Assembly: GCA_038213805.1 (NCBI GenBank)
Contig: JBBQSO010000004.1
Coordinates: 1-64,000, forward strand
Length of the DNA stretch: 64,000 nucleotides
Direction of reading: 5' to 3'
DNA from: Planctomycetota bacterium
GTDB taxonomy: Bacteria; Planctomycetota; UBA11346
Shown: piece by piece, positions 1 through 64,000 of the stretch
Layout of the letters: every line of letters starts with the position of its first letter
Position numbering within the stretch: the first letter of the stretch is position 1
Notes under the pieces: generated by a model
Seen by the model: the letters and a program-made list of their open reading frames with translations, nothing else
Database searches by the model: none
What the model was told of the DNA's origin: nothing
Made by a program: the position numbers and the translations under genes

Positions 1-1
1 C

Positions 2-196
2 GACTACATGGAGGCCTACGAGGCCATGCTGCGCGCCTGCAGCACCACCTGGGCGCCCTGGCACGTGGTCCCCGCCAATCGCAAGTGGTACCGTAATGCC
101 CTGGTCGCGCGCATCGTTCGCGAACGTCTCGAGGCACTTGCGCCGCGTTATCCCGAGCCGCCACCGGGGCTGGGCGCGATCACCGTAGACGATTGA
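2..196 (+). CDS. ppk2: Polyphosphate kinase 2 family protein, C-terminal fragment (5' end outside window)
   Basis: YMEAYEAML...STTWAPWHVVPANRKWYRNALVA is a typical PPK2 C-terminus. Confidence 0.85.
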   Translation, partial: DYMEAYEAMLRACSTTWAPWHVVPANRKWYRNALVARIVRERLEALAPRYPEPPPGLGAITVDD

Positions 197-214
197 ACGC
201 GCGGGCAGGTCGCA

Positions 215-2410
215 TCAGTGCCACGAGCGCGGGCCAGGATCCACTGGGGGCGCGAGTCCGGCCACCCGCAGCCGCCCCCACAATCGCACCGCGGCGACGC
301 GCGAGCGCACCTCCTCATCGCTGCCAGCGGGATGCGTATCCGTACCGTTTTCACAATCGCGGATCACATCGCGCCATATGTTCCAGGCGAGTGGCTGCAG
401 GGCATGCGCCGCCGCGATGTCCACGGCGCTGGTCGCCTGCTCGAATTCGGCACAGGCTTCGGCCTGTGCGAAGCGCAGGCCGAAGCCGAGGGTGCCGCCT
501 TCCGCATCCAGCCACGGGAACGTGCCTGGCGGTGCAGCCGCGGCGCAGCGGAGCGCAAGGAGTGCCACCCCGGAAGTGTCTCCATAGGCATGCACCAGGT
601 GGAGCAGTGGCGCATCCAGCTCCTGCCAGGGACGTCCGGTTGCGATCGACCAGCTGATTGCCGCATACATGTCCGCGGCGGCGTCCATGGTCGCCGGGAC
701 CGCGGCCATGGCAGGCACCGGCAGGCCCCGGCGCCCAGACAGGTAGGCGAGCCGGCGCGATAGCGCCGGCGGCAGTCGCGCGCTGAGTGCAGGCCGTGCC
801 GCGACGATCACCGCGACATGCTCATAACTGCCACGATCGAAGGGCGTGAAGCGCAGCACGCGCAGGAAGGCTTCAAGCTGGTCGTCCGCGCTGCCCGCTT
901 CGAGTGCCCAGCGCGCCTGGGTGACGGCGAGCATCCCGGTCCAGCCGAGCTTGCCCACTTCCGCTGCGATCACCTGGCGTTGGCCGTCGCTGTGCAAGTT
1001 CTCCCATTCCCCGCTGAGCAGCGTGCGCGCGTGGAGGTCGACCGTTTGCGGTTCAAGCGCCTGGGCGAGGCACTGCACCCGCACAGTTATGAAAGCGTCC
1101 TTGTGCAGGACCGCCGGATACAGCGTGCGCGTCGCGCCCCATGACGCGACGGCCACCAGCGGCCACATGAGCAGGCGCACTTTCGGCAGCAGGCCGTGTC
1201 GGACCCACAGACGCGTCGTCGGAGCCGCGAAGATCAAGCCGGCAGCAACCGCGGCCCAGATCAACCCCACCGTCGTGCCATAGCAGTTGTCGGTCATGAG
1301 ATGGACGCCGATGGCGACGCCCGCCGCCTGCCACGCGGCGCGCAGACCGGGATCACGCAGGCACCAGACGCGTTGCGCCAACAGGGCCAGCAGCGCGCAC
1401 AGCAGCACCAGCGCCACCGGCCCCCCATCGAGCAGAGTGTCGAGGAACTCGTTGTGCGCATGCATACCCCAGCCGCCGGTGGCTGTCAGGTGGCGGGCAT
1501 GCTCGGTATCCAGCCACTGCAGATGCAATGCCCCGTAATACCCATAGCCCCATGGAAAGGATGCTTGCGCCCCTTCCCAGGCTGAGTGGTAGATGTTGAT
1601 CCGCTCAAGCCGACCAGAAACGAGATCCGCGGTCGCCACGTGCCACGCAAACGCACCGGCGAGCGCGACCGCGAGCAGGGCGACCGACCAGCCAACGGCA
1701 GCGCTTCGGGCAAGCAGGTGCCGCCACAGGAACCACGCCGCGGCCGCGCCATAGGCCACCAGAATCCCGCGCCGCCCAGTGCCGATCGCAAGGACCAGCA
1801 GGCAGCCGAGTCCGACGGCAAGGATGGTGAGATCGCGTGCAGAAGGCCGGCGCCCGCCGCGCCAATCATGCGCGCACAGCACGAGCCACGCGAGCAGCGC
1901 AGGGCCCGCCGTGTTCATGAGGACGTTGACGTGACCGAACCCGAAGCAGGCGGTCTGCAGGGAACTGATGAGCCCGTCGTATCCGCTGACGCCGACGGCG
2001 AGCAGCGCCGCAGCCGCCGCACCGGTACCGAACAGGCGGAGCTGATCGCGCGGTTCGTCACGGCGCACCGCCAGAAAGAGGCACGTGGCCAGCGCAGCGG
2101 CGTGTTCCGCGACCCGCCACCATCCGCAAGGCAACGCTGCCGGAACCAGGGCCTGCACTGCGATCATCCAGACCTGCCAGACCAGCGCGAGCATCACAAA
2201 ACATTCCAGTCCGCCGTCCCGCAGGCGCAGCGCTGGCATCGCCGGCAACCACAGCAGGGGCGCCAGCACCAGGAGCAGGACGCTGGCGTCCACCTGCGAG
2301 AAGCGGAAGCAGCAGAACGATATGGTGAAGGCTACCGCGGCCCACAATAGGATCCCTGCAGGAAGCTGGCCAATCAGTGGGGCCGGGTGCAGGCGGGTGG
2401 GTTCAGGCAT
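215..2410 (-). CDS. O-antigen ligase / O-oligosaccharyltransferase (Wzy_C) family membrane protein with long C-terminal domain
   Basis: Many TM helices; TGRRG motif, ERINIY and HAHNEFLDTLLDGG Wzy_C signature. Confidence 0.75.
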   Translation of the reverse strand: MPEPTRLHPAPLIGQLPAGILLWAAVAFTISFCCFRFSQVDASVLLLVLAPLLWLPAMPALRLRDGGLECFVMLALVWQVWMIAVQALVPAALPCGWWRVAEHAAALATCLFLAVRRDEPRDQLRLFGTGAAAAALLAVGVSGYDGLISSLQTACFGFGHVNVLMNTAGPALLAWLVLCAHDWRGGRRPSARDLTILAVGLGCLLVLAIGTGRRGILVAYGAAAAWFLWRHLLARSAAVGWSVALLAVALAGAFAWHVATADLVSGRLERINIYHSAWEGAQASFPWGYGYYGALHLQWLDTEHARHLTATGGWGMHAHNEFLDTLLDGGPVALVLLCALLALLAQRVWCLRDPGLRAAWQAAGVAIGVHLMTDNCYGTTVGLIWAAVAAGLIFAAPTTRLWVRHGLLPKVRLLMWPLVAVASWGATRTLYPAVLHKDAFITVRVQCLAQALEPQTVDLHARTLLSGEWENLHSDGQRQVIAAEVGKLGWTGMLAVTQARWALEAGSADDQLEAFLRVLRFTPFDRGSYEHVAVIVAARPALSARLPPALSRRLAYLSGRRGLPVPAMAAVPATMDAAADMYAAISWSIATGRPWQELDAPLLHLVHAYGDTSGVALLALRCAAAAPPGTFPWLDAEGGTLGFGLRFAQAEACAEFEQATSAVDIAAAHALQPLAWNIWRDVIRDCENGTDTHPAGSDEEVRSRVAAVRLWGRLRVAGLAPPVDPGPRSWH

Positions 2411-2730
2411 GTGCGGGTGCTGTGGTGCCGGATGGTTGCCCGGAACACCGCCAGTCTACCCTCGAATACGTGCGCCGTCTGCGCGGGAAGCGAGGCGTTG
2501 CTGCCCATCCAGGTGGCACCTAGACACGATCCTGTTCGCAACTGTCGGGGAGATCGTGATGAGGGCGATGGCCGCGATGAACCATTCTTGGCGATGATCG
2601 CGGGGAGGAACAACGACGCAGTGCGAGTAAAAGCTTGGCGCATAGTATCTGCGACCGAGAGAGGGTTCACGCATTGATAAGTGAAAGTTGCGGACACCAC
2701 TTACCAGTCACGCTGCCCTGGGCCTGTCTG

Positions 2731-2765
2731 AAAACGAGAAGACCCCCGGCCGAAGCCGGGGGTCT
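2731..2765 (-). terminator. Intrinsic terminator of the pilin gene
   Basis: GACCCCCGGC-TTCG-GCCGGGGGTC stem with UUCG loop followed by TTCTCGTTTT on the minus strand. Confidence 0.8.
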
Positions 2766-2794
2766 GTGAACAGGCGTTTCCCGTTCGTCGTCGA

Positions 2795-3409
2795 TCAGCG
2801 CTTGTAGACGGTCCAGGTCGAGGCCGTGACCGAGAAGCCGGCGCCGAAGGGTCCGGTGGCGCTGGTGCAGCTCGTGGCGGTCGAGATGGTGGTAAAGGCC
2901 GAGCCCAGCAGGGTGCTGGGGTTGGTCGAAGCGGGCGCAGTCGCGTAGATGGTGCCGGCGGAATTGATGGCGAAGCAGCGCCGACCGATGCTGGCACCGC
3001 CGTCGCTCGGATAGCAGTCGGCGCAGAAGTTGGTCTCGTAGGTGCTGCCGATGCCGAACAGGTAGCTGTTGATGTTGGGGTTGGTGAAGTTCCAGGTCGG
3101 GGGCAGCAGGGACAGCGCGATCGTCGGGGTCACGCCCGCAGTGCCTGAAGCGCCGGACATGCCGGTGTAGGTGAAGGAGAAGTCGCCGATGCCGTTCGCA
3201 GCCGCGGTGCCGGCACCGCCGTTGTCGACATAGCCGCCAGCCTGGAACTGCACTTCGGCCGGGAAGACACCCGACTTCAGCGACGAGGCCGCAGCGGCCT
3301 CGTTCGAGCTGATGCGGCTCTCGAGAAGGTTGGGGATCGCGATGGCGGCGATGATGGCGATGATCGCGATGACGATCATGAGCTCGATGAGGGTGAAGCC
3401 TTTGCGCAT
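2795..3409 (-). CDS. Type IV pilin-like protein (prepilin N-terminal cleavage/methylation motif)
   Basis: MRKG|FTLIELMIVIAIIAIIAAIAIP class III signal peptide; AGGAG RBS before ATG 3409. Confidence 0.9.
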   Translation of the reverse strand: MRKGFTLIELMIVIAIIAIIAAIAIPNLLESRISSNEAAAASSLKSGVFPAEVQFQAGGYVDNGGAGTAAANGIGDFSFTYTGMSGASGTAGVTPTIALSLLPPTWNFTNPNINSYLFGIGSTYETNFCADCYPSDGGASIGRRCFAINSAGTIYATAPASTNPSTLLGSAFTTISTATSCTSATGPFGAGFSVTASTWTVYKR

Positions 3410-3481
3410 GGGATGTCTCCTGGTGGGACGGGTGGGATGCGATGGTGGGCCAGGATCTTCCCGGCACTGAGGAACCACTAG

Positions 3482-3497
3482 GCGCTCGTCGTGCCAG
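3482..3497 (-). promoter_or_regulatory. Candidate sigma54 (-24/-12) promoter of the pilin gene
   Basis: CTGGCACGACGAGCGC = GG-N10-GC with perfect TGGCACG, about 75 nt upstream of the ATG. Confidence 0.5.
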
Positions 3498-3602
3498 TCC
3501 CAGATCACCCTTTGAAGCGCGATAAGCAGGGACAAGAGACCCGGAAAAGAGGCAGAATGACACGCTTTCAACGATTCTTATCGACTCCCACGGGTGCCAG
3601 TC

Positions 3603-3658
3603 CATGGCGGTGACAGGGGGTGTCAACGGTGGGGTGACAGGGGTTGTCAATCGCCATG
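3603..3658. promoter_or_regulatory. Tandem palindromic operator/enhancer TGACA-N5-TGTCA x2
   Basis: TGACAGGGGGTGTCA (3611-3625) and TGACAGGGGTTGTCA (3635-3649), flanked by inverted CATGGCG/CGCCATG. Confidence 0.6.
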
Positions 3659-3806
3659 CGCGAGAAGGCGTGAGAGGTGAAAGGCGCTTGGCACGATTGA
3701 GAAACTGCGAGAGGGGTGTTTTCTGGGTGTGGGAGCGGGTGGCGACTCTCGCCGAAATCCAAGGCCGCCTTCGCGACATGCACCTGGTACGCCAGTCTCG
3801 AGTCTC

Positions 3807-3834
3807 GCACTCCGCACTCCGCACTCCGCACTCC
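3807..3834. repeat. Heptamer tandem repeat (GCACTCC)x4
   Basis: Four exact copies read directly. Confidence 0.9.
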
Positions 3835-3916
3835 GTCCCCAGCTCCCCGAAAACGACACCGCGCTGCCATCGACGGATGGCAGCGCGGAAAGGAAACGGG
3901 ACGACATGGCGATTGG

Positions 3917-4498
3917 CTACGGCGGCATCCAGCCGTCATCACGGCGGCGCATGTGGTCGTCGTTCTCGGCGTTGTTCAGCTGCGCGTCGAGCGGAATGGC
4001 GGTATTGAGGTCGACCTTCGACATCGACATGCCCTCATAGAGGACCACCGGCCGTTTGGGCGCCTTGCCCAGTGAGCCGGGCGGGAAGCGCCAGCCGTGG
4101 AGTTTGAAGTAGTTCTCCTGGCTGTTGACGCTGATCCAGACGCCATTGATCGGTGCGCCGTCGTGGTCGTTGACCACCGTGCAGCGCACCAGCAGCGGTG
4201 GCTCGTGCTCGTTCATGTTCTTGGGATCGACCGATTTCCAGGTCGGGCTCATGGAGACGATCTGGAAGGGCGCGGGATCGCCCTTGCCGCGCGGCTTGAA
4301 GCGCACCACGAAGTCGAATTCGCGGCGCAGGTCACCTTCGCTCAAGTCGTTCTGCTTGGCGACCACCGGCCAGTCAACGCTCTGCCAACGCCACATCGGC
4401 AGGACCCACGGCGCGGCGTACCACATGCCGAGGAGGATCGGGATCATCACCACCACGACTGCGATCTTGCTGGAGCTGGAGTTGGTGCCGCCCGACAT
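3917..4498 (-). CDS. Hypothetical protein with N-terminal membrane anchor
   Basis: GGAG RBS, GC3-rich codons, single hydrophobic segment IAVVVVMIPILLGMWY. Confidence 0.75.
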   Translation of the reverse strand: MSGGTNSSSSKIAVVVVMIPILLGMWYAAPWVLPMWRWQSVDWPVVAKQNDLSEGDLRREFDFVVRFKPRGKGDPAPFQIVSMSPTWKSVDPKNMNEHEPPLLVRCTVVNDHDGAPINGVWISVNSQENYFKLHGWRFPPGSLGKAPKRPVVLYEGMSMSKVDLNTAIPLDAQLNNAENDDHMRRRDDGWMPP

Positions 4499-4553
4499 AT
4501 CTCCAGGATACCTCCAGATCGCGGGCTAGGGAAGAACGGTCCTGTGGGCCTCT

Positions 4554-5570
4554 TCAGCCCCCGTACCCCGCCGGATTCCCGCTCTGCCACCGCCAGCCGT
4601 CCGCGCACATCTCCTCCAGCCCGCGCCGCGCCGACCAGCTGAGCAGCCGCTGCGCCAGCGCCGGATCCGCGTAGCAGGTGGCGATGTCGCCGGGCCGCCG
4701 CGGTCCGACCTCATACGGGATCGGCCTGCCCGAAGCCGCTGCGAGCGCCGCGATCATCTCCAACACCGAGTAGCCCCGGCCGGTGCCGAGATTCACCGCG
4801 ACCGCGCCCGCGAGGCCGTCCAGCGCCGCCAGGGCGGCGACATGCCCCTGCGCCAGGTCGACGACGTGGATGAAGTCGCGCACGCCGGTGCCATCCTTCG
4901 TCGGGTAGTCGTTGCCATGGATGGTCAGCTTGGCGCGCTTGCCCACGGCGACCTGCAGCAGGTAGGGCATGAGATTGTTCGGGATGCCCTTGGGATCCTC
5001 ACCGATCAGGCCGCTCGGGTGCGCTCCGCTGGGATTGAAGTAGCGCAGCAGCGCGATGCGCCAGCTCGGATCGGCCCTGGCCAGGTCACGACAGATGTCC
5101 TCGATCATCACCTTGGTGCGGCCGTAGGGGTTGGTCGCGCCCAGCCGCGCCTCCTCGGTGATCGGCACGCGCTCGGGATCGCCGTAGACGGTGGCCGAGG
5201 ACGAAAACACCAAGCGCCGGCAGCCCGCCGCCTGCATGCACTCGAGCAGGTGCAGCGTGCCGGTGAGGTTGTTGTGGTAGTAGCGCAGCGGCTGGGTCAC
5301 CGATTCGCCGACCGCCTTGAGCGCGGCGAAATGGATGACCGCATCCACCGGCTGCGCGGCGAAGGCCGCGGCCAGGGCCGGCTTGTCGAGCAGGTCGAGG
5401 CGGTGGAAGGCCACCGACTTGCCGGCGATACGCTCGACCCGTCGCAGCGCTTCGACCGAGCTGTTGACCAGGTTGTCGACCACCACCACGCGGTGGCCGC
5501 TGGCGAGCAGCTCGATGCAGGTGTGGGTGCCGATGTAGCCGGCACCGCCGGTGACGAGGATAGTGGACAT
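4554..5570 (-). CDS. galE: UDP-glucose 4-epimerase
   Basis: [33 protein letters not shown]; 338 aa. Confidence 0.97.
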
Positions 5571-5850
5571 GGGCGGTCTGGCCTTCGGGGGAGTCGGGCA
5601 CCTGGAACCGCCTGCCGCGTCCCGGGTCGGGCCTGGGCGCCAGGCCGATCCGCATGGTGGACCCTGCGCGAGGGCAGGCAACCGCTGGACCCACTGTGCT
5701 CCAACGTCTTGAGGTTGAACAGGGTATCATCTGGTTCGCCCTTCCCGTCCCGCGCCGGATGGCGATTGAGTGGGCGGCTCCCAGGGGGTAAGGTGATCGA
5801 GATGCGCAACTGGTACGCGAACGTTGTCCAGCAAGGTTCGGGGTCGTTCC

Positions 5851-8800
5851 ATGGCCGATGATGTTGCCAGCGTGGTGCTACGCGTGCAGGCCGGCCAGGC
5901 GACCGCCTTCATCGATCTGGTGCAGCGCCTGAACGCTGAACTGCGCGTGTGGATCGCGACCTATGCGCTCGACACCCTGATGATCGACGATGTGGCCCTG
6001 GCGGTGTGGTGCGCGGTACGCCGCGCGTCGGCCGACTGCCCGGCGGCGCCGATACCATGGATCCTCGCCTTTGCCGAGCGCGAACTCGCCCAGCGCATGA
6101 CCGCACTCGCGGACGATCCCCTGCGCCAGGTGCTGACGCACGCCGCCGCGGTCGAGCTGCGCGCCGCCGGGCAGCCCTCGACCACCGCCGCCCAGCACGT
6201 GCAGCGGCGCCTGACGATGATGCCGCCCATGGCGCGCCGCCTGCTCACCCGCCACTATGGCGAGCGCCTGCCGCTCGCGGACCTCGCGGTCGCGCAGGGC
6301 GTCAGCAACGAGGACGTCGCGGATTCGCTGGTCATGGCGCGCAGCACCCTCGATTGGCATCCGGACGCGATGTCCGGGCCGGTCGCGCACGGCCCGTTCA
6401 GCGGCGTGATCGAGGATTTCCTCAGTGGCGCCCTGGAAGGCGAGCCGCGTGAGCGCTTCGCCGTGCACCTTGCTGCCGATGCTGAGCGCTCCGCGACCTT
6501 CGTGCGCCAGGTCCGCCTCGACCTGATGCTGCGCGTCATGCTCGCCCCGGCGGTCGAGGGCGACGGCAAGGTCATGGCCCAGGCCGCCTGGGCCACGGTC
6601 GCTTCCGGCGACGGGTTGATGATCGCCCAGCCCCCTGAGCTGCGTCCGCGCCCAGCGGCGGCGGTCAGCCAGGGTTCCGATCGCACCCAGCGCCGACCGA
6701 CCTCGTCCGACCTCGCCATGCGCCGCACCAGCGACCCCGGGACCAGGCGCATCACCGCGAATGAACCGACCACGCGGCGCATCTCCGTCACCGAACTAGG
6801 CACGCGCCGCCATTCTCTCCAGCGCCTCGAGCCGGACGCCGGCGCTGGCCAGCAGCGCAAGTCGGGCTTGCTGGTGGTGTTTATCCTGGCTGGCCTGGTG
6901 CTCGCTGGCGGCGTGGCGGTGCTGCTCATCTGGGGACGCGGCGAGACTGCGCGCGCGCATCCGCTGGTCACCCAGGCCGATCCTGCACCACTCCCAACCG
7001 CGCCGCCCGCATCGATCGCGTCGGCGCCGGTCCCGGGGGAAGGGCACGGGCCGTCCGCCACCGGCGCGCGCACCGATGGCCCGGTCGTCTTCGTGCGCGG
7101 CATCAACTTCGGTGGCGACGCGGTGATCCTCGACCGCCACCGCTGGCTGGCCCAGGACCAGGCGGTGGCCGGCGGCCTGGCGCTCACCGCCGAAGCCGTC
7201 GCCACCAGCATCCCGCCGCTGAGCGGCGCGGGCTTCGACTTCGATGGCAAGGCGATGCTCGAGAGCGGTCTGAGCGCCAAAGAGGCGCCGCTGCGCCTGC
7301 GCCAGGCGCTGCCGGCCGGGACTTACGAGCTGATGCTGTGGGTCGCCGGTCCGGACGCGGGCAACGCGCTCGCCATCACCATCGGTGATCAGATCGGGAA
7401 CGTCGCTGCGGCGCCCTCGGCGACCTGGCGCAAGCTGGGTCCCTACCGCGTCACGCTCACGGGCGCCCAGCTCGACCTGGTGGTCGCCGGCCTCGGCCGC
7501 GCCCACCTCTCGGGCTTGACCCTGGCGACGGTCGGCAAGCCGAGTGCGCCACTGCCGCCGATCGCGCTGCTGATCTCGCCCAGCGACCGCTTCGCGCAGG
7601 ATTCGACGCGTTCTCTCGACCTGGTCGCCGATGTCATTCCCTCGGCGACGGCCATCACCGCAGTCGCTTTCATGGACGGCGACAAGCTGCTGGCCACGGT
7701 CAACGCCCCGCCATACCGGCTCTCCCTTCCTAAGCTGCCGCCCGGCACCTTCGCCTTCACCGTGGTCGCCACCGCTGCCGACGGTGGGCGCGCGGCATCC
7801 GCCGCGGTCACCGGCACCATCCTCGATCTGCCCGTCGGCACCGGCTCCATCCTGCGCGAGCGCTGGAACGGGCTGCCCGGCGAGTGGCTGCGCGATGCCC
7901 AGGCCAATCCCAAGCTACAAGGCCCGCCTGACCAGAGTTCGATGCTGACCAGCATGAAGATTCCGACCAATGATGGCTTCGACTTCGTCGACCGCCTACG
8001 CGGCTTCATCATTCCCCCGGTGAATGGCAGCTACACTTTCTGGATCGCCAGCGACGACAACGCCGAACTCTCTCTGAGCACGGACGAGGATCCCGCGCAC
8101 CTGCAGTTCCTGTGCTGGTGTGGCGTGGTCCGCGAGGAAGGCTTCGACGATCGTCCCGAGCAGCGTTCGAAGCCGCTCGTGCTTGAGGCCGGCCACCGCT
8201 ACTTCGTCGAGGTCCGCCACAAGCAGGGCCCGGGCGGCACGCACCTGGCGATCGGTTGGCAGCTGCCGGACGGCTACCGTGAGCGTCCCATCCCGGGCAG
8301 CCGCATCGCGCCCTGGACGGCTGAACGTGCACCGCTGGTGGCGGCCGCGCCGCCCGCATCCGCGCCGGTCCCTGCGCCCACCGCGCCAACGCCTGCGGCG
8401 GAGAAACCGCCGCGTTTCGCGCTCGGCATCGATTTCGGAGGAGATGCCGGGGTCATCGACGGCAACCACTGGCTGTCGCAGCGCCAGGCGGAGGAGCTCG
8501 AGGTGCCCCTGCTCACCACCACCGACACCTTCCTCAGCGACCTGCCGCTGGCCGATGCGCAGGTCGGCTTCGGTGGCCTGCGCCGCGACGTCGACCTCGA
8601 CGGGCGGCCCCTGACCATCGGCAAGGGCACCTTCAAGCGCGGCCTGTTCACCCATGCCCCGGCCACCATCCTCGTGCCGCTCGATGGCCGCAGCACCGGG
8701 TTCATCGCCGACGTGGGCGTCGAGTCCTACGTCGGTCAGGGCTCGGTGGCTTTCGAGGTGTACCTTGACGACGCCAAGGTCGCGGAATCCGGCGTGGTGC

Positions 8801-9333
8801 ACCTCGGCGACGAGGCCAAGCACCTCGAGGTGCCGCTCGGCAGGGCCAAGGTGATGAAACTGGTGGTCGGTGACGGCGGCGACGGCCTCGGTGGCGATCA
8901 CGCGATCTGGGGCGACGCGCGCCTGATCACTCCCCGTGTGGGCCTGTTGGGCGCCGCCGCCGGCCTCAAGGGCGCCAAGCGCAACGCCCAGAACTTCGCG
9001 ACCAAGCCGCCCAGCGAGGGCCCGCTCAAGGCCATGCTCAACAGCAGCTGTCAGGGCCGCAGCGAGACCCTGGCCTTCGGCCTCAAGGTCCCGAATGGCG
9101 TCTATGACGCCTGGTTCTGGGTCAGCGAGAACGCCACCACCGGCGCCCATCTCTTCGACCTTGAGGTCCAGGGCGTGGCCGCGAAGGGCCTGGGCGCACT
9201 GCCGACCGGCAGTTGGAGCAAGTACGGCCCGCTGCGCGTCAGCGTCGGCAATGGCGTGCTGTCCATCATCGCCAAGGCCGGCAAGGGCGTGCCGACGCTC
9301 AGTGGCATGGCGCTGTACGCGATCGATCCGTGA
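5851..9333 (+). CDS. ECF sigma-like / anti-sigma-like / TM / Ig-PA14-NPCBM multidomain protein
   Basis: N-terminal sigma2- and sigma4-like helices; IEDFLSGALEGEPRERFAVHL anti-sigma-like segment; TM helix; PA14 (RGFIIPPVNGSYTFWIASDD...EVRHKQGPG); NPCBM (FKRGLFTHA...DGLGGDHAIWGDARL). Confidence 0.75.
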   Translation: MADDVASVVLRVQAGQATAFIDLVQRLNAELRVWIATYALDTLMIDDVALAVWCAVRRASADCPAAPIPWILAFAERELAQRMTALADDPLRQVLTHAAAVELRAAGQPSTTAAQHVQRRLTMMPPMARRLLTRHYGERLPLADLAVAQGVSNEDVADSLVMARSTLDWHPDAMSGPVAHGPFSGVIEDFLSGALEGEPRERFAVHLAADAERSATFVRQVRLDLMLRVMLAPAVEGDGKVMAQAAWATVASGDGLMIAQPPELRPRPAAAVSQGSDRTQRRPTSSDLAMRRTSDPGTRRITANEPTTRRISVTELGTRRHSLQRLEPDAGAGQQRKSGLLVVFILAGLVLAGGVAVLLIWGRGETARAHPLVTQADPAPLPTAPPASIASAPVPGEGHGPSATGARTDGPVVFVRGINFGGDAVILDRHRWLAQDQAVAGGLALTAEAVATSIPPLSGAGFDFDGKAMLESGLSAKEAPLRLRQALPAGTYELMLWVAGPDAGNALAITIGDQIGNVAAAPSATWRKLGPYRVTLTGAQLDLVVAGLGRAHLSGLTLATVGKPSAPLPPIALLISPSDRFAQDSTRSLDLVADVIPSATAITAVAFMDGDKLLATVNAPPYRLSLPKLPPGTFAFTVVATAADGGRAASAAVTGTILDLPVGTGSILRERWNGLPGEWLRDAQANPKLQGPPDQSSMLTSMKIPTNDGFDFVDRLRGFIIPPVNGSYTFWIASDDNAELSLSTDEDPAHLQFLCWCGVVREEGFDDRPEQRSKPLVLEAGHRYFVEVRHKQGPGGTHLAIGWQLPDGYRERPIPGSRIAPWTAERAPLVAAAPPASAPVPAPTAPTPAAEKPPRFALGIDFGGDAGVIDGNHWLSQRQAEELEVPLLTTTDTFLSDLPLADAQVGFGGLRRDVDLDGRPLTIGKGTFKRGLFTHAPATILVPLDGRSTGFIADVGVESYVGQGSVAFEVYLDDAKVAESGVVHLGDEAKHLEVPLGRAKVMKLVVGDGGDGLGGDHAIWGDARLITPRVGLLGAAAGLKGAKRNAQNFATKPPSEGPLKAMLNSSCQGRSETLAFGLKVPNGVYDAWFWVSENATTGAHLFDLEVQGVAAKGLGALPTGSWSKYGPLRVSVGNGVLSIIAKAGKGVPTLSGMALYAIDP

Positions 9334-9922
9334 CGCGGGCCAGCGCGCCGCGCTCGCCCGCGACCGGGAAGCCGGCCTCCCACCAGCGCCACGGCATGCC
9401 CGCCCACTCCGCGCCCGCATAGTCGACGCCGACGCGCGGCCCATTGCGCAGCTGCCTGGCCGGCTCGCGCGGCGGCAGCAGGCGGAGCGGACAGCCGGCC
9501 GCACCCAGGCGCAGCCCGTTATGGGCGCGGTTGAGGGCCAGCGCCTGGCAGAGCTTGGCCGGCCCGTTCGCGAGCTGTGCCCCACGCGCGTCGCCGCGGC
9601 GTTCGCCCGCCAGCGCCGCCCCGCCGACGATCGCCAGCGACCGGATCAACACCGCCGCAGGCTCGCCGCCGCGGTCGCAGACCACGTTCAGCATCCAGTG
9701 CATGCCGTAGCACAAATAGACGTAGAGCGTGCCGGGCTCCGCGAACAGCGTCTCAGTGCGCGGCGTTCGGCCCTTGCTGGCGTGGCAGGCGCGGTCCTCG
9801 CACCCCTGGTAGGCCTCGGTCTCGACGATCCGCCCACGCACGCCATGCGCTTCCAGCTCCCAGCCGATCAGGCGCGGGGCGAGGTCGGGTGCCGGGACCG
9901 CGAGATCGATGCGGGGGCGCAT
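9299..9922 (-). CDS. mpg: 3-methyladenine DNA glycosylase (AAG/MPG family)
   Basis: GRIVETEAY, LYVYLCYGMHWMLNVV, AVLIR, NGPAKLCQAL. Confidence 0.93.
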   Translation of the reverse strand: MRPRIDLAVPAPDLAPRLIGWELEAHGVRGRIVETEAYQGCEDRACHASKGRTPRTETLFAEPGTLYVYLCYGMHWMLNVVCDRGGEPAAVLIRSLAIVGGAALAGERRGDARGAQLANGPAKLCQALALNRAHNGLRLGAAGCPLRLLPPREPARQLRNGPRVGVDYAGAEWAGMPWRWWEAGFPVAGERGALARVTDRSRTAPCH

Positions 9923-9964
9923 GCAGGAATGGTAGGGGCTGAGGTGTGGACCCAAGGGCCTAGG

Positions 9965-10006
9965 CCCTAGACCCTGGACCCTAGACCCTAGACCCTAGAC
10001 CCTGGA
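9965..10006. repeat. Heptamer tandem repeat (CCCTRGA)x6, with inverted copies at 10101-10118
   Basis: Read directly; reverse complement CTAGGGT repeated at 10101-10118. Confidence 0.9.
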
Positions 10007-10046
10007 CCTCGGTATAGGGTGTTTCGGTATCCCTCACAGGTCGCGT

Positions 10047-10086
10047 TAAAATACGCAGCGCGAGGGATCATCCTCGCGCTGCGTAT
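10047..10086 (-). terminator. Intrinsic terminator downstream of pgk
   Basis: 15-bp perfect stem ATACGCAGCGCGAGG/CCTCGCGCTGCGTAT followed by TTT on the minus strand. Confidence 0.75.
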
Positions 10087-10129
10087 CGCGTATTCCGCGA
10101 CTAGGGTCTAGGGTCTAGCGTCTCACGTC

Positions 10130-11377
10130 TCACGCGTCCGACAGCGCCGCGATGCCGGGCAGTGCCTTGCCTTCGAGCAGTTCAAGCGAGGCGCCGCCGC
10201 CGGTCGAACAGTGGGTGACCTTGTCGTCGGTCTTCCACTTGGCTGCGGCGGTGGCGGTATCGCCGCCGCCGATCACGGTGATGGCCCCCGCCTGGGTGGC
10301 CTTGACCACCGCCTCCATCGCGGCCTTGGTGCCGACCGCGAACTTGTCGATCTCGAAGACGCCGAGTGGGCCGTTCCAGATGATGGTTCTGGCGCGCGCG
10401 ATGACCGCGGCGTTCTGCGTGACGGTCTCCGGACCGCAATCGAAGCCCTCCCAGCCGGCCGGGATGCCGGTCTTGTCGGTGGCGGCGCCGACATTGGCGT
10501 CGGGTCCGAACTTGTCGCCGGTCACGAAGTCGACGGGCAGGTGGATCTTGACGCCCTTGGCCTCCGCCTTGCGCAGCAGGTCGGCGACGATCTTGGCGCC
10601 CTCCTTGTCGAACAGGCTGTTGCCGATCTCCATGCCGAAGCAGATCTTCTTGAAGGTGTAGGCCATGCCGCCGCCGATGATCATCTCGTTGACCCGGTCG
10701 AGCAGATTGCTGATCAGCTGGATCTTGTCCGCGACCTTGGCGCCGCCGAGGATGGCCAGCACCGGACGCTTGGGGTTGTCCAGGACCTGGGCGAAGGCGT
10801 CGAGCTCCTTCTTGAGCAGGAATCCCGCCGCGCGCTGCGGCAGGGTCACGCCGACCATCGACGAGTGCGCGCGGTGCGCGGTGCCGAAAGCATCGTTGAC
10901 GTAGACGTCGCCGAGCTTGGTCAGCGAGGCGCGGAAGGCCGCGACCTTGGCCGGATCGGCCTTGGTCTTGGCGCCGGTCTCCTCGTCCTTGATCGAACCC
11001 TCCTCCTCGATGTGGAAGCGCAGGTTCTCGAGCAGCGCCACCTCGCCGGGCTTGAGCGCGGCGCACCCCTGCTCGACGTCCGCGCCGACGCAGTCATCGA
11101 AGAACTTCACCGGCCGGCCGAGCAGCTCCGCGACTTTGGCCGCGATCGGACGCAGCGAGTACTTCTCGACCTTCTTGCCGTCGGGCCGGCCGAGATGCGA
11201 CATCAGCACCACCGACGCGCCCTGGTCCAGGGCGTACTTCACCGTGGGCAGGGCCGCGACGATGCGCTGGGTGTTGGTGATGGCGCCGGTCTTCTTGTCC
11301 TGGGGGACGTTGAAGTCGACGCGCATGAGCACGCGCTTGCCGGCGAGCTGGAGCTGATCGATGGAGAGCTTGGGCAT
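10130..11377 (-). CDS. pgk: Phosphoglycerate kinase (eukaryote-type sequence)
   Basis: [45 protein letters not shown]. Confidence 0.98.
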
Positions 11378-11538
11378 GGGAATCCTTTCGAGGAAGCGGG
11401 ACAAAGCGCCGGTCCGGTCGGGGATGGCGTCGCGCGGGGCTGAGTGTGGGCCGTCGTGGGGCATGCAAGCGGCAGGCGGCGGCGCGCGGCGCAGCTGTCG
11501 CGGTTGCGCCCTGGGGGCGCGCATCCACGCTGATCGCC

Positions 11539-12594
11539 ATGACCGTGGTCCTGGGCATTGAAAGCAGCTGCGACGAGACCGCGGTGGCGCTGGTCCAGGA
11601 CGGGCACGCCGTGCTCGCCGAGGCGATCGCCAGCCAGGCCGACGATTTCGCGGCCTGGGGTGGCGTGGTGCCAGAGCTCGCGGCGCGCGGCCACGTCGCG
11701 GCCCTGCCCGGCCTGGTCCAGCGCGTGCTCGACGCCGCCGGACTGCCGCTGGCCGCGGTCGGCGCGGTCGCGGTCGGTGCGTGGCCGGGGCTGATCGGCA
11801 GCCTGCTCACCGGCGTCACCGCGGCCAAGGCCATCGCCATCCGCCGCAGTCTGCCGCTGGCGGCCATCGACCACATCCAGTCGCATCTCGCCGCCGTCCA
11901 CCTCGGCCGGCCGGAGGTGCCCTACCCGCTCGTCGGTCTGGTCGCCTCCGGCGGGCACAGCCACCTGTACCGCTGCACCGGCCCAGGCGCCCTCGAACTG
12001 ATCGGCGGGACCATCGACGACGCCGCCGGCGAGGCCTTCGACAAGGCCGCAGCCACCCTCGACCTGGGCTACCCGGGCGGTCCCCAGGTCGACCACCTCG
12101 CCGCCACCGGCGACCCCCGCGCCTTCACCCTGCCGCGCAGCTTCCTCAAGGACGACACCCTGCGCCTGAGCTTCGCCGGACTCAAGACCGCCCTGCTCTA
12201 TCAGGTGCGCGGCCCGCTGGGGCGTGATCCCCTGACGCTCTCCGCCCAGGGTGTGCGCGACGCCTGCGCCAGCTTCCAGGCGGCCGTGGTCGACTGCCTG
12301 ACCGGCAAGCTGCGGCTCGCGTCGCGCCGCCACGGCGTGCGCGCCATCGCCGTGGGCGGCGGCGTCGCCTGCAACCGCGGCTTGCGCGCAGCGCTCGCCG
12401 CGTTTGCCATCACTGACGGCCTCACCCTGCTGTTGCCCGAGCCACGTCACTGTGCCGACAACGCCGCGATGATCGCCAGTCTCGGCCATTTCCAGGTCGC
12501 GCGCGGCGACCTCGCCGGCCCCGACCTTGCACCCCTGCCCACCGGCAGCGCCGGTCCGCGCCGTTTTTCTGCGCAGCACGGAGTGAACCGCTAG
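11539..12594 (+). CDS. tsaD: tRNA N6-threonylcarbamoyltransferase
   Basis: [44 protein letters not shown]. Confidence 0.96.
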
Positions 12595-12893
12595 GACGCC
12601 AAGTCGCCGCGCTGACAGCCTGACTACCGATAAAGCATGAGGCGCGGAGACGCGGAGGTGGGAGGAGGACGCCGTCAAGAAGTCCTGCTTCGGGATCCCC
12701 TGCTCGCTTCGCTGCGGTTTGCGCGCACGGCACCGGGCGGAGCTGGGAACACGTCCGTCCCTTTGCTGCTTTTTTCCTCCGTGTCTCGTCTGGCATCGGT
12801 TTTCGGCTGTCGGTGCCGATGAACAACGACCAGACCCGCGGCGCGCGCCGCGGGTCTGGATGAATCGCGACATCCCGCTCGCGCGGGTTCGGC

Positions 12894-14120
12894 TCACTTG
12901 GGATGGTAGTCCTGGCGCACGTACTTCATCAGCTGGTCCGACGTCATGGCCTGCACCTGGAACTCGCGGGCGTTGTCCTGCTCCTTGTCGGAGCGGTCGC
13001 CGGCGACCAGGATGTCGACTCCCGGGCTGAGCTTCTCGCGCACGACGCCGCCCGTCTGGCGGATGAAGTTCTCGAGGTCCTCCTTGGTGTGGGGGGACTT
13101 GTTCTTCTTGGGATCGTCGAACTCGCCGGTGACCACGAAGACCTTGGGCCGGGTGGTGCTGAACACCGGATTGCCGAGATTGTCGTTCTTCGACAGCGGG
13201 AAGGCGCGGTTGTCGACCACCGACAGCACGCGGGCGGTGGCGATCTGGGCCTTGACCTCGATGACCTCGATCATGCCCTTCTCCTTATAACGGCCGCGCT
13301 CAAGGTTGAAGACCTCGAGGAGCAGGCCCGGGAAGACCCGGTCGGAGCTGCCGAGGTTGATCACCACGTAGGGCGAGCCGGGATTGACCTCGAGGATGTT
13401 GCCGACCGAGTCGAGATCCTTCAGCCAGTGCAGTTCGAGCTCGAGCAGCTGGCGGATGCGGTCCTCAAGCTGGCCGATCTTGGTGGCGCGGCGGCTGAAG
13501 TCCTCGCGGTTCTTGCGCTCGGCGGAGTCCTTCTCCTTGCCCAGACCGTCGATCTGGGTGTTCAGGCGGCTCTGGTCCTCCTGGAAGGCGGCCTCCTGCT
13601 CCTGGATCTTCTGCAGCTCCTTCTGGAGCTGCTGCTGGCGCTGCTGGATCGCCTCGTCGAGCTTGGGGTAGGCTTGGCGCGCGTCGCTGTCGTGCTCGGC
13701 CTTGAGGCCATCGATGCGGTCCTTGCTCGCGCTGACCGTGGCCAGGCCGAGCTTCCACACGCTGTCCATCAGCGGCTTGCCGTCGATGTCCTTGGTCTGC
13801 GCGGTGGCCACGCCGGACAGCACCTTGCCGTCCGACCCGTAGTAGAAGCGGTATTCATTGAGGTGCAGGTCGGCGCGCTGGATGCCGCGGCGGCGCGAGG
13901 CCAGCGCGGATTGCGCGGCGGCGATCTTGTTGCGCAGATCCGTGCTCTCGGTCATCAGCGCGTTCAGGGTGATCTTCTGGCCGTTCGGCTCATCGGGGTT
14001 GCCCTCGGTGATGGCCGTGATCTGCCCGCTCTCGTGGATGACGAGGAAGGTGAAGAGCAGGGTCACGAGCACCAGCACCACCAGTATGCTGATGAGCGCG
14101 GGATGGATGCGTCCGGCCAT
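12894..14120 (-). CDS. TM + coiled-coil + beta-barrel + BRCT-like domain protein (paralogue 2)
   Basis: N-terminal TM, Q/E/K heptad region, VVINLGSSDRVFPG, C-terminal VVTGEF...IRQTGGVVREKLSPGVDILVAG. Confidence 0.75.
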   Translation of the reverse strand: MAGRIHPALISILVVLVLVTLLFTFLVIHESGQITAITEGNPDEPNGQKITLNALMTESTDLRNKIAAAQSALASRRRGIQRADLHLNEYRFYYGSDGKVLSGVATAQTKDIDGKPLMDSVWKLGLATVSASKDRIDGLKAEHDSDARQAYPKLDEAIQQRQQQLQKELQKIQEQEAAFQEDQSRLNTQIDGLGKEKDSAERKNREDFSRRATKIGQLEDRIRQLLELELHWLKDLDSVGNILEVNPGSPYVVINLGSSDRVFPGLLLEVFNLERGRYKEKGMIEVIEVKAQIATARVLSVVDNRAFPLSKNDNLGNPVFSTTRPKVFVVTGEFDDPKKNKSPHTKEDLENFIRQTGGVVREKLSPGVDILVAGDRSDKEQDNAREFQVQAMTSDQLMKYVRQDYHPK

Positions 14121-14129
14121 GGGTGTTCC

Positions 14130-15245
14130 TTACTGCTTGCTGCGCGAGAAGTCGCCGAGATGGAAGAGCTGGCTCTGGATGAGCTGCTCCTCGCTGAGGA
14201 TGCTGATGCCGAGCTTGATCGCCTGCTGCAGGGCAGCATCGGAACGCTCGCCCGCGACCAGGTAATCCGTGTTCACCGACAGCTCAGCATCGTAGCGGCC
14301 GCCCGATTCGGTGATGAAGCGGCGCAGCTCGTCCTTGCTGAACTGGGAGAAGTCGCCACGGATGGCGAAACCCTTGACCTTCTCGGGGTCGTAGACCGGG
14401 TTGAACAGGCTGTCATTGGGGATGAACGGGTCGTTGGCGTCGGTCTCTTGGAGCACGCGCCCGACCGAAATCATCTCCTCGACGCGGGTGATCTCGATGG
14501 CGCCCTTGACGATGAGCTTGCCGCCGCGCCGGTTGAAGACGGTGAAGCGCGTGCCCTTGCGCAGGTTGTGCTTCTGGCCGCGGTTGATGACCACGAAGCC
14601 CTCGCTGGCGCTGGCCTGGACGATCTCACCCTTGCTGTGGATCTCCTTGGAGTCGATCTCGCGCTGGCGGATCAGCTCGCGCACGCGGTCCTCAAGCTGG
14701 ACGATGCGGTCGTCGAGGTCCTTGTTCTCCTTGCGGCCCTTCTTCTTGATGCCTTCGACCTCCTGCTTGAGGTCCTCGATCTTCTTGCGCAGCTGGGCAC
14801 GGCGGTCGTCGAAGTCGCGCTCGTTGGCGTGGGCGCGGGTCTCCTCCTGGGCGAGTTCGCCGCGGCGCTCCTTCATCTCCTTCAGCTTGTCGGCTGCTGT
14901 GGAGATCTCCTTGTCGATGTCCTCGGTGATGCCCTTGAGCGACACCTGGTTGCTGGCCACCAGACGCGCGACGTCGTCGATGGTCTGCTTGTCGTCGGCC
15001 TCGAGATCGTGGGCGAGCTGGACGCGCGCGCCGATCTGCTGCTCCAGGGGCTGCTTGGCGGCCTCCAGCTCGGCGGCGTACACGCGCAGGACCTTGATGT
15101 CGGCCTTGAGCTGCTCGTGCTGCTCGTGCAGCCCGGCCTTCTGCGCATGGCGGTACAGGAACAGGCCGAAGGTCGCCGCGGCGGCGAGCGAGAACACCAC
15201 GAACAGGCCGACCAGCCAGGCTGGCGTGCGTTGGCTATAGTCCAT
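14130..15245 (-). CDS. TM + coiled-coil + beta-barrel + BRCT-like domain protein (paralogue 1)
   Basis: N-terminal TM, long coiled coil, VVINRGQKHNLRKG, C-terminal ITESGGRYDAELSVNTDYLVAG...AIKLGISILSEEQL. Confidence 0.75.
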   Translation of the reverse strand: MDYSQRTPAWLVGLFVVFSLAAAATFGLFLYRHAQKAGLHEQHEQLKADIKVLRVYAAELEAAKQPLEQQIGARVQLAHDLEADDKQTIDDVARLVASNQVSLKGITEDIDKEISTAADKLKEMKERRGELAQEETRAHANERDFDDRRAQLRKKIEDLKQEVEGIKKKGRKENKDLDDRIVQLEDRVRELIRQREIDSKEIHSKGEIVQASASEGFVVINRGQKHNLRKGTRFTVFNRRGGKLIVKGAIEITRVEEMISVGRVLQETDANDPFIPNDSLFNPVYDPEKVKGFAIRGDFSQFSKDELRRFITESGGRYDAELSVNTDYLVAGERSDAALQQAIKLGISILSEEQLIQSQLFHLGDFSRSKQ

Positions 15246-15571
15246 AGAACGAGCTCCCTTGTGCTGACAGCGCCGAGCCAACGTAGAAAGGGCCCTCGGC
15301 CCCACAATTCCAGCCGCCGCGCCGGGGCCCTCCGTGTGTCAGTAGGGCGCGCGCGACCACGACTGGTCGGGACAGGGGGTTAGAGGGACCTCCAGGACAT
15401 CGGATTCCGGGGGCGCATCGCTATCCGCGTGCAGCCGTGCCAGAGCTGGGGTCCCTGGCAAGCATGGGTCGTACATCTGCAACGGCGGTGCGAGGCCGAC
15501 ATGCAGCCCCAACTTGCGGACCGGTTTTCTGGGCAATCCGAAGCCATCCCGTGCGACCCACAAGCGAGCCT

Positions 15572-15610
15572 CGCAATCTCCTGGTGCGGCATGCGCGGTT
15601 AATGGGTGCC
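15572..15610. promoter_or_regulatory. Candidate tandem NtrC-type sites upstream of amtB
   Basis: CGCAATCTCCTGGTGCG and CGCGGTTAATGGGTGCC resemble TGCACC-N5-GGTGCA, 22 bp apart. Confidence 0.45.
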
Positions 15611-15760
15611 TGGATTATTTTTGAGCGACTTTGCGGATAGCTGCTCACTGATACAGCAGTTCATATGGTGCGGATGATGCAGATATCTACCTGGTTCGTT
15701 CGTTGTAACCGATCTCATGCTATAGGGATAAGACATGTCGTCGAGCGTCGCGCCCCACCT

Positions 15761-15777
15761 TCGGTTCGCGGTTTGCC
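15761..15777 (+). promoter_or_regulatory. Candidate sigma54 promoter of amtB-glnK
   Basis: TCGGTTCGCGGTTTGCC = GG-N10-GC with TTTGC -12 element. Confidence 0.5.
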
Positions 15778-15834
15778 AAGAGGGCCACCACGCGGGCGGT
15801 ACGAGCCCACCCTCATTCCCCAAGGATCACCTCC

Positions 15835-17511
15835 ATGATGCGACCCCTCCTCTCCCTGCTCGCAGGGCTCCTGTTCCTGACTGGTGGCTCCCAGCTTTGG
15901 GCAGAAGAACCAGCCAGCGCCGGCACGCCCGCTGCGGCGCCTGCAGCCTCGTTGCCGCCCTCAGCCCCCGTAGCGCACGAGGCGGCACCCGCAGACGCCG
16001 CCGCCCCGGCTGCGGAGAAGCCCAAGACGGTCGAGGAACGCCTCACCGCCGTCGAGGCCATGGCCAAGACCGGTGCCGACGCCGTCAACCAGGTCGCCTT
16101 CAACTCCGGCGACAACGCCTGGATGCTGACCTCGTCGGTCATCGTGCTGATGATGACCATCCCCGGCCTGGCCCTGTTCTACGGCGGCCTGGTGCGCCGG
16201 AAGAACGTGCTCGGCACCATGTACCAGAGCTTCTTCCACTGCGGCATCGTGACCGTGATCTGGGTGGTCTTTGGTTTCAGTGCCACGTTTGGACCCGGCG
16301 CCACCACCTCGGTGCCAAAGGTCGATGACAAGGGCGTCGAGGTCAAAGACGACAAGGGTGCCGTCGTCAACGTCGATGAACCTACGTTCATGGCCGGCTT
16401 CTTCGGCGGCATGGACTACGTCATGCTCAAGAACGTGATCTGGACCCCCGAGTCCAAGGATGAAAAGGGTGTGCGCGTACCTGGCTCAATCCCCGGCCCG
16501 AACGGCGATTACGCCGCCAGCATCAGCTTCGGCACGTTCTTCTTCTTCCAGCTGACCTTCGCCATCATCACGCCCGCGCTGATCTGCGGCGCGTTTGCCG
16601 AACGCATGAAATTCGCCGGCTTTGCGGCCTTCACTTCGCTGTGGGCGATCTTCGTCTACATTCCCATCGCGCACGCGGTGTGGGGCAAGAACGGCTTCTT
16701 CAACTGGGGCTTCAACAACAACATGCACGGCGCCTTCGACTTCGCTGGCGGTACCGTGGTGCACATCTCCTCGGGAATCGCGGCGCTGGTGGTCGCGCTG
16801 TTCATCGGCAAGCGCAAGGGCTATCCGAACTCGGCGATGCCTCCGCACTCGCTCGTACTGAGCTTTGTCGGCGCGGCGATGCTGTGGGTCGGCTGGTTCG
16901 GGTTCAACGGCGGCTCGGCGCTTTCGGCCGGCGCCCTCGCCGTGTTCGCCTCATGCAACACCATGATCGCCACCGCGGCGGCCTCGCTCAGCTGGCCGCT
17001 CCTTGAATGGATCCTGCGCGGCAAGCCCACCGTCCTCGGTGGCATCTCGGGTGCAGTCGCCGGCCTGGTCGCCATCACCCCGGCCTGCGGTTTCGTCACC
17101 CCGGCCTCGGCCCTGATCATCGGCCTGGTCGCCGGCGGCCTGTGCCTGGTCACCGCGACCTACATGAAGCGGGCGCTTGGGTACGATGACACCCTCGACG
17201 CCTTCGGCGTGCACGCCATCGGCGGCATCTGGGGCGCCATCGCCACCGGCCTGTTCTTCTGCGTCGACGCCAACCCTGGCGTCAAGGCGCTCAATGCCGG
17301 CCTGTACGACGCGATCGTGGCGGGCAGCCACCCGGTGGTGCTCAACCAGATCAAGGCGGTGCTCATCACCATCGTGATCTCGGCGATCGGCACGAGCATC
17401 ATCGCCGCCCTGGTCAAGTATACCATCGGCCTGCGCGTCTCGGCCGAAGACGAAGAAGTCGGTCTCGACCTCAGCCAGCATGGCGAGGAAGGCTACGTCG
17501 GCGTCGGCTGA
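15835..17511 (+). CDS. amtB: Ammonium transporter
   Basis: PGLALFYGG, DFAGGTVVH, GWFGFNGGS, DDTLDAFGVH, GLDLSQHGE. Confidence 0.97.
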   Translation: MMRPLLSLLAGLLFLTGGSQLWAEEPASAGTPAAAPAASLPPSAPVAHEAAPADAAAPAAEKPKTVEERLTAVEAMAKTGADAVNQVAFNSGDNAWMLTSSVIVLMMTIPGLALFYGGLVRRKNVLGTMYQSFFHCGIVTVIWVVFGFSATFGPGATTSVPKVDDKGVEVKDDKGAVVNVDEPTFMAGFFGGMDYVMLKNVIWTPESKDEKGVRVPGSIPGPNGDYAASISFGTFFFFQLTFAIITPALICGAFAERMKFAGFAAFTSLWAIFVYIPIAHAVWGKNGFFNWGFNNNMHGAFDFAGGTVVHISSGIAALVVALFIGKRKGYPNSAMPPHSLVLSFVGAAMLWVGWFGFNGGSALSAGALAVFASCNTMIATAAASLSWPLLEWILRGKPTVLGGISGAVAGLVAITPACGFVTPASALIIGLVAGGLCLVTATYMKRALGYDDTLDAFGVHAIGGIWGAIATGLFFCVDANPGVKALNAGLYDAIVAGSHPVVLNQIKAVLITIVISAIGTSIIAALVKYTIGLRVSAEDEEVGLDLSQHGEEGYVGVG

Positions 17512-17602
17512 CCTGGCCCGGCCCCCCGGACGGGTTGTCCCCGTCCGGGGGTGCTGTTAGGCTCTTTTTCCCAACCCCACTCTCACACTCCAAGGAATCC
17601 CC

Positions 17603-17950
17603 ATGAAAATGATCGAGGCCATCATCCAGCCGTCCAAGCTGGAGGCCGTCAAGGAAGCGCTGAACGAGGTCGAGGTCGTGCGCCTGACCATCAGCGATGT
17701 GCAGGGCTTCGGCCGCCAGAAGGGCCACACCGAGATCTACCGCGGCCACGAATACACGGTCAACCTGCTGCGCAAGGTCAAGCTGCAGATCGCCGTGAAC
17801 GACGAGTTCGTCGAGCCGACCGTCAATGCCATCATCAAGGCCGGACGCACCGGTGAAGAAGGCAAGGTCGGCGACGGCAAGATCTTCATCCTGCCCCTGC
17901 AGGACTGCATCCGCATCCGTACCGGCGAGCGCGGCCCCGAGGCCATCTGA
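17603..17950 (+). CDS. glnK: Nitrogen regulatory protein P-II
   Basis: GFGRQKGHTEIYRG, GDGKIF, RIRTGE; adjacent to amtB. Confidence 0.93.
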   Translation: MKMIEAIIQPSKLEAVKEALNEVEVVRLTISDVQGFGRQKGHTEIYRGHEYTVNLLRKVKLQIAVNDEFVEPTVNAIIKAGRTGEEGKVGDGKIFILPLQDCIRIRTGERGPEAI

Positions 17951-17955
17951 ATCTG

Positions 17956-17988
17956 CGGCCCCAGGGTCTTTGGCCCTGGGGCCGTTTT
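17956..17988 (+). terminator. Intrinsic terminator after glnK
   Basis: CGGCCCCAGGG/CCCTGGGGCCG stem followed by TTTT. Confidence 0.8.
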
Positions 17989-18246
17989 CGTCTCCGGACC
18001 ACGTCGCACGGCCGCCGTGCTGCTGCGCGCACGCGGCCGCATCGTGCGCTTTCGACGCGGCACGCGCGCTTCTGGCCAGAGCGGGGATTCGCCAGTCACA
18101 GCTCGATTTTTCCGCAGTCTCTCACACACCACAATCGGCCATGCGGCGTCTTGCCCAAGCCTGGGCCGCAGCTAGCCTCTCCCGCCCTGACCCAACCCCG
18201 CGCAGCGTTCCCGCTGCCCCGACCCAATCCTGCCTAGGAGCACTCC

Positions 18247-19656
18247 ATGAGCGTTGAAAAAGCCCTGCAACTCGCCAAGGACCACGGCGCCAAGTACGTC
18301 GACATCGTCTTCGGCGACATGTTCGGCACCCTGCAGCACTTCACCATCACTGCGCGCCGCCTCGAGGCCTCGCTGTTCACCGACGGCCTGCCTTTCGACG
18401 GCTCGTCGATCCGCGGCTGGCAGGGCATCGAGAAGTCGGACATGCTCATCAAGCCGGACCCGGCCACGGCCTTCATCGACCCCTTCCGTGAGCAGCCCAC
18501 CATCACCTTCTTCGGCGACGTCTACGATCCGCGCTCCGGCCAGCGCTACACGCGCGACCCGCGCTCGATCGCCCACAAGGCGCTCGCCTACCTGAACAGC
18601 AGCGGCATCGGCGACATGGCCTACTTCGGCCCCGAGCCCGAGTTCTTCATCTTCGACTCGATCCGCTACGACTCCAAGCCCAACGCCGCCTTCTACTACC
18701 TCGACTCCAACGAGGCGCCGTGGAACATGGGCGTCGACGACGGCATCAACCAGGGCCACAAGATCCGCCACAAGCAGGGCTACTTCCCCGCGTCGCCCGC
18801 TGACACGCTGTTCGACCTGCGCAGCGAGATCACCACCAACATGCAGACCATGGGCATGGAAGTGGATCTCCATCACCACGAGGTGGCCAGCCCCGGCCAG
18901 TGCGAGATCGGCATCAAGTACGGCACCGCGGTCACCGCAGGCGACCTGGTCCACCTCTACAAGTACGCGGTCAAGAACACCGCCTTCCAGCACGGCAAGA
19001 CGGCGACCTTCATGCCCAAGCCAATGTTCTTCGACAACGGCAGCGGCATGCACAACCACATGTCGATCTGGAAGGACAAGAAGAACACCTTCGCCGGCAA
19101 CGTGTACTCGAAGCTGTCGCAGAACGCCATCTGGGCGATCGGCGGCATCCTCAAGCACGGCAAGTCGATCCAGGCCTTCACCAACCCGTCGGCGAACAGC
19201 TACCGCCGCCTGGTGCCGGGCTACGAAGCCCCGGTGAACCTCGCCTACTCGGCGAACAACCGCTCGGCCTCGATCCGCATCCCGCACGTCCAGGGCGACA
19301 ATGCCCGCCGCTTCGAGTTCCGCTGCCCCGACGCCTCGGGCAGCCCCTACCTGGTCACCGCGGCGATCCTCATGGCCGCCATCGACGGCATCAAGAACCA
19401 GATCGATCCGGGCAAGCCGATGGACAAGAACATCTACGACCTGCCGCCCGAGGAACTGGCGCAGATCCCCGGCACCTGCAAGAGCCTCGAAGAGGCCCTC
19501 GACACCATGGAAGCCGACAAGGCCTGGCTGACCGCCGGCGACGTTTTCACCGAGGACATGATCGAAGCCTACGTTGCGGTGAAGCGCGAGAACGAGGTCG
19601 AGCCGCTCAAGCTGCGTCCGAATCCGTACGAGTTCTACCTATACTACGACTGCTGA
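18247..19656 (+). CDS. glnA: Glutamine synthetase type I
   Basis: FDGSSIRGW, FGPEPEFF, HHHEVA, FMPKP, RLVPGYEAP, NIYDLP adenylylation loop. Confidence 0.98.
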   Translation: MSVEKALQLAKDHGAKYVDIVFGDMFGTLQHFTITARRLEASLFTDGLPFDGSSIRGWQGIEKSDMLIKPDPATAFIDPFREQPTITFFGDVYDPRSGQRYTRDPRSIAHKALAYLNSSGIGDMAYFGPEPEFFIFDSIRYDSKPNAAFYYLDSNEAPWNMGVDDGINQGHKIRHKQGYFPASPADTLFDLRSEITTNMQTMGMEVDLHHHEVASPGQCEIGIKYGTAVTAGDLVHLYKYAVKNTAFQHGKTATFMPKPMFFDNGSGMHNHMSIWKDKKNTFAGNVYSKLSQNAIWAIGGILKHGKSIQAFTNPSANSYRRLVPGYEAPVNLAYSANNRSASIRIPHVQGDNARRFEFRCPDASGSPYLVTAAILMAAIDGIKNQIDPGKPMDKNIYDLPPEELAQIPGTCKSLEEALDTMEADKAWLTAGDVFTEDMIEAYVAVKRENEVEPLKLRPNPYEFYLYYDC

Positions 19657-19681
19657 GTCGTAAGTTTTGCGGATATGCAAG

Positions 19682-19708
19682 AGGCCCCGGAGTAATCCGG
19701 GGCTTTTT
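19682..19708 (+). terminator. Intrinsic terminator after glnA
   Basis: GCCCCGGA-GTAA-TCCGGGGC followed by TTTTT. Confidence 0.85.
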
Positions 19709-20144
19709 CGTTCCCATCGGCCATCAGCGTGGACCCTCACGTGGCTCCTCGGAAACCGGGGGCGCGCACGGACCGGGGCATTGCGGTCGCTGCGCTTGTC
19801 CCGATGCTTCGCACAGCGCGCCCCTGCCCTCTATCGGGGGTGCGTCAGGTCGGTGTGGGCGATGTGAACGCCTGTGCCGGCCGTTTTTTTTTCTCATGCC
19901 TTTTTCTCATGCCATTGGGGCGGAGCAGCGGGCTGAAGACGACTGCAACAGGGAAGTCTCGGGTCCTGTGAGCCGCTTTGTTAGATAGGCGGCATGGGTC
20001 CGATCTTCGACCGGAATGCGGGACGACAGCTCACGGCCCCGTGCATTTTGCAGGTGATGATGGCTATCAATCACCTCCAGCAAGGACTTAGGCCATGGCA
20101 CGCGATGTACTAAGGCACCAGCGTACCCGCAGAGGAAAACTCTC

Positions 20145-20306
20145 ATGACTATCGGCCTGCTTCTCTCCATCATCTTCATGGTCCTCAAGCTCACCGGTCA
20201 CATTGACTGGAGCTGGGGCATCGTCTTCCTGCCGGCGATCATCGAGTTCGTCCTGTCGCTCGCCTTCACGCGCTCGCCCTTCTGGTGGCGCGGCCGCGTC
20301 AACTGA
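20145..20306 (+). CDS. 53-aa membrane peptide with LKLTGHIDWSW motif (not in ORF track)
   Basis: AGAGG RBS; MTIGLLLSIIFMVLKLTGHIDWSWGIVFLPAIIEFVLSLAFTRSPFWWRGRVN; GC3-rich codons. Confidence 0.75.
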   Translation: MTIGLLLSIIFMVLKLTGHIDWSWGIVFLPAIIEFVLSLAFTRSPFWWRGRVN

Positions 20307-20412
20307 CGCACCTCTCCTTGCGGTAATCGGGCTGAAAAAATGCCCCATCCGAAATGATGTCGGGTGGCCTGAGGAAAGCATGATGCATGCCGACCGCGGC
20401 TGCCCTCTCGAC

Positions 20413-21249
20413 TTAGACGCCGACCATGCCAATGCCGAATGTGGCATCCAGCCCCGTCGGTGTGGTTGTCGGTGCCAACACGAGCTGGTCGCCCCCGTCG
20501 CGGAAGATGCCATCGTCGCCGTTGCGTGTACGGCGGCGTCCCAGTGCTGCGTAGGGCGGCTGGGCATGAACGCGGTCGGTGAGTGCATCTTCGAGATAGA
20601 GCTGCGAGGTGAACTCGCGACTCGTGGGCGAGCCGAGGCCGGTGCGCACCTTGATATGGATGTGTACGGTGCGTCCACGGTACCAGCCTGGATAGATCGT
20701 GATGAAACGTACCGAGCCACGCGCGTCGCTGGTCTGGAAGCCGCGCAGGAAGCGCTGCCCGACGGTCGCGGCGTGGGGATCGTCAACGTCGGAGTAACGA
20801 CCCAGGGCGTCGCAGTGCCAGATGTCGACCATGGCACCGGCAAGCGGCGCGCACCGCGCACCGCTGACCCGTGCCAGCAGCAGCGTGAGCGTGAGCGGCA
20901 GGCCAGGACTCAGCACACCATCCACAGGATCGGAGCGGATGTCAGAGCGTTCCAGGCGTTCATCGACGAAGAACGGGCCCTCGGTCTGCGCCGGTCGCAC
21001 CAGGCAGGCGGAAGAGGCGGCCAGGGACTTCGTCGGCACGTCCTCGGTGGCTCCAGAGGGCGAGAGCGGCATCGCGAGCGCTGCGCCACCGCAGCCACTC
21101 GCCAAAATCGCCCAGCCCACACCCCACAGCGCAAGCGCCTCGCGACGGCCAAGGACTTGACCGACCGCCGCGTCACTGCCGCTCGCGAGGTGGCGTGATC
21201 CACCCTGCACTGTGCCGTGAGCGCGGTCGGGCGCGTCGTACGTGGACAT
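20413..21249 (-). CDS. Intradiol ring-cleavage dioxygenase-like protein, probable Tat substrate
   Basis: GRREALALWG twin-Arg; TEGPFF, DIWHCDALGRYS, IYPGWYRGRTVHIH iron ligands; AGGAG RBS. Confidence 0.85.
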   Translation of the reverse strand: MSTYDAPDRAHGTVQGGSRHLASGSDAAVGQVLGRREALALWGVGWAILASGCGGAALAMPLSPSGATEDVPTKSLAASSACLVRPAQTEGPFFVDERLERSDIRSDPVDGVLSPGLPLTLTLLLARVSGARCAPLAGAMVDIWHCDALGRYSDVDDPHAATVGQRFLRGFQTSDARGSVRFITIYPGWYRGRTVHIHIKVRTGLGSPTSREFTSQLYLEDALTDRVHAQPPYAALGRRRTRNGDDGIFRDGGDQLVLAPTTTPTGLDATFGIGMVGV

Positions 21250-21593
21250 GTCACTCTCCTGGCAACGAGTTGAGGCATTCTCGTCGCTCGCCAAAAATGG
21301 GAATCCCGCATGGTGCGAAGCCAGAGCGCGATGATGACTCGCCGTCAGCTGCGTCGACGCAGGTGCATGGTCACGATGGGAGGTCCTCGCGACTGGTGAA
21401 ACGGCGGATGTGGGCGCGACCTCTGACTGGTGTCAGTGCACGTGAATCCGGCGCGATTCCGCCAAAGAGTGCGCAGGATCGGGTCAATCGTCCGTCCCCG
21501 CCAGAACACCAACTGGCGTGAACTCCCGGTAAGTTGCCACGTTTGACTCCGTCAGATCCATGGTGAGATGACCTGTAGCCAGGGAGGCCAGTC

Positions 21594-21806
21594 ATGACCT
21601 ATCTCTTTGTCGGCCACGCCTCGATGAAACGCCATGCGGTGCTGCGCCACCGCGCGGCCCTGGGCTTGGAAATGGTAACCATGGACGAATGTGCTGAGGC
21701 CTGTGAACGGCTACGGAACGGGTCGCCGCACCGCCTGTTCCTGGTCGCCGATGATGCCTGCGAGGCCGATGCCGATCTGGCGATGACCTTCGCGACCGCA
21801 TCCTGA
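21594..21806 (+). CDS. Hypothetical 70-aa protein
   Basis: GGGAGG RBS 7 nt before the ATG. Confidence 0.5.
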   Translation: MTYLFVGHASMKRHAVLRHRAALGLEMVTMDECAEACERLRNGSPHRLFLVADDACEADADLAMTFATAS

Positions 21807-21962
21807 AGCATCTGCGCTCATAGATTCTGACCAGACGTGCATGCCAAGCACGATTGATCGGACAACACACGACGGCAGCCGAGGCCAGTGGTCGAGGGTG
21901 ATAGAGATCAGCCCTCGCGGGTGGCCTGAAGTCCAGTCGTGCGGTAGAATGAGACTGCAGCT

Positions 21963-22166
21963 ATGGACTCCACCTCACTCATCATGGGTGTGATCTTCGG
22001 CGCGATCGGCGTCGGCTACATCACCTACGGGCGCAAGCAGCAACGCTACGCCGCGCTGCTGGCTGGCGTTCTGCTGTGCGCCTTCACCTATGTCGTGGAT
22101 GGCGTCTGGCTGTCGATGCTCATCGGGGTGGCGCTGATGTGCCTGCCGGTCTGGTTGAAGTGGTAG
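21963..22166 (+). CDS. Small membrane protein
   Basis: GVIFGAIGVGYITYGRKQQ followed by two hydrophobic segments. Confidence 0.8.
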   Translation: MDSTSLIMGVIFGAIGVGYITYGRKQQRYAALLAGVLLCAFTYVVDGVWLSMLIGVALMCLPVWLKW

Positions 22167-22192
22167 GCCTGGGAAAGCCGGTCAGTTGCGTA

Positions 22193-22432
22193 TCAGTCCG
22201 TCGCGTCCGTCGGCAGCGTCACCCGCGCGGAGAAGCGCCCGTTGGGCGCGGCCAGATCGAGGCGACTGCCAAGCCGCCGCACCAGGAGCGAAGACCGCAA
22301 CAGGCCGAAAACGCTGTGCTCGCTGTCGAATCTCGCGCCGTCGCACCGGTATAACGGCTGGTCGTGGATGACTAGGCGGTCGCGCAGCCGGTCGATGCCC
22401 CTGATGATGAGCAGGCGCATCCCCATGGGCAT
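22193..22432 (-). CDS. Possible hypothetical protein
   Basis: Short ORF filling the gap downstream of the YkgJ-family gene; no recognised motif. Confidence 0.3.
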   Translation of the reverse strand: MPMGMRLLIIRGIDRLRDRLVIHDQPLYRCDGARFDSEHSVFGLLRSSLLVRRLGSRLDLAAPNGRFSARVTLPTDATD

Positions 22433-22563
22433 GTGGTTCTTCGGGGACCGGCCACGCTGCGGCTTCGCCGACCCCGGGTCAGCCCCGGTCAGGGCGTCAT
22501 CGGGGAATCGTCAGCCGCACCACAGTAGGCGGCGGGCATACGCGGCCCGCGCCCCCCGTGCAG

Positions 22564-23343
22564 CTATTTCCCACTCGGCCGGCAGCCAACGAACACGTCC
22601 TCGCCGCGCGCCCAGCGCGCCGAGGCATCGGGCGTGCCGAGGGCGCGCAGCAGCGCGCCGTGCAACTCATAGAAGCGGCCGTCGAGGCCTGCTGCCGCGA
22701 CTCCGGCCGCGACGCCCTGAAGGGTCGCTTGCGCGGCACGGTGGCCGACGCGGTCGATGGCCGGCGGCGGTCCGGCGGGATCGACGTACTTCTCCTGGCA
22801 GGAAGCACGCGACAGCGAGTGGTAGCCGCGGCACATCACCGGCCGCCACGCGTAGATCGCGCACTCGCCCGCGGAGCCGAGGAAGCCACAGGGCAGGCCG
22901 GCGGCGAAATACTCCGCCATGGTGGCGAAGCCGGCGATGTGCGCGCTGCGCTGCGCGAGCATGGCGAGCAATTGCTCCAGCCACGGCGCGGGGAAGGTCT
23001 CTCTCAGCACGTCCGCGAGCGCCAGGGCCTCGGCCGGGGTGACGCTGACCTGCTGGTGGCAGCAGAAGCTGCAGCCGCGCGCGCACTCGTGCAGCGGCCG
23101 CGCCGGGCTAAGCGCGGCCACCTCGTCGACCAGCCGCCAGGCATCGGCCGCGACATGCTCTGCGAGCCTTGCGCTGGCGCCCTGCACCAGGGTGTTGGCG
23201 ATCACCGCGGCGGTATTCAGCGCCTGCTGGCTCTTCGTGCGCGCGAACAGCTCGCGCAGGGCGGCGTCGAGGTCGCGCGGTGGCGCCGCTTCCGCAGCCA
23301 GGCTGGGCAGGTCATCATCGGCCTGGGCATGGTCGCTGGGCAT
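22564..23343 (-). CDS. YkgJ-family CxxGCxxCC cysteine cluster protein
   Basis: CARGCSFCC, CGFL...CAIYAWRPVMCRGYHS. Confidence 0.85.
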   Translation of the reverse strand: MPSDHAQADDDLPSLAAEAAPPRDLDAALRELFARTKSQQALNTAAVIANTLVQGASARLAEHVAADAWRLVDEVAALSPARPLHECARGCSFCCHQQVSVTPAEALALADVLRETFPAPWLEQLLAMLAQRSAHIAGFATMAEYFAAGLPCGFLGSAGECAIYAWRPVMCRGYHSLSRASCQEKYVDPAGPPPAIDRVGHRAAQATLQGVAAGVAAAGLDGRFYELHGALLRALGTPDASARWARGEDVFVGCRPSGK

Positions 23344-23538
23344 GCGGGTGCATAGCGGCGCGCCGGGGGAAAGCATCGGCGGATCGTTTGGAGGCGGCGC
23401 GAGACACCGGACTTCGAACCCGAAAATCGAGGCCTGGGAGTACCGGGAGGGTCACAGGGGGGTGGGGTCGCCGCTGTTGAGTGCCAAGCGGGTGTTGGGC
23501 TATTGGAGTTCGGCCGCCGTTCCTACCCTGCAGGCGAT

Positions 23539-24261
23539 ATGACCGCAGCCGCCCTCGTCTCAGCCGCCCGCGCGCTTTCCAAGGACCTCGCCAAACTGCG
23601 CTTCGCAGCACCGGTGGATTATGTCTACGATCCGCTCATCTACGCCTGGGACGTCCATGCGGCCTACCTGCGCAAATTTGGCGAGGGAAAGAAGAAGGTG
23701 GTGCTGCTGGGCATGAATCCCGGGCCCTTCGGCATGGCCCAGACCGGGGTGCCCTTCGGCGAGATCGCCATGGTGCGTGACTGGCTCGGCATTTCCGGAG
23801 TGGTCGGCAAGCCCGAACGTGAGCATCCCCAGCGCCCGATCGAGGGCTTCGCATGTCCGCGCAGTGAGGTCAGCGGCAAACGCCTGTGGGGCCTGTTCAA
23901 GACGCGCTTCCCGTCTGCCGAGGCCTTCGCCGTCGACCACTTCGTCGCCAACTATTGTCCTTTGGTGTTCATGGAGGAGAGCGGCAAGAACTTCACCCCT
24001 GACCAGCTGCCGGCGGACGAACGCGGCGCGGTCGAGGCGCTCTGCGATCGCCACCTGCGCAAGCTGGTCGAGGCGCTCGGCCCCGTGTGGGTGGTCGGTA
24101 TCGGCGGTTTCGCGGTGAAACGCGCAGAGGCCGCCCTTGCCGGCCTGTCCGTGCGCATCGCCCAGGTCCCGCACCCCAGCCCCGCCAACCCGGCCGCCAA
24201 TCGCGATTGGGCCGGAGCCGCCACCCGCGCCCTGCTCGAGCAGGGGGTGTGGAGCGCTTGA
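23539..24261 (+). CDS. SMUG1-type (family 3) uracil-DNA glycosylase
   Basis: GMNPGPFGMAQTGVPFG, RSEVSG, NYCPL, HPSPAN. Confidence 0.93.
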   Translation: MTAAALVSAARALSKDLAKLRFAAPVDYVYDPLIYAWDVHAAYLRKFGEGKKKVVLLGMNPGPFGMAQTGVPFGEIAMVRDWLGISGVVGKPEREHPQRPIEGFACPRSEVSGKRLWGLFKTRFPSAEAFAVDHFVANYCPLVFMEESGKNFTPDQLPADERGAVEALCDRHLRKLVEALGPVWVVGIGGFAVKRAEAALAGLSVRIAQVPHPSPANPAANRDWAGAATRALLEQGVWSA

Positions 24262-24389
24262 GCGACGCTTCGTGCGTGCTGCCGCAGCGGACCTCAGGCA
24301 CCGCAGGTGGCGGCTCCTCCGCCAAGGCCATCCTGTTACCTTAGGTCTTTTACTGTATCAGGTTTGCGTCCACGCGCGCCAAAAAGATC

Positions 24390-24416
24390 TTGCGCTCTGG
24401 ACGATCGCCATATCCT
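24390..24416 (+). promoter_or_regulatory. Candidate S10 operon promoter (15-bp spacer)
   Basis: TTGCGC-N15-TATCCT preceded by an A-rich tract. Confidence 0.5.
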
Positions 24417-24617
24417 GCGCCTCCCCACCCACGTACGGGCCCGGTTTTGCCGGTTCTGGACCTCTGGGGGCTGTGCGCTGGAGTCAAGCCCATCCAGCGC
24501 ACGCGGTGTATCCGCCTCCCGCACGCAGCGATGCGTACGGTCGCGGAAACACCAAAGTTCCAGGGCCAACCGCAGTACCTCGTGCTGGCTCCGATGCCGT
24601 CGGAGTGGGAGTAGATT

Positions 24618-24932
24618 GTGAAAGAAAAGATCAAGATCCGTCTTGAGGCGTATGACCACCGCATCCTGGACAAGGCTGCGCAGGACATCGTCGAGACCGC
24701 CAAGCGCACAGGTGCGAAGGTCGCCGGGCCCATCCCGATGCCGACCCACATCGAGCGCTTCACCGTCCAGCGTAGTCCGCACATCGACAAGAAGTCGCGT
24801 GAGCAGTTCGAGCTCCGCACCCACGCCCGGGTCATCGAGATCATCGAGCCCACGGCCAAGACCAACGATGTGTTCTCGAAGGTCGACGTCCCCGCCGGCG
24901 TCGACATCACCATCAAGCAGACGGTGAGGTAA
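24618..24932 (+). CDS. rpsJ: 30S ribosomal protein S10
   Basis: [33 protein letters not shown] start. Confidence 0.98.
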
Positions 24933-24935
24933 CCC

Positions 24936-25544
24936 ATGGGCGTCGCCATTTACGGAACCAAGGTCGGTATGACCCGCGTCTTCGCGGGTGATGTCGCCGT
25001 CGCCGTCACCGTCATCGAGGTCCTCCCCAACGAGGTCATCGAGGTCAAGGATACCGACAAGCACGGCTACGCCGCGCTCAAGGTCGCGGTCGGCCCCAAG
25101 AAGCGCGTGCTGACCAAGGCGCTCGCCGGCGAGTTCAAGAAGGCCGATGTGGCCCCGCGCCGCTTCCTGCGCGAAATCCCGGTGACCGGCGAGGCCAAGG
25201 CCGGCGCCAAGGTCACCGTCGCCGCGCTCGACCTCAAGCGCGACTGCGACATCACCGGCCAGACCAAGGGCTGCGGCTTCACCGGTGTGGTCAAGCGCCA
25301 CAACTTCGGCGGCCACAAGATGACGCACGGCGCCATGGGCCATCGCACCCCCGGCTCGATCGGCTGCCGCATGGATCCGGGCCGCGTGTTCAAGAACAAG
25401 CGCATGGCCGGCCATTACGGCGACGAGCAGATCACCGTCAAGAACCTCCAGATCATCAGCATCGATACCGAGAGCAACCTGGTGGTTGTCAAGGGTGCGA
25501 TCCCCGGTCCGAATGGCGGCCTGGTCGCCATCAAGCAGCGTTGA
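24936..25544 (+). CDS. rplC: 50S ribosomal protein L3
   Basis: GTKVGMT, KRHNF, HRTPGSIG, PGRVFK. Confidence 0.98.
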   Translation: MGVAIYGTKVGMTRVFAGDVAVAVTVIEVLPNEVIEVKDTDKHGYAALKVAVGPKKRVLTKALAGEFKKADVAPRRFLREIPVTGEAKAGAKVTVAALDLKRDCDITGQTKGCGFTGVVKRHNFGGHKMTHGAMGHRTPGSIGCRMDPGRVFKNKRMAGHYGDEQITVKNLQIISIDTESNLVVVKGAIPGPNGGLVAIKQR

Positions 25545-25566
25545 GCCAGGGAACCAGGGAAACGCC

Positions 25567-26223
25567 ATGACTGAAATCACCATCTACAACGCCGAGGGCG
25601 CCGCCACCGGCACGCTCGAGCTCGATCCCCTCCTGCTCGACAAGGCGGTCCGCCGCGGCCTGCTGAAGGAGGCGCTCATCGCGCACCTCGCGAGCCTGCG
25701 CCAGGGCACGCATAAGACCAAGAAGCGCGGCGAAGTCGCCGGCGGCGGCAAGAAGCCGTGGAAGCAGAAGGGCACCGGTCGCGCCCGCCAGGGTTCGACG
25801 CGCAGCCCCCAGTGGGTCGGCGGCGGTCACGCCAAGAATGTGACCCCGCGCGACTACAGCGTCCAGCTGCCCGCGCAGCAGCGCCGCATCGCGCTGATGT
25901 CCAGCGTGCGCTACCGCCTCGAAAAGGGCGGCGTACTCGCGGTCGAAGGCCTCGACAGCATGGCCGCCCCCAGCACCAAGAAGGTCGCCGGCTTCATCGC
26001 CAAGATCGGCCTGACCGGCAAGAGCGCGATCATGGTCAGCGAAGGCAACCAGACCAACCTGCACCTGAGCGCGCGCAACCTCGACCGCCTGGTGGTCTCG
26101 GAGCGCCGCAACCTGAACGCCGGCTCGGTGCTCCGCCACTCGCGCCTGATCTTCACCAAGGCCTCGCTCGACGCCCTGGTGAGCGAGCTCAAGGCGGCCA
26201 AGCAGAACAAGGCCAGCGCATGA
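25567..26223 (+). CDS. rplD: 50S ribosomal protein L4
   Basis: KKPWKQKGTGRARQGS. Confidence 0.98.
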   Translation: MTEITIYNAEGAATGTLELDPLLLDKAVRRGLLKEALIAHLASLRQGTHKTKKRGEVAGGGKKPWKQKGTGRARQGSTRSPQWVGGGHAKNVTPRDYSVQLPAQQRRIALMSSVRYRLEKGGVLAVEGLDSMAAPSTKKVAGFIAKIGLTGKSAIMVSEGNQTNLHLSARNLDRLVVSERRNLNAGSVLRHSRLIFTKASLDALVSELKAAKQNKASA

Positions 26224-26504
26224 ACCCCTACGACATCATCCGCAAGCCGCGCATCTCCGAGAAGACCGTCCACCTGCAGAACAAGTTCGGCCAGTACACC
26301 TTCGAGGTGCACCCGTCCGCGAACAAGACGCAGATCAAGGAAGCCATCAAGTCCCTCTGGAAGGTGGACGTGCTGGCGGTCAACACCCAGAACTACGACG
26401 GCAAGCCGCGCCGCATGCGCAACAACAAGCAGCCCGGCGTGACCGCCAGCTGGAAGAAGGCCATCGTGCGCCTCGCCGACGGCCAGAAGATCGAGGGGAT
26501 CTGA
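26220..26504 (+). CDS. rplW: 50S ribosomal protein L23
   Basis: PRISEK, YTFEV, WKKAIV; ATGA overlap with rplD. Confidence 0.97.
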   Translation: MNPYDIIRKPRISEKTVHLQNKFGQYTFEVHPSANKTQIKEAIKSLWKVDVLAVNTQNYDGKPRRMRNNKQPGVTASWKKAIVRLADGQKIEGI

Positions 26505-26505
26505 C

Positions 26506-27354
26506 ATGGGTTTCCGCAAACTGCACAGCGCCAGCGCCGGTGCGCGTCACGCGACCATCCCGGACTTCGCCGAGATCACCAAGGGCAAGCCCGAGAAGAG
26601 TCTCTGCGTCAAGCTCAAGTACCACGCGGGCCGCAACAACAACGGCCGCATCACGGTCCGCCACAAGGGCGGCCGTCATCCGCGCCAGTACCGCATGATC
26701 GACTTCAAGCGCGAGTACATTGACATCCCCGGCGTCATCGCGGCGATCGAGTACGATCCCAACCGCAACTGCCGCATCGCGCTGGTGCAGTACAACAACG
26801 GCGCCAAGGGCTACATCCTGGCCGCCAAGGATCTGGCGGTCGGCGCCAAGATCCAGAGCTTCAGCGCCGCGGGCGAGCCGGACATCGGCAACGCCATGCA
26901 GCTCAAGCACATCCCCCAAGGCCTCAACGTCCACAACGTCGAGCTCCAGCCCGGCAAGGGCGGCCAGCTTGCGCGCTCGGCCGGCAACTTCGCCCGCCTG
27001 ATGGCGATCGATGGCGACTACGCGATCATCGCGCTGCCCTCGGGCGAGCTGCGTCGCGTCATCGCCACCGCCCGCGCCACCATCGGCGAGGTCGGCAATG
27101 CCGACGCCAATGTGCGCAACATCGGCAAGGCCGGCCGCAACCGCTGGAAGGGTGTCCGCCCGACCGTTCGCGGCAACGCCATGAACCCGATCTCGCATCC
27201 GCTGGGTGGTGGTGAAGGCCACACCAACGGCGGCCGCCAGCACTGCACGCCGTGGGGCGTGGTCGAGGGCACCAAGACCCGCTCGAAGAAGAACCGTAAC
27301 AACGTGTTCATCATCCGTCGGCGTGACGGCAAGACCTTTACGCCCGCCAAATAG
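26506..27354 (+). CDS. rplB: 50S ribosomal protein L2
   Basis: GRNNNGRITVRH, EYDPNR, AMNPISHPLGGGEG. Confidence 0.98.
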   Translation: MGFRKLHSASAGARHATIPDFAEITKGKPEKSLCVKLKYHAGRNNNGRITVRHKGGRHPRQYRMIDFKREYIDIPGVIAAIEYDPNRNCRIALVQYNNGAKGYILAAKDLAVGAKIQSFSAAGEPDIGNAMQLKHIPQGLNVHNVELQPGKGGQLARSAGNFARLMAIDGDYAIIALPSGELRRVIATARATIGEVGNADANVRNIGKAGRNRWKGVRPTVRGNAMNPISHPLGGGEGHTNGGRQHCTPWGVVEGTKTRSKKNRNNVFIIRRRDGKTFTPAK

Positions 27355-27363
27355 GACTGACCC

Positions 27364-27642
27364 ATGAGCCGTAGTTCCCGCAAGGGCCCGTATCTGGACA
27401 TCAAGCTCCTCGGCAAGATCGAGAAGCAGAAGCAGTCCGGCGCCCGTCAGCCGATCAAGACCTGGGCCCGTGCCTGCACGGTGGTCCCCGACTTCATCGG
27501 CCACACCTTCTCGGTCCACAACGGGAAGTCGTTCGTCCAGGTGTTCATCACCGACAACATGGTCGGCCACAAGCTCGGCGAATTCGCCGTGACCCGCACG
27601 TTCCGCGGCCACGGTGGCGAGAAGAAGGCGAAGGAGGCTTGA
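27364..27642 (+). CDS. rpsS: 30S ribosomal protein S19
   Basis: [14 protein letters not shown]. Confidence 0.98.
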
Positions 27643-27644
27643 TC

Positions 27645-27983
27645 ATGGCTCTCGAATTCACCGCCCTGCAGCGCAACGCGCGCATCAGCCCCACCAAGGT
27701 CCGCCTCTCGGCGGCCCTGATCCGCGGCAAGCGCGTCGAAGACGCCCTCAACCTCCTGCGCTTCCAGCCCCGCCGCGGCTCGGTGGTGGTGCGCAAGGTC
27801 CTCGAGAGCGCGGTGGCCAACGCCGCCGCCGTCGGAGGCCTCGACCCGATGGACCTGACGGTGACCGACGCCCGCGTCGACATCGGCTTCACCATCCGCC
27901 GCTTCCGTCCGGCCTCGCGCGGTCGCGCCGCCGGCCGCAACAAGAAGTGCAGCCACGTCACCATCGCCGTCGGCAAGGTCTGA
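27645..27983 (+). CDS. rplV: 50S ribosomal protein L22
   Basis: RISPTKVR, SAVANA, RPASRGRA. Confidence 0.97.
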   Translation: MALEFTALQRNARISPTKVRLSAALIRGKRVEDALNLLRFQPRRGSVVVRKVLESAVANAAAVGGLDPMDLTVTDARVDIGFTIRRFRPASRGRAAGRNKKCSHVTIAVGKV

Positions 27984-27990
27984 GGAACTC

Positions 27991-28638
27991 ATGGGACACA
28001 AGATCAATCCCCTCGGCTTCCGCATCGGCATCACCGAGGCCCACCGCTCGACCTGGTACGCCAAGGGCCGCAAGTACAGCAACCTGGTCATCCAGGACTA
28101 TAAGATCCGTGAGTACCTCAAGGGCCGCTTCGCCTCCGCCGCGATCGAGAAGATCCTGGTCGAACGCAAGGCCGACCGCATGACCATCACCCTGCACGCC
28201 GGCCGCCCGGGTGTGATCATCGGCAAGCGCGGCGCCGAGATCGAGTCGCTGACCAAGGTTCTGGAAGGCATCGCCGGCCAGAGCGTCAAGGTCAACATCC
28301 AGGAAGTCCGCAAGCCCGACGTCTGCGCCCAGCTGGTCGCGGAGAACGTCGCCGAGCAGCTCGTCCGCCGTGGTTCCTTCCGCCGCGCCATGAAGCGCGC
28401 GGTCGAGAACGCCATGCGCGAAGGCGCCAAGGGCTGCAACGTCAAGATCTCCGGCCGCCTTGGTGGCGCCGAGATCGCCCGCGTCGAGAACGACATGCAG
28501 GGTTCGGTCCCCCTCAACAGCCTGAACACCAAGGTCGACTACGGCTACGCCGTGGCCAAGACCGGTTACGGCGTTATCGGCGTGCGCGTGTGGATCAACC
28601 ACGGCCGCTACAATGACCTGAAGAAGCAGGAAGGCTAA
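27991..28638 (+). CDS. rpsC: 30S ribosomal protein S3
   Basis: MGHKINPLGFRIG, RPGVIIGKRG, SGRLGGAEIAR. Confidence 0.98.
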   Translation: MGHKINPLGFRIGITEAHRSTWYAKGRKYSNLVIQDYKIREYLKGRFASAAIEKILVERKADRMTITLHAGRPGVIIGKRGAEIESLTKVLEGIAGQSVKVNIQEVRKPDVCAQLVAENVAEQLVRRGSFRRAMKRAVENAMREGAKGCNVKISGRLGGAEIARVENDMQGSVPLNSLNTKVDYGYAVAKTGYGVIGVRVWINHGRYNDLKKQEG

Positions 28639-28643
28639 GTACC

Positions 28644-29069
28644 ATGCCGCTGATCCCAGCCCGCACCAAGTACCGCAAGCCGCACACCCGCGGTTCGCGC
28701 ATGAACCACACCGCGACGCGCGGCAACAACCTCGCATTCGGCGACTTCGGCATCCAGGTGCTGCAGAGCGGTTGCATCACTGCGCGCCAGATTGAGGCCG
28801 CCCGCGTCGCCGCCGGCCATTATCTGGGTCGCGTCGGCAAGATGTGGCTGCGCATCTTCCCGCATACGCCAGTGACCAAGCACCCGGCCGAGAGCCGCAT
28901 GGGCTCGGGCAAGGGCGAGGTCGAATACTGGATGACCCACGTCGACGCCGGTACCGTCATCTTCGAATTCGCCGGCATCACGCCCGAGCAGGCGCGCGAG
29001 ACCCTGCGCCGCCAGGCCTTCAAGCTGCCGCTGCGCTCGCGCATGATCACCCGCGACGCCAACGCCTGA
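28644..29069 (+). CDS. rplP: 50S ribosomal protein L16
   Basis: RQIEAAR, RMGSGKG. Confidence 0.98.
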   Translation: MPLIPARTKYRKPHTRGSRMNHTATRGNNLAFGDFGIQVLQSGCITARQIEAARVAAGHYLGRVGKMWLRIFPHTPVTKHPAESRMGSGKGEVEYWMTHVDAGTVIFEFAGITPEQARETLRRQAFKLPLRSRMITRDANA

Positions 29070-29080
29070 ACGAGAGCACC

Positions 29081-29284
29081 ATGAAGAAGTCCGCCAAATC
29101 CGCGCTGCGCGAGAAGAACGTCGAGGCCCTCCGGGCGCTCGCCAATGAGGGTCGCGAGACCCTGTTCAAGGGCCGCATGGCCGCCGCCACCCAGGGCAAG
29201 GGCCTCGGCATCAAGCAGCGCTCGGTGCGCCGCCAGATCGCCCGTATCGAGACCCTCCTGACCGAGAAGGCGAAGGCCAAGTAA
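29081..29284 (+). CDS. rpmC: 50S ribosomal protein L29
   Basis: Position between rplP and rps[11 protein letters not shown]. Confidence 0.93.
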
Positions 29285-29577
29285 TGAGCACCGCGACCAG
29301 CACCCCCGCCTCCGCCTCCACCAGCGCCCGCGGCGACCGCAAGCGCGTGATCGGCGTCGTCGTGTCGGACAAGATGACCAAGACCCGCGTGGTCGCCGTC
29401 ACCGAGTTCTACCAGCACCCGCTCTACGGCAAGTTCCTCAAGCGCACCCAGAAGTTCCACGCCCACGACGAGAAGAATGAGGCGAAGGCCGGCGACAAGG
29501 TGCTCATCATCGAAACCCGCCCGCTCTCCAAGACCAAGCGCTGGCGCCTGCTGCAGGTGCTCGAGAAGGCCGTCTGA
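29284..29577 (+). CDS. rpsQ: 30S ribosomal protein S17
   Basis: [25 protein letters not shown]. Confidence 0.98.
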
Positions 29578-29626
29578 GCAGACCGGCCGTCCAGTCCCCG
29601 ATCCCATCCCTCCCGAGAGTGATCCC

Positions 29627-29995
29627 ATGATTCAGATGCAGACCTGGTTGGATGTCGCCGACAACAGCGGCGCGAAGAAGGCGATGTGCATCAAGGTGCT
29701 CGGCGGCAGCCATCGCCGCTACGCCCGCGTCGGCGACATCATCGTCGTCGCGATCAAGAAGGCCATCCCGACCTCCGAGATCAAGCAGAAGACCGTGACC
29801 AAGGCCGTGATCGTGCGCACCGCCGCGCCGATCCGCCGCGAGGACGGCAGCTACGTGCGCTTCGACAACAACGCGGTGGTGCTCATCGACAAGGATGAGA
29901 ACCCGGTTGGTACGCGCGTCTTCGGGCCGGTGGCCCGTGAGCTGCGCGCCCGCAACTTCATGAAGATCGTCTCCCTGGCTCCCGAAGTCGTCTGA
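29627..29995 (+). CDS. rplN: 50S ribosomal protein L14
   Basis: [26 protein letters not shown]. Confidence 0.98.
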
Positions 29996-30008
29996 ACGGA
30001 ACCGCGCC

Positions 30009-30383
30009 ATGCCCTCCAAAGTCAAGCTCCCCCTGCCCGCCAAGACCCCCAAGCTGCACGTCCGTACGGGCGACAAAGTGGTGGTCATCAGCGGTGCGAA
30101 CCGCGGCAAGACCGGCACCGTGATCAAGGTGTTCCCATCCGAGCAGCGCGCGCTGGTCGATGGCGACGCCGCGGTTTACGACACCCGGCACATCAAGGCC
30201 AACCCCCAGGCCGGCGTCGAGGGCGGTCGCACCAAGCGCCTGCGCCCGCTGCACGTCAGCAAGCTGGCCCTCCTCGACCCCACCACCAACAAGGCCGCCC
30301 GCGTGCGCCGCGAACGCACCGAGCAGGGCGTGGTGCGCGTGGCCAAGAAGTCCGGCCACCGCTTCGCCCTCGCCGGCAAGTGA
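30009..30383 (+). CDS. rplX: 50S ribosomal protein L24
   Basis: GDKVVVISG...GKTG KOW motif, PLHVSK. Confidence 0.96.
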
Positions 30384-30429
30384 TCCCCAAGACGAACGCG
30401 ACCCGGACGAAAGACGACAGGAACAGGCC

Positions 30430-30999
30430 ATGACCACCGCCACGCTGCAGAAGTCGATCAAGGAGCTCTACAACGAGCAGCTCCCCGAGGTGCTCAAGAA
30501 GCACGGCATCACCAACAAGCTCGCCGGCCCGCGCATCGAGAAGATCTGCCTGAGCATGGGCGTCGGCCGCGCCATCGCCGACGGCCAGATCCTCAATGTG
30601 GTCTCCGAGCACCTCACCCTGCTCGCCGGCCAGAAGGCCGCCGTGACCAAGGCGAAGAAGGCGGTCGCCAACTTCCGCAGCCGCATCGGCGTCAAGATCG
30701 GTGCGCGCGTAACCCTGCGCGGTGAGCGCATGTGGTCGTTCCTCGACCGCCTGATCCACCTGGCCATTCCGCGCATCAAGGACTTCCGCGGCGTCAGCCC
30801 CAAGGGCTTCGATGCCCAGGGCAACTACAACCTCGGACTGCGCGAGCAGGCGCTGTTCCACGAGATCCAGCTTGAGAAGCTCGAGCACAACCAGGGTCTG
30901 AACATCACCGTCGTGATCGCCAACAGCAACGAGGCGATCTCGTTCGACCTGCTCAAGGCCCTCCATATGCCCTTCCGCGACACCGCGGCCGCCAAATAA
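30430..30999 (+). CDS. rplE: 50S ribosomal protein L5
   Basis: VTLRGERM, PRIKDFRG, GNYNLG. Confidence 0.98.
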   Translation: MTTATLQKSIKELYNEQLPEVLKKHGITNKLAGPRIEKICLSMGVGRAIADGQILNVVSEHLTLLAGQKAAVTKAKKAVANFRSRIGVKIGARVTLRGERMWSFLDRLIHLAIPRIKDFRGVSPKGFDAQGNYNLGLREQALFHEIQLEKLEHNQGLNITVVIANSNEAISFDLLKALHMPFRDTAAAK

Positions 31000-31017
31000 G
31001 CGGAAAGCGAGACTACC

Positions 31018-31323
31018 ATGGCCAAGAAGAGCCTCGTCCATAAGAACAAGCTCCGCATGGAGCTGGTCGACAAGTTCAAGCTGCAGCGCGCCGCCCTGCG
31101 CGAGCGCAGCAAGAACCTCACGCTGACCCTCGAGGAGCGCATGGAGGCCCGCGCGGCGCTCAGCATGATGCCCGCGAACAGCTCGCCGACCAAGGTCCGC
31201 AACCGCTGCCAGCTGACCGGCCGCACCCGCGCCTACATCCGCAAGTTCGGCGTCTGCCGCAACGCCCTGCGCCTGCTCGCCCACCAGGGCCACCTGCCGG
31301 GCGTGACCAAGGCGTCCTGGTAA
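31018..31323 (+). CDS. rpsN: 30S ribosomal protein S14 (101-aa, zinc-independent type)
   Basis: [23 protein letters not shown]; no complete CxxC...CxxC. Confidence 0.97.
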
Positions 31324-31363
31324 GTTCGCCCGGACCCTGCTGAAACTTTACGAGAAGCACACC

Positions 31364-31762
31364 ATGAGCTGCACCGATCCCATCGCCGACCTGCTGACCG
31401 TGATCCGCAACGGTCTCGCCGCCGGCAAGAAGTCCATCACCGTGCCCCACTCCAAGATGAAGATGGGTGTGCTGAAGGTGCTTAAGGACGAAGGCTACAT
31501 CGGCGTGTTCGAAGCGCTCGAGACTAAGCCCGCGCGCACCATCAAGGTCGCCCTCAAGTACGGCCCCGCCGGCGAACAGGTGATCACCGAGATCCACCGC
31601 GTCAGCACCGCCGGCCGCCGCGAGTACGCCGGCCGCCGCGACCTCAAGCCGATCATCCGCGGCTTCGGCATCTCGATCATCTCGACCTCCCGCGGCATCA
31701 TCTCCGATCGCGTCGCCCGCCAGCAGAAGCTCGGCGGCGAAGTCCTGTGCATCGTCAAGTAA
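31364..31762 (+). CDS. rpsH: 30S ribosomal protein S8
   Basis: DPIADLLT, STSRGI, GGEVLC. Confidence 0.98.
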   Translation: MSCTDPIADLLTVIRNGLAAGKKSITVPHSKMKMGVLKVLKDEGYIGVFEALETKPARTIKVALKYGPAGEQVITEIHRVSTAGRREYAGRRDLKPIIRGFGISIISTSRGIISDRVARQQKLGGEVLCIVK

Positions 31763-31793
31763 GCGTCCGCCTCGCGTCAGCCAAGGAACCATC

Positions 31794-32348
31794 ATGAGCC
31801 GCATCGGTAAAGCGCCCGTCGAACTGCCCAAGGGCGTCCAAGTCAGCGTCCAGGGCTCCGCCCTGGTCTGCAAGGGACCCAAGGGATCGCTGAACCTCGC
31901 CCTGGGCGAGGGCATCACCGCGAAGGTCGACGGCACCAAGCTCGTCGTCGAACGCGCTGATGACACCAAGCTGCTGCGCGCCCTGCACGGCACCACCCGC
32001 GCCCTGATCAACAACGCCGTCGAAGGCGTGACCAAGGGCTTCAGCAAGAAGCTCGAGATCGTCGGCGTCGGCTACAAAGCGATCATTAAGGGCAAGGTGG
32101 TCTCGATGGACGTCGGCTTCGCCAACACCATCGAAGTGGCGATCATCGAAGGCGTGAGCGTGGTCCTGCCCGACGCCACCCACATCGAGGTCAGCGGTCT
32201 GGACAAGCAGGCCGTCGGTCAGATGGCCGCGGACATCCGCGCAGCGCGCAAGCCGGAGCACTACAAGGGCAAGGGCGTGCGCTACATCGACGAGGTCGTG
32301 CGGCGCAAGGCCGGCAAGGCCACCGCCAGCGCGGGCGCCAAGAAGTAA
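31794..32348 (+). CDS. rplF: 50S ribosomal protein L6
   Basis: MSRIGK, GVGYKA, YKGKGVRY. Confidence 0.98.
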   Translation: MSRIGKAPVELPKGVQVSVQGSALVCKGPKGSLNLALGEGITAKVDGTKLVVERADDTKLLRALHGTTRALINNAVEGVTKGFSKKLEIVGVGYKAIIKGKVVSMDVGFANTIEVAIIEGVSVVLPDATHIEVSGLDKQAVGQMAADIRAARKPEHYKGKGVRYIDEVVRRKAGKATASAGAKK

Positions 32349-32405
32349 TCCGCGTAACCGACCGATCAGCAACGCCTAGCAACTCCAAGCAACAAGAGCA
32401 CGGCC

Positions 32406-32774
32406 ATGGACAAGAACATCTCCAAGTGGAGCGCGATCGCGACCAAGAAGCAGCGCATCCGCAAGAGCGTCTTCGGCACCGCCGAGCGTCCCCGCCTGTC
32501 GGTCTACCGCAGCGAGCAGCACTTCTACGGCCAGGTCATCGACGACCTCAAGGGCCACACCCTGCTCGCGGTCAGCACCATCAGCGAGGATCTGCGCGCC
32601 AAGGCAGCCGACCTCAAGCCCATCGAAGCCGCCAAGCTGGTCGGCGAGGCCCTGGCCGAGAAGGCCCTGGCCGCCGGCGTCACCCAGGTGGTGTTCGACC
32701 GCAATGGCCGGCGCTATGGCGGTCGCCTCGAGGCGTTCGCTGAGGGTGCGCGCGGCAAGGGTCTGCAATTCTAA
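32406..32774 (+). CDS. rplR: 50S ribosomal protein L18
   Basis: RPRLSVYRS, VVFDRNG. Confidence 0.98.
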   Translation: MDKNISKWSAIATKKQRIRKSVFGTAERPRLSVYRSEQHFYGQVIDDLKGHTLLAVSTISEDLRAKAADLKPIEAAKLVGEALAEKALAAGVTQVVFDRNGRRYGGRLEAFAEGARGKGLQF

Positions 32775-32865
32775 GGCTTGCAAACGTCGTTTCATACGTA
32801 AGTTTCTCCCCCCGTTTACAAAAGCGCGGATCCGGACAAGACCGGCCGCTCGAGAAGGATTCATC

Positions 32866-33468
32866 ATGCCGAGAAAGATGGGTGGCGCTCCTGGCGGTTC
32901 CGGTGGCAAGCCGGGCACTCCCGGCGCCGGCGGTGAAGGTGGAGCTCCCGATCGCGGTCAGCGCCGCGGCGGCCAGGGTCCCGCGCAGCCGCGCGAGCCG
33001 CGCTCCAAGCTCTACAGCGAGGACGTCGTCAAGATCAACCGCTGCGCCAAGGTCGTGAAGGGTGGCAAGCGCTTCAGCTTCGCCGCCTTCGTCGTCCTCG
33101 GTGACGGCAAGGGCAAGGTCGGCTTTGGCAAGGGCAAGGCGAAGGAAGTCGCCAGCTCGATCGACAAGGCCGTGCGCGACGGCGAGAAGGACGTCAAGCC
33201 CTTCCCGATCGTCGGCGGCACCATCCCGCACGAGGTCGAGGGCCGCTACGGCTCGGCCAAGGTCCGCCTCATCCCCGCCGCCGACGGCACGGGCGTGATC
33301 GCCGGCCGCAGCGTGCGCGCCGTCCTGCAGAAGGCCGGGGTCCACAACATCCTGACCAAGAGCTACGGCAACCACAACCCGGTCAATCTCATCCGTGCCA
33401 CGCTCGACGCCCTGTCGCGCCTGCGCACCAAGGATCAGTACCAGGCCTTGAGAGGGGTCCAGCTGTGA
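32866..33468 (+). CDS. rpsE: 30S ribosomal protein S5 (Gly-rich N-terminal extension)
   Basis: [18 protein letters not shown]. Confidence 0.98.
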
Positions 33469-33920
33469 GCCTCGACGACATCACCCGCACCGAGACCGGT
33501 CGCACCGAGCGCCGGCGCGTCGGCCGCGGCATCGGTTCCGGCCTCGGCAAGACCGGCGGCCGCGGCTACAAGGGCGAAGGCTCGCGCACCGGCGGCAAGA
33601 ACCGCGGTCCGCTCTTCGAAGGCGGCCAGTTCCCCTTCTGGATGCGCCTGCCCAAGCGCGGCTTCAGCAACTTCAACCATACCCAGCGCTACCAGGCCAT
33701 TCCCCTCGATCGCGCTCTCGAGCGCATCCCGGGCGATGAGATCACCCTGGCGACGCTCATCCAGGCTGGCCTCATCCACGAGGGCACCCCGGTCAAGCTG
33801 GTCAGCGGCGGCGAGAAGGCCTCGCGCAAGGTCGCCATCAACGTCAACCGCGTCACCGCCTCGGTGCGCACTGCCGTCGAAGCCGCTGGCGGCTCCGTCA
33901 CCGAACTCGACGCGCGCTGA
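33465..33920 (+). CDS. rplO: 50S ribosomal protein L15
   Basis: GRGIGSGLGKT, FEGGQ, RLPKRGF. Confidence 0.98.
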   Translation: MSLDDITRTETGRTERRRVGRGIGSGLGKTGGRGYKGEGSRTGGKNRGPLFEGGQFPFWMRLPKRGFSNFNHTQRYQAIPLDRALERIPGDEITLATLIQAGLIHEGTPVKLVSGGEKASRKVAINVNRVTASVRTAVEAAGGSVTELDAR

Positions 33921-33938
33921 TACGGACGACCGACCGGC

Positions 33939-35285
33939 ATGCTCGACAAAGATCTCAACGAGAGCCCAGTCCGCGAGCTGGTCCGGCGTTTCCTCATCAC
34001 CTTCCTGCTCGGGGTCGTGATGTACCGCCTCGGCGTGTTCATCACCATCCCTGGTGTGGACGCGGCGGTGCTGCAGGGCAAGGTCAAGGGCGCCGGCGAC
34101 AACAGCGCGCTCTCGCAGATCATCCATTTCGCCGATATGTTCAACGGCGGCGCGATCATGAACTCGTCGATCTTCGGCCTGGGCATCACGCCGTACATCA
34201 GCGCCAGCATCATCCTGCAGCTCCTGACCTTCAGCATCCCGGCGCTCAAGTCCCTCCAGAAGGAGGGCGAGTCCGGCCGTCGCAAGATCAACCAATACAC
34301 GCGCTACGCGACTCTGCTCATCTGCCTCGTCCAGGCGACCATGGCCGCCGGCGCGCTGGTGCACATCAGCGATAACGGCAACCCGCTGGTGACGATGGAG
34401 AACAAGACCCTGTTCATCGCCCAGGCCGCACTGGTCATCACTACGGGCAGCATGCTGCTGCTGTGGATGTCCGAGCAGATCACCAAGTTCGGCATCGGTA
34501 ACGGCGTCTCGGTGGTGATCATGGTCGGCATCCTGTCGTCGCTGCCCGCTGCGTTCAGCTCGTTCGAGCCGGATCTTCCCCACTATCTCGGGGTGTTCAT
34601 CATCAGCATGGTGATCATCGCCGGCATCGTCGTCGTGGTCCAGGCCGTGCGCCGCATCCATCTCGAGCAGCAGCGCCGCATCCAGGGCAACAAGGTCTAC
34701 GGCGGTGCCCAGACCACCCTGCCGCTCAAGCTCAACCAGGCCAACGTCATCCCGGTGATCTTCGCCTCGCCGATCATGGTCGTGCTGGGCTTCCTCATCG
34801 GCCACCTCGCCAAGGACACCGGCTTCGACAGTCTGTTCGCCTACGGACAGCCGCTCTACCGCTACGTGTTCGCGGCCCTGATCATCGGCTTCACCTACTT
34901 CTACATCTCGATCACCTTCGATCTCTTCGACCTCTCGAACCACTTCAAGCAGTCCGGCTTCTTCATCCGCGGCATCAAGCCCGGCAAGAACACCGTCGAC
35001 TACCTGGCATACCATCTCAAGCGCATCACCTTCATCGGCGCGATCTTCCTCGCCATCATCGCCGTCCTGCCGGAGGTCCTTGAGACCAACCTGGGACTGA
35101 GCGGGCGCGGCGGTCGCTTCCTGATGGGCGGTACCGGATTGCTGATCGTCGTCGGCGTGTCGCTGGATGTGATGCAGAAGGTCGGAGCCTTCTTCCTCGC
35201 CCATCAGTATCGCGGCCTGGGTGGCATCGGTGGCGAAGGCGCAACCGCGCCCGCCAAGAAGAGCACCAGCGGAAAGCGGTTCTGA
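33939..35285 (+). CDS. secY: Preprotein translocase subunit SecY
   Basis: [35 protein letters not shown]. Confidence 0.98.
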
Positions 35286-35286
35286 C

Positions 35287-35505
35287 ATGGCCAAGGAAGA
35301 TGCGATCCGACTCGAGGCGAGGGTGCGCGAAAGCCTCCCCAACGCCCGCTTCAAGGTGGTGCTGCCCAACGGCCACGAGGTCCTGGCGCACATCAGCGGC
35401 AAGATCCGCATGAACTACATCCGCATCCTGCCGGGCGATACCGTAACCATCGAAATGTCGCCCTACGATCTCACCCGCGGCCGCATCATCTACCGCGAAG
35501 CCTGA
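35287..35505 (+). CDS. infA: Translation initiation factor IF-1
   Basis: [23 protein letters not shown]. Confidence 0.98.
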
Positions 35506-35532
35506 ACCAGAAGCCAGAAGAAGGAATTCGTC

Positions 35533-35646
35533 ATGAAGGTATCCGCCTCCGTGCGCCGCCGCTGCGAGAACTGCAAGATCGTCCGCCGCAAGGGCCGCGT
35601 CCGCATCATCTGCTCCGATCCCAACCACAAGCAGCGCCAGGGCTGA
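35533..35646 (+). CDS. rpmJ: 50S ribosomal protein L36 (zinc-ribbon type; not in ORF track)
   Basis: [37 protein letters not shown]. Confidence 0.97.
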
Positions 35647-35683
35647 GCGGTTCGCCGGACCAGCACTTTTCAAAGGTAAACCC

Positions 35684-36061
35684 ATGCCTCGTATCCTCGG
35701 CGTCGACATCCCCAACAACAAGAAGGTGCCCTACTCGCTGGCGGCCCTGTTCGGCATCGGCCTGGTCCGGGCGAACGTCATCTGCGAGAAGACCGGCGTC
35801 GACGTGCACAAGCGCGCCTACCAGCTCAGCGAAGAGGAGCTCGGCGCCATCACGGGGTTCATCGAGTCGAACTACGTGATCGAGGGCAACCTGCGCCGCG
35901 AGATCCAGGCGAACGTCGCTCGCTTCAAGGAGATCGGCTGCTACCGCGGCTATCGCCACGCGCGCAACCTGCCCTGCCGCGGCCAGCGCACGCGTACCAA
36001 CTCGCGCACCCGCAAGGGCAAGAAGAAGACGGTCGCGAACAAGAAGATCCTGCGCAAGTAA
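35684..36061 (+). CDS. rpsM: 30S ribosomal protein S13
   Basis: RILGVDIP, YRGYRH, RGQRTRTNSRT. Confidence 0.98.
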   Translation: MPRILGVDIPNNKKVPYSLAALFGIGLVRANVICEKTGVDVHKRAYQLSEEELGAITGFIESNYVIEGNLRREIQANVARFKEIGCYRGYRHARNLPCRGQRTRTNSRTRKGKKKTVANKKILRK

Positions 36062-36112
36062 GCGCCGGACCGCGCCCGCTCCGCCAACCCGCCCCAGCCC
36101 AACGAGAACCCA

Positions 36113-36490
36113 ATGGCCTACAATAAGAAAAAAGTGAAGAAGTCGCTGCGCGCTGGTGTGGTGCACATCAACAGCACCTTCAACAACACCATCGTCACCG
36201 TCACCGACCAGAACGGTGAAGTGGCGGCGTGGGAGTCGGCCGGCTCGATCGGCTACAAGGGCAGCAAGAAGAGCACGCCCTTCGCCGCGCAGCTCGCCAT
36301 GGAGCGCGCCGGCGAGAAGGCCGCCAAGCTCGGCCTCAAGGAGGTCGAGGTGCGCGTGCGTGGTCCCGGCTCCGGCCGCGAGAGCGCCATCCGCGCCCTG
36401 ATCAACTCGGGCATCATCGTCAAGGCGATCACCGACGTGACCCCGCTGCCGCACAACGGCTGCCGTCCCCGGAAGAAGCGCCGCGTTTGA
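36113..36490 (+). CDS. rpsK: 30S ribosomal protein S11
   Basis: [24 protein letters not shown]. Confidence 0.98.
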
Positions 36491-36618
36491 ACCTTCCCGG
36501 AAGCCGCCGCGAATGGGCCTAGAGCGCCCACCCTCCGGATCGGTTTCTGCAGGGTGCGCCTGAACCAGGCGCACCGGCCTCGGTTATCACCACAGACGGT
36601 TTTTCCCCGGAGATCCTC

Positions 36619-37611
36619 ATGCGTATTCGCTGGCGCGGCTTCGAACTCCCCACCCGTGTCGAGAAGAGCGATGGCTCGGGCCTGGCGAACTACGCCAAGT
36701 TCCACGCCGAGCCCTTCGAGCGCGGCTTCGCCACGACCATCGGCAACAGCCTGCGCCGCGTGCTGCTCTCCAGCATCCAGGGCGCCGCTGTGCGCTCGCT
36801 GCGCCTGCAGGGCGCCAACAACGAGTTCACCTCGCTGGACGGCGTGTTCGAGGACGTGACCACCATCATCCTCAACATCAAGCGCCTGCGTCTGCGCCTG
36901 CACAGCGACGAGAACGTCGTGATCCGCCTCGAGAAGAGCACCGCGGGCCCCGTGACCGCGGGCGACATCACGCCCCACCAGGACGTCGAGGTCATCAACC
37001 CCGAGCTGGTGATTGCGACCCTGACCAAGGACGTGCGCTTCGTGCTCGAGCTCGATGTCGGCAGCGGCCGCGGCTTCGTGCCCGCGGAGTCGCAGCGGAT
37101 CGAAGGCTCGCCGGTTGGCACCATCGCCATCGACTCGATCTATTCCCCGGTGCAGCGCGTGGCCTTTGCGGTCGCGTCGACGCGCCTGGGCAAGCGCACC
37201 GACTTCGATGCGCTCGACCTCGAGGTCTGGACCGACGGCTCCATCACCCCGGAGCTGGCCCTGGTCGAGGCGACCAACATCCTGCGCAAGCACCTCAACC
37301 CATTCGTGAAGTACTTCGAGCTCGGTCGCGAGACCGAGGGCGCCGGCGCCAGCGACCTGGTGATCGAAGGCGATGGCGAGCGCACTGCGCTGCTCAGCCG
37401 CCAGATCAACGCCCTGGACCTCTCGGTTCGCACCGAGAACGCCCTGCGCGCGGCCAACATCAAGCTCATCGCCGACCTGGTGGTGATGGACGAGGCGGAG
37501 GTCGCGGCCATCCGCAATCTCGGCAAGATCGCCTCCAAGGAACTGAAGAAGAAGCTCGCCGACCGCGGCCTCTCCTTTGGCATGCGCCTCGGCACCAAAG
37601 CCGAGGTTTGA
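36619..37611 (+). CDS. rpoA: RNA polymerase alpha subunit
   Basis: EPFERGFATTIGNSLRRVLLSSI, LSVRTENAL, RNLG. Confidence 0.98.
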   Translation: MRIRWRGFELPTRVEKSDGSGLANYAKFHAEPFERGFATTIGNSLRRVLLSSIQGAAVRSLRLQGANNEFTSLDGVFEDVTTIILNIKRLRLRLHSDENVVIRLEKSTAGPVTAGDITPHQDVEVINPELVIATLTKDVRFVLELDVGSGRGFVPAESQRIEGSPVGTIAIDSIYSPVQRVAFAVASTRLGKRTDFDALDLEVWTDGSITPELALVEATNILRKHLNPFVKYFELGRETEGAGASDLVIEGDGERTALLSRQINALDLSVRTENALRAANIKLIADLVVMDEAEVAAIRNLGKIASKELKKKLADRGLSFGMRLGTKAEV

Positions 37612-37641
37612 CCGCCTTCTGACCTATACTGGAATGACGTC

Positions 37642-38016
37642 ATGAGACACAAAGTCGACCACCGCAAGCTCGGCCGCACCTCCGAACACCGCCTCGCGCT
37701 GATGCGCAACATGGTGTCGTCGCTCTTCGAGCACGGCCGCATCACCACCACCGTGCCCAAGGCCAAAGAGGCCCGGCGCTTCGCGGAGAAGGTGATCACC
37801 ATCGGGAAGAAAGCCTTGGCTGCCACCGATCCGGCGCAGGCCCTGCATTTCCGCCGCCAGGCGCTGAGCGCGCTGCACAGTCGCGATGCGGTCAAGCGCC
37901 TCATCGAGAAGGTCGCACCGACCTACAAGGAGCGCGCGGGTGGCTATACCCGCGTACTGCGCGCGGGCTTCCGCCTGGGCGACAACGGCGCGATCGCGAT
38001 CTTCGAACTCGTCTGA
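37642..38016 (+). CDS. rplQ: 50S ribosomal protein L17
   Basis: MRH...RKLGRT, ITTTVPKAKE, GGYTRV. Confidence 0.98.
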   Translation: MRHKVDHRKLGRTSEHRLALMRNMVSSLFEHGRITTTVPKAKEARRFAEKVITIGKKALAATDPAQALHFRRQALSALHSRDAVKRLIEKVAPTYKERAGGYTRVLRAGFRLGDNGAIAIFELV

Positions 38017-38037
38017 GTCCGCTGCCTCGGCAGGTCG

Positions 38038-38065
38038 AACCGGGTCCCTCTGGGGCCCGGTTTTT
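38038..38065 (+). terminator. Intrinsic terminator ending the alpha operon
   Basis: AACCGGGTCCC-TCT-GGGGCCCGGTT followed by TTT. Confidence 0.8.
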
Positions 38066-38351
38066 CCGTGTCCAGCCACGCGCTACTCCAGTGCCCCGCT
38101 GCCGGAGGGTGCAGCGGCAATGTCGACGCCAATGAGGCAACTCCGGGCTCCATGTCGCTCTCCTGACAGCGCTTCCATACGCATGAGGCATGCGTGGGTG
38201 GACTGTTGGCAGAATAAGCAGGGATAATCCCTGATTTCACTCTAAATTCATGCATTCGCCAAAGGCACGCCGGCCGCCAGGCCCGCCTTGACCGACCGCA
38301 CGCGGGGCGATGATCCCCGTCCCGTTTCACCACCATCCCCTGGATTCCGCC

Positions 38352-39476
38352 ATGCCGCTGATCCCCCTGCGCCCGCTCCTCGACCATGCCGCCGCCAACA
38401 ACTACGGCGTGGTCGCGCTGAACGTCAACAACATGGAGCAGATCCAGTCGATCATGGAAGGCGCTCGCGCCACCAAGTCGCCGGTCATCATCCAGGCCAG
38501 CCGCGGCGCGCGCAAGTACACCAACGATGTGTTCCTGCAGAAGCTCATGCAGGCGGCCGTCGAGCTCTACCCCGAGATCCCGGTGGTGATGCACCAGGAC
38601 CACGGCAACGCCCCCGACACCTGCATCAGCGCCATCCGCATGGGTTTCACCAGCGTGATGATGGACGGCTCGCTCGAGGAGGACGGCAAGACCCCGGCGA
38701 GCTACGAGTACAACGTCGCGGTCACCCGCGAGGTGGTGAACATCGCCCACTCCTTCGGCGTCTCGGTCGAGGGTGAACTCGGCGTGCTGGGTTCGCTCGA
38801 GCACGGCGAAGGCGAAAAGGAGGACGGCCACGGCGCCGAGGGCAAGCTGACCCTCGACCAGCTGCTCACCGATCCCGACCAGGCCGTCGACTTCGTCGCG
38901 CGCACTGGCATCGACGCCCTGGCGGTCGCCATGGGCACCAGCCACGGCGCCTACAAGTTCTCGAAGAAGCCCACCGGCGACGTCCTCGCCATGAAGCGCA
39001 TCGAGGAGATCCACGCCAAGATACCCAACTGCCACCTGGTCATGCACGGCTCCAGCTCGGTGCCCAAGAACCTGATCGATGAGATCAACAAGTACGGCGG
39101 CAAGATCAAGGAGACCTACGGCGTGCCGGTCGAGGAGATCCAGCGCGGCATCAAGGCCGGCGTGCGCAAGATCAACGTCGACACCGACAACCGCCTCGCC
39201 ATCACCGCCTCGATCCGCAAGTCGTTCATGGCCAAGCCCGAGGAATTCGATCCGCGCTACTACCTGACCCCGGCGCGCGCCGCCATGCAGGTCATCGTCG
39301 AGGAGCGCATGCGCCAGTTCGGCCAGGCCGGACACGCCCCGGGTGTGGCCATCATCACCCTCGCCAAGATGGCTGCCGATTACGCGGCCGGCAAGTACGG
39401 CGAGAGCGCCAAGCCCGATGCCCCCCATGTGGCCCACAAGGGCAAGGGCAGCGGCAAGTCGGCGATGGCGCACTGA
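38352..39476 (+). CDS. fba: Fructose-bisphosphate aldolase class II
   Basis: [34 protein letters not shown]. Confidence 0.96.
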
Positions 39477-39766
39477 ACGCGGCCCCATCCCGGTGATCGC
39501 GCGAACCCGTCCGGTCCTCCGGGCGGGTTTGCTGTTTTCTGGGCGCGGGTGTGCCGACTTTAGATGGAACAGCAAGTGCGCGGAGGCGTGGAGTTCCGAT
39601 CCAGTGGGCTGTCTGCGTGCTCGGTCTCATCGCCCCGCTTCGCGCCTTCACGTTCTCGAGTTCCGCCGGCGGGGAACGCTGATTCGATGAGGCCGCGCGC
39701 AATGCGCACCAATGCAGCAATTACCGGCCATTTACAGGGCAAAAGCCCGCGCGCACAGTGCGCGTC

Positions 39767-41092
39767 ATGTCCAATGAGCTGACTGCGGCCGATCTCGTCA
39801 TTTCTGACCTCGGCGTCTGCAAGGTCCCATCACCTGTCGCCACCCTGCTCGGTGAACGCGCCATGCACTTCGTCGGCGAGGCTGACAAGGTATTGCTCGA
39901 CGACCGGTTGTCGTCCCTCGGCACCCACCATGGACTGATCGCGCAGATGCCGGCCTTCGAGCTGGCGGGGCCGCGCAACCGCATCTTCTGGGAGCCGTCC
40001 GCGGTGAAGGCCGGCATCGTCACGTGTGGTGGGCTGTGCCCAGGGCTCAACAACGTGGTGCGCGGCATCGTGCTCGAGCTGTGGCACAGCTACGGAGTGC
40101 GCTCGATCGTCGGTTTCCGTTACGGTTACGAGGGTCTGGTGCCGCGCTTCGGCCACGAGCCGATGGTCCTCGACCCGCGCAGCGTCAGCCGCATCCACCA
40201 CCAGGGCGGCACGGTGCTGGGCTCGTCGCGCGGGAAACAGGAGGCGGTCGAGACCGTCGACTACCTCGAGAAGCTTGGCATCAACCAGCTCTATGTGGTC
40301 GGCGGCGACGGCACCATCCGCGGCGCCATGGCGATCGTCGAGGAGGCCAGGACGCGCAAGCTCAAGCTCGGCGTGATCGGCGTGCCCAAGACCATCGACA
40401 ACGACATCCAGTTCATCGACCGCAGCTTCGGCTTCGAAACCGCGTTCACCGAGGCGGTGACGGTGATCAAGAGCGCCAACGTCGAGGCCAACGGCGCGCG
40501 CGGCGGCGTCGGCCTGGTCAAGCTGATGGGCCGCCATTCCGGCTTCATCGCCTGTCACGCGGCGTTGGCCTCGACCGACGTGAACATCGTGCTCATCCCC
40601 GAGGTGCCGGTGGCGCTCGCGGGCGAGAAGGGCCTGCTCGCCTATCTCGAGAAGCGTATCGAGCGCTGCGGCCACGCGGTGATCGTGGTCGCCGAGGGCG
40701 CCGGCCAGGCGCTGCTCGCCGGCGGCGACGGGGCGCGCGACGCGAGCGGCAACCTCAAGCTCCAGGACGTCGGCACGTGGTTGCGCGATACCATCATCGG
40801 CCACTTCAAGGCGCGCAAGATCGAGCTCAACCTCAAGTACCTCGATCCCAGCTACCACATCCGCAGCGTACCGGCCTCGCCCTCGGACAGCGTGTTCTGC
40901 TGGAATCTGGCGCGAAACTCGGTGCACGCGGCGATGGCCGGCAACACCGCGATGCTCATCGGCCGCTGGCACGGCCGCTTCGTGCACGTGCCGATGGCCG
41001 TGGCGACGCGCCAGCGCAAGGAGGTCGACCCCACCGGCGACCTGTGGATGTCGGTGATCGAGGGGACGGGGCAGCCGAAGGCGTTTGCCTGA
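39767..41092 (+). CDS. pfkA: ATP-dependent 6-phosphofructokinase (long, plant/clade X-like)
   Basis: TCGGLCPG, GGDGT, PKTIDND, LMGRHSG. Confidence 0.9.
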   Translation: MSNELTAADLVISDLGVCKVPSPVATLLGERAMHFVGEADKVLLDDRLSSLGTHHGLIAQMPAFELAGPRNRIFWEPSAVKAGIVTCGGLCPGLNNVVRGIVLELWHSYGVRSIVGFRYGYEGLVPRFGHEPMVLDPRSVSRIHHQGGTVLGSSRGKQEAVETVDYLEKLGINQLYVVGGDGTIRGAMAIVEEARTRKLKLGVIGVPKTIDNDIQFIDRSFGFETAFTEAVTVIKSANVEANGARGGVGLVKLMGRHSGFIACHAALASTDVNIVLIPEVPVALAGEKGLLAYLEKRIERCGHAVIVVAEGAGQALLAGGDGARDASGNLKLQDVGTWLRDTIIGHFKARKIELNLKYLDPSYHIRSVPASPSDSVFCWNLARNSVHAAMAGNTAMLIGRWHGRFVHVPMAVATRQRKEVDPTGDLWMSVIEGTGQPKAFA

Positions 41093-41100
41093 GCTGGAGA

Positions 41101-41279
41101 GGCTGATGGCTGATAGCTGATAGCTGATGGCTGATAGCTGATGGCGCTGACGCTGACGCCCGTCATGTGCCCCAACCGGTGAAGAGTGTCATTTGACAGT
41201 GGGTCCAAGACGCCTCGCCATCAGCCATCAGCCATCAGCCATCAGCCATCAGCCATCAGCCATCAGCCATCAGCCATCA
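41101..41279. repeat. Inverted pair of heptamer arrays (RGCTGAT)x6 and (GCCATCA)x9
   Basis: Arrays at 41101-41142 and 41217-41279 are reverse complements of each other. Confidence 0.92.
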
Positions 41280-41326
41280 GGCTCCTGGCCTTGCGCCCCG
41301 CCCGCCCCCCATAGCGTGTCCCGCCC

Positions 41327-44300
41327 ATGCGCGAACTGCGGGATCTCTATCTGGATGATGCGCGCGTGGTGGCGGTGGCGGCAGCGATCGCCGGGGACCG
41401 CGAGTTGGTCATCGGCGCCTGCCATGGCGGTTTGATCCCGGTGCTGATCGCCGCGCTGGCCGGGCGGCCGGGGGCGGGGCGGCTGCCGCTGATAATCAGC
41501 CACGATCCGGGCGCACTGGTCGACGATCTCGAGGAGCTCGGGGTGGTCGCGGCCCACCTGCCGGAGCTGGAGCGCTTCGAGGAGGACGCCGATGCCCTCG
41601 ACCGCAGCGGGCACAACCGCCGCATGGCGGCGCTCGAGGCCTATGCCGCGGGCGCGCTGCTGGTCGCCAGCCCGGTGGCGGTCGAGCAGCCGGTGCCGGA
41701 CATCGGCGAGATCACGCGCTCGAGCATCGTCCTCCATCCCGGTGAGGAGCACGACCTGCACGCGCTGGTCGACCGCCTAGTCGAGGCCGGCTACCGCGTC
41801 GCCACCACCGTCGAGGGTCGCGGGGAACTGGCGGTGCGCGGCGGCCTGATCGACGTCTACCCGTGGATCGGCCAGCACGCGCTGCGCATCGAGTTCTTCG
41901 GCGACCAGGTCGAGGCCATCCGCCGCTTCGACCCCTTCACCCAGGAGTCGATCGCGCGCGCCGAAGAGGCGATCCTGGCCTCGGCGAGCGGCGGCCTGGC
42001 CACGCGTGGGCTGTGGGAGCAGCTGCCGGCCGGGCCGGTGCTGGTGCTCGGCGACCTGCCGCTGCGTGGGCGACTCAAGCGCGACCACGGTCGTCGTGAG
42101 GTGCGCTTCGCGCGCCAGCTTGAGGAGGGCGCGGTCGACGGCGCCTCGCTGACCGTCGAACGCCTGCGCGGCGACCTGCGCCGCGGTTTGACCGAGCTGC
42201 GCCGCATGCTCGCCGAGTTGCGGCCGGCAGGCGCGCCCGCCGGTCTGGCCGACGTCGTGCTGCTCGCGCGCAACGATGAAGCGCGCAAGGAGCTGCTCGC
42301 GCACTGCGCCGACGCCGGGCTGACCGCCGAGGTGCGCGTCGGCCGTCTTGGCGCCGGCTTCCGCGATCTCGAGCGCGGCGTGGTGGTGGTGCATGATTTC
42401 GAGCTCGCCGAGCGCGAGCCGGTCAAGCGCCGTGGCAACAAGGTCGCCGGCGGCGCGCCGCTGTCGTCGCTGACTGACCTCAAGCGCGGCGATCTCGTTG
42501 TCCACCTGCGTCACGGCATCGGCAGGTTCAAGGGCATGGCCACGCTCGAGAAGCGCGGCTTCCTCGAGGATTTCCTGCTCCTTGAGTTCGCCGAGGGTTC
42601 GAAGCTCTACGTGCCGGTCGAGGCCATCGACCTGGTGCAGAAGTACGTCGGCGCCACGGGCCGCGACCCCGAGCTATCGAAGATCGGTGGTGCGATCTGG
42701 GCGAAGAAGCGCGCGCGCGCCGAGAAGGCCATCCAGGACATGTCCGGCGAGCTGCTGCGCGCCCAGGCAGCGCGCATCGCGGCGGGCGGCCTGGCGATGC
42801 CCGACGACGGTCCGGAAGTGCGCCAGTTCGAGGCCGCCTTCCCCTACGAGGAGACCGAGGACCAGCTCGCCGCGGGGCGCGAGATCAAGGCCGACATGGA
42901 AAAAGGCGTGGCCATGGACCGTCTGCTGTGCGGCGACGTCGGCTTCGGCAAAACCGAGGTGGCGATGCGCGCCGCCTTCAAGGCCTGCACCGGCGGCTAC
43001 CAGGTGGCGGTGCTGGTGCCGACCACGCTGCTCGCCGAGCAGCACGTCGAGACCTTCACCGAGCGCTTCGCGGGCTCGCCGTTCACCATCGCCGGCATGA
43101 ACCGCTTTCACGCTGCCGACGACCGCCGCAAAGTCCTGGAGGGGGTCGCCGCGGGCGAGGTCGACGTGCTCATCGGTACGCACGCGATCCTGACCGACAA
43201 GCTGCGCTTCGCCAACCTCGGCCTGCTCGTCATCGACGAGGAGCACCGCTTCGGGGTCAAGCAGAAGGAGAAGCTGCGCCTGCTCGCGGGCGGACGTGGG
43301 CTGGCCTTCGATCCGCCGCGATCCCGCAAGGCGGCGGCCGCGCCAGATGGTGATCCCGACGCGGAGGAACCGGAGCCTGCGCAGGAGCCGGTGGCGGCGG
43401 CGCCAGTGGTGCCCGCCGCGCCCGCGCCGCGGCCGTCGACCCCACCCGACGTGCTGACCCTCAGCGCCACGCCGATCCCGCGCACCCTGCACTTCTCGCT
43501 GCTCGGGCTGCGCGACATCTCGGTGCTGGCCGAGGCGCCCGCCGAGCGCATGGCGGTCGAGACCCGCGTCGCGCCCTGGGACGAGGCGCTGATCCGCCAC
43601 GCCTGCGAGCGCGAGCTGGAGCGCAAAGGTCAGATCTTCGTGGTGCACAACCGCGTCACCGACCTGGACCACATCGCCTACACGCTGTCGCGCCTGCTGC
43701 CGGGCATGCGCCTGGACACCATCCACGGGCAGATGGAGGAGGGGCGCATCGCGCGCGTCATGGACGCCTTCCACCGCCGCGACCTCGATTGCCTGGTCAC
43801 CACCTCGATCATCGAGTCGGGCATCGACATCCCCAACGCCAACACCCTGTTCGTCAACAACGCGCATTGCTTCGGCCTGGCTGAGCTGCACCAGATCCGC
43901 GGGCGCATCGGGCGCTTCACCCGCCAGGCCTACGCCTACTTCCTGACCCCCCGCAACCGCGAACTGACCGAGGAGGCGCGCGAGCGCCTCAACGCCATCC
44001 AGGAATACGCCGAGCTCGGCGCGGGCTTCAAGCTGGCGATGCGCGACCTCGAGCTGCGCGGTGCCGGCAACCTGCTCGGTGCTGAGCAGTCCGGGCAGAT
44101 CGATGCGATCGGTTACGAACTCTACACGCGCCTGCTCGGCGAGGCGGTCACGCGCGCGCGTGTCGGCGCGCAGAGTGCGGCCAAGACCGGCCAGGGCGGC
44201 GCGCTGCAGGTCGAGGTCCGTGGCGCGGCCACGCGTGCAGAGCCGGCCACGGATTCGCTGGTCGGCATCAAGGTCGACGCCTACATCCCGGACACCTACC

Positions 44301-44695
44301 TCGAGACCCCGGCACTGAAATTCGAGATCCACAAGCAGCTCGACGGCTGCCGGCGCCTCAGCGACCTGGCCGCGATCGCGCGCAGCGTGCGCGATCGCTT
44401 CGGCGCGCTGGTCGACCCGGTGGTGCGGCTCTTCCAGATGCGCGCCATCCGCCTGCGCTGCGCCGAGCTCGGCATCCAGCGCATCGACGTCCAGGACCGC
44501 CAGGTGCGGCTGCACCTCGCCGGAGCCATCCCCGCCGAACTTGCCGCGGTCAAGCTGCCTGAGCTGGTGCACATCCAGCTCGATGGCGCGGTGCTGGTGC
44601 TGTTCGTGCGTGCAGCACTGGCGGGCGATGGGGCGCTGGCGTTCCTGTGCCGGCTGCTCGGCTTGGATCTGGGGTTCCTGGGGCGGGGATTCTGA
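41327..44695 (+). CDS. mfd: Transcription-repair coupling factor
   Basis: AVRGGLIDVY, VVHLRHGIG (RID), GDVGFGKTE, DEEHRFGV, SATPIPRTL, RDLELRGAG. Confidence 0.96.
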   Translation: MRELRDLYLDDARVVAVAAAIAGDRELVIGACHGGLIPVLIAALAGRPGAGRLPLIISHDPGALVDDLEELGVVAAHLPELERFEEDADALDRSGHNRRMAALEAYAAGALLVASPVAVEQPVPDIGEITRSSIVLHPGEEHDLHALVDRLVEAGYRVATTVEGRGELAVRGGLIDVYPWIGQHALRIEFFGDQVEAIRRFDPFTQESIARAEEAILASASGGLATRGLWEQLPAGPVLVLGDLPLRGRLKRDHGRREVRFARQLEEGAVDGASLTVERLRGDLRRGLTELRRMLAELRPAGAPAGLADVVLLARNDEARKELLAHCADAGLTAEVRVGRLGAGFRDLERGVVVVHDFELAEREPVKRRGNKVAGGAPLSSLTDLKRGDLVVHLRHGIGRFKGMATLEKRGFLEDFLLLEFAEGSKLYVPVEAIDLVQKYVGATGRDPELSKIGGAIWAKKRARAEKAIQDMSGELLRAQAARIAAGGLAMPDDGPEVRQFEAAFPYEETEDQLAAGREIKADMEKGVAMDRLLCGDVGFGKTEVAMRAAFKACTGGYQVAVLVPTTLLAEQHVETFTERFAGSPFTIAGMNRFHAADDRRKVLEGVAAGEVDVLIGTHAILTDKLRFANLGLLVIDEEHRFGVKQKEKLRLLAGGRGLAFDPPRSRKAAAAPDGDPDAEEPEPAQEPVAAAPVVPAAPAPRPSTPPDVLTLSATPIPRTLHFSLLGLRDISVLAEAPAERMAVETRVAPWDEALIRHACERELERKGQIFVVHNRVTDLDHIAYTLSRLLPGMRLDTIHGQMEEGRIARVMDAFHRRDLDCLVTTSIIESGIDIPNANTLFVNNAHCFGLAELHQIRGRIGRFTRQAYAYFLTPRNRELTEEARERLNAIQEYAELGAGFKLAMRDLELRGAGNLLGAEQSGQIDAIGYELYTRLLGEAVTRARVGAQSAAKTGQGGALQVEVRGAATRAEPATDSLVGIKVDAYIPDTYLETPALKFEIHKQLDGCRRLSDLAAIARSVRDRFGALVDPVVRLFQMRAIRLRCAELGIQRIDVQDRQVRLHLAGAIPAELAAVKLPELVHIQLDGAVLVLFVRAALAGDGALAFLCRLLGLDLGFLGRGF

Positions 44696-44964
44696 AGCGT
44701 CAGCCACGAGGCACGAGCCTCACCCGCGGTGGGTGTTCCGCGCGCTGCGTCGCATGCCGCCGTGGGGGTCAGGCGCTGCGTCGCGATTACGTTGGCAGGC
44801 GGATCGGAAAGCGCACATCCCTGCGCGTCAGCGCAGCGCCAAAGGGCCACTAGAGGACGCCTTGCGCGCCGGCTTGCGAGAGGAAAACACCCAGGTTTGA
44901 CGGTTTCAGAGAGTTACACCGGAAGACGCTTGCCAGGGGTCGCGTCCTGGAAGTATCTCACTCC

Positions 44965-46740
44965 ATGGCCCTCCGGCATGTCTTGTTCGCTCTGGCGCTC
45001 GCCGTGCTTCCCGCGGCCATGAGCGCGATGGACGCTCCCACTGGGGTGCTGGCCATCCCCGCGGGCGACCAGGATGAAGTGCCGTGCGGCGGGGCCGCGG
45101 TGGTGGTCGAGATGCCGGGGCTGGGTCGGATGATCCTGACCCTGGAGGAGGCCCTGCCCGGCGCCGGGCGCGGCGAGAAGGGGGCCGCGAGGCTGTCCTC
45201 GCACATCGATCTGGTGCTGCCTGGCGGACGGCGCGGCAGCGCCACCATCGTCCGTCGCGGCGCGGCCACCGGGGCGCTGCTCCTCCACCCCGACGTGATG
45301 CTCGACGACAGCGTGACCAAGCCGCTGGAGCTGGCCGACAGCGCCCAGGTGCATATCGGCGACACGGTGTGGACAGCCGGCAACGCCTTCGGAGCACTTG
45401 AGCAGGATGGCGCGGCGGCGATCAGCAGGGGCGTGATCAGCGGCCTGTACGCCATCCCCTCGGGTAGTCCGCCGGTGCGTGGTCGCGGTGGCCGCATCCT
45501 CAGCAGCTATCGTGGCGCGGTCATCGAGATCGATGCCGCGGTCAACGATGGCAACCACGGCGGCGCCCTGCTCGACGGTGCAGGCCGCCTGATCGGCCTG
45601 GTCAGCCTGGGCACGGCGCGCGAGCGCCGTCTCGGTACCGCGGTGCCCATCCATGTGGTGATGAAGGACCTCGAATGCGCCCCGACGCTGGCCGAGCCGG
45701 CCGCTGAGCGCGACCCGCTGGAGCGTTCCCTGGTGCGTGCGGCGGCCGCGGTCGCGCCCGCCATCGCCCTGGTCTACATCGAACGCCCAGCGGGCCTGGG
45801 CAATCCGGAGGCCATGCCGCGCCCGACGCGCCTGGTGGATGAGGTGCCGGCCTATGATCGCGAGCGGCTGCAGAACTGGTGGTCGGGCTACTACCACCAG
45901 CAGCAGATGTTCTACACCGATCAGCCGATCAGCGCCCTGGTCATCGACGCCCAGTCCGGTCTGCTGCTGACCGCGGCCAGCAACCTCCACGGCGAAGCCG
46001 AGGTCGGGTCGGTGCTGGTGCCCGGCAAGGCGGCCATCCCCTGCAAGGTGCTGGCCCGCCACCTGCCGCTCGACCTCGCCCTGCTCAAGGCCGACCAGCC
46101 CCTACCATTCCCGGCCCTGGCCCTGGCCACGGACCCGCACCTGGCGCTGGGCGAGCCGATCGCGGTCGCGGCGCGCCACATCGTCGACGGCGGGCACACC
46201 ATGACCGTGGGCGTGGTCTCGGCGACCGGGCGGCGCCGCACGCGCAATGACTTCGCCTTCACCCAGACCGACGCGCACGTCAACTACGGCAGCCTCGGCG
46301 GCGCCGTGGTCGACGCCCAGGGCGCGGTGGTGGGCATGGTGGTGATGCTTGGTCCGGACGACGGCAACTGGCCGTGGATGATCAATTCGGGGGTCGGACT
46401 GTTCGCCGACAGCGCCAGCATCGCGCGCGTCCTGCCCGAGATGATCGCCGGCCGGACCACCGGCAGCGCGCCGCCCATCGGGCTCGGCGTGCTGCTCAAG
46501 CGCGGGCTCGCCAAGGACGGGATGGAGGTCGAGTCGGTCACTCCGGGCAGCGGCGCGGATAAGGGCGGGGTCAAGCCCGGCGACATCATCACCGCGCTGG
46601 ATGGCCTGCCCACGCGCGATATCGGCGCCATCGGTCGCGGCGTGATGAAGCACCGCACGGGCGAGCGCGTCGCGCTCAACGTGCGCCGTGGCGGTGAGAC
46701 GGTCGCACTGAGCGTCGTAATCGGGGCCCTCGCCAAATGA
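44965..46740 (+). CDS. Exported protein with two degenerate trypsin-like domains and a PDZ domain
   Basis: Signal peptide; DAAVNDGNHGG and DAHVNYGSLGG in place of NPGNSGG; C-terminal GVKPGDII PDZ. Confidence 0.8.
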   Translation: MALRHVLFALALAVLPAAMSAMDAPTGVLAIPAGDQDEVPCGGAAVVVEMPGLGRMILTLEEALPGAGRGEKGAARLSSHIDLVLPGGRRGSATIVRRGAATGALLLHPDVMLDDSVTKPLELADSAQVHIGDTVWTAGNAFGALEQDGAAAISRGVISGLYAIPSGSPPVRGRGGRILSSYRGAVIEIDAAVNDGNHGGALLDGAGRLIGLVSLGTARERRLGTAVPIHVVMKDLECAPTLAEPAAERDPLERSLVRAAAAVAPAIALVYIERPAGLGNPEAMPRPTRLVDEVPAYDRERLQNWWSGYYHQQQMFYTDQPISALVIDAQSGLLLTAASNLHGEAEVGSVLVPGKAAIPCKVLARHLPLDLALLKADQPLPFPALALATDPHLALGEPIAVAARHIVDGGHTMTVGVVSATGRRRTRNDFAFTQTDAHVNYGSLGGAVVDAQGAVVGMVVMLGPDDGNWPWMINSGVGLFADSASIARVLPEMIAGRTTGSAPPIGLGVLLKRGLAKDGMEVESVTPGSGADKGGVKPGDIITALDGLPTRDIGAIGRGVMKHRTGERVALNVRRGGETVALSVVIGALAK

Positions 46741-47966
46741 ACCTCCGCCCACTCCCCTGCGGCCGCTTTCTGCTCGCGCTGGCCCTGCTCGCGCCGCTTG
46801 CCAGCGCACCCGCCCTGGCCGCAGCCGACCGCGACCTGCCCGTCGCCGCCAGCCGCTCCACCCTGGATGCCCTGGCCGGCCGCCTGCTGCCCGCCTACGT
46901 CTTCATCGGCGGCGGCAGCGGGGTGGTGATTTCGGCGGACGGTCTGGTCCTGACCAACCATCACGTCATCGATGGAGAGGATGACCTGTCGATCCGTTTC
47001 GCGAACGGCGCGGTGCGCCCCTCGCACCTGCTCGGCACCGATCCGGTCGGCGACATCGCCCTGCTGCGCATCGACGATGCGCACGATCTGCCGCACGTCG
47101 ACCTGGCGCCCGCGAGCGCGCTGCGCGTCGGCGCGGAGGTGGTGGCGATCGGCAATCCCTTCGGCCTCGGCAACCTCGACGACGTGCCCACCCTGACCCA
47201 GGGCGTGCTCAGCACCGGGCGTATGGTGCGCGGTGACTACACCGACGCGGTGCAGGGCGACGCCCCGGTGAATCCCGGAAATTCCGGCGGTCCGCTGTTC
47301 GACATGTATGGCCGCCTGCTCGGCATCAACGGCCAGATCCGCACGGTCTCGGGCTTCCGCATCAACAGCGGCATCGGCCTGGCCATCGCCAGCACCCAGC
47401 TCGCCGCCTTCGTCCCGTTGTTGCAGCAGGCCCAGGGCGGGCTGGTCCACCACACCGCCGCGCCCAAGGATCTCGAACTGGCGGCGCGCATGGAGGGCGT
47501 GGTGGTCGAGAATGCCGGCAGCTCGTCGCTGATGGCCGGCGACCGCCTGCTGCTCATCGCCGGCCGGCCGGCGGTCTCGGTGGCGACCGCGCTCGGCCTG
47601 TTCGCCTCGCTACCCTGGGTGCCCGGCAGCGCCATACCGGTGCGCGTGCTGCGCTCCGGCGAGGAGGTCACCCTCAGCATCTCGCCAGCGCGCCAGGTCA
47701 TCCCGGGCCGCCCCTATCATGGCCTGTCCATCACCGACAGTGACGGCCGCATCGTGATCGAGACCGTCGACGACGACAGCCCTGGCGCGCAGGCCGGCGT
47801 GCGCATCGGCGAGACCGTGGTGAGCGCCAACGGCCGCCCGGTGCTGCGCAAGATCGATTGGTTGAAGGCGGTGGTGAAGCTCGAGGTCGGCGACGCCCTC
47901 GACCTGGAACTGCGCGCCAAGGATGGCGCCATGCGCACCGTGCACATTCCGCTGCGCCGGCAGTAG
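46737..47966 (+). CDS. HtrA/DegP-family serine protease with PDZ domains
   Basis: LTNHHV, DIALL, NPGNSGGPL triad; ATGA overlap with upstream gene. Confidence 0.9.
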   Translation: MNLRPLPCGRFLLALALLAPLASAPALAAADRDLPVAASRSTLDALAGRLLPAYVFIGGGSGVVISADGLVLTNHHVIDGEDDLSIRFANGAVRPSHLLGTDPVGDIALLRIDDAHDLPHVDLAPASALRVGAEVVAIGNPFGLGNLDDVPTLTQGVLSTGRMVRGDYTDAVQGDAPVNPGNSGGPLFDMYGRLLGINGQIRTVSGFRINSGIGLAIASTQLAAFVPLLQQAQGGLVHHTAAPKDLELAARMEGVVVENAGSSSLMAGDRLLLIAGRPAVSVATALGLFASLPWVPGSAIPVRVLRSGEEVTLSISPARQVIPGRPYHGLSITDSDGRIVIETVDDDSPGAQAGVRIGETVVSANGRPVLRKIDWLKAVVKLEVGDALDLELRAKDGAMRTVHIPLRRQ

Positions 47967-47968
47967 CC

Positions 47969-48586
47969 GTGGGCGGGTCGGTTGCGTCACCCCCAGACGG
48001 TGTCATCGCGATCCTCGCTGGTGGAGGCTCACGGCGCATGGGCCGCGACAAGGCACTGCTCGAGCTGTCCGGTGAGACTCTGCTCCAGCGCACGGCGGCG
48101 CTCGCCCTTGGCACCGGACTGCCGGTGCTGGTGGTGGGCCGCGCGGCGCCGCCGGGCTGGGCCTTGCCGCAGGTCGACTTTGTATCCGATGACCCGCCCG
48201 GGCAGGGACCGCTCGGCGGTCTGGCCGCTGCGCTCACCCGCCATGCGCCGGTGGTCGTCATGGCGTGCGACATGCCCTTGCTCGAGGCGCGCGCGCTGAC
48301 CTGGCTCATCGACGAGGTGCGCAGCCTGCGGGTCGCGGATGCGCTCGGTGCCGGCTTGGCCGTGCGCCATGTCGGTGGGCTCGAGCCGCTCTTCGCGTGC
48401 TATGCGGGCGCCTGTCTGCCCCTCGCCCGTGCGCATCTGGCGGATGGTCGCCGCGCCATGCACGCGCTCATCGAGGAGGCTGGAATCACGGTGCGGGACG
48501 CGCCTGCATGGCTGGTGCCGATGCTGGCCAATGTGAATAGGCCGGAGGAATGGGCGAGGCTGGGTCAGGCAGGGGCGGAGAGTTAG
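47969..48586 (+). CDS. mobA: Molybdenum cofactor guanylyltransferase
   Basis: ILAGGGSRRMGRDKA, GPLGGL, ACDMP, NVNRPEE; start codon uncertain. Confidence 0.88.
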   Translation: MGGSVASPPDGVIAILAGGGSRRMGRDKALLELSGETLLQRTAALALGTGLPVLVVGRAAPPGWALPQVDFVSDDPPGQGPLGGLAAALTRHAPVVVMACDMPLLEARALTWLIDEVRSLRVADALGAGLAVRHVGGLEPLFACYAGACLPLARAHLADGRRAMHALIEEAGITVRDAPAWLVPMLANVNRPEEWARLGQAGAES

Positions 48587-48623
48587 GAGCGCAACACCTC
48601 CGGTGCCTACCGCCTCACTTCTG

Positions 48624-48660
48624 AAAACGACAGCACCGCGAGGCTTTCGCCCCGCGGTGC
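48624..48660 (-). terminator. Intrinsic terminator after groES
   Basis: GCACCGCGGGGC-GAAA-GCCTCGCGGTGC followed by TGTCGTTTT on the minus strand. Confidence 0.7.
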
Positions 48661-48685
48661 GCTTGGTCGATCGGTTCGTTGAGGC

Positions 48686-48982
48686 TTATTCGATGACGGC
48701 GAGGACTTCGGACTCTTCGATGACGAGCAGGTCGTCACCGTTGATCTTCACCTCGTTGCCCGCGTAGCTGCTGAACAGCACGCGGTCGCCGGCCTTGAGC
48801 TGCATGGTCTGCCGCTTGCCGTCCTCGAGGACCTTGCCGTTGCCGACGGCGATGACCTTGCCCTCCTTGGGCTTGTCCTTGGCCTTCTCGGGCAGGACGA
48901 TGCCGCCCTTGGAGATGTCCGCGGCGCTGGAGCGCTGGACGATGACGTTCGAGCCAATCGGTTTGATGTCGGTCTTGGGCAT
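48686..48982 (-). CDS. groES: Co-chaperonin GroES
   Basis: GGIVLP, AVGNG, GDRVLF, ESEVLAV. Confidence 0.95.
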   Translation of the reverse strand: MPKTDIKPIGSNVIVQRSSAADISKGGIVLPEKAKDKPKEGKVIAVGNGKVLEDGKRQTMQLKAGDRVLFSSYAGNEVKINGDDLLVIEESEVLAVIE

Positions 48983-49127
48983 ATGAGGTACCTCGGTTCT
49001 TTCAGGTTGGGGGCTGCCGGGATGGCGGCCCGTCGGAAAATGGGGGATGTGGCTGAGGCGGGCCAGGAGACGGCGAGCGCAACGACGACGCGGCTGGTCC
49101 TGGTGGACCAGCCGCGTCGCGCGGCGC

Positions 49128-51056
<1,929 letters not shown>

Positions 51057-51108
51057 GCGATGATCCTTTGCTGAAAGTGCGATATTGGAGGGGTTGTTGA
51101 AAGAGTGG

Positions 51109-51486
51109 TCAGAGTTCGAGGAGGCGATGGACCAGACCGGTGATGCGCGTGATCTCGACCGGCTTCGACAGCAGGTCGATGGCGCCCGCCGCGCGCGCCG
51201 CGCGCCCGAGTTCGGCATCGGCGCGCGCGCTCATCAGGATCACCGGCAGGTGGCTGCCCGCCCGCGGGGTCTGATGGCTGATCCAGGACAGCAGCGCGAA
51301 CCCGGTCATGTCCGGCATATCCACATCCGAAAGCAGGAGGTCGCAGCGCATCTGGCGCAGCACCTCCATCGCATCGCCGCCGTTGCCGGCGGTGCGGGTC
51401 GTGCAGCCGAGGTCGTTGAAGACCTCGCTGAGCGATTCGCGCAGCCGGCGATCGTCGTCGGCGATCAGGATGGTGGGATGGAGCAT
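51109..51486 (-). CDS. Single-domain response regulator
   Basis: [28 protein letters not shown]. Confidence 0.92.
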
Positions 51487-51538
51487 GGCGGGTTTTGCGG
51501 AGGCCGGTGCCGGTTGCTACGGCCTCTGGCGGCTCCAT

Positions 51539-51555
51539 AGCGAGCACCATGCCAA
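51539..51555 (-). promoter_or_regulatory. Candidate sigma54 promoter upstream of the RR-dnaK-groES unit
   Basis: TTGGCATGGTGCTCGCT = GG-N10-GC. Confidence 0.55.
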
Positions 51556-51761
51556 TGGCGATTTCCGCTCTTTGACCTAACCTGCGCCCACGCAAGGACA
51601 TGGATGATGGGTTATGGTGCGCCACCAGCCCGTTCGGCGCATGTCATCGTGTCCGTCCGCCGGTGTCCCGGTCAAAATGACCCGGGCGGCATGCGGCGCA
51701 TGCGCGCGGCGGGTAACGCGAGGAGCCCGGGAGGATGCGGGGTCTCCGCGTGGTCTGCTCC

Positions 51762-51802
51762 AAAAAAAAGAGGCTTGGATCCTTGCCGGGATCCAAGCCT
51801 CT
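51762..51802 (-). terminator. Intrinsic terminator after tRNA-Val
   Basis: AGAGGCTTGGATCC/GGATCCAAGCCTCT stem followed by a T run. Confidence 0.88.
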
Positions 51803-51805
51803 GTC

Positions 51806-51881
51806 TGGTGGGCAGTACAGGATTTGAACCTGTGACCCCTCGCGTGTGAAGCGAATGCTCTAGCCACTGAGCTAACCGCCC
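51806..51881 (-). tRNA. tRNA-Val (CAC)
   Basis: GGGCGGTTAGCTCAG...TT-CAC-AC...GGTTCAAATCC...GCCCACCA; 76-nt cloverleaf with encoded CCA. Confidence 0.97.
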
Positions 51882-51977
51882 GAACCGGTCGGACGGGGAT
51901 CATGCGCCCTCGCTCCGATCTGCAAGGGCTGCACGGCGGCGCCTGGACTGCAGGCGGCTGGGTGCGGCGGCCTCTGC

Positions 51978-52403
51978 TCAGGCCGCGTGCAAGGGCGGCG
52001 ACGACCAGGTGCGGTGGGCGGCACCGGCGGCGCGGAAGATGTCGACGATGGTCTCGACTTCGTAGCCGTTGGCGGTTTGCACGCTGATCAGCACGCGGTT
52101 GTCGCTGCGGTTGCGACTCAGGCGGGCGCAGGCGAGGAGCGCGCCGAGCAGCCCGCCGCACAGCATGTCGAGCAGCGGGCTGCCGAGGCATGGTACGGCC
52201 AATGGCGACCACGCGGCCAGGCCGGCGAGCGCGGCGCCGACGCCGACGCCGATCACCAGGTCATGACGCAGACGCGCGAGTGGGTTGCTGCCGGGATTCA
52301 CGATGGCGATCTCTTCGGCGGTAAAGCCGGCCTGACGCAGGTCGTGAATAATGGCGGTGGCCTGTGCGGAAGCAGGGGCGACGCAAACGGCGGTGTGGCT
52401 CAT
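51978..52403 (-). CDS. Hypothetical membrane protein (general-stress-protein-like)
   Basis: IHDLRQAGFTAEEIAIV followed by a Gly-rich hydrophobic hairpin. Confidence 0.65.
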   Translation of the reverse strand: MSHTAVCVAPASAQATAIIHDLRQAGFTAEEIAIVNPGSNPLARLRHDLVIGVGVGAALAGLAAWSPLAVPCLGSPLLDMLCGGLLGALLACARLSRNRSDNRVLISVQTANGYEVETIVDIFRAAGAAHRTWSSPPLHAA

Positions 52404-52703
52404 GATTCCCTGTAGCCGGTGGGTCGACGAGGCAGCAGCCGTCGCCGGTATCGTGGCCGGGTGCTTAAGGTCTGGACGCGACGCGCTGTTCAGGCGCGCG
52501 CAGCGAGAGGTTCGACGCAGCAGAGGCGGCAGTGTCCTACGCGCGTGCCACGGAAGAGGGCGCCTGGCGCTGTAATAGTATGCAAATGGTTAAAAATAAA
52601 CGACCTGCGACGGTATCGCAGGTCGTTCAGCGGTTCGGGTCTAGGCCGACCCGCGGTATACTCCGAGCCAGCCCGCACCCAGAGGCGATGCGGGCAGGCG
52701 GAC

Positions 52704-53552
52704 TCAGGCCACCGCGGAATGGACCACGTGGTCCTGCGCGGTGCGCAGGTCGAATGCCGCTGCGAGCAGCTCGGCGAGCGGCAGGGTGCCAGGGCTGCCC
52801 AGAGCCGTGATGCGCAGGGATCCTTCGCGCGCTGGTTCGTCATCGGCCTCGATGCCAACCTCGATCGCCGGGGCGAGGGCGCCGTCGGCCACCGCATCAG
52901 CGCGCCGCACCACCGCCACGCCGCGCGCGGCGAGGAGCAGGGCGGTGAGGTCGGCGAGCGGCTCGGCAGCCTCGCCGAGCGCGACCACCTGGGTCACCGC
53001 GCCGCGCACCGGATGGCGGCGCAACAGCTGCCGGCAGCGTTCGCTGGCGAGCTGGATGAGGCTCTCCTGCTGCGGCAGGGTACGGCCGTGATGGTGCAGT
53101 TCGGCCAAGCCGATCAGCAGCGGCGCGAGCACCGCGCCGATCTCGTCGCTTGGGCGCAGGTCGATGGGCGCGAGCTGGACGATCTCCAGGGCGCGTCCGG
53201 AGTGCTGGTGTTCCATGGCTTCCATCAGCTGGTCGCGCAGGCTTCTGGCGCGGCGGTCGGCGCTGGCCGGCAGGGCGCGCGCGTGATCGAGGCGCAGATG
53301 CACCTCGCGGCCAGGGATGGCGGGCCAGCGCGGCAGGCCGTCGATGATCAGCTTGCTGATCGCCATGCCGCCGCGCACCAGCTCGGCGGCGTGCTTGAGT
53401 TCTTCGAGGTCGTGGGCCGAGAATACGCGGTAGCCGTTGCGCAGGCGCTTTGGGCAGGGCCAGCCGTAGCGGGTCTCCCACACGCGCAGGACGCTGGGGG
53501 CGAGGCCGCTGATGCGCGCGGCGTGGCTGATGCTGTAGGTCGTGTCGGGCAT
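52704..53552 (-). CDS. MerR-family regulator, CarA/CarH/LitR-like
   Basis: YSISHAARISG...LRVWETRYG...NGYRVFS...GMAISK; GAGGA RBS. Confidence 0.85.
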   Translation of the reverse strand: MPDTTYSISHAARISGLAPSVLRVWETRYGWPCPKRLRNGYRVFSAHDLEELKHAAELVRGGMAISKLIIDGLPRWPAIPGREVHLRLDHARALPASADRRARSLRDQLMEAMEHQHSGRALEIVQLAPIDLRPSDEIGAVLAPLLIGLAELHHHGRTLPQQESLIQLASERCRQLLRRHPVRGAVTQVVALGEAAEPLADLTALLLAARGVAVVRRADAVADGALAPAIEVGIEADDEPAREGSLRITALGSPGTLPLAELLAAAFDLRTAQDHVVHSAVA

Positions 53553-53856
53553 GGCGGATTCCTCCTGGTGACCGTTATGGACGTTTTATCGAGGTACGTA
53601 AAAGAATCAAACACGGATTTGACCAATTTTTTGCCCTGCGGCTGGCCATGCGTCTGGCAAGCCCACGAACCTGATCGCCGATTCTGGACGATTTGACCGT
53701 ATTACGATTCAACCCCCATGGCTGTTTGAGGGCGGTATCCGGACTGACGGCATGTAACTGGTCGGCTTACCGGCCAGACTCCTAGCCTAGCGCCGCGCGT
53801 GCCGAAACCGCTTGGCGACACCCCTGCTCGCGGAGGGGCGGCGCGACCGCCGTCGT

Positions 53857-54867
53857 TCATGAGCCGCGCGCGATCACCAGGTCGGCCGCCGCCAGTCCCG
53901 ACAGCGCGGCGCCCTCGATGCGCGGGCGCGCGCCGAAGGCGTCGCCAGCCAGGATCACGCGCGCCGCGGCATCCACCGCCAGGCATGGCTCGACCAGGGT
54001 GGTGGTAGCCAGGCTGTACCGCCAACGCTTGAGGTCCGTGGTCGCTGGCGCGTCCCAGGTGCCGGCAGCACCGGCGCGCCGCAGCGCGGCGGTGAGCGCG
54101 GGCACCAGCGCAGTGATCACCGCGGCCGGTTCGTCGTCATAATGCGCGCGGCTCCAGTCGCCGTTGGCGTGCACCACCAGCCCTTCACCGCTGGTGCGCA
54201 GGCCCTTGCCGCGCTGGCTGGCGATCCAGCCGATGGGTCCGTCGGTCAGACGCATGCCGCCTGGCGCCGGCAGCGCCGCGCCCATGGCCTGCGGATAGTC
54301 GAGCAGCAGGCATAGGCACGGCGCATAGGCGACGCCATCCAGGCGGCGGCGCAGCGCGGGCGCGAGCGGTGTGCCGCCTGCATCGAGCAGCGCCAGCGTC
54401 TGCGCCACCGGCGCGGTGGCGATCAACGTGTCGGCGCGCCAGGTGCAGCCCGCGGCGTGGGCGGTCGCGGCGTCGCCGTCGCTGGCGATGGCGGTGATGG
54501 TGGTGTCGAGCTCGACAGTCAGCCCGACGGCGAGGTGCTTGGCGAGGTGCGTCATGCCGCCGGGTGCGCGGTAACGCGGAAAGCCGTCCGCGGCCACGCG
54601 GCCATCGTCAGAAAGGAAGCCGCGGCCCCATTCTGCCACCGCTCCAGCGCGTTCCCATTCCGCCACCAGGGCGGCAAAGCGCGGCTCGCGCACGCTCAGG
54701 AACTGGCCGCCGTGGTCGAACACCTGGCCAGCGATGCGCCGCGTCGCGAGCCGTCCACCGACCCCGCGGCCCTTGTCGAGCACGGTCACCGTCCAGCCGG
54801 CATTGCGCAGGCTGCGCGCGGCGAGCAGGCCGCTGATGCCGGCGCCGAGGACGATGGCAGTGGGCAT
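53857..54867 (-). CDS. FAD-dependent oxidoreductase, renalase family
   Basis: GAGISG, DKGRGVGGRLATRR, FDHGGQ, RWRYS, IEGAALSG. Confidence 0.88.
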   Translation of the reverse strand: MPTAIVLGAGISGLLAARSLRNAGWTVTVLDKGRGVGGRLATRRIAGQVFDHGGQFLSVREPRFAALVAEWERAGAVAEWGRGFLSDDGRVAADGFPRYRAPGGMTHLAKHLAVGLTVELDTTITAIASDGDAATAHAAGCTWRADTLIATAPVAQTLALLDAGGTPLAPALRRRLDGVAYAPCLCLLLDYPQAMGAALPAPGGMRLTDGPIGWIASQRGKGLRTSGEGLVVHANGDWSRAHYDDEPAAVITALVPALTAALRRAGAAGTWDAPATTDLKRWRYSLATTTLVEPCLAVDAAARVILAGDAFGARPRIEGAALSGLAAADLVIARGS

Positions 54868-55042
54868 GGCGCTGCGCTCCGCGGCGCAGCATCGCACGGT
54901 GTTGGCGCGCACGCCAGTGCGCAGCGCCGCATCATCACGACCCGCGCGCAGCGCGGCGCCCTGCGGTTTGCATGGCTGCACCGCGCGCGCGGCCTGCGCA
55001 TCGCACCCCACCTGCGCGCTGCGCCCCGCACCATCAGTGAGG

Positions 55043-55879
55043 TCAGATTTGCAGGTGGATGTCGAGTCCGGCCTCGGCGATCTGCAGAGTCTCCTCCGCA
55101 TGCCCGGTCCAGCCCAGCGCCTGAGACAGCTGCGCCGCGGCTGCGACGACCATGGCGGTGACCGGAGCGAGGCGCTCGTAAGGCAGGCGGGCGGAGGTGG
55201 TGATGATGCCGAGCGCGGCGATCACGCGATCGGCGCGGTCGCGGACCGGCGCGGCGATGCAGCGCACGTCGCTCTGCAGCTCGCCGTCGTCGACGGCGAA
55301 ACCCTGGCGGCGCACGAGCTCGAGTTCGGCCTCAAGGCGGGGGCGCGAAGTCAGGGTGCGCTCGGTGCGGCGCTCGAAGGTCACCGCGGCGAGCAGCAGG
55401 TCCGCAGCCGACCTGACGGAGAAGGCGAGCAGCACCTTGCCAGGCGCCGAGCAGTGCAGCGGCACGGCACTGCCGGCGTCGGCCGAGAGCGTGGCCGGAT
55501 GCGGGCAGTCGCAGGTGTCCAGCAGGAAGATGCTCTGGTCCTGGGCGACGGCGACGTGGGCGGCCTCGCCACTGGCCGCGACCAGCTGCTTCAGCACGCC
55601 TTGGGCATTGGCGTGCAGCTCAAGTTTGGTCAAGGCGGCCAGTCCAACCTGCACCACGCCCATGCCGCAGCGATAGAGGCCCTTGTCCTCAGACGCGAAG
55701 CCGGTGTGGCAAAAACTCCGCAACATCCTGTAAGCGCTCGTTTTAGGGACGCCGGTCAGACGGCTGACCTCACCCAGGCTGGTGCCCTGCGGACGCTTGC
55801 CGAGCAGGGCCAGCACGGCGCAGCTCTTGATCACGTTGGGGATGGTGTGGGCGGGCACGGGCGGGCGGGCGTTTTCCAT
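55043..55879 (-). CDS. IclR-family transcriptional regulator
   Basis: HTH (LGEVSRLTGVPKTSAYR), PLHCSAPGKVLLAF, RCIAAPV. Confidence 0.9.
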   Translation of the reverse strand: MENARPPVPAHTIPNVIKSCAVLALLGKRPQGTSLGEVSRLTGVPKTSAYRMLRSFCHTGFASEDKGLYRCGMGVVQVGLAALTKLELHANAQGVLKQLVAASGEAAHVAVAQDQSIFLLDTCDCPHPATLSADAGSAVPLHCSAPGKVLLAFSVRSAADLLLAAVTFERRTERTLTSRPRLEAELELVRRQGFAVDDGELQSDVRCIAAPVRDRADRVIAALGIITTSARLPYERLAPVTAMVVAAAAQLSQALGWTGHAEETLQIAEAGLDIHLQI

Positions 55880-56041
55880 ACCTGGAAACAGCGATCGGGG
55901 GGTGAGGTTAACAGGGACTTGTCGCAGTCCTCGGGTCGCGTGCGGATGGGAACGTCCCACCCGTGGCCAGAGCAGCCAGCCCCCGAAGGTCAGCCACGTC
56001 GCGTCTGGTCGACGTGGCGGAGAAAATACCCAGAAGTGCGA

Positions 56042-56929
56042 TCAGGCGCGGCGGCGGGTGGCCTTGAGGCCGAGGAAGCCGCGCGCGAATGCGGAGAGTT
56101 CGCCCATCGAGCCGGCGAGGTGGAGGTTGCCGGCGCTGCACAGTCCCGCCTGCGCGAGCTGGCCGAGGGCCGGACCAGCGACCACCAGCGGCACGTTCTC
56201 GAGTTCGGCGGCGAAGCGGCGGATGTGCTTGACGGTGGCGACGTGGTCCTTGATCACGGTTACCGTGCGCCAAATCAGCTTCGGGCGATGGCGGATCATG
56301 GCGGCGCGCAACACGCTGCAGGTGGTCAGCGGGCCCAGGTTGATGGTGCGCCAGCCGCACTCGGCGAGGGTGACCGCGGCCATCAGCGAGGGCAACGCGC
56401 ACGGATCGTCGCTCCAGGTCGCGCCGATCGCTGCGGGCGCCTGCGGGCCGGGTTCGGGCAGCAGCTGGCGCAGCGACTCGAGCGCCTGCTTGCAGATCGC
56501 CACCGCCACGTGGTGGGCGGCGACGCCCTCCTCGCCCTCCTTGAGCAGGGCGCAGAAGCGGCCCATGGCGCAGCGCAGGGCGCCGTCGCACAGCGTGGCG
56601 ATGTTCTGACCGTCGACGAAGGCGGCCTGGAGCAGGGCGCGCGCCTGGCCCGCATCGCCGTCGAAGAGCGCCCGGTAGAGGCGGTCGTCGGGCTGGTGGC
56701 AGGCGGCCACTGCGCCCACCGCCACGTCCAGGCCGAGGCAGGCGGCATTGCGCACCGCGACCTTGCCCGAGCGGGCGAAGCGGACCGCCTCTTGCAGGGG
56801 GATGCGGCGGTGACCACCGGCGGTGCGGCTGACGGCGATCTCACCGTCATCGATCCAGCGCTTGAGCGAGGACTCGCTCAGGCCGATCGCCTGGGCCAGT
56901 TCGCGGGGTGATAGGAAGGCTTTGGTCAT
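56042..56929 (-). CDS. MerR/excisionase-like HTH plus degenerate cobalamin-binding domain regulator
   Basis: SPRELAQAIGLSESSLKRW...RTAGGHRR; helical cap and Rossmann-like GWRTINLG region. Confidence 0.8.
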   Translation of the reverse strand: MTKAFLSPRELAQAIGLSESSLKRWIDDGEIAVSRTAGGHRRIPLQEAVRFARSGKVAVRNAACLGLDVAVGAVAACHQPDDRLYRALFDGDAGQARALLQAAFVDGQNIATLCDGALRCAMGRFCALLKEGEEGVAAHHVAVAICKQALESLRQLLPEPGPQAPAAIGATWSDDPCALPSLMAAVTLAECGWRTINLGPLTTCSVLRAAMIRHRPKLIWRTVTVIKDHVATVKHIRRFAAELENVPLVVAGPALGQLAQAGLCSAGNLHLAGSMGELSAFARGFLGLKATRRRA

Positions 56930-57004
56930 GGCGCGATCTGCTCTTTTAGAGCCCGTGCCACGGCGGGCAACGGCGGAACCGGCAGGCTGCCACGGGTCGC
57001 CTCT

Positions 57005-57616
57005 TCACCCGTTCCACAGCGTGCGCTTCATGCCGATCAGGGTGAACAGTTCGAGGCGGCTGGGGGGGTTGTCGAGGAACACCCCGTGCAGCTTGCTGGT
57101 GGTGGTCCACGAGCCGGGCTTCTTCACGCCGCGGTAGCACATGCAGAAGTGCTGGCACTGCATGATCACCGCCACGCCCTGGGGGTGCAGCACGTCCTGG
57201 ATGGTGTCGGCGATCTGGGTGGTGAGCTTTTCCTGGATCTGCAGGCGGCGCGAGAAGGCGTCGACCACGCGCGCGAGCTTGGACAGGCCCACCACCCGGC
57301 CCTTGGGGATGTAGGCGACGTGGGCCTTGCCGACGAACGGCACCATGTGGTGCTCGCAGTGGCTGTGCACGTCGATGTCGCTGACCAGGACGAGTTCCTC
57401 GTAGCCGCCGACGTCCTCGAAGGTGCGCTCAAGGAAGGAGCGCGGATCGACGGCGTAGCCGCCAAAGTGTTCGGCCATGGCCTTGACCACGCGGCGGGGC
57501 GTGTCGACCAGACCTTCGCGGTTGGGGTCCTCGCCCATGTGGCGCAGCAGGCCGCGCACATGGCCCATGGCCTCCTGCACGGCGGGGTCTTCCGGATCGA
57601 TTTCATGGTCGGACAT
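57005..57616 (-). CDS. folE: GTP cyclohydrolase I
   Basis: [36 protein letters not shown]. Confidence 0.96.
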
Positions 57617-57680
57617 GGAAGAGCAGTCTGGGCGCGCCAAGCTGGGTTTCCACCGGCGAAGGTGCCAGGGTGCGGCGTGC

Positions 57681-58115
57681 TCAGCCCGGCTGGTCGATCA
57701 TCTCGATGCGGCGCTGGTGACGGCCGCCTTCGAAGGGCGTCTCGAGCCAGACGTCGACGATGGCCAGGGCGAGCTCGGTACTGACCAGGCGCGCGCCCAG
57801 GGCGATGGCGTTGGCGTCATTGTGGGCGCGGCCCAGCCTGGCGGTCTCGACATTGAAACAGTACGCGCAGCGCACCCCCGCGACGCGGTTGGCGACGATC
57901 GCCTCGCCGTTGCCGGAGCCACCCAGGACGATGGCGCGCGCGCAGCTGCCGGCGGCCACCGCCTCCGCGGCCGGGCGCATGAAGCGCGGGTAATCGCAGG
58001 GGTCGGGGGTGTCGGTGCCGAAATCGACGACCTCGTGGCCGCGCAGGCGCAGGTGGGCGGCGATCGGCCCCTTGAGCGGGAAACCGGCGTGGTCGGTGGC
58101 GAGGGCGATGCGCAT
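57681..58115 (-). CDS. rpiB: Ribose-5-phosphate isomerase B
   Basis: [25 protein letters not shown]. Confidence 0.95.
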
Positions 58116-58177
58116 GGTTGCAGCGTGGCGCCAGGGGCGGCTGGGCAACGGCCGTGCGCCGCGCGCCCGGTCGTGCG

Positions 58178-58660
58178 CTAGGCAGAGGCCATGGCCGCGC
58201 CGCGCGGGCGCAGCATCAGTCTGCGCAGGAAGCGGGCCAGGCGCGCGGCCGCGGCCGCGTCACGCGGGCGCTCCAGGCAAGCGGTGGCGCCCTCCTGGGC
58301 GCAGCGGAAGCGCAGTTCGGGATCGTCTGCGGCGGCCACCATCACCGTCTGCAGATGGCGCATTTCAGGCGTGTGCCTGATCAGGCGCAGCAGGTCGAGC
58401 CCGCGGATGCCCGGCAGGTCGAGATCGATCAGCACCAGGTCGGGCAGCGGGCCGGCGTCGCCACCCGTGGCCAAGCGCAGCTGGACGACGGCGAGGTGGC
58501 CGGTGGTCGCGGTCTCGACGCGCAGGTCGGTGCCGAGCTCGGCGACCAGTGCGGCGTACTCGCCAGGGCGGCGATCGACGATGAGCAGACCCGGCGCCGG
58601 GCTGGGCGCCTCTGCGTGCGGGGCGGGAGGAGCTGTGAAGATGGGGGGGAAGGTAGACAT
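58178..58660 (-). CDS. Atypical single-domain receiver protein
   Basis: PDLVLIDLDLPGIRGLDLL; acidic pocket and conserved Lys degenerate. Confidence 0.7.
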   Translation of the reverse strand: MSTFPPIFTAPPAPHAEAPSPAPGLLIVDRRPGEYAALVAELGTDLRVETATTGHLAVVQLRLATGGDAGPLPDLVLIDLDLPGIRGLDLLRLIRHTPEMRHLQTVMVAAADDPELRFRCAQEGATACLERPRDAAAAARLARFLRRLMLRPRGAAMASA

Positions 58661-58849
58661 GACTACGGTACCATCGATGGCGGGATGAAGGTGGAATGAA
58701 GGGGGGGTCAGGGAATGGGATGGCGAATTGCGATCCGGTGGACGTCGGATGTGAGCATGCCGGCTCTGGCTTGCGCTGGGTCGGGGTGAACGGGAAGCTG
58801 GGGGCTGAAACGGGTGCAGGCCGCGCGAGCGGAGACGAGGACGGACGAC

Positions 58850-60124
58850 ATGTCGGCAACCTGGATGCGCGGTGCGGGAATGGTCCTGGCATTGCTGGGA
58901 TCCGGGGCGGCCGGTGCCGCGGTGGTGGGCGCGGACGCGGCGGCGCCGGAGGCGGTGGTGTCCGCCGCGGCCAACGCAGCGTCGTTCGCTGCCTTCGACC
59001 GCCGTGCGCGCGCCGGCGAAGCGCTCACCGTGGTGTTCTTCGGTGGCTCGCTGACCTGGGGCGCGAACGCCACCGACCAGCCGCACACCTCCTACCGTGC
59101 GCGCGTCATCGAGCGGCTTGAGGCGGCCTATCCCAGCGCCCGCTTCACCGGCCACGACGCGGCGATCGGCGGCACCAGCTCCATGCTCGGGGTGTTCCGC
59201 CTCGCGCGCGATGTCATGGCGCGCAAGCCCGACCTGGTGTTCCTCGACTTCTCGGCCAATGACGACATCGGCACCGTCGACGAGGAGACCCTGGCCTCGT
59301 ACGAGTCACTGGTGCGGCGCATGGTGGTCGCCGGCGTGCCGGTGGTGCAGGTCATCTTCCCCTTTCAGTGGAACGTCACCGCCGACGCCAAGCCGATGCC
59401 GAGGCGCACCGCGCACCAGGCCATCGCCCAGGCCTATGGCGTGCCCTCGGGCGATGCCATCGGCCTGATCGCGCAGCGTCTGGTCAGCGGCGCCAGCACG
59501 GTCGCCGAGGTGTGGCCCTACGACCCCGTCCATCCCGGCGACCGCGGCTACGAGCTGTTCGCCGAGGCGGCGTGGGGCGCGCTGCGCGCTGGCATCGACG
59601 GCGGCGCGGTGTGCCGCGCCCCGGCGCGCATGCTGCACGCCGACACCTGCATGGCGTGGGCGCGGGTGCGCCTCGCCACGCTCGCGCCGCTGCCGGCCGG
59701 TTGGAAGGCCGCCCATCCCGACCTGGTGTCGGCCTTCTACGACATGCTCATGTCGCGCTGGCAGGACGATCAGGCCGTGGCGGAGTCCACCGCGACGAGC
59801 GCGCCGGCGCCGTTCGTCTGCACCGTCCAGGCCGGCACCGTGCTGATCTTCGGCGAGAGCACGGAGAAGTCCGGCAGCTACCAGGTGCTGATCGACGGCA
59901 CGGCCCAGGTCCCGCCCGGCAGCAAGACCGGTGCGGACATCGATGCCGGCGCCTTTGCGCGCAATGCCCATGGCAACGTCCACCACGTGGTGGTGGTGAC
60001 GACGACGCTCGATCCGGCACAGCCGCATCATGTGACCATCGTCCCGCACCTCGTCGCCGGGCAGGAGCTGCGGCTGGAGAGCATCTGCGTGGCGGGTGGG
60101 GCGGCGCGCGTGGTCGCGCCGTAG
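58850..60124 (+). CDS. Exported SGNH/GDSL-family esterase
   Basis: FGGSLT, AIGGT, FSAND, DPVHP blocks; signal peptide. Confidence 0.85.
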   Translation: MSATWMRGAGMVLALLGSGAAGAAVVGADAAAPEAVVSAAANAASFAAFDRRARAGEALTVVFFGGSLTWGANATDQPHTSYRARVIERLEAAYPSARFTGHDAAIGGTSSMLGVFRLARDVMARKPDLVFLDFSANDDIGTVDEETLASYESLVRRMVVAGVPVVQVIFPFQWNVTADAKPMPRRTAHQAIAQAYGVPSGDAIGLIAQRLVSGASTVAEVWPYDPVHPGDRGYELFAEAAWGALRAGIDGGAVCRAPARMLHADTCMAWARVRLATLAPLPAGWKAAHPDLVSAFYDMLMSRWQDDQAVAESTATSAPAPFVCTVQAGTVLIFGESTEKSGSYQVLIDGTAQVPPGSKTGADIDAGAFARNAHGNVHHVVVVTTTLDPAQPHHVTIVPHLVAGQELRLESICVAGGAARVVAP

Positions 60125-60133
60125 GAAGTGTGA

Positions 60134-61516
60134 TCAGCCAGCGGTAGTGGACACGCTTCCGGGATGCGGCGTGCGCGGCTCGGTGCGGCCGGCCGCCAGG
60201 CACAGCCCGAGCGTGGTGCAGAACACGTAACTGGTGGCGGTGTGCCCCGCGAGGTTCTCGAATTGGCCAGCGACCAGGTAGGTGGTGATCAGCGCGGCGG
60301 CCATCGCCCAACGCTGTGGCTGGCTGCGGCGGGTGCGGAATGCGGCGAGAAGCAGCGTTGCGATCCACGCCGCATGCAGCAGCGCCGCCGGGATGCCGTG
60401 CTCTGCGGCGATCGCCAGATGACTGTTGTGGGCGTCCGGAGCCTCTTTCGCGGTGCCGCTGGCATCGTGGAGCGCGAGTTCTGGATAACGCGCGCGATAG
60501 GCGTCTTTGTAGGCCTCGGGACCGCCGGTGCCGAGCAGCGGTGCGTCCGCGATCAGGCTGGCGGTGGTCCGCCAGATCGCCAGGCGGCCGTCATCGCCGC
60601 GCGCCACCTCCAGGATGTGGACCGGGGCCAACAGCCAGGTGTAGGCGGAAAATGCCGCGACCAGGACCAGCGCGGCCGCTGACCCGATCACCAGACCGCG
60701 CCAGCCGCGGCCGGCAACCAGCCCGGCACCGACGCCCGCGGCAGCGGCCAGGAACGCGCTGCGCGCATTGGCGGCCAGCAAGCCGACACAGGCCAGCGTC
60801 AGACCGCACCAGCGGCGTACGCGGCCCGCAGCCGTATCGACCGTCGGCAGGTGCAGGAAGACCAGGGCCACCATCGCCATGGTGAAGGCCAGGGTGAGGT
60901 GCACCGGCGCGAAACCGGTGCTGTGCTGGAAGCGCTCGCCCAGTGGTGGCGCAGCGATGTGAAACGGCGGTCTGCCGCCCAACCCGATGGTGAACTGCAG
61001 CAGCGCCACCACCACCGCCGCCGCGGCGGTCGCCAGCAGCGCGCGGCAGGCCCACATGCGCACCCGCGCGTCGGCGAATCCCACCTGGGCCAGGTAGAGG
61101 GCGATCCAGCTGTCCATCATGCCGAGGCCGCCAAGCGGATGCGGATGGCGGTGCAGGGCCAGGACGGTCAGCACGCTGAACACTTGCCACGCCGCGAAGG
61201 CCGCGGCGCACCAGAAGCCCGGCAGGCGGTGCAGCGGGGGCCTGGCGAGCAGCGCACCCACCGCCGCGAGGCCATAGGCCAGGTGCATCACCGCCAAGCC
61301 CAGGCACAGCGCGGCCAGCGCCGTGGCCACGCCGATCTGCATCAGCAGCAGGCCGATGCGCCGGGGGTGGGAGGCGGGGAGGGAGGCGAGGTGGGTGAAG
61401 AAGGAGGCGAGGGGCTCACTGGCCTGGACGGACAGCGGCAATGGCGGCGCGGATGCGCTCACAGGGCGTTCGGCATGCAACACGGTGAGGGGGAAGGTGG
61501 GGCTGGCAGTGGACAT
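60134..61516 (-). CDS. O-antigen ligase (Wzy_C) family membrane protein
   Basis: ARSAFLA, RLAIW, PLLGTG, DAHNSHL; start uncertain (61516 or 61531). Confidence 0.8.
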   Translation of the reverse strand: MSTASPTFPLTVLHAERPVSASAPPLPLSVQASEPLASFFTHLASLPASHPRRIGLLLMQIGVATALAALCLGLAVMHLAYGLAAVGALLARPPLHRLPGFWCAAAFAAWQVFSVLTVLALHRHPHPLGGLGMMDSWIALYLAQVGFADARVRMWACRALLATAAAAVVVALLQFTIGLGGRPPFHIAAPPLGERFQHSTGFAPVHLTLAFTMAMVALVFLHLPTVDTAAGRVRRWCGLTLACVGLLAANARSAFLAAAAGVGAGLVAGRGWRGLVIGSAAALVLVAAFSAYTWLLAPVHILEVARGDDGRLAIWRTTASLIADAPLLGTGGPEAYKDAYRARYPELALHDASGTAKEAPDAHNSHLAIAAEHGIPAALLHAAWIATLLLAAFRTRRSQPQRWAMAAALITTYLVAGQFENLAGHTATSYVFCTTLGLCLAAGRTEPRTPHPGSVSTTAG

Positions 61517-61694
61517 CGCAATGGTGCGCATGGCAGGACGGCATCCCGACGTCTATCCAGATGCCGGGATCTTGGGACGCGGTGCGTCAGATATAGCAGC
61601 CATCACCTCAGCGCTCCAGCGGCGGGCCGCAGGGCCGGGCGCAGACACGCCCCTCCTGCGACGCACGGCGGAGGAGGGGCCTGAATGACTTGCT

Positions 61695-62423
61695 CTAAAG
61701 CTTGAAGCCGGCGCCGGTGGAATCCTTCAGGAACCCCTTCACCGTATCCAGCGACATCTCTCCCAGCCCGCGACCCACGCCGGAGAGCTTCTTGAGCACG
61801 TCATGCGGCACGGTGATGACCCCACACCTGGTCTCTTCCGCCTGGTAGATGTTGAGCAGTTCGCGCGTACTCGCCCACAGCAGCATGGCGCTCGGCACGT
61901 CCTCAAGGATGGCGGCGCAGGCGTGCATGTAGGGGACCGGGTCGCGGCCGGTGTCGGCGATGCGGCCGGCGAAGACCGAGACCACCGAGGGCGCACCACC
62001 GCGCACGGCGTCGGCGGTCTCGACGACCTGCTTGAGGGTGAGCAGGGCGGTGACGTTGAGCTTCACGCCTTCCTTCGCCAGCTTGCGGATCAGCGGGATG
62101 CAGCTCTCGCCCTTGGTATTGGTGATCGGGATCTTGGTGTAGACGTTCTTGCCCCAGGTGGTGATCAGGCGCGCCTGGCGCTCCATGTCGACGAGGTCGT
62201 CCGAGAACACTTCGAAGGAGACCGGCTTGACCGTGATCGAGGTCAGCAGGTCTTTGGCGAAGGCCGGGTAGTCCTTGATGCCGACCTTGGCCATCAGCGA
62301 GGGGTTGGTGGTGAAGCCCTTGATCACGGGATTCTTGTCGAGCTCGAGGATGCCCGCCTTGTCGGCGCCATCGGCCCAGATCTGGACCTTGAGCTGGGTG
62401 GGGTTGATGACGAGATCGCTCAT
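61695..62423 (-). CDS. tal: Transaldolase (short TalC/FSA-type) domain; may also be made from the internal ATG
   Basis: AGGA RBS before the ATG of MSDLVINP; TTNP motif and Schiff-base Lys in YTKIP. Confidence 0.75.
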   Translation of the reverse strand: MSDLVINPTQLKVQIWADGADKAGILELDKNPVIKGFTTNPSLMAKVGIKDYPAFAKDLLTSITVKPVSFEVFSDDLVDMERQARLITTWGKNVYTKIPITNTKGESCIPLIRKLAKEGVKLNVTALLTLKQVVETADAVRGGAPSVVSVFAGRIADTGRDPVPYMHACAAILEDVPSAMLLWASTRELLNIYQAEETRCGVITVPHDVLKKLSGVGRGLGEMSLDTVKGFLKDSTGAGFKL

Positions 62424-63032
62424 GGGATGTCCTAGGGGATGGGGCTGGTCGATGGCGTGGTGGGAGAGGATATGCCGCACAGCTTCACCAAGGTCGGCCA
62501 GCTGCAAGGTCGGGGCCGCGGTGGCCGCCTCACCATAGCCGGACCCCAGGAGGATGGTCCGGCAGCCGGCCCGGGCCCCGGCGAGGATGTCGGAGTGGCG
62601 GTCGCCAACCATCCAGCTGCGCGCCAGGTCGAGGCCGCGGCGGCGGGCCGCGTCCAGCAACATCCCGGGGTTGGGCTTGCGATCCGGGTGGTCGCCGTCC
62701 GCGTAGCATACCACCACCTCGTCCACCGGCAGACTGGCGGCGAGATGCGCATTGATCGCCTCGACGCGTTCGCGGGTCTGGGTGCCGCGCACCACGTCGG
62801 GCTGGTTGGTCACCACCACCAGTTCGAAGCCCGCGGCCTTGAGCCGACCCAGCTGCAGGGCGGTGCCGGCGGGGATCTCGACCGCGGCGACGTCGCAGGG
62901 CGGGTAGGGTCGGCCGCCGCGCAGGACTGCGCGGTTGAGCACGCCGTCGCGATCGAGGAAGACCGCGTGCCCACGGTGGCCCTGGCCAGCTCCCGCCTGC
63001 GGGCCGCCGGCCACTAGGGAACCGATTCCCAC
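61695..63032 (-). CDS. In-frame fusion: GmhB-type HAD phosphatase (N-terminal) + transaldolase (C-terminal)
   Basis: FLDRDGVLN, VTNQ, RKPNPGML, MVGD, then with no stop GFTTNPSL, VYTKIP, LLWAS. Confidence 0.8.
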   Translation of the reverse strand: MGIGSLVAGGPQAGAGQGHRGHAVFLDRDGVLNRAVLRGGRPYPPCDVAAVEIPAGTALQLGRLKAAGFELVVVTNQPDVVRGTQTRERVEAINAHLAASLPVDEVVVCYADGDHPDRKPNPGMLLDAARRRGLDLARSWMVGDRHSDILAGARAGCRTILLGSGYGEAATAAPTLQLADLGEAVRHILSHHAIDQPHPLGHPMSDLVINPTQLKVQIWADGADKAGILELDKNPVIKGFTTNPSLMAKVGIKDYPAFAKDLLTSITVKPVSFEVFSDDLVDMERQARLITTWGKNVYTKIPITNTKGESCIPLIRKLAKEGVKLNVTALLTLKQVVETADAVRGGAPSVVSVFAGRIADTGRDPVPYMHACAAILEDVPSAMLLWASTRELLNIYQAEETRCGVITVPHDVLKKLSGVGRGLGEMSLDTVKGFLKDSTGAGFKL

Positions 63033-63610
63033 ATGGTGCGGCTGGCCTTGAGCGCCGGGTGCGACACCAACAGGTGCCAGATCACCCCTTGGAAGGCTTC
63101 GGCATGCGGGGTGATGTGCTCGGAGTTGAGGGTGGGGATGATGATCGCGGCGTCGGCGACGGTGGCGGTGAAGCCGCCGTCCCGGCCGACGATGCCAAGG
63201 ATGGTGGCCTTGACCTCCCGGGCATGCTGCACTGCAGCGACCAGATTCGGACTGATGTTTCTCGCCACGTCTCCGCCGCCGACCGAGAGCACCAGGATGC
63301 CGTCCTGGGCGTTCAGCCGGCTGACCTTGAGCCAGCCGACGAACACCGAGGCCCAGCCGTCGTCGTTGGTGCGCGCAGTCAGCTCCGACACGTTGTCGGT
63401 GGGCGCATAGGCCTCGAGCCCGGCGATCTTGCGGAAGTCGTTGACCGCGTGCGAGGCGTTGCCGGCGCTGCCGCCCACGCCCAGGATGAACAGACGACCG
63501 CCGCGGGCACGGATCGCGGCGAGGAGCAACGCGGCGCGCTCGATCACCGCCACGTCGAGCGCGGCGATGATCTGGGTCGCCTCGGCGAGGAAACGCGCGG
63601 CGAAGGTCAT
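63014..63610 (-). CDS. gmhA: Phosphoheptose isomerase-like SIS protein
   Basis: GVGGSAGNASH, TARTNDDG, HAEAFQGVIWH. Confidence 0.8.
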   Translation of the reverse strand: MTFAARFLAEATQIIAALDVAVIERAALLLAAIRARGGRLFILGVGGSAGNASHAVNDFRKIAGLEAYAPTDNVSELTARTNDDGWASVFVGWLKVSRLNAQDGILVLSVGGGDVARNISPNLVAAVQHAREVKATILGIVGRDGGFTATVADAAIIIPTLNSEHITPHAEAFQGVIWHLLVSHPALKASRTMWESVP

Positions 63611-63999
63611 GGGTGGCGTCCTGGTGTGCCGGGGGCAGTGGCGAGCATCCGGGTGAGGTCGGCGATGCCAGCGAAGGAGCCGATCTCGTGGAAGCGCTCG
63701 GCGACCTCGAAGCCGGCGAGGTCGTCCGCCGCCAGGCGCTCGCGGTAGAGTGTGGCGAGGTCGGCGGGCTGGCCTTCCGGCAGCGCCGCGAAGGCGCTGC
63801 GCCGGAAGAGCCCGAGTCCGTAATCGATGTGCTGCATCACCGGTGTCTGGACCTGCTTGTCGTAGACGCGGATGCGGCCGGCGGCGAACTCGACATTGCT
63901 GCGGTCGTATTGGCCGTGGTTCCGGTAGACGGTCATCAGTGCGGACTTTTCGCAGGTGCTGAAGGCATCCTGGACCGCGGCGTGGTCGCAGGTCAGGTA
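63607..63999 (-). CDS. Sugar-phosphate nucleotidyltransferase (HddC-like), 5' end outside window
   Basis: HIDYGL, FHEIGS C-terminal motifs; ATGA overlap with gmhA-like gene. Confidence 0.8.
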   Translation of the reverse strand, partial: YLTCDHAAVQDAFSTCEKSALMTVYRNHGQYDRSNVEFAAGRIRVYDKQVQTPVMQHIDYGLGLFRRSAFAALPEGQPADLATLYRERLAADDLAGFEVAERFHEIGSFAGIADLTRMLATAPGTPGRHP

Positions 64000-64000
64000 G

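Follow-up and report, generated by a model that had tools for sequence, protein, structure and literature searches.

A membrane-spanning planctomycete protein that joins a degenerate ECF sigma-like half to an anti-sigma domain and putative glycan-binding outer domains

Proteins that combine a sigma factor, an anti-sigma-type domain (ASD), one transmembrane helix, a proline-rich stalk and a carbohydrate-binding domain are described for ECF52 (SCO4117 of Streptomyces coelicolor), ECF48 and ECF53 (PMC5826349, PMC7826278). According to the passages cited, ECF52s1 carries an NPCBM domain, proteolytic release was proposed for ECF52, and this group occurs only in Actinobacteria, has a zinc-finger ASD, an extension of up to ~400 aa and a sigma part shown to act. 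IutY of Pseudomonas putida (ECF243) is likewise a natural sigma/anti-sigma fusion with one transmembrane helix; its account in PMC8999054 reports processing by Prc and RseP and an active sigma in the siderophore response. A different principle is known from PhyR of the Alphaproteobacteria (ECF15), a non-sigma protein with a sigma2/sigma4-like domain that is masked in cis and acts by partner switching (PMC4598750, PMC4551977); as described there, PhyR is a soluble protein with a receiver domain as mask, NepR as binding partner and a gene next to that of its sigma. The transmembrane proteins beside ECF51s9 combine partial sigma domains with an outer sensing domain and were proposed to be anti-anti-sigma factors; in the relevant part of PMC7826278 they are actinobacterial, have a PknH-like outer domain, often miss sigma2 and adjoin an ECF gene, and no fused ASD is described. 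The same source reports carbohydrate-binding domains in ECF46 anti-sigmas.

The gene investigated here lies at 5851..9333 of the window, a stretch of 64,000 nucleotides from a Planctomycetota bacterium (contig JBBQSO010000004.1). Its protein shares the layout of ECF52, ECF48 and ECF53, but compared to ECF52 it comes from Planctomycetota, has a zinc-free ASD and a ~800-aa multi-lectin outer part, appears to have lost its promoter contacts and seems to have arisen independently, out of local ECF/FecR pairs, based on a tree that contains no ECF52 sequence. In contrast to IutY, the protein has a degenerate sigma and lectin-like outer domains. The likeness to PhyR, which for the fused family is drawn from sequence signs, comes with a class I ASD as mask, a membrane-spanning chain, a putative glycan-binding outer part and stand-alone genes; a domain scan found no C-terminal receiver domain of the PhyR type in the protein or its homologues, and no sigma and anti-sigma genes adjoin the fused loci examined in the manner of phyR. 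The two-gene layout considered ancestral is that of ECF46-like/TIGR02989 sigmas with FecR-type anti-sigmas, the nearest free relatives in the tree. In the source genome it is represented by the C58 pair, with an intact sigma and an anti-sigma of the layout ASD-TM-FecR-PA14, which we call ECF46-like without a formal ECF46 placement. The architecture as such is already known from ECF52/SCO4117 and IutY; it is the degenerate sigma that differs.

Table 1. Features of the fused gene and its upstream region (window positions)
Feature	Residues (aa)	Position	Strand	Remarks
Housekeeping (sigma70-type) promoter-like site		5766..5794	+	TTGAGT-17-TAAGGT; 85 nt upstream of ATG
Whole gene		5851..9333	+	stands alone; flanked by a divergent galE-like gene and a convergent methylpurine glycosylase gene
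Sigma2-like domain	1-87	5851..6111	+	W73 and acidic DD kept; equivalents of Q52 (AlgU), F64, I77 and N80 missing
Sigma2-sigma4 linker helix	88-111	6112..6183	+	AlphaFold model, alignment, complex model
Sigma4-like domain	112-170	6184..6360	+	acidic recognition helix, family DW motif, R178 kept
Zinc-free class I anti-sigma domain	180-250	6388..6600	+	near-invariant RQxR in helix 4
Arg/Ser/Thr-rich cytoplasmic linker	255-338	6613..6864	+	five RRx[ST] motifs
Single transmembrane helix	342-360	6874..6930	+	hydrophobic helix
Malectin-like beta-sandwich, copy 1	411-561	7081..7533	+	after Pro/Ala-rich stalk
Bacterial Ig-like domain (Big_7)	574-638 (core)	7570..7764	+	weak match
PA14 domain	710-813 (Pfam core)	7978..8289	+	E 1e-9
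Malectin-like copy 2, N-terminal part	855-885	8413..8505	+	
NPCBM/NEW2 domain	892-1025	8524..8925	+	E 8e-36; inside malectin-like copy 2
Malectin-like copy 2, C-terminal part	~1035-1158	8953..9324	+	

The gene is a single open frame from ATG 5851 to TGA 9333 (1160 aa); an in-frame TTG is also present at 5824, but the homologues begin at the Met of 5851. Across 22 fused-gene loci, judged from ORF lists alone, neither a shared neighbour nor a target operon was seen, and no sigma, kinase or protease gene recurs beside the fused gene. The source genome contains three M50 protease genes and 37 kinase-like ORFs. The pattern TTG[ACG]NN-16..18-TANNNT, picked by eye after a shared-motif search, lies upstream of 9 of 29 fused genes compared to 1 of 45 free ECF genes, with a mean of 0.63 in shuffled sequence (max 5 of 500). 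The strict promoter/terminator scan gave no hit, the site at 5766..5794 scoring under its threshold. A search for a common ECF-type motif upstream of 27 genes yielded no candidate that clearly exceeded shuffled sequence (6 for the best gapped pair, compared to 4-5).

The earlier note had read the N-terminus as sigma2/sigma4-like, and all motifs it quoted occur in the translation. Profile matches to this part were low: TIGR02989 (NCBIfam; Rhodopirellula/Verrucomicrobium sigma) matched residues 19-167 with E 5e-5 and 23 bits at a cut-off of 124.55, the three fused copies of the genome reaching 21-28.5 bits and the C58 sigma 108.6, while Pfam Sigma70_r4_2 gave E 0.022 and Sigma70_r2 no match at E<=10. 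The same holds true for the family, in which Sigma70_r2 matched 0 of 56 fused proteins vs 24 of 25 free relatives and Sigma70_r4_2 matched five of the 56, each below cut-off. In clusters of sigma+zf-HC2 fusions elsewhere, 91-98% of the members keep Sigma70_r2; therefore, fusion by itself does not erase it. The AlphaFold model of residues 1-260 is compact (pLDDT 93.9, pTM 0.91), and its top structural matches are ECF sigma factors, namely 5wuq_A (Z 13.1, rmsd 1.7 A, 91 residues), 2o7g_B (Z 13.0, rmsd 1.7 A, 83 residues) and, for region 4 of sigmaE, 2h27_D (Z 5.7, rmsd 2.6 A, 65 residues). Foldseek returned none at E<=0.001, with mostly ECF sigmas at ranks 1-16; these fold searches bear on the sigma part and not on the ASD part. 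AlgU (E 4e-17) and sigmaE (E 4e-14) were both found with the profile of the fused family, and the features of ECF (group IV) sigmas, sigma2 and sigma4 folds with a short linker and without sigma3, are present. As judged from the model, the protein carries sigma2- and sigma4-like folds. D89 of the linker helix occurs in 56/56 fused proteins, and L91, V94 and L95 are predicted by the complex model to contact the ASD.

The segment read by the earlier note as anti-sigma-like proved to be a class I (non-zinc) anti-sigma domain, homologous to the N-termini of genes behind ECF genes. The model shows a three-helix bundle plus a fourth helix (182-191, 197-209, 211-231, 238-251). A profile of the fused ASD found five non-fused ORFs in the source genome, all five directly downstream of an ECF gene, and hhalign of the fused ASD with 10 free ASDs gave a probability of 97.6 (E 3e-12). 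The ASD of the C58 relative matched DUF4880 weakly; zf-HC2 matched the fused ASD at E 0.2, and none of 57 proteins has a zinc finger (HxxxCxxC) after the sigma. In the adjoining linker RRx[ST] occurs five times compared to 0.45 expected from shuffles; its lack in 34 of 55 linkers of fused proteins counts against the idea of a phosphorylated linker. The one transmembrane helix of the earlier reading was recovered, with a counterpart at the corresponding place in 55 of 56 fused proteins.

Among the outer domains claimed before, the Ig-like, PA14 and NPCBM domains were found, the first as a weak Big_7 match, whereas the two presumed beta-sandwich repeats are one malectin-like domain of ~146 aa present twice, the second copy interrupted by NPCBM. 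This split copy is also seen in P0003, P0023, P0025, P0029-P0032, P0035 and P0042. The modelled copy 1 matched 6d50_A (Z 14.3, rmsd 3.1 A, 140 aligned), 6a5e_B (FERONIA entry; Z 12.7) and malectin 2k46 (Z 9.7), and Pfam Malectin matched 2 of 25 copies of the domain. By its model, copy 1 folds like malectin, and glycan binding is putative.

For the comparison of residues, 56 fused proteins and 29 free relatives were used; P0086 (a different, intact sigma fusion), P0085 (garbled) and the N-terminally short P0061 and P0065 were left out, and P0059, a fragment of the fused type, was removed from the free set. The positions of -10 melting and recognition (F64, W73, I77 and N80 of sigmaE) are C, W, F and R in our protein, and those of -35 recognition (R171, S172, F175, R176) are A, D, V and M, the roles being known from work on sigmaE (PMC1540707, PMC6648896). 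Equivalents kept in fused vs free proteins amounted to 5/56 vs 25/29 for Q52, 9/56 vs 24/29 for F64, 14/56 vs 26/29 for I77, 3/56 vs 24/29 for N80, 0/56 vs 11/29 for R171 and 5/56 vs 23/29 for R176. Four of six key residues are kept in 1/56 vs 28/29, and W73 persists in 39/56 fused proteins. Since kin are not independent, rank-test p-values were set aside and the counts represent one loss event and its upkeep; moreover, the free sigmas of the clade are also loose at R171 (11/29), S172 (9/29) and R173 (6/29), which weighs against the loss argument. The net charge of the helix-turn-helix ranges from -4 to +2 in fused proteins (mean -1; -4 in ours) and from +1 to +9 in free ones (mean +4), and region 2.4 has a mean charge of +0.5 vs +4.5. 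Region 2.2 of our protein retains DD (D46-D47) and a net charge of -3 (free sigma mean -3.1) with its Gln lost; of this acidic motif for core binding, 15 of 56 fused homologues still have the fourth acid. Equivalents of R149 and R178, which touch the ASD in sigmaE/RseA (PMC7406223), are kept in 53/56 and 54/56. Two ideas were abandoned here: an EcfP-type phosphorylation at the DAED site, where no Ser/Thr is conserved (2-3/56), and a pairing of R164 with an acid like RseA-D11, as most fused proteins carry A/S/N at the corresponding place in the ASD and the complex model places R164 opposite ASD helix 4.

A word-index protein search with residues 1-370 returned the query alone and a related-locus search with the single protein two loci, while the exhaustive search revealed the fused family; among named records, Planctomycetota MAGs (L055, L056) come closest. 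Of the 48 genomes of the family, 12 contain stop-free sigma+ASD fusions, with 40 matches altogether; all 40 have the order sigma2-linker-sigma4-ASD at 20-35% identity, and a genome can carry up to seven copies of the gene. Thus, the claim of sigma, anti-sigma and outer part in one chain holds, and the homologues are not consistently divided into two genes. Outside the genus (g1), a phylum sample of 401 genomes with six candidates scored per genome contained no stop-free fusion. In the tree, the fused proteins form one clade inside ordinary planctomycete ECF/FecR-type pairs; FecR is still present in 7 of 56, and the earliest-branching P0036 and P0041, for which long-branch attraction is possible, keep FRAR in helix 4.2. 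Homology and the tree show that the receptor goes back to an ECF sigma gene that became joined to the FecR-type anti-sigma gene downstream of it, after which the sigma lost promoter-reading residues and kept the surface modelled to hold the ASD. The route would lead from an ordinary pair via loss of the stop codon to loss of the DNA contacts, with P0036 and P0041 as possible survivors of the intermediate stage.

In two pairs of orthologues, sigma4 had dN/dS values of 0.06 and 0.08, compared to 0.15 for the control pgk and 0.26-0.39, from small counts, for the ASD; sigma4 is thus under strong purifying selection. In a complex model, the pseudo-sigma and the free ASD of the C58 anti-sigma scored 0.81 (best control 0.00; contacts agreeing at >=74%, partner pLDDT >=77); 116 of 157 solved pairs attained the mark, compared to 2 of 215 mismatched ones. 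The C58 pair is of textbook type, and its ASD is closely related to that of the protein itself (37% identity); since such close relatives passed in 10 of 12 colicin pairs, the model points to a kept surface and not to binding in trans. The specific tie to the C58 pair is further weakened because G008 (83% complete) and G009 (89%) contain two fused genes each and no close C58-type sigma, with best identities of 28% and 33% compared to 59-61% in G004 and G005; other free ASDs number three in G008 and one in G009.

The earlier note had proposed an active sigma released upon glycan binding, which the family-wide loss of -10 and -35 contact residues speaks against; its fallback, a pseudo-sigma decoy, fits this loss better. 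Since the sigma-like half is well conserved and yet without DNA-reading residues, it probably serves as a decoy, passing signals on to ordinary sigma factors, and does not itself switch genes on. Our leading explanation, for which we would put the chance just short of even, is a constitutive receptor for glycans in which the pseudo-sigma/ASD module works through PhyR-like partner switching. Besides the residue loss and the kept ASD-facing surface, we take the housekeeping-type promoter sites, the lack of a shared neighbour or target operon and the M50 protease and kinase-like genes of the genome to favour this explanation; that no cognate sigma gene adjoins the fused gene at any locus examined, in contrast to phyR, counts against it, and so does the acidic patch of our copy, which leaves core binding conceivable. 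The protein would be made constitutively and placed in the inner membrane, with the pseudo-sigma, as modelled, closed on its own ASD at rest. A glycan on the periplasmic malectin/PA14/NPCBM array might open the module, via intramembrane proteolysis or phosphorylation of the RRx[ST] linker, and the opened module could exchange partners with ordinary ECF/ASD pairs. Either the freed pseudo-sigma would titrate a free anti-sigma and release the real sigma, as for PhyR, or the uncovered ASD would capture a real sigma; the former has a slight edge, as the strongest constraint lies on sigma4. Paralogues with differing outer domains may feed several glycans into common ECF outputs.

The sigma/ASD unit could instead be permanently locked. 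It would then have turned into an additional domain on the cytoplasmic side of a glycan-binding envelope protein, where it anchors the protein or docks some partner, unlinked to ECF pairs. This is consistent with the conserved residues of both halves, which map to the sigma-ASD interface, with a modelled sigma2/sigma4 arrangement unlike that of solved sigma/anti-sigma complexes (rmsd 11-16 A with both domains aligned), with the retention of the genes in G008 and G009 and with two C70 genes that bear a matching malectin-like and Ig outer part and a short Arg-rich tail without sigma. However, sigma4 seems more constrained than the ASD, although from small counts, and the complete domain order persists in all stop-free matches, and we regard the locked unit as unlikely, at about one chance in four. 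Rather more improbable is a divergent yet active ECF sigma that is freed by proteolysis and works from relaxed promoters or with the help of an activator or of a modification, for example phosphorylation. Basic charge is gone from both DNA-facing surfaces, four of six key residues survive in a single fused protein, Ser/Thr is not conserved at the EcfP position and no common ECF-type motif upstream stands out from shuffles, against which stand the modelled sigma2 and sigma4 folds, W73, the region 2.2 acids of our copy and the FRAR of P0036 and P0041. Divergent sigma4 domains are also reported for some ECF52 members (PMC7826278), and EcfP, which has no DAED motif, still works once phosphorylated according to the account in PMC8999054.

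A released pseudo-sigma might also bind core RNA polymerase but read no promoters, so that transcription is damped by competition with other sigma factors. The acidic patch D46-D47 and the sigma2 scaffold of our copy would suit this, as would the conservation of sigma4, the binder of the beta flap; in the family, the fourth acid and the conserved Gln are mostly lost, we know of no precedent for a pseudo-sigma competing for core RNA polymerase, and such competition appears quite improbable. The G003 orthologue is frameshifted downstream of the membrane helix, as would be expected of an assembly artefact or a decaying relic, but single-base indels likewise affect the adjacent galE-like, glycosylase and tsaD genes of G003. 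An X1 contig, possibly from the source sample, spans 5400-8474 with zero differences, and an X3 contig, which stems from a different study, runs gap-free through the sigma/ASD junction (6347-6645). Together with the stop-free matches in 12 genomes and the purifying selection, this makes a relic hardly conceivable; the fusion is genuine and not an assembly artefact.

For ECF biology, the family is a caution: a sigma/anti-sigma fusion that is scored as "ECF with C-terminal extension" is not necessarily an active sigma, and surveys miss proteins of this type, which fall under the Pfam sigma cut-offs. Its history can be read from split pair via in-frame pair and fusion with a partly intact sigma to fusion with an acidic sigma, and a candidate partner pair is present within the same genome. 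If the unit is locked, it would be a clear example of a transcription factor complex reused as a domain of a membrane protein. PhyR is the established case of sigma mimicry, which elsewhere has only been proposed, for a few proteins; the fused family is an apparent second case. Somewhat more tentatively still than the partner switching itself, we suggest that these proteins are one-piece membrane-spanning anti-anti-sigma receptors of independent origin beside PhyR, composed of a sigma mimic, a built-in anti-sigma mask and interchangeable glycan-binding domains, in which case sigma mimicry would be wired directly to periplasmic glycans.

The gene runs on the + strand from the ATG at 5851 to the TGA at 9333 and encodes 1160 aa. 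Since it is flanked by a galE-like gene in divergent and a methylpurine glycosylase gene in convergent orientation, it stands alone. Against TIGR02989 the N-terminus of the protein reached only 23 bits, and the isolated N-terminus matched Pfam Sigma70_r4_2 at E 0.022 and zf-HC2 at E 0.2, with no Pfam match to Sigma70_r2. The AlphaFold model of residues 1-260, based on 56 sequences, was compact and confident (pLDDT 93.9, pTM 0.91). Its closest structures were ECF sigmas, with 1.7 Å over 83-91 residues (Z 13) for region 2 and Z 5.7 against sigmaE4 for region 4, and a profile of the fused family, i.e. of proteins with sigma and anti-sigma domain (ASD) in one chain, matched AlgU at E 4e-17. The earlier note had read sigma regions 2 and 4 here and proposed this structural comparison, which bore the reading out. 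Superposed jointly on solved complexes, the two regions reached 11-16 Å only, and their arrangement is therefore unlike the solved ones.

The segment described earlier as anti-sigma-like was likewise recovered. Within the host genome G000, a profile of residues 180-245 matched the three fused genes and five other ORFs, all five of which start at most 50 nt from the end of an ECF gene. The top match among these five was the FecR-type anti-sigma of contig C58 (ASD, TM, FecR, PA14), which is paired with a free, stand-alone ECF sigma. In a profile-profile comparison with ten free ASDs a probability of 97.6 was obtained, while the motif HxxxCxxC was absent from all 57 proteins checked. An Arg/Ser/Thr-rich linker leads to the one membrane helix that had been predicted, and such a helix was present in 55 of the 56 fused proteins.

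The exhaustive protein search gave 88 proteins, of which 58 had a length of 390-1828 aa. A scan of 48 genomes of the family yielded 40 matches running from sigma through ASD without a stop, although the alignment used for it drew on many of these matches themselves. All 11 genomes of the genus contained one to seven stop-free fusions and genome G022 one; outside the genus none was found in a 401-genome phylum sample, with six candidates scored per genome. Among named records, Planctomycetota MAGs come closest. In the tree from this homologue search the 56 fused sigma domains formed a single clade (support 0.969), nested in a clade of free sigmas including that of C58 (support 0.985). Three genomes (G051, G189, G327) showed in-frame split pairs with one stop between them, and the pair at locus L052 is, judged by its reading frames, one step short of fusion. 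The orthologue in genome G003 (L037, G003:C2) is frameshifted past the membrane helix, as are neighbouring genes; many single-base indels over several genes at this locus resemble an error-prone assembly. The 5851-9333 gene is also covered by contigs of public runs, among them one of another study that reads through the sigma/ASD junction gap-free. Altogether, the fused genes are a family, an assembly artefact is ruled out, and the observation of a one-chain protein is confirmed.

Coordinates of features and loci (window, unless a contig or locus is named)
Feature	Location	Strand	Remark
sigma70-like site TTGAGT-17-TAAGGT	5766-5794		before the 5851-9333 gene
Membrane helix	aa 342-360 of 5851-9333 protein
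PA14	aa 710-813 of 5851-9333 protein		Pfam
NPCBM	aa 892-1025 of 5851-9333 protein		Pfam
Big_7	5851-9333 protein		Pfam, weak
Fused paralogue in G000 (L001)	C1:87843-90323	-	55% identical over N-terminal 255 aa; ends after PA14
Fused paralogue in G000 (L002)	C1:115932-118355	-	one malectin-like copy and another C-terminal domain
Two tandem genes in G000 (L003)	C70:11557-16040	+	without sigma or ASD; Arg-rich short cytoplasmic tail, TM, malectin-like and Ig domains (common to 5851-9333 protein), then leucine-rich repeats
Tandem pair of fused-family genes, genome G007	L042:6841-15757	-	about 1400 and 1500 aa; one sigma70-like site per gene
ECF sigma/FecR-type anti-sigma junction	L052:6109-6115		sigma TAG, then directly in-frame anti-sigma ATG
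Tandem pair of membrane-anchored coiled-coil proteins	12894-15305	-	BRCT-like ends (E 5e-4, 3e-12); syntenic in G003
Pilin with N-methyl motif, adjoining O-antigen-ligase-like (Wzy_C) gene	215-3571	-	two pilin copies at the matching locus of G003

Of the ectodomain proposed in the earlier note, the Ig-like, PA14 and NPCBM parts stood, while the two beta-sandwich repeats turned out to be copies of one 146-aa domain, present in 35 fetched proteins, the final copy being split by NPCBM here and in nine others. The modelled first copy (pLDDT 93.5) resembled Bacteroides beta-glucuronidases in their C-terminal domain (Z 14.3; 140 residues at 3.1 Å), followed by FERONIA at Z 12.7 and malectin at Z 9.7; the first two we take to be malectin/CBM57-type. 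Pfam Malectin matched only 2 of 25 copies. Among 56 scanned homologues we counted PA14 in 25, NPCBM in 10, FecR in 7, CBM6 in 5 and LamG in 4. From these families we infer that the outer part may bind glycans. An arabinofuranosidase-B-like domain replaces the lectin array in P0052 and P0064 (L054-type), and P0061 carries a canonical malectin. Elsewhere in the window, pilin glycosylation is suggested because the pilin adjoins the Wzy_C gene.

The sigma motifs, already noted as degenerate, were compared between 56 fused and 29 free proteins in sigmaE numbering, transferred via an AlgU alignment with an offset of one inferred from residue-type agreement. Melting residues are N80, F64 and W73 (PMC6648896); the -35 contacts are R171, S172, F175 and R176, the last conserved among aligned group IV sigmas (PMC1540707). 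Retention was lower in fused than in free proteins for N80 (3/56 vs 24/29), F64 (9/56 vs 24/29), W73 (39/56 vs 29/29), I77 (14/56 vs 26/29), R171 (0/56 vs 11/29), F175 (16/56 vs 17/29), R176 (5/56 vs 23/29) and the region 2.2 Gln (5/56 vs 25/29). Four of six key residues were kept by one of the 56, compared to 28 of the 29. The mean charge of region 2.4 was +0.5 vs +4.5, and the helix-turn-helix net charge -4 to +2 (-4 in the 5851-9333 protein) vs +1 to +9. Pfam Sigma70_r2 matched 0/56 fused vs 24/25 free proteins, and is present in 91-98% of members of Atlas sigma+zf-HC2 fusion clusters. Equivalents of the ASD contacts R149 and R178 (PMC7406223) occur in 53/56 and 54/56 fused proteins, which also share new invariants (D89 in 56/56, a DW pair in 45/56 and 47/56). 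Against orthologues, small counts gave dN/dS values of 0.23-0.28 (sigma2), 0.06 and 0.08 (sigma4) and 0.26-0.39 (ASD), compared to 0.15 for pgk. As far as these sequence data can tell, the sigma part is disabled rather than decaying. P0036 and P0041, the two earliest branches, still have FRAR, which suggests that fusion came first and residue loss later, with long-branch attraction possible.

What such a pseudo-sigma does can be weighed against these data. The earlier note favoured an active sigma released on glycan binding. Against a clean loss of function, the 5851-9333 protein retains D46-D47 and, over region 2.2, a net charge of -3; positions 171-173 vary among free sigmas too. Nevertheless, the -10/-35 residues are lost family-wide, and a divergent but active sigma appears improbable. 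The fused genes share no ECF-type upstream motif that we could find, and no conserved neighbour in the 22 loci compared. A sigma70-like site, in a pattern picked by eye, precedes 9 of 29 fused genes, eight of these sites lying 85-104 nt upstream (0.63 expected in shuffles; 1 of 45 free ECF genes); such sites would fit constitutive sensors, not self-amplifying sigmas. That the pseudo-sigma competes for RNA polymerase is very doubtful.

Folded with the free C58 ASD, the pseudo-sigma (1-172) scored 0.81, compared to 0.00 for the best control, with contact agreement of at least 74% and partner pLDDT of at least 77; for comparison, 116 of 157 solved pairs and 2 of 215 mismatched ones scored at or above the pass mark. 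The interface comprises the family-conserved L91, Y136, R164 and 167-170 together with the former functional positions 50, 157, 158 and 161. Because this is a textbook pair type and the C58 ASD is a cousin of the protein's own, the model shows a kept ASD-holding surface rather than binding in the cell. The main result against a decoy is that genomes G008 and G009 (83% and 89% complete) contain two fused genes apiece but no close C58-type sigma; both have other ECF/ASD pairs. Reuse of the locked sigma/ASD module as an anchor is rather unlikely. We tentatively lean towards partner switching by pseudo-sigma and ASD. Candidate triggers would be M50 proteases (three in G000), kinases (37 kinase-like ORFs) and RRx[ST] linker motifs, of which the 5851-9333 protein has five (0.45 expected) and the family 29 (14 expected), with 34 of 55 linkers lacking any. 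With 52 matches to TIGR02989, the ECF-like sigma genes of G000 number about 50.

The fusion idea cannot be claimed as novel, since the concept is already known: SCO4117/ECF52 combines sigma, zinc finger, TM, Pro-rich region and carbohydrate-binding domain in one chain (PMC5826349), ECF52s1 carries NPCBM (PMC7826278), and IutY is an experimentally tested sigma/anti-sigma fusion (PMC8999054). Sigma mimicry is established for PhyR (PMC4598750, PMC4551977), and anti-anti-sigmas residing in the membrane have been postulated for ECF51s9 (PMC7826278). The 5851-9333 protein shares the ECF52 layout but lacks the zinc finger and belongs to another phylum, and is thus no ECF52 member; it has no receiver and is no PhyR member, and its sequence places it outside functional ECFs. 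In the open literature, with the 2020 planctomycete ECF survey and subscription papers outside this scope, no degenerate sigma fused to its own ASD was described for planctomycetes. The protein is built like ECF52 and probably works like PhyR, and a family-wide, selectively maintained pseudo-sigma appears to be new.

Follow-up and report, generated by a model that had tools for sequence, protein, structure and literature searches.

A resident eukaryote-type phosphoglycerate kinase in an uncultured family of Planctomycetota

How does a planctomycete come to carry a phosphoglycerate kinase (PGK) closer to that of animals and fungi than to that of bacteria? An earlier note on the 64,000-nucleotide stretch of Planctomycetota DNA analysed here (the window) had offered two answers, an old eukaryote-to-bacterium transfer or a bacterial sister clade of eukaryotic PGK. 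The origin of the eukaryotic glycolytic enzymes is an open question, and Santana-Molina et al. 2025 (PMC11976288), in the passages that concern these genes, name Planctomycetota–Verrucomicrobiota as potential donors of the PGK, G6PD and RPE of LECA; PGK is among the cases that favour PVC bacteria over the mitochondrial and archaeal partners as the source. The gene and the part of it that first draws attention are:

10130..11377, minus strand: pgk, encoding a 415-amino-acid phosphoglycerate kinase that belongs to the eukaryote-type clade (profile and structure-sequence matches, active-site residues)
10910..11014, minus strand: 35-residue loop H122-G156, which carries the eukaryote-type insert (alignment and sequence)

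The open frame and every segment quoted in the earlier note agree with the translation. The protein matches PF00162 from end to end (505 bits, profile positions 1-379, curated Pfam cut-off 27), and all 17 active-site and motif positions checked are identical to those of a vertebrate PGK1 (row P0480), including D21/N23, R38, H61, R64, R120, R169, K214, D217, K218, N335, E342 and G371-T374; by sequence comparison the basic patch for 3-PG and the nucleotide-site residues are intact. The other checked positions are assigned the roles usual for PGK. Those of PGK Asp23, Asn25, His62, Arg65, Arg170 and Asp218 are given in the relevant part of PMC7729029, which describes PGK as a two-domain, hinge-bending enzyme that interconverts 1,3-bisphosphoglycerate and ADP with 3-phosphoglycerate and ATP. 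From its intact active site we predict that the host protein works as such an enzyme, with two domains and a bending hinge, and performs the ordinary glycolytic/gluconeogenic reaction. No fused triosephosphate isomerase domain is recognized by the bifunctional PGK-TPI model NF010569, whose match reaches 494 bits against the 883 required and spans profile positions 1-393 of 645, and the host tpi lies on a contig other than that of pgk. A second pgk, bacterial-type included, for which the earlier note had advised looking, was not found by PF00162 profile search of the 5.5-Mb genome (90.3% complete); as the sole copy found, the gene at 10130..11377 would therefore carry the housekeeping role.

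The surroundings of the gene on its 116-kb contig comprise:

9299..9925, minus strand: DNA-3-methyladenine glycosylase (MPG), downstream neighbour of pgk (score above curated cut-off)
9947..10123, no strand assigned: intergenic region past the pgk stop, with inverted arrays of a 7-nt repeat (repeat and fold analysis)
11542..12594, plus strand: tsaD, bacterial t6A transferase subunit, divergent upstream neighbour (TIGR03723, 352 bits, cut-off 296)

Both flanking proteins thus score above curated cut-offs, and the third-position GC content of pgk (0.94) lies within the 0.88-0.95 of five other window genes and GAPDH, bearing out the earlier note's view that codons are host-like and neighbours bacterial; the host PGK is confirmed as a real, resident, eukaryote-type PGK. 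Separate from the PGK finding, the intergenic arrays enclose a perfect 15-bp hairpin at 10051-10086 (fold z -9.6), and a 14-mer of the 7-nt repeat occurs in 110 copies at about 46 places in the genome, making the arrays at 9947-10123 a candidate dispersed repeat family; an Rfam search of the window returned one tRNA only. Further along, 12894-14120 and 14130-15245 (minus strand) encode adjacent, paralogous-looking membrane/coiled-coil proteins, both ending in a weak match to the C terminus of NAD-dependent ligase, a region we presume to be BRCT-like.

Comparison with solved structures supports the likeness described in the earlier note. With the host PGK as phmmer query against the PDB, entries that we take from their codes to be human PGK1, yeast and Plasmodium scored 597, 536 and 482 bits, whereas the best presumed bacterial entry (1vpe) scored 389 and the presumed E. 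coli entry (1zmr) 228. Identity to matches of the eukaryote profile has a median of 66.6% and a maximum of 69.7%, against about 47-54% to ordinary bacterial PGKs. Between the ENLRF and DVY motifs the host has 35 residues. Of 32 eukaryote rows (one unparsed), 27 have 34 there, and of 23 ordinary bacterial rows (three unparsed), 14 have 19. The earlier note's statement that typical bacterial PGK lacks the insertion is thus true only approximately: 6 of the 23 ordinary rows, and also the Bacteroidales locus L038, have an insert of another kind, 32-41 residues long, in that position, so that the sequence of the insert is diagnostic and its length alone is not. Scattered along the protein are 17 columns common to eukaryotes and bacterial eukaryote-type PGKs, and rare in ordinary ones; the host fits 15 of them.

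The gene is a family-wide possession. Among the matches listed, the closest named relatives of the host PGK are Planctomycetota MAGs at 78-82% identity. Eukaryote-type PGK is present in 22 of 24 genomes of the same genus or family (21 intact, one split over two contigs; 66-95% identity to the host), the two without a match being 62% and 68% complete. Among 301 evenly sampled Planctomycetota genomes, it occurs in all 18 from the host family and, in full form, in just one of the 283 outside it (G061), three more being intermediate, all of family f43. Elsewhere it was found in 13 of 151 Verrucomicrobiota (the phylum of an Opitutaceae genome), at 587 bits or more, and in 14 of 41 Fibrobacterota (the phylum of a Fibrobacter genome), at 583 bits or more, with five further intermediates and one fragment. 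Of the best 80 GTDB loci among the matches listed, themselves a sample, 37 are eukaryote-type, by title 30 Verrucomicrobiota, 3 Planctomycetota (one of them Gemmataceae), 2 Fibrobacter, 1 Accumulibacter and 1 'Bifidobacteriaceae'; all five genomes checked from these loci have just one PGK. So patchy a distribution (1/283 Planctomycetota outside the host family, plus three chimeras, and 13/151 Verrucomicrobiota) requires many losses or transfers among bacteria. In the loci titled Bifidobacteriaceae (L030, CAYUGC010000057.1) and Accumulibacter (L016, NZ_JAVTWB010000258.1) the gene adjoins tpi, and because both sequences group with those of Verrucomicrobiales/Fibrobacter, either the gene was passed between bacteria or the records are mis-binned. 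Planctomycete families f25 and f9 (for example G048, G155, G171, G032 and G094) gave weak PGK matches only (E about 1e-18 to 1e-29), which, in genomes otherwise complete, suggests a PGK that is very divergent or of a different type.

Genomic context differs between the groups. In the host family, MPG and/or a gene that we take from its sequence to be galE-like flanks pgk at 13 of 24 loci, and none of these 24 loci, which are short, shows gap or tpi. In Verrucomicrobiota, gap and/or tpi lies within about 4 kb of eukaryote-type pgk at 24 of the 25 loci checked (25 of 30), an arrangement that spans three groups of the phylum.

Two profile searches and a search of representatives supplied the eukaryotic sequences for phylogeny; 680 collected domains were reduced to 83 rows (32 eukaryote, 28 bacterial eukaryote-type, 23 ordinary), with eight chimeras left out. 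Those eukaryote rows that have names come from animals, choanoflagellates, fungi, oomycetes, dinoflagellates and a gregarine, while 11 of the 32 are treated as eukaryotic without a taxon name, with no secure representation of Amoebozoa, Metamonada, Discoba or Rhizaria; the outgroup, chosen by similarity to the host PGK, is without identified Alphaproteobacteria, Cyanobacteria or Archaea. Trees were built under the site-heterogeneous model LG+C20+F+G4 (PMSF) unless another method is named. Log-likelihood gaps for 83 rows are approximate because free and constrained searches ended before convergence; a 36-row subset, stripped of long-branch eukaryotes and of the insert columns, was run to the end. 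Among the matches were eukaryotic PGK fusions (P0125, P0328, P0129, P0404), namely dinoflagellate PGK-TPI and PGK-enolase, PGK-HIT and GAPDH-PGK.

Eukaryotes and eukaryote-type bacteria form one clade (100/99 with 36 rows and no insert columns; SH-aLRT 100 with 83 rows), which each half of the protein recovers separately at 99-100. The earlier note had counted branching among ordinary bacterial PGKs against its reading; the host protein branches with eukaryotic cytosolic PGK. At the base of the clade the 36-row tree shows a three-way split into a group that contains dinoflagellates (100/100), the main bacterial group, to which the host PGK belongs (81/88), and three host-family sequences (L098, L101 and L102) with opisthokonts and oomycetes (90/90). 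The nearest ordinary PGKs in the outgroup are planctomycete (98/84 and 97/94).

Approximately unbiased (AU) tests bear on the direction of descent. Across 44 root positions on the 83-row set, three roots lie within 0.5 lnL; one of the three, tied for first place, separates the main 24 bacteria from all other sequences (delta lnL 0.13, p-AU 0.85). The test also tolerates roots within the bacteria (six of the eight such branches tried on the best tree, p 0.08-0.45) and on some eukaryote branches, and it rejects roots at or within opisthokonts and oomycetes. Monophyly of eukaryotes is not rejected, with AU p values of 0.28 for the whole protein (36 rows), 0.70 for the C-half and 0.26 for the N-half, but appears in only 6% of bootstrap trees (36 rows); monophyly of the bacteria is not rejected either (p 0.36, 36 rows), and a strict tree with both groups monophyletic is borderline rejected (p 0.046 and 0.005 for two topologies). 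When the host PGK clade was regrafted on a fixed backbone, placement with animals, vertebrates, holozoa, choanoflagellates, fungi, opisthokonts or oomycetes was rejected at p<0.01 (animals 7e-10, fungi 1e-4, opisthokonts 0.006), and basal positions were not rejected. Because such placements fail, the gene was not transferred from an animal or fungus.

The history of these genes is complicated by chimeric PGKs, in which a eukaryote-type N-domain with its insert is joined to an ordinary bacterial C-domain:

L113, L114 and L115 (genomes G067, G162 and G223, planctomycete family f43): chimeras
L177-L181, L023 and P0131: chimeras

Over residues 250-300, true members share 58-63% identity with the bacterial eukaryote-type group and the eight chimeras examined share 27-37%, while the N-halves of the chimeras are as close to it as those of true members. 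Quick LG+G4 trees of each half assign the N-halves to the eukaryote-type clade with support of 99, also when the insert is removed; among C-halves, those of the f43 chimeras group with their own family's ordinary PGK, L116 (98), and those of the Fibrobacterota type with L107 (96), L178 and L181 being placed by FastTree only. From these sequences we infer at least two independent domain swaps near the hinge. Weaker mosaicism may also touch the host lineage, because its subgroup falls with eukaryotes in the C-half C20 tree (88) and with the main bacteria in the N-half tree. The three host-family sequences noted above (L098, L101 and L102, from G023, G015 and G021; also L112, from G061) constitute a second eukaryote-type lineage, which sits at the same galE-linked locus; the AU test rejects a tree in which L098, L101 and L102 join the main clade of their own family (p about 2e-6).

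What history would produce this pattern? That an ordinary bacterial PGK came by convergence or slow evolution to look eukaryotic, gaining its insert independently at an indel-prone loop, has a precedent of sorts in the unrelated 32-41-residue inserts at the same site in other bacteria, but it is ruled out by the insert-free tree (100/99) and the half-protein trees (99-100), as well as by the 17 diagnostic columns spread over the protein, and we give it hardly any credence. The best solved-structure matches, which are vertebrate PGK1, might suggest that the gene came recently from an animal or fungus or that the assembly is contaminated with eukaryotic DNA; kin in 22 of 24 family genomes, host-like GC3, conserved bacterial neighbours and the AU rejection of every animal, fungal, opisthokont and oomycete placement rule this out, and leave it extremely improbable. 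We consider it probable, though well short of certain, that the clade grouped with eukaryotic cytosolic PGK was born among PVC bacteria and is sister to, or the source of, LECA's PGK. The clade takes in the host Planctomycetota family, Gemmataceae, part of the Verrucomicrobiota and Fibrobacter; it would have arisen in PVC bacteria, spread among bacteria through whole-gene and half-gene replacement, and passed its gene to a stem eukaryote before LECA. In favour stand the best-tied root on the main 24 bacteria, the basal bacteria of the half-protein trees, the planctomycete affinity of the nearest ordinary PGKs and the gap/tpi setting in Verrucomicrobiota; the patchy distribution, the scarcity of eukaryote monophyly among bootstrap trees and the borderline rejection of the strict tree count against.

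The opposite direction, from an early eukaryote (a stem form or deep unsampled protist) into a PVC bacterium, where the gene replaced the native pgk and then spread in Planctomycetota, Verrucomicrobiota and Fibrobacter, strikes us as unlikely, if by no means far-fetched; a second such transfer may have entered part of the host family. Some eukaryote rows are indeed basal in the best 83-row tree, where two long-branch rows treated as eukaryotic (P0129, P0149) fall below the bacteria and four planctomycete sequences fall inside the eukaryotes, and a FastTree of 358 rows nests all eukaryote-type bacteria within eukaryotes. Yet these basal rows sit on long branches, which a distant outgroup tends to attract, and we discount the FastTree result because its eukaryote rows are mostly dinoflagellates and long-branched 50%-cluster representatives; with long-branch eukaryotes removed, bacteria are basal in both half-protein C20 trees, and across the C20 trees so pruned the base is either bacterial or left open. 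Entry from a eukaryote would also fit the second lineage's position beside opisthokonts and oomycetes (90/90), its exclusion from its own family's main clade, and the mobility among bacteria evident from the patchy distribution and the chimeras. No identified crown donor, however, passes the AU test save, weakly, the dinoflagellate-containing group, beside which the main bacterial clade is not rejected (p 0.12), and eukaryote-type pgk occupies a canonical gap/tpi neighbourhood in three Verrucomicrobiota groups. Of the earlier note's two answers, then, transfer from an animal or fungus falls away, and the bacterial sister clade is favoured, though the AU tests do not separate it from a very early eukaryote-to-bacterium transfer. 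Bolder, and to us doubtful, is a more specific version of PVC origin, in which no living group is closer to the donor of eukaryotes' glycolytic PGK than the host family, which would keep two old lineages at the galE/MPG locus, one of them (L098, L101, L102) directly beside opisthokont and oomycete PGK, with the N-domain swapped at the hinge into ordinary PGKs at least twice.

Other host enzymes, among them those assigned to the same donor, were compared by PDB scores only. No PGK-like gap appears for TPI, for RPE (best 192, 189 and 176 bits; 170 for 3ovp, which we take to be human RPE) or for G6PD (best 415 and 355, then 310 for entries presumed human). The host's only GAPDH match (L183:1000-2043, G000:C52), encoded apart from pgk and tpi, has as its nearest solved structure a kinetoplastid glycosomal GAPDH (467 bits), the next non-glycosomal entry scoring 435.

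The gene is less surprising in that PVC bacteria and Fibrobacter carry its type widely and the link has already appeared in print (PMC11976288). A table in that paper labels the LECA PGK group 'B-U', which we read as a donor phylum left undecided by its authors. PVC or Planctomycetota are recurrent sisters of LECA genes in bioRxiv 10.64898/2026.05.08.723234, and Planctomycetota are recurrent sisters and a major early donor in PMC13468126, PGK being absent from the main text of each; the portions consulted of PMC6198282 and PMC12525153 added nothing on the eukaryote-type PGK clade. With the PVC link to eukaryotic PGK known since 2025, what is still of interest is the family's second lineage and the naturally occurring domain-swap chimeras: a limited literature search, covering few subscription papers, found no report of the insert signature or of PGK chimeras, and no description of a second lineage beside opisthokont/oomycete PGK. 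What the host gene contributes is an uncultured family in which the type is present throughout, which may narrow down the donor, and the half-and-half chimeras warn that whole-gene PGK trees mix two histories.

Set beside known systems, the host PGK shares with eukaryotic cytosolic PGK (human PGK1, yeast PGK; the LECA orthogroup pgk_K00927-LECA of PMC11976288) the PF00162 fold family, the active-site residues, a loop of 34-35 residues, about 65-70% identity and one clade at 100/99; it differs in lying on a bacterial contig, in host codon use and in belonging to a bacterial subgroup outside opisthokonts and oomycetes. Ordinary bacterial PGKs (such as 1vpe, 1php and 1zmr) have the same predicted reaction and catalytic residues, but are set apart by identity of about 45-54%, a 19-residue loop in most, and an intervening stem of about 0.39 changes per site. 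The Planctomycetota–Verrucomicrobiota PGK group, as presented in the relevant passages of PMC11976288, involves the same phyla and the same enzyme, an association recovered independently here.
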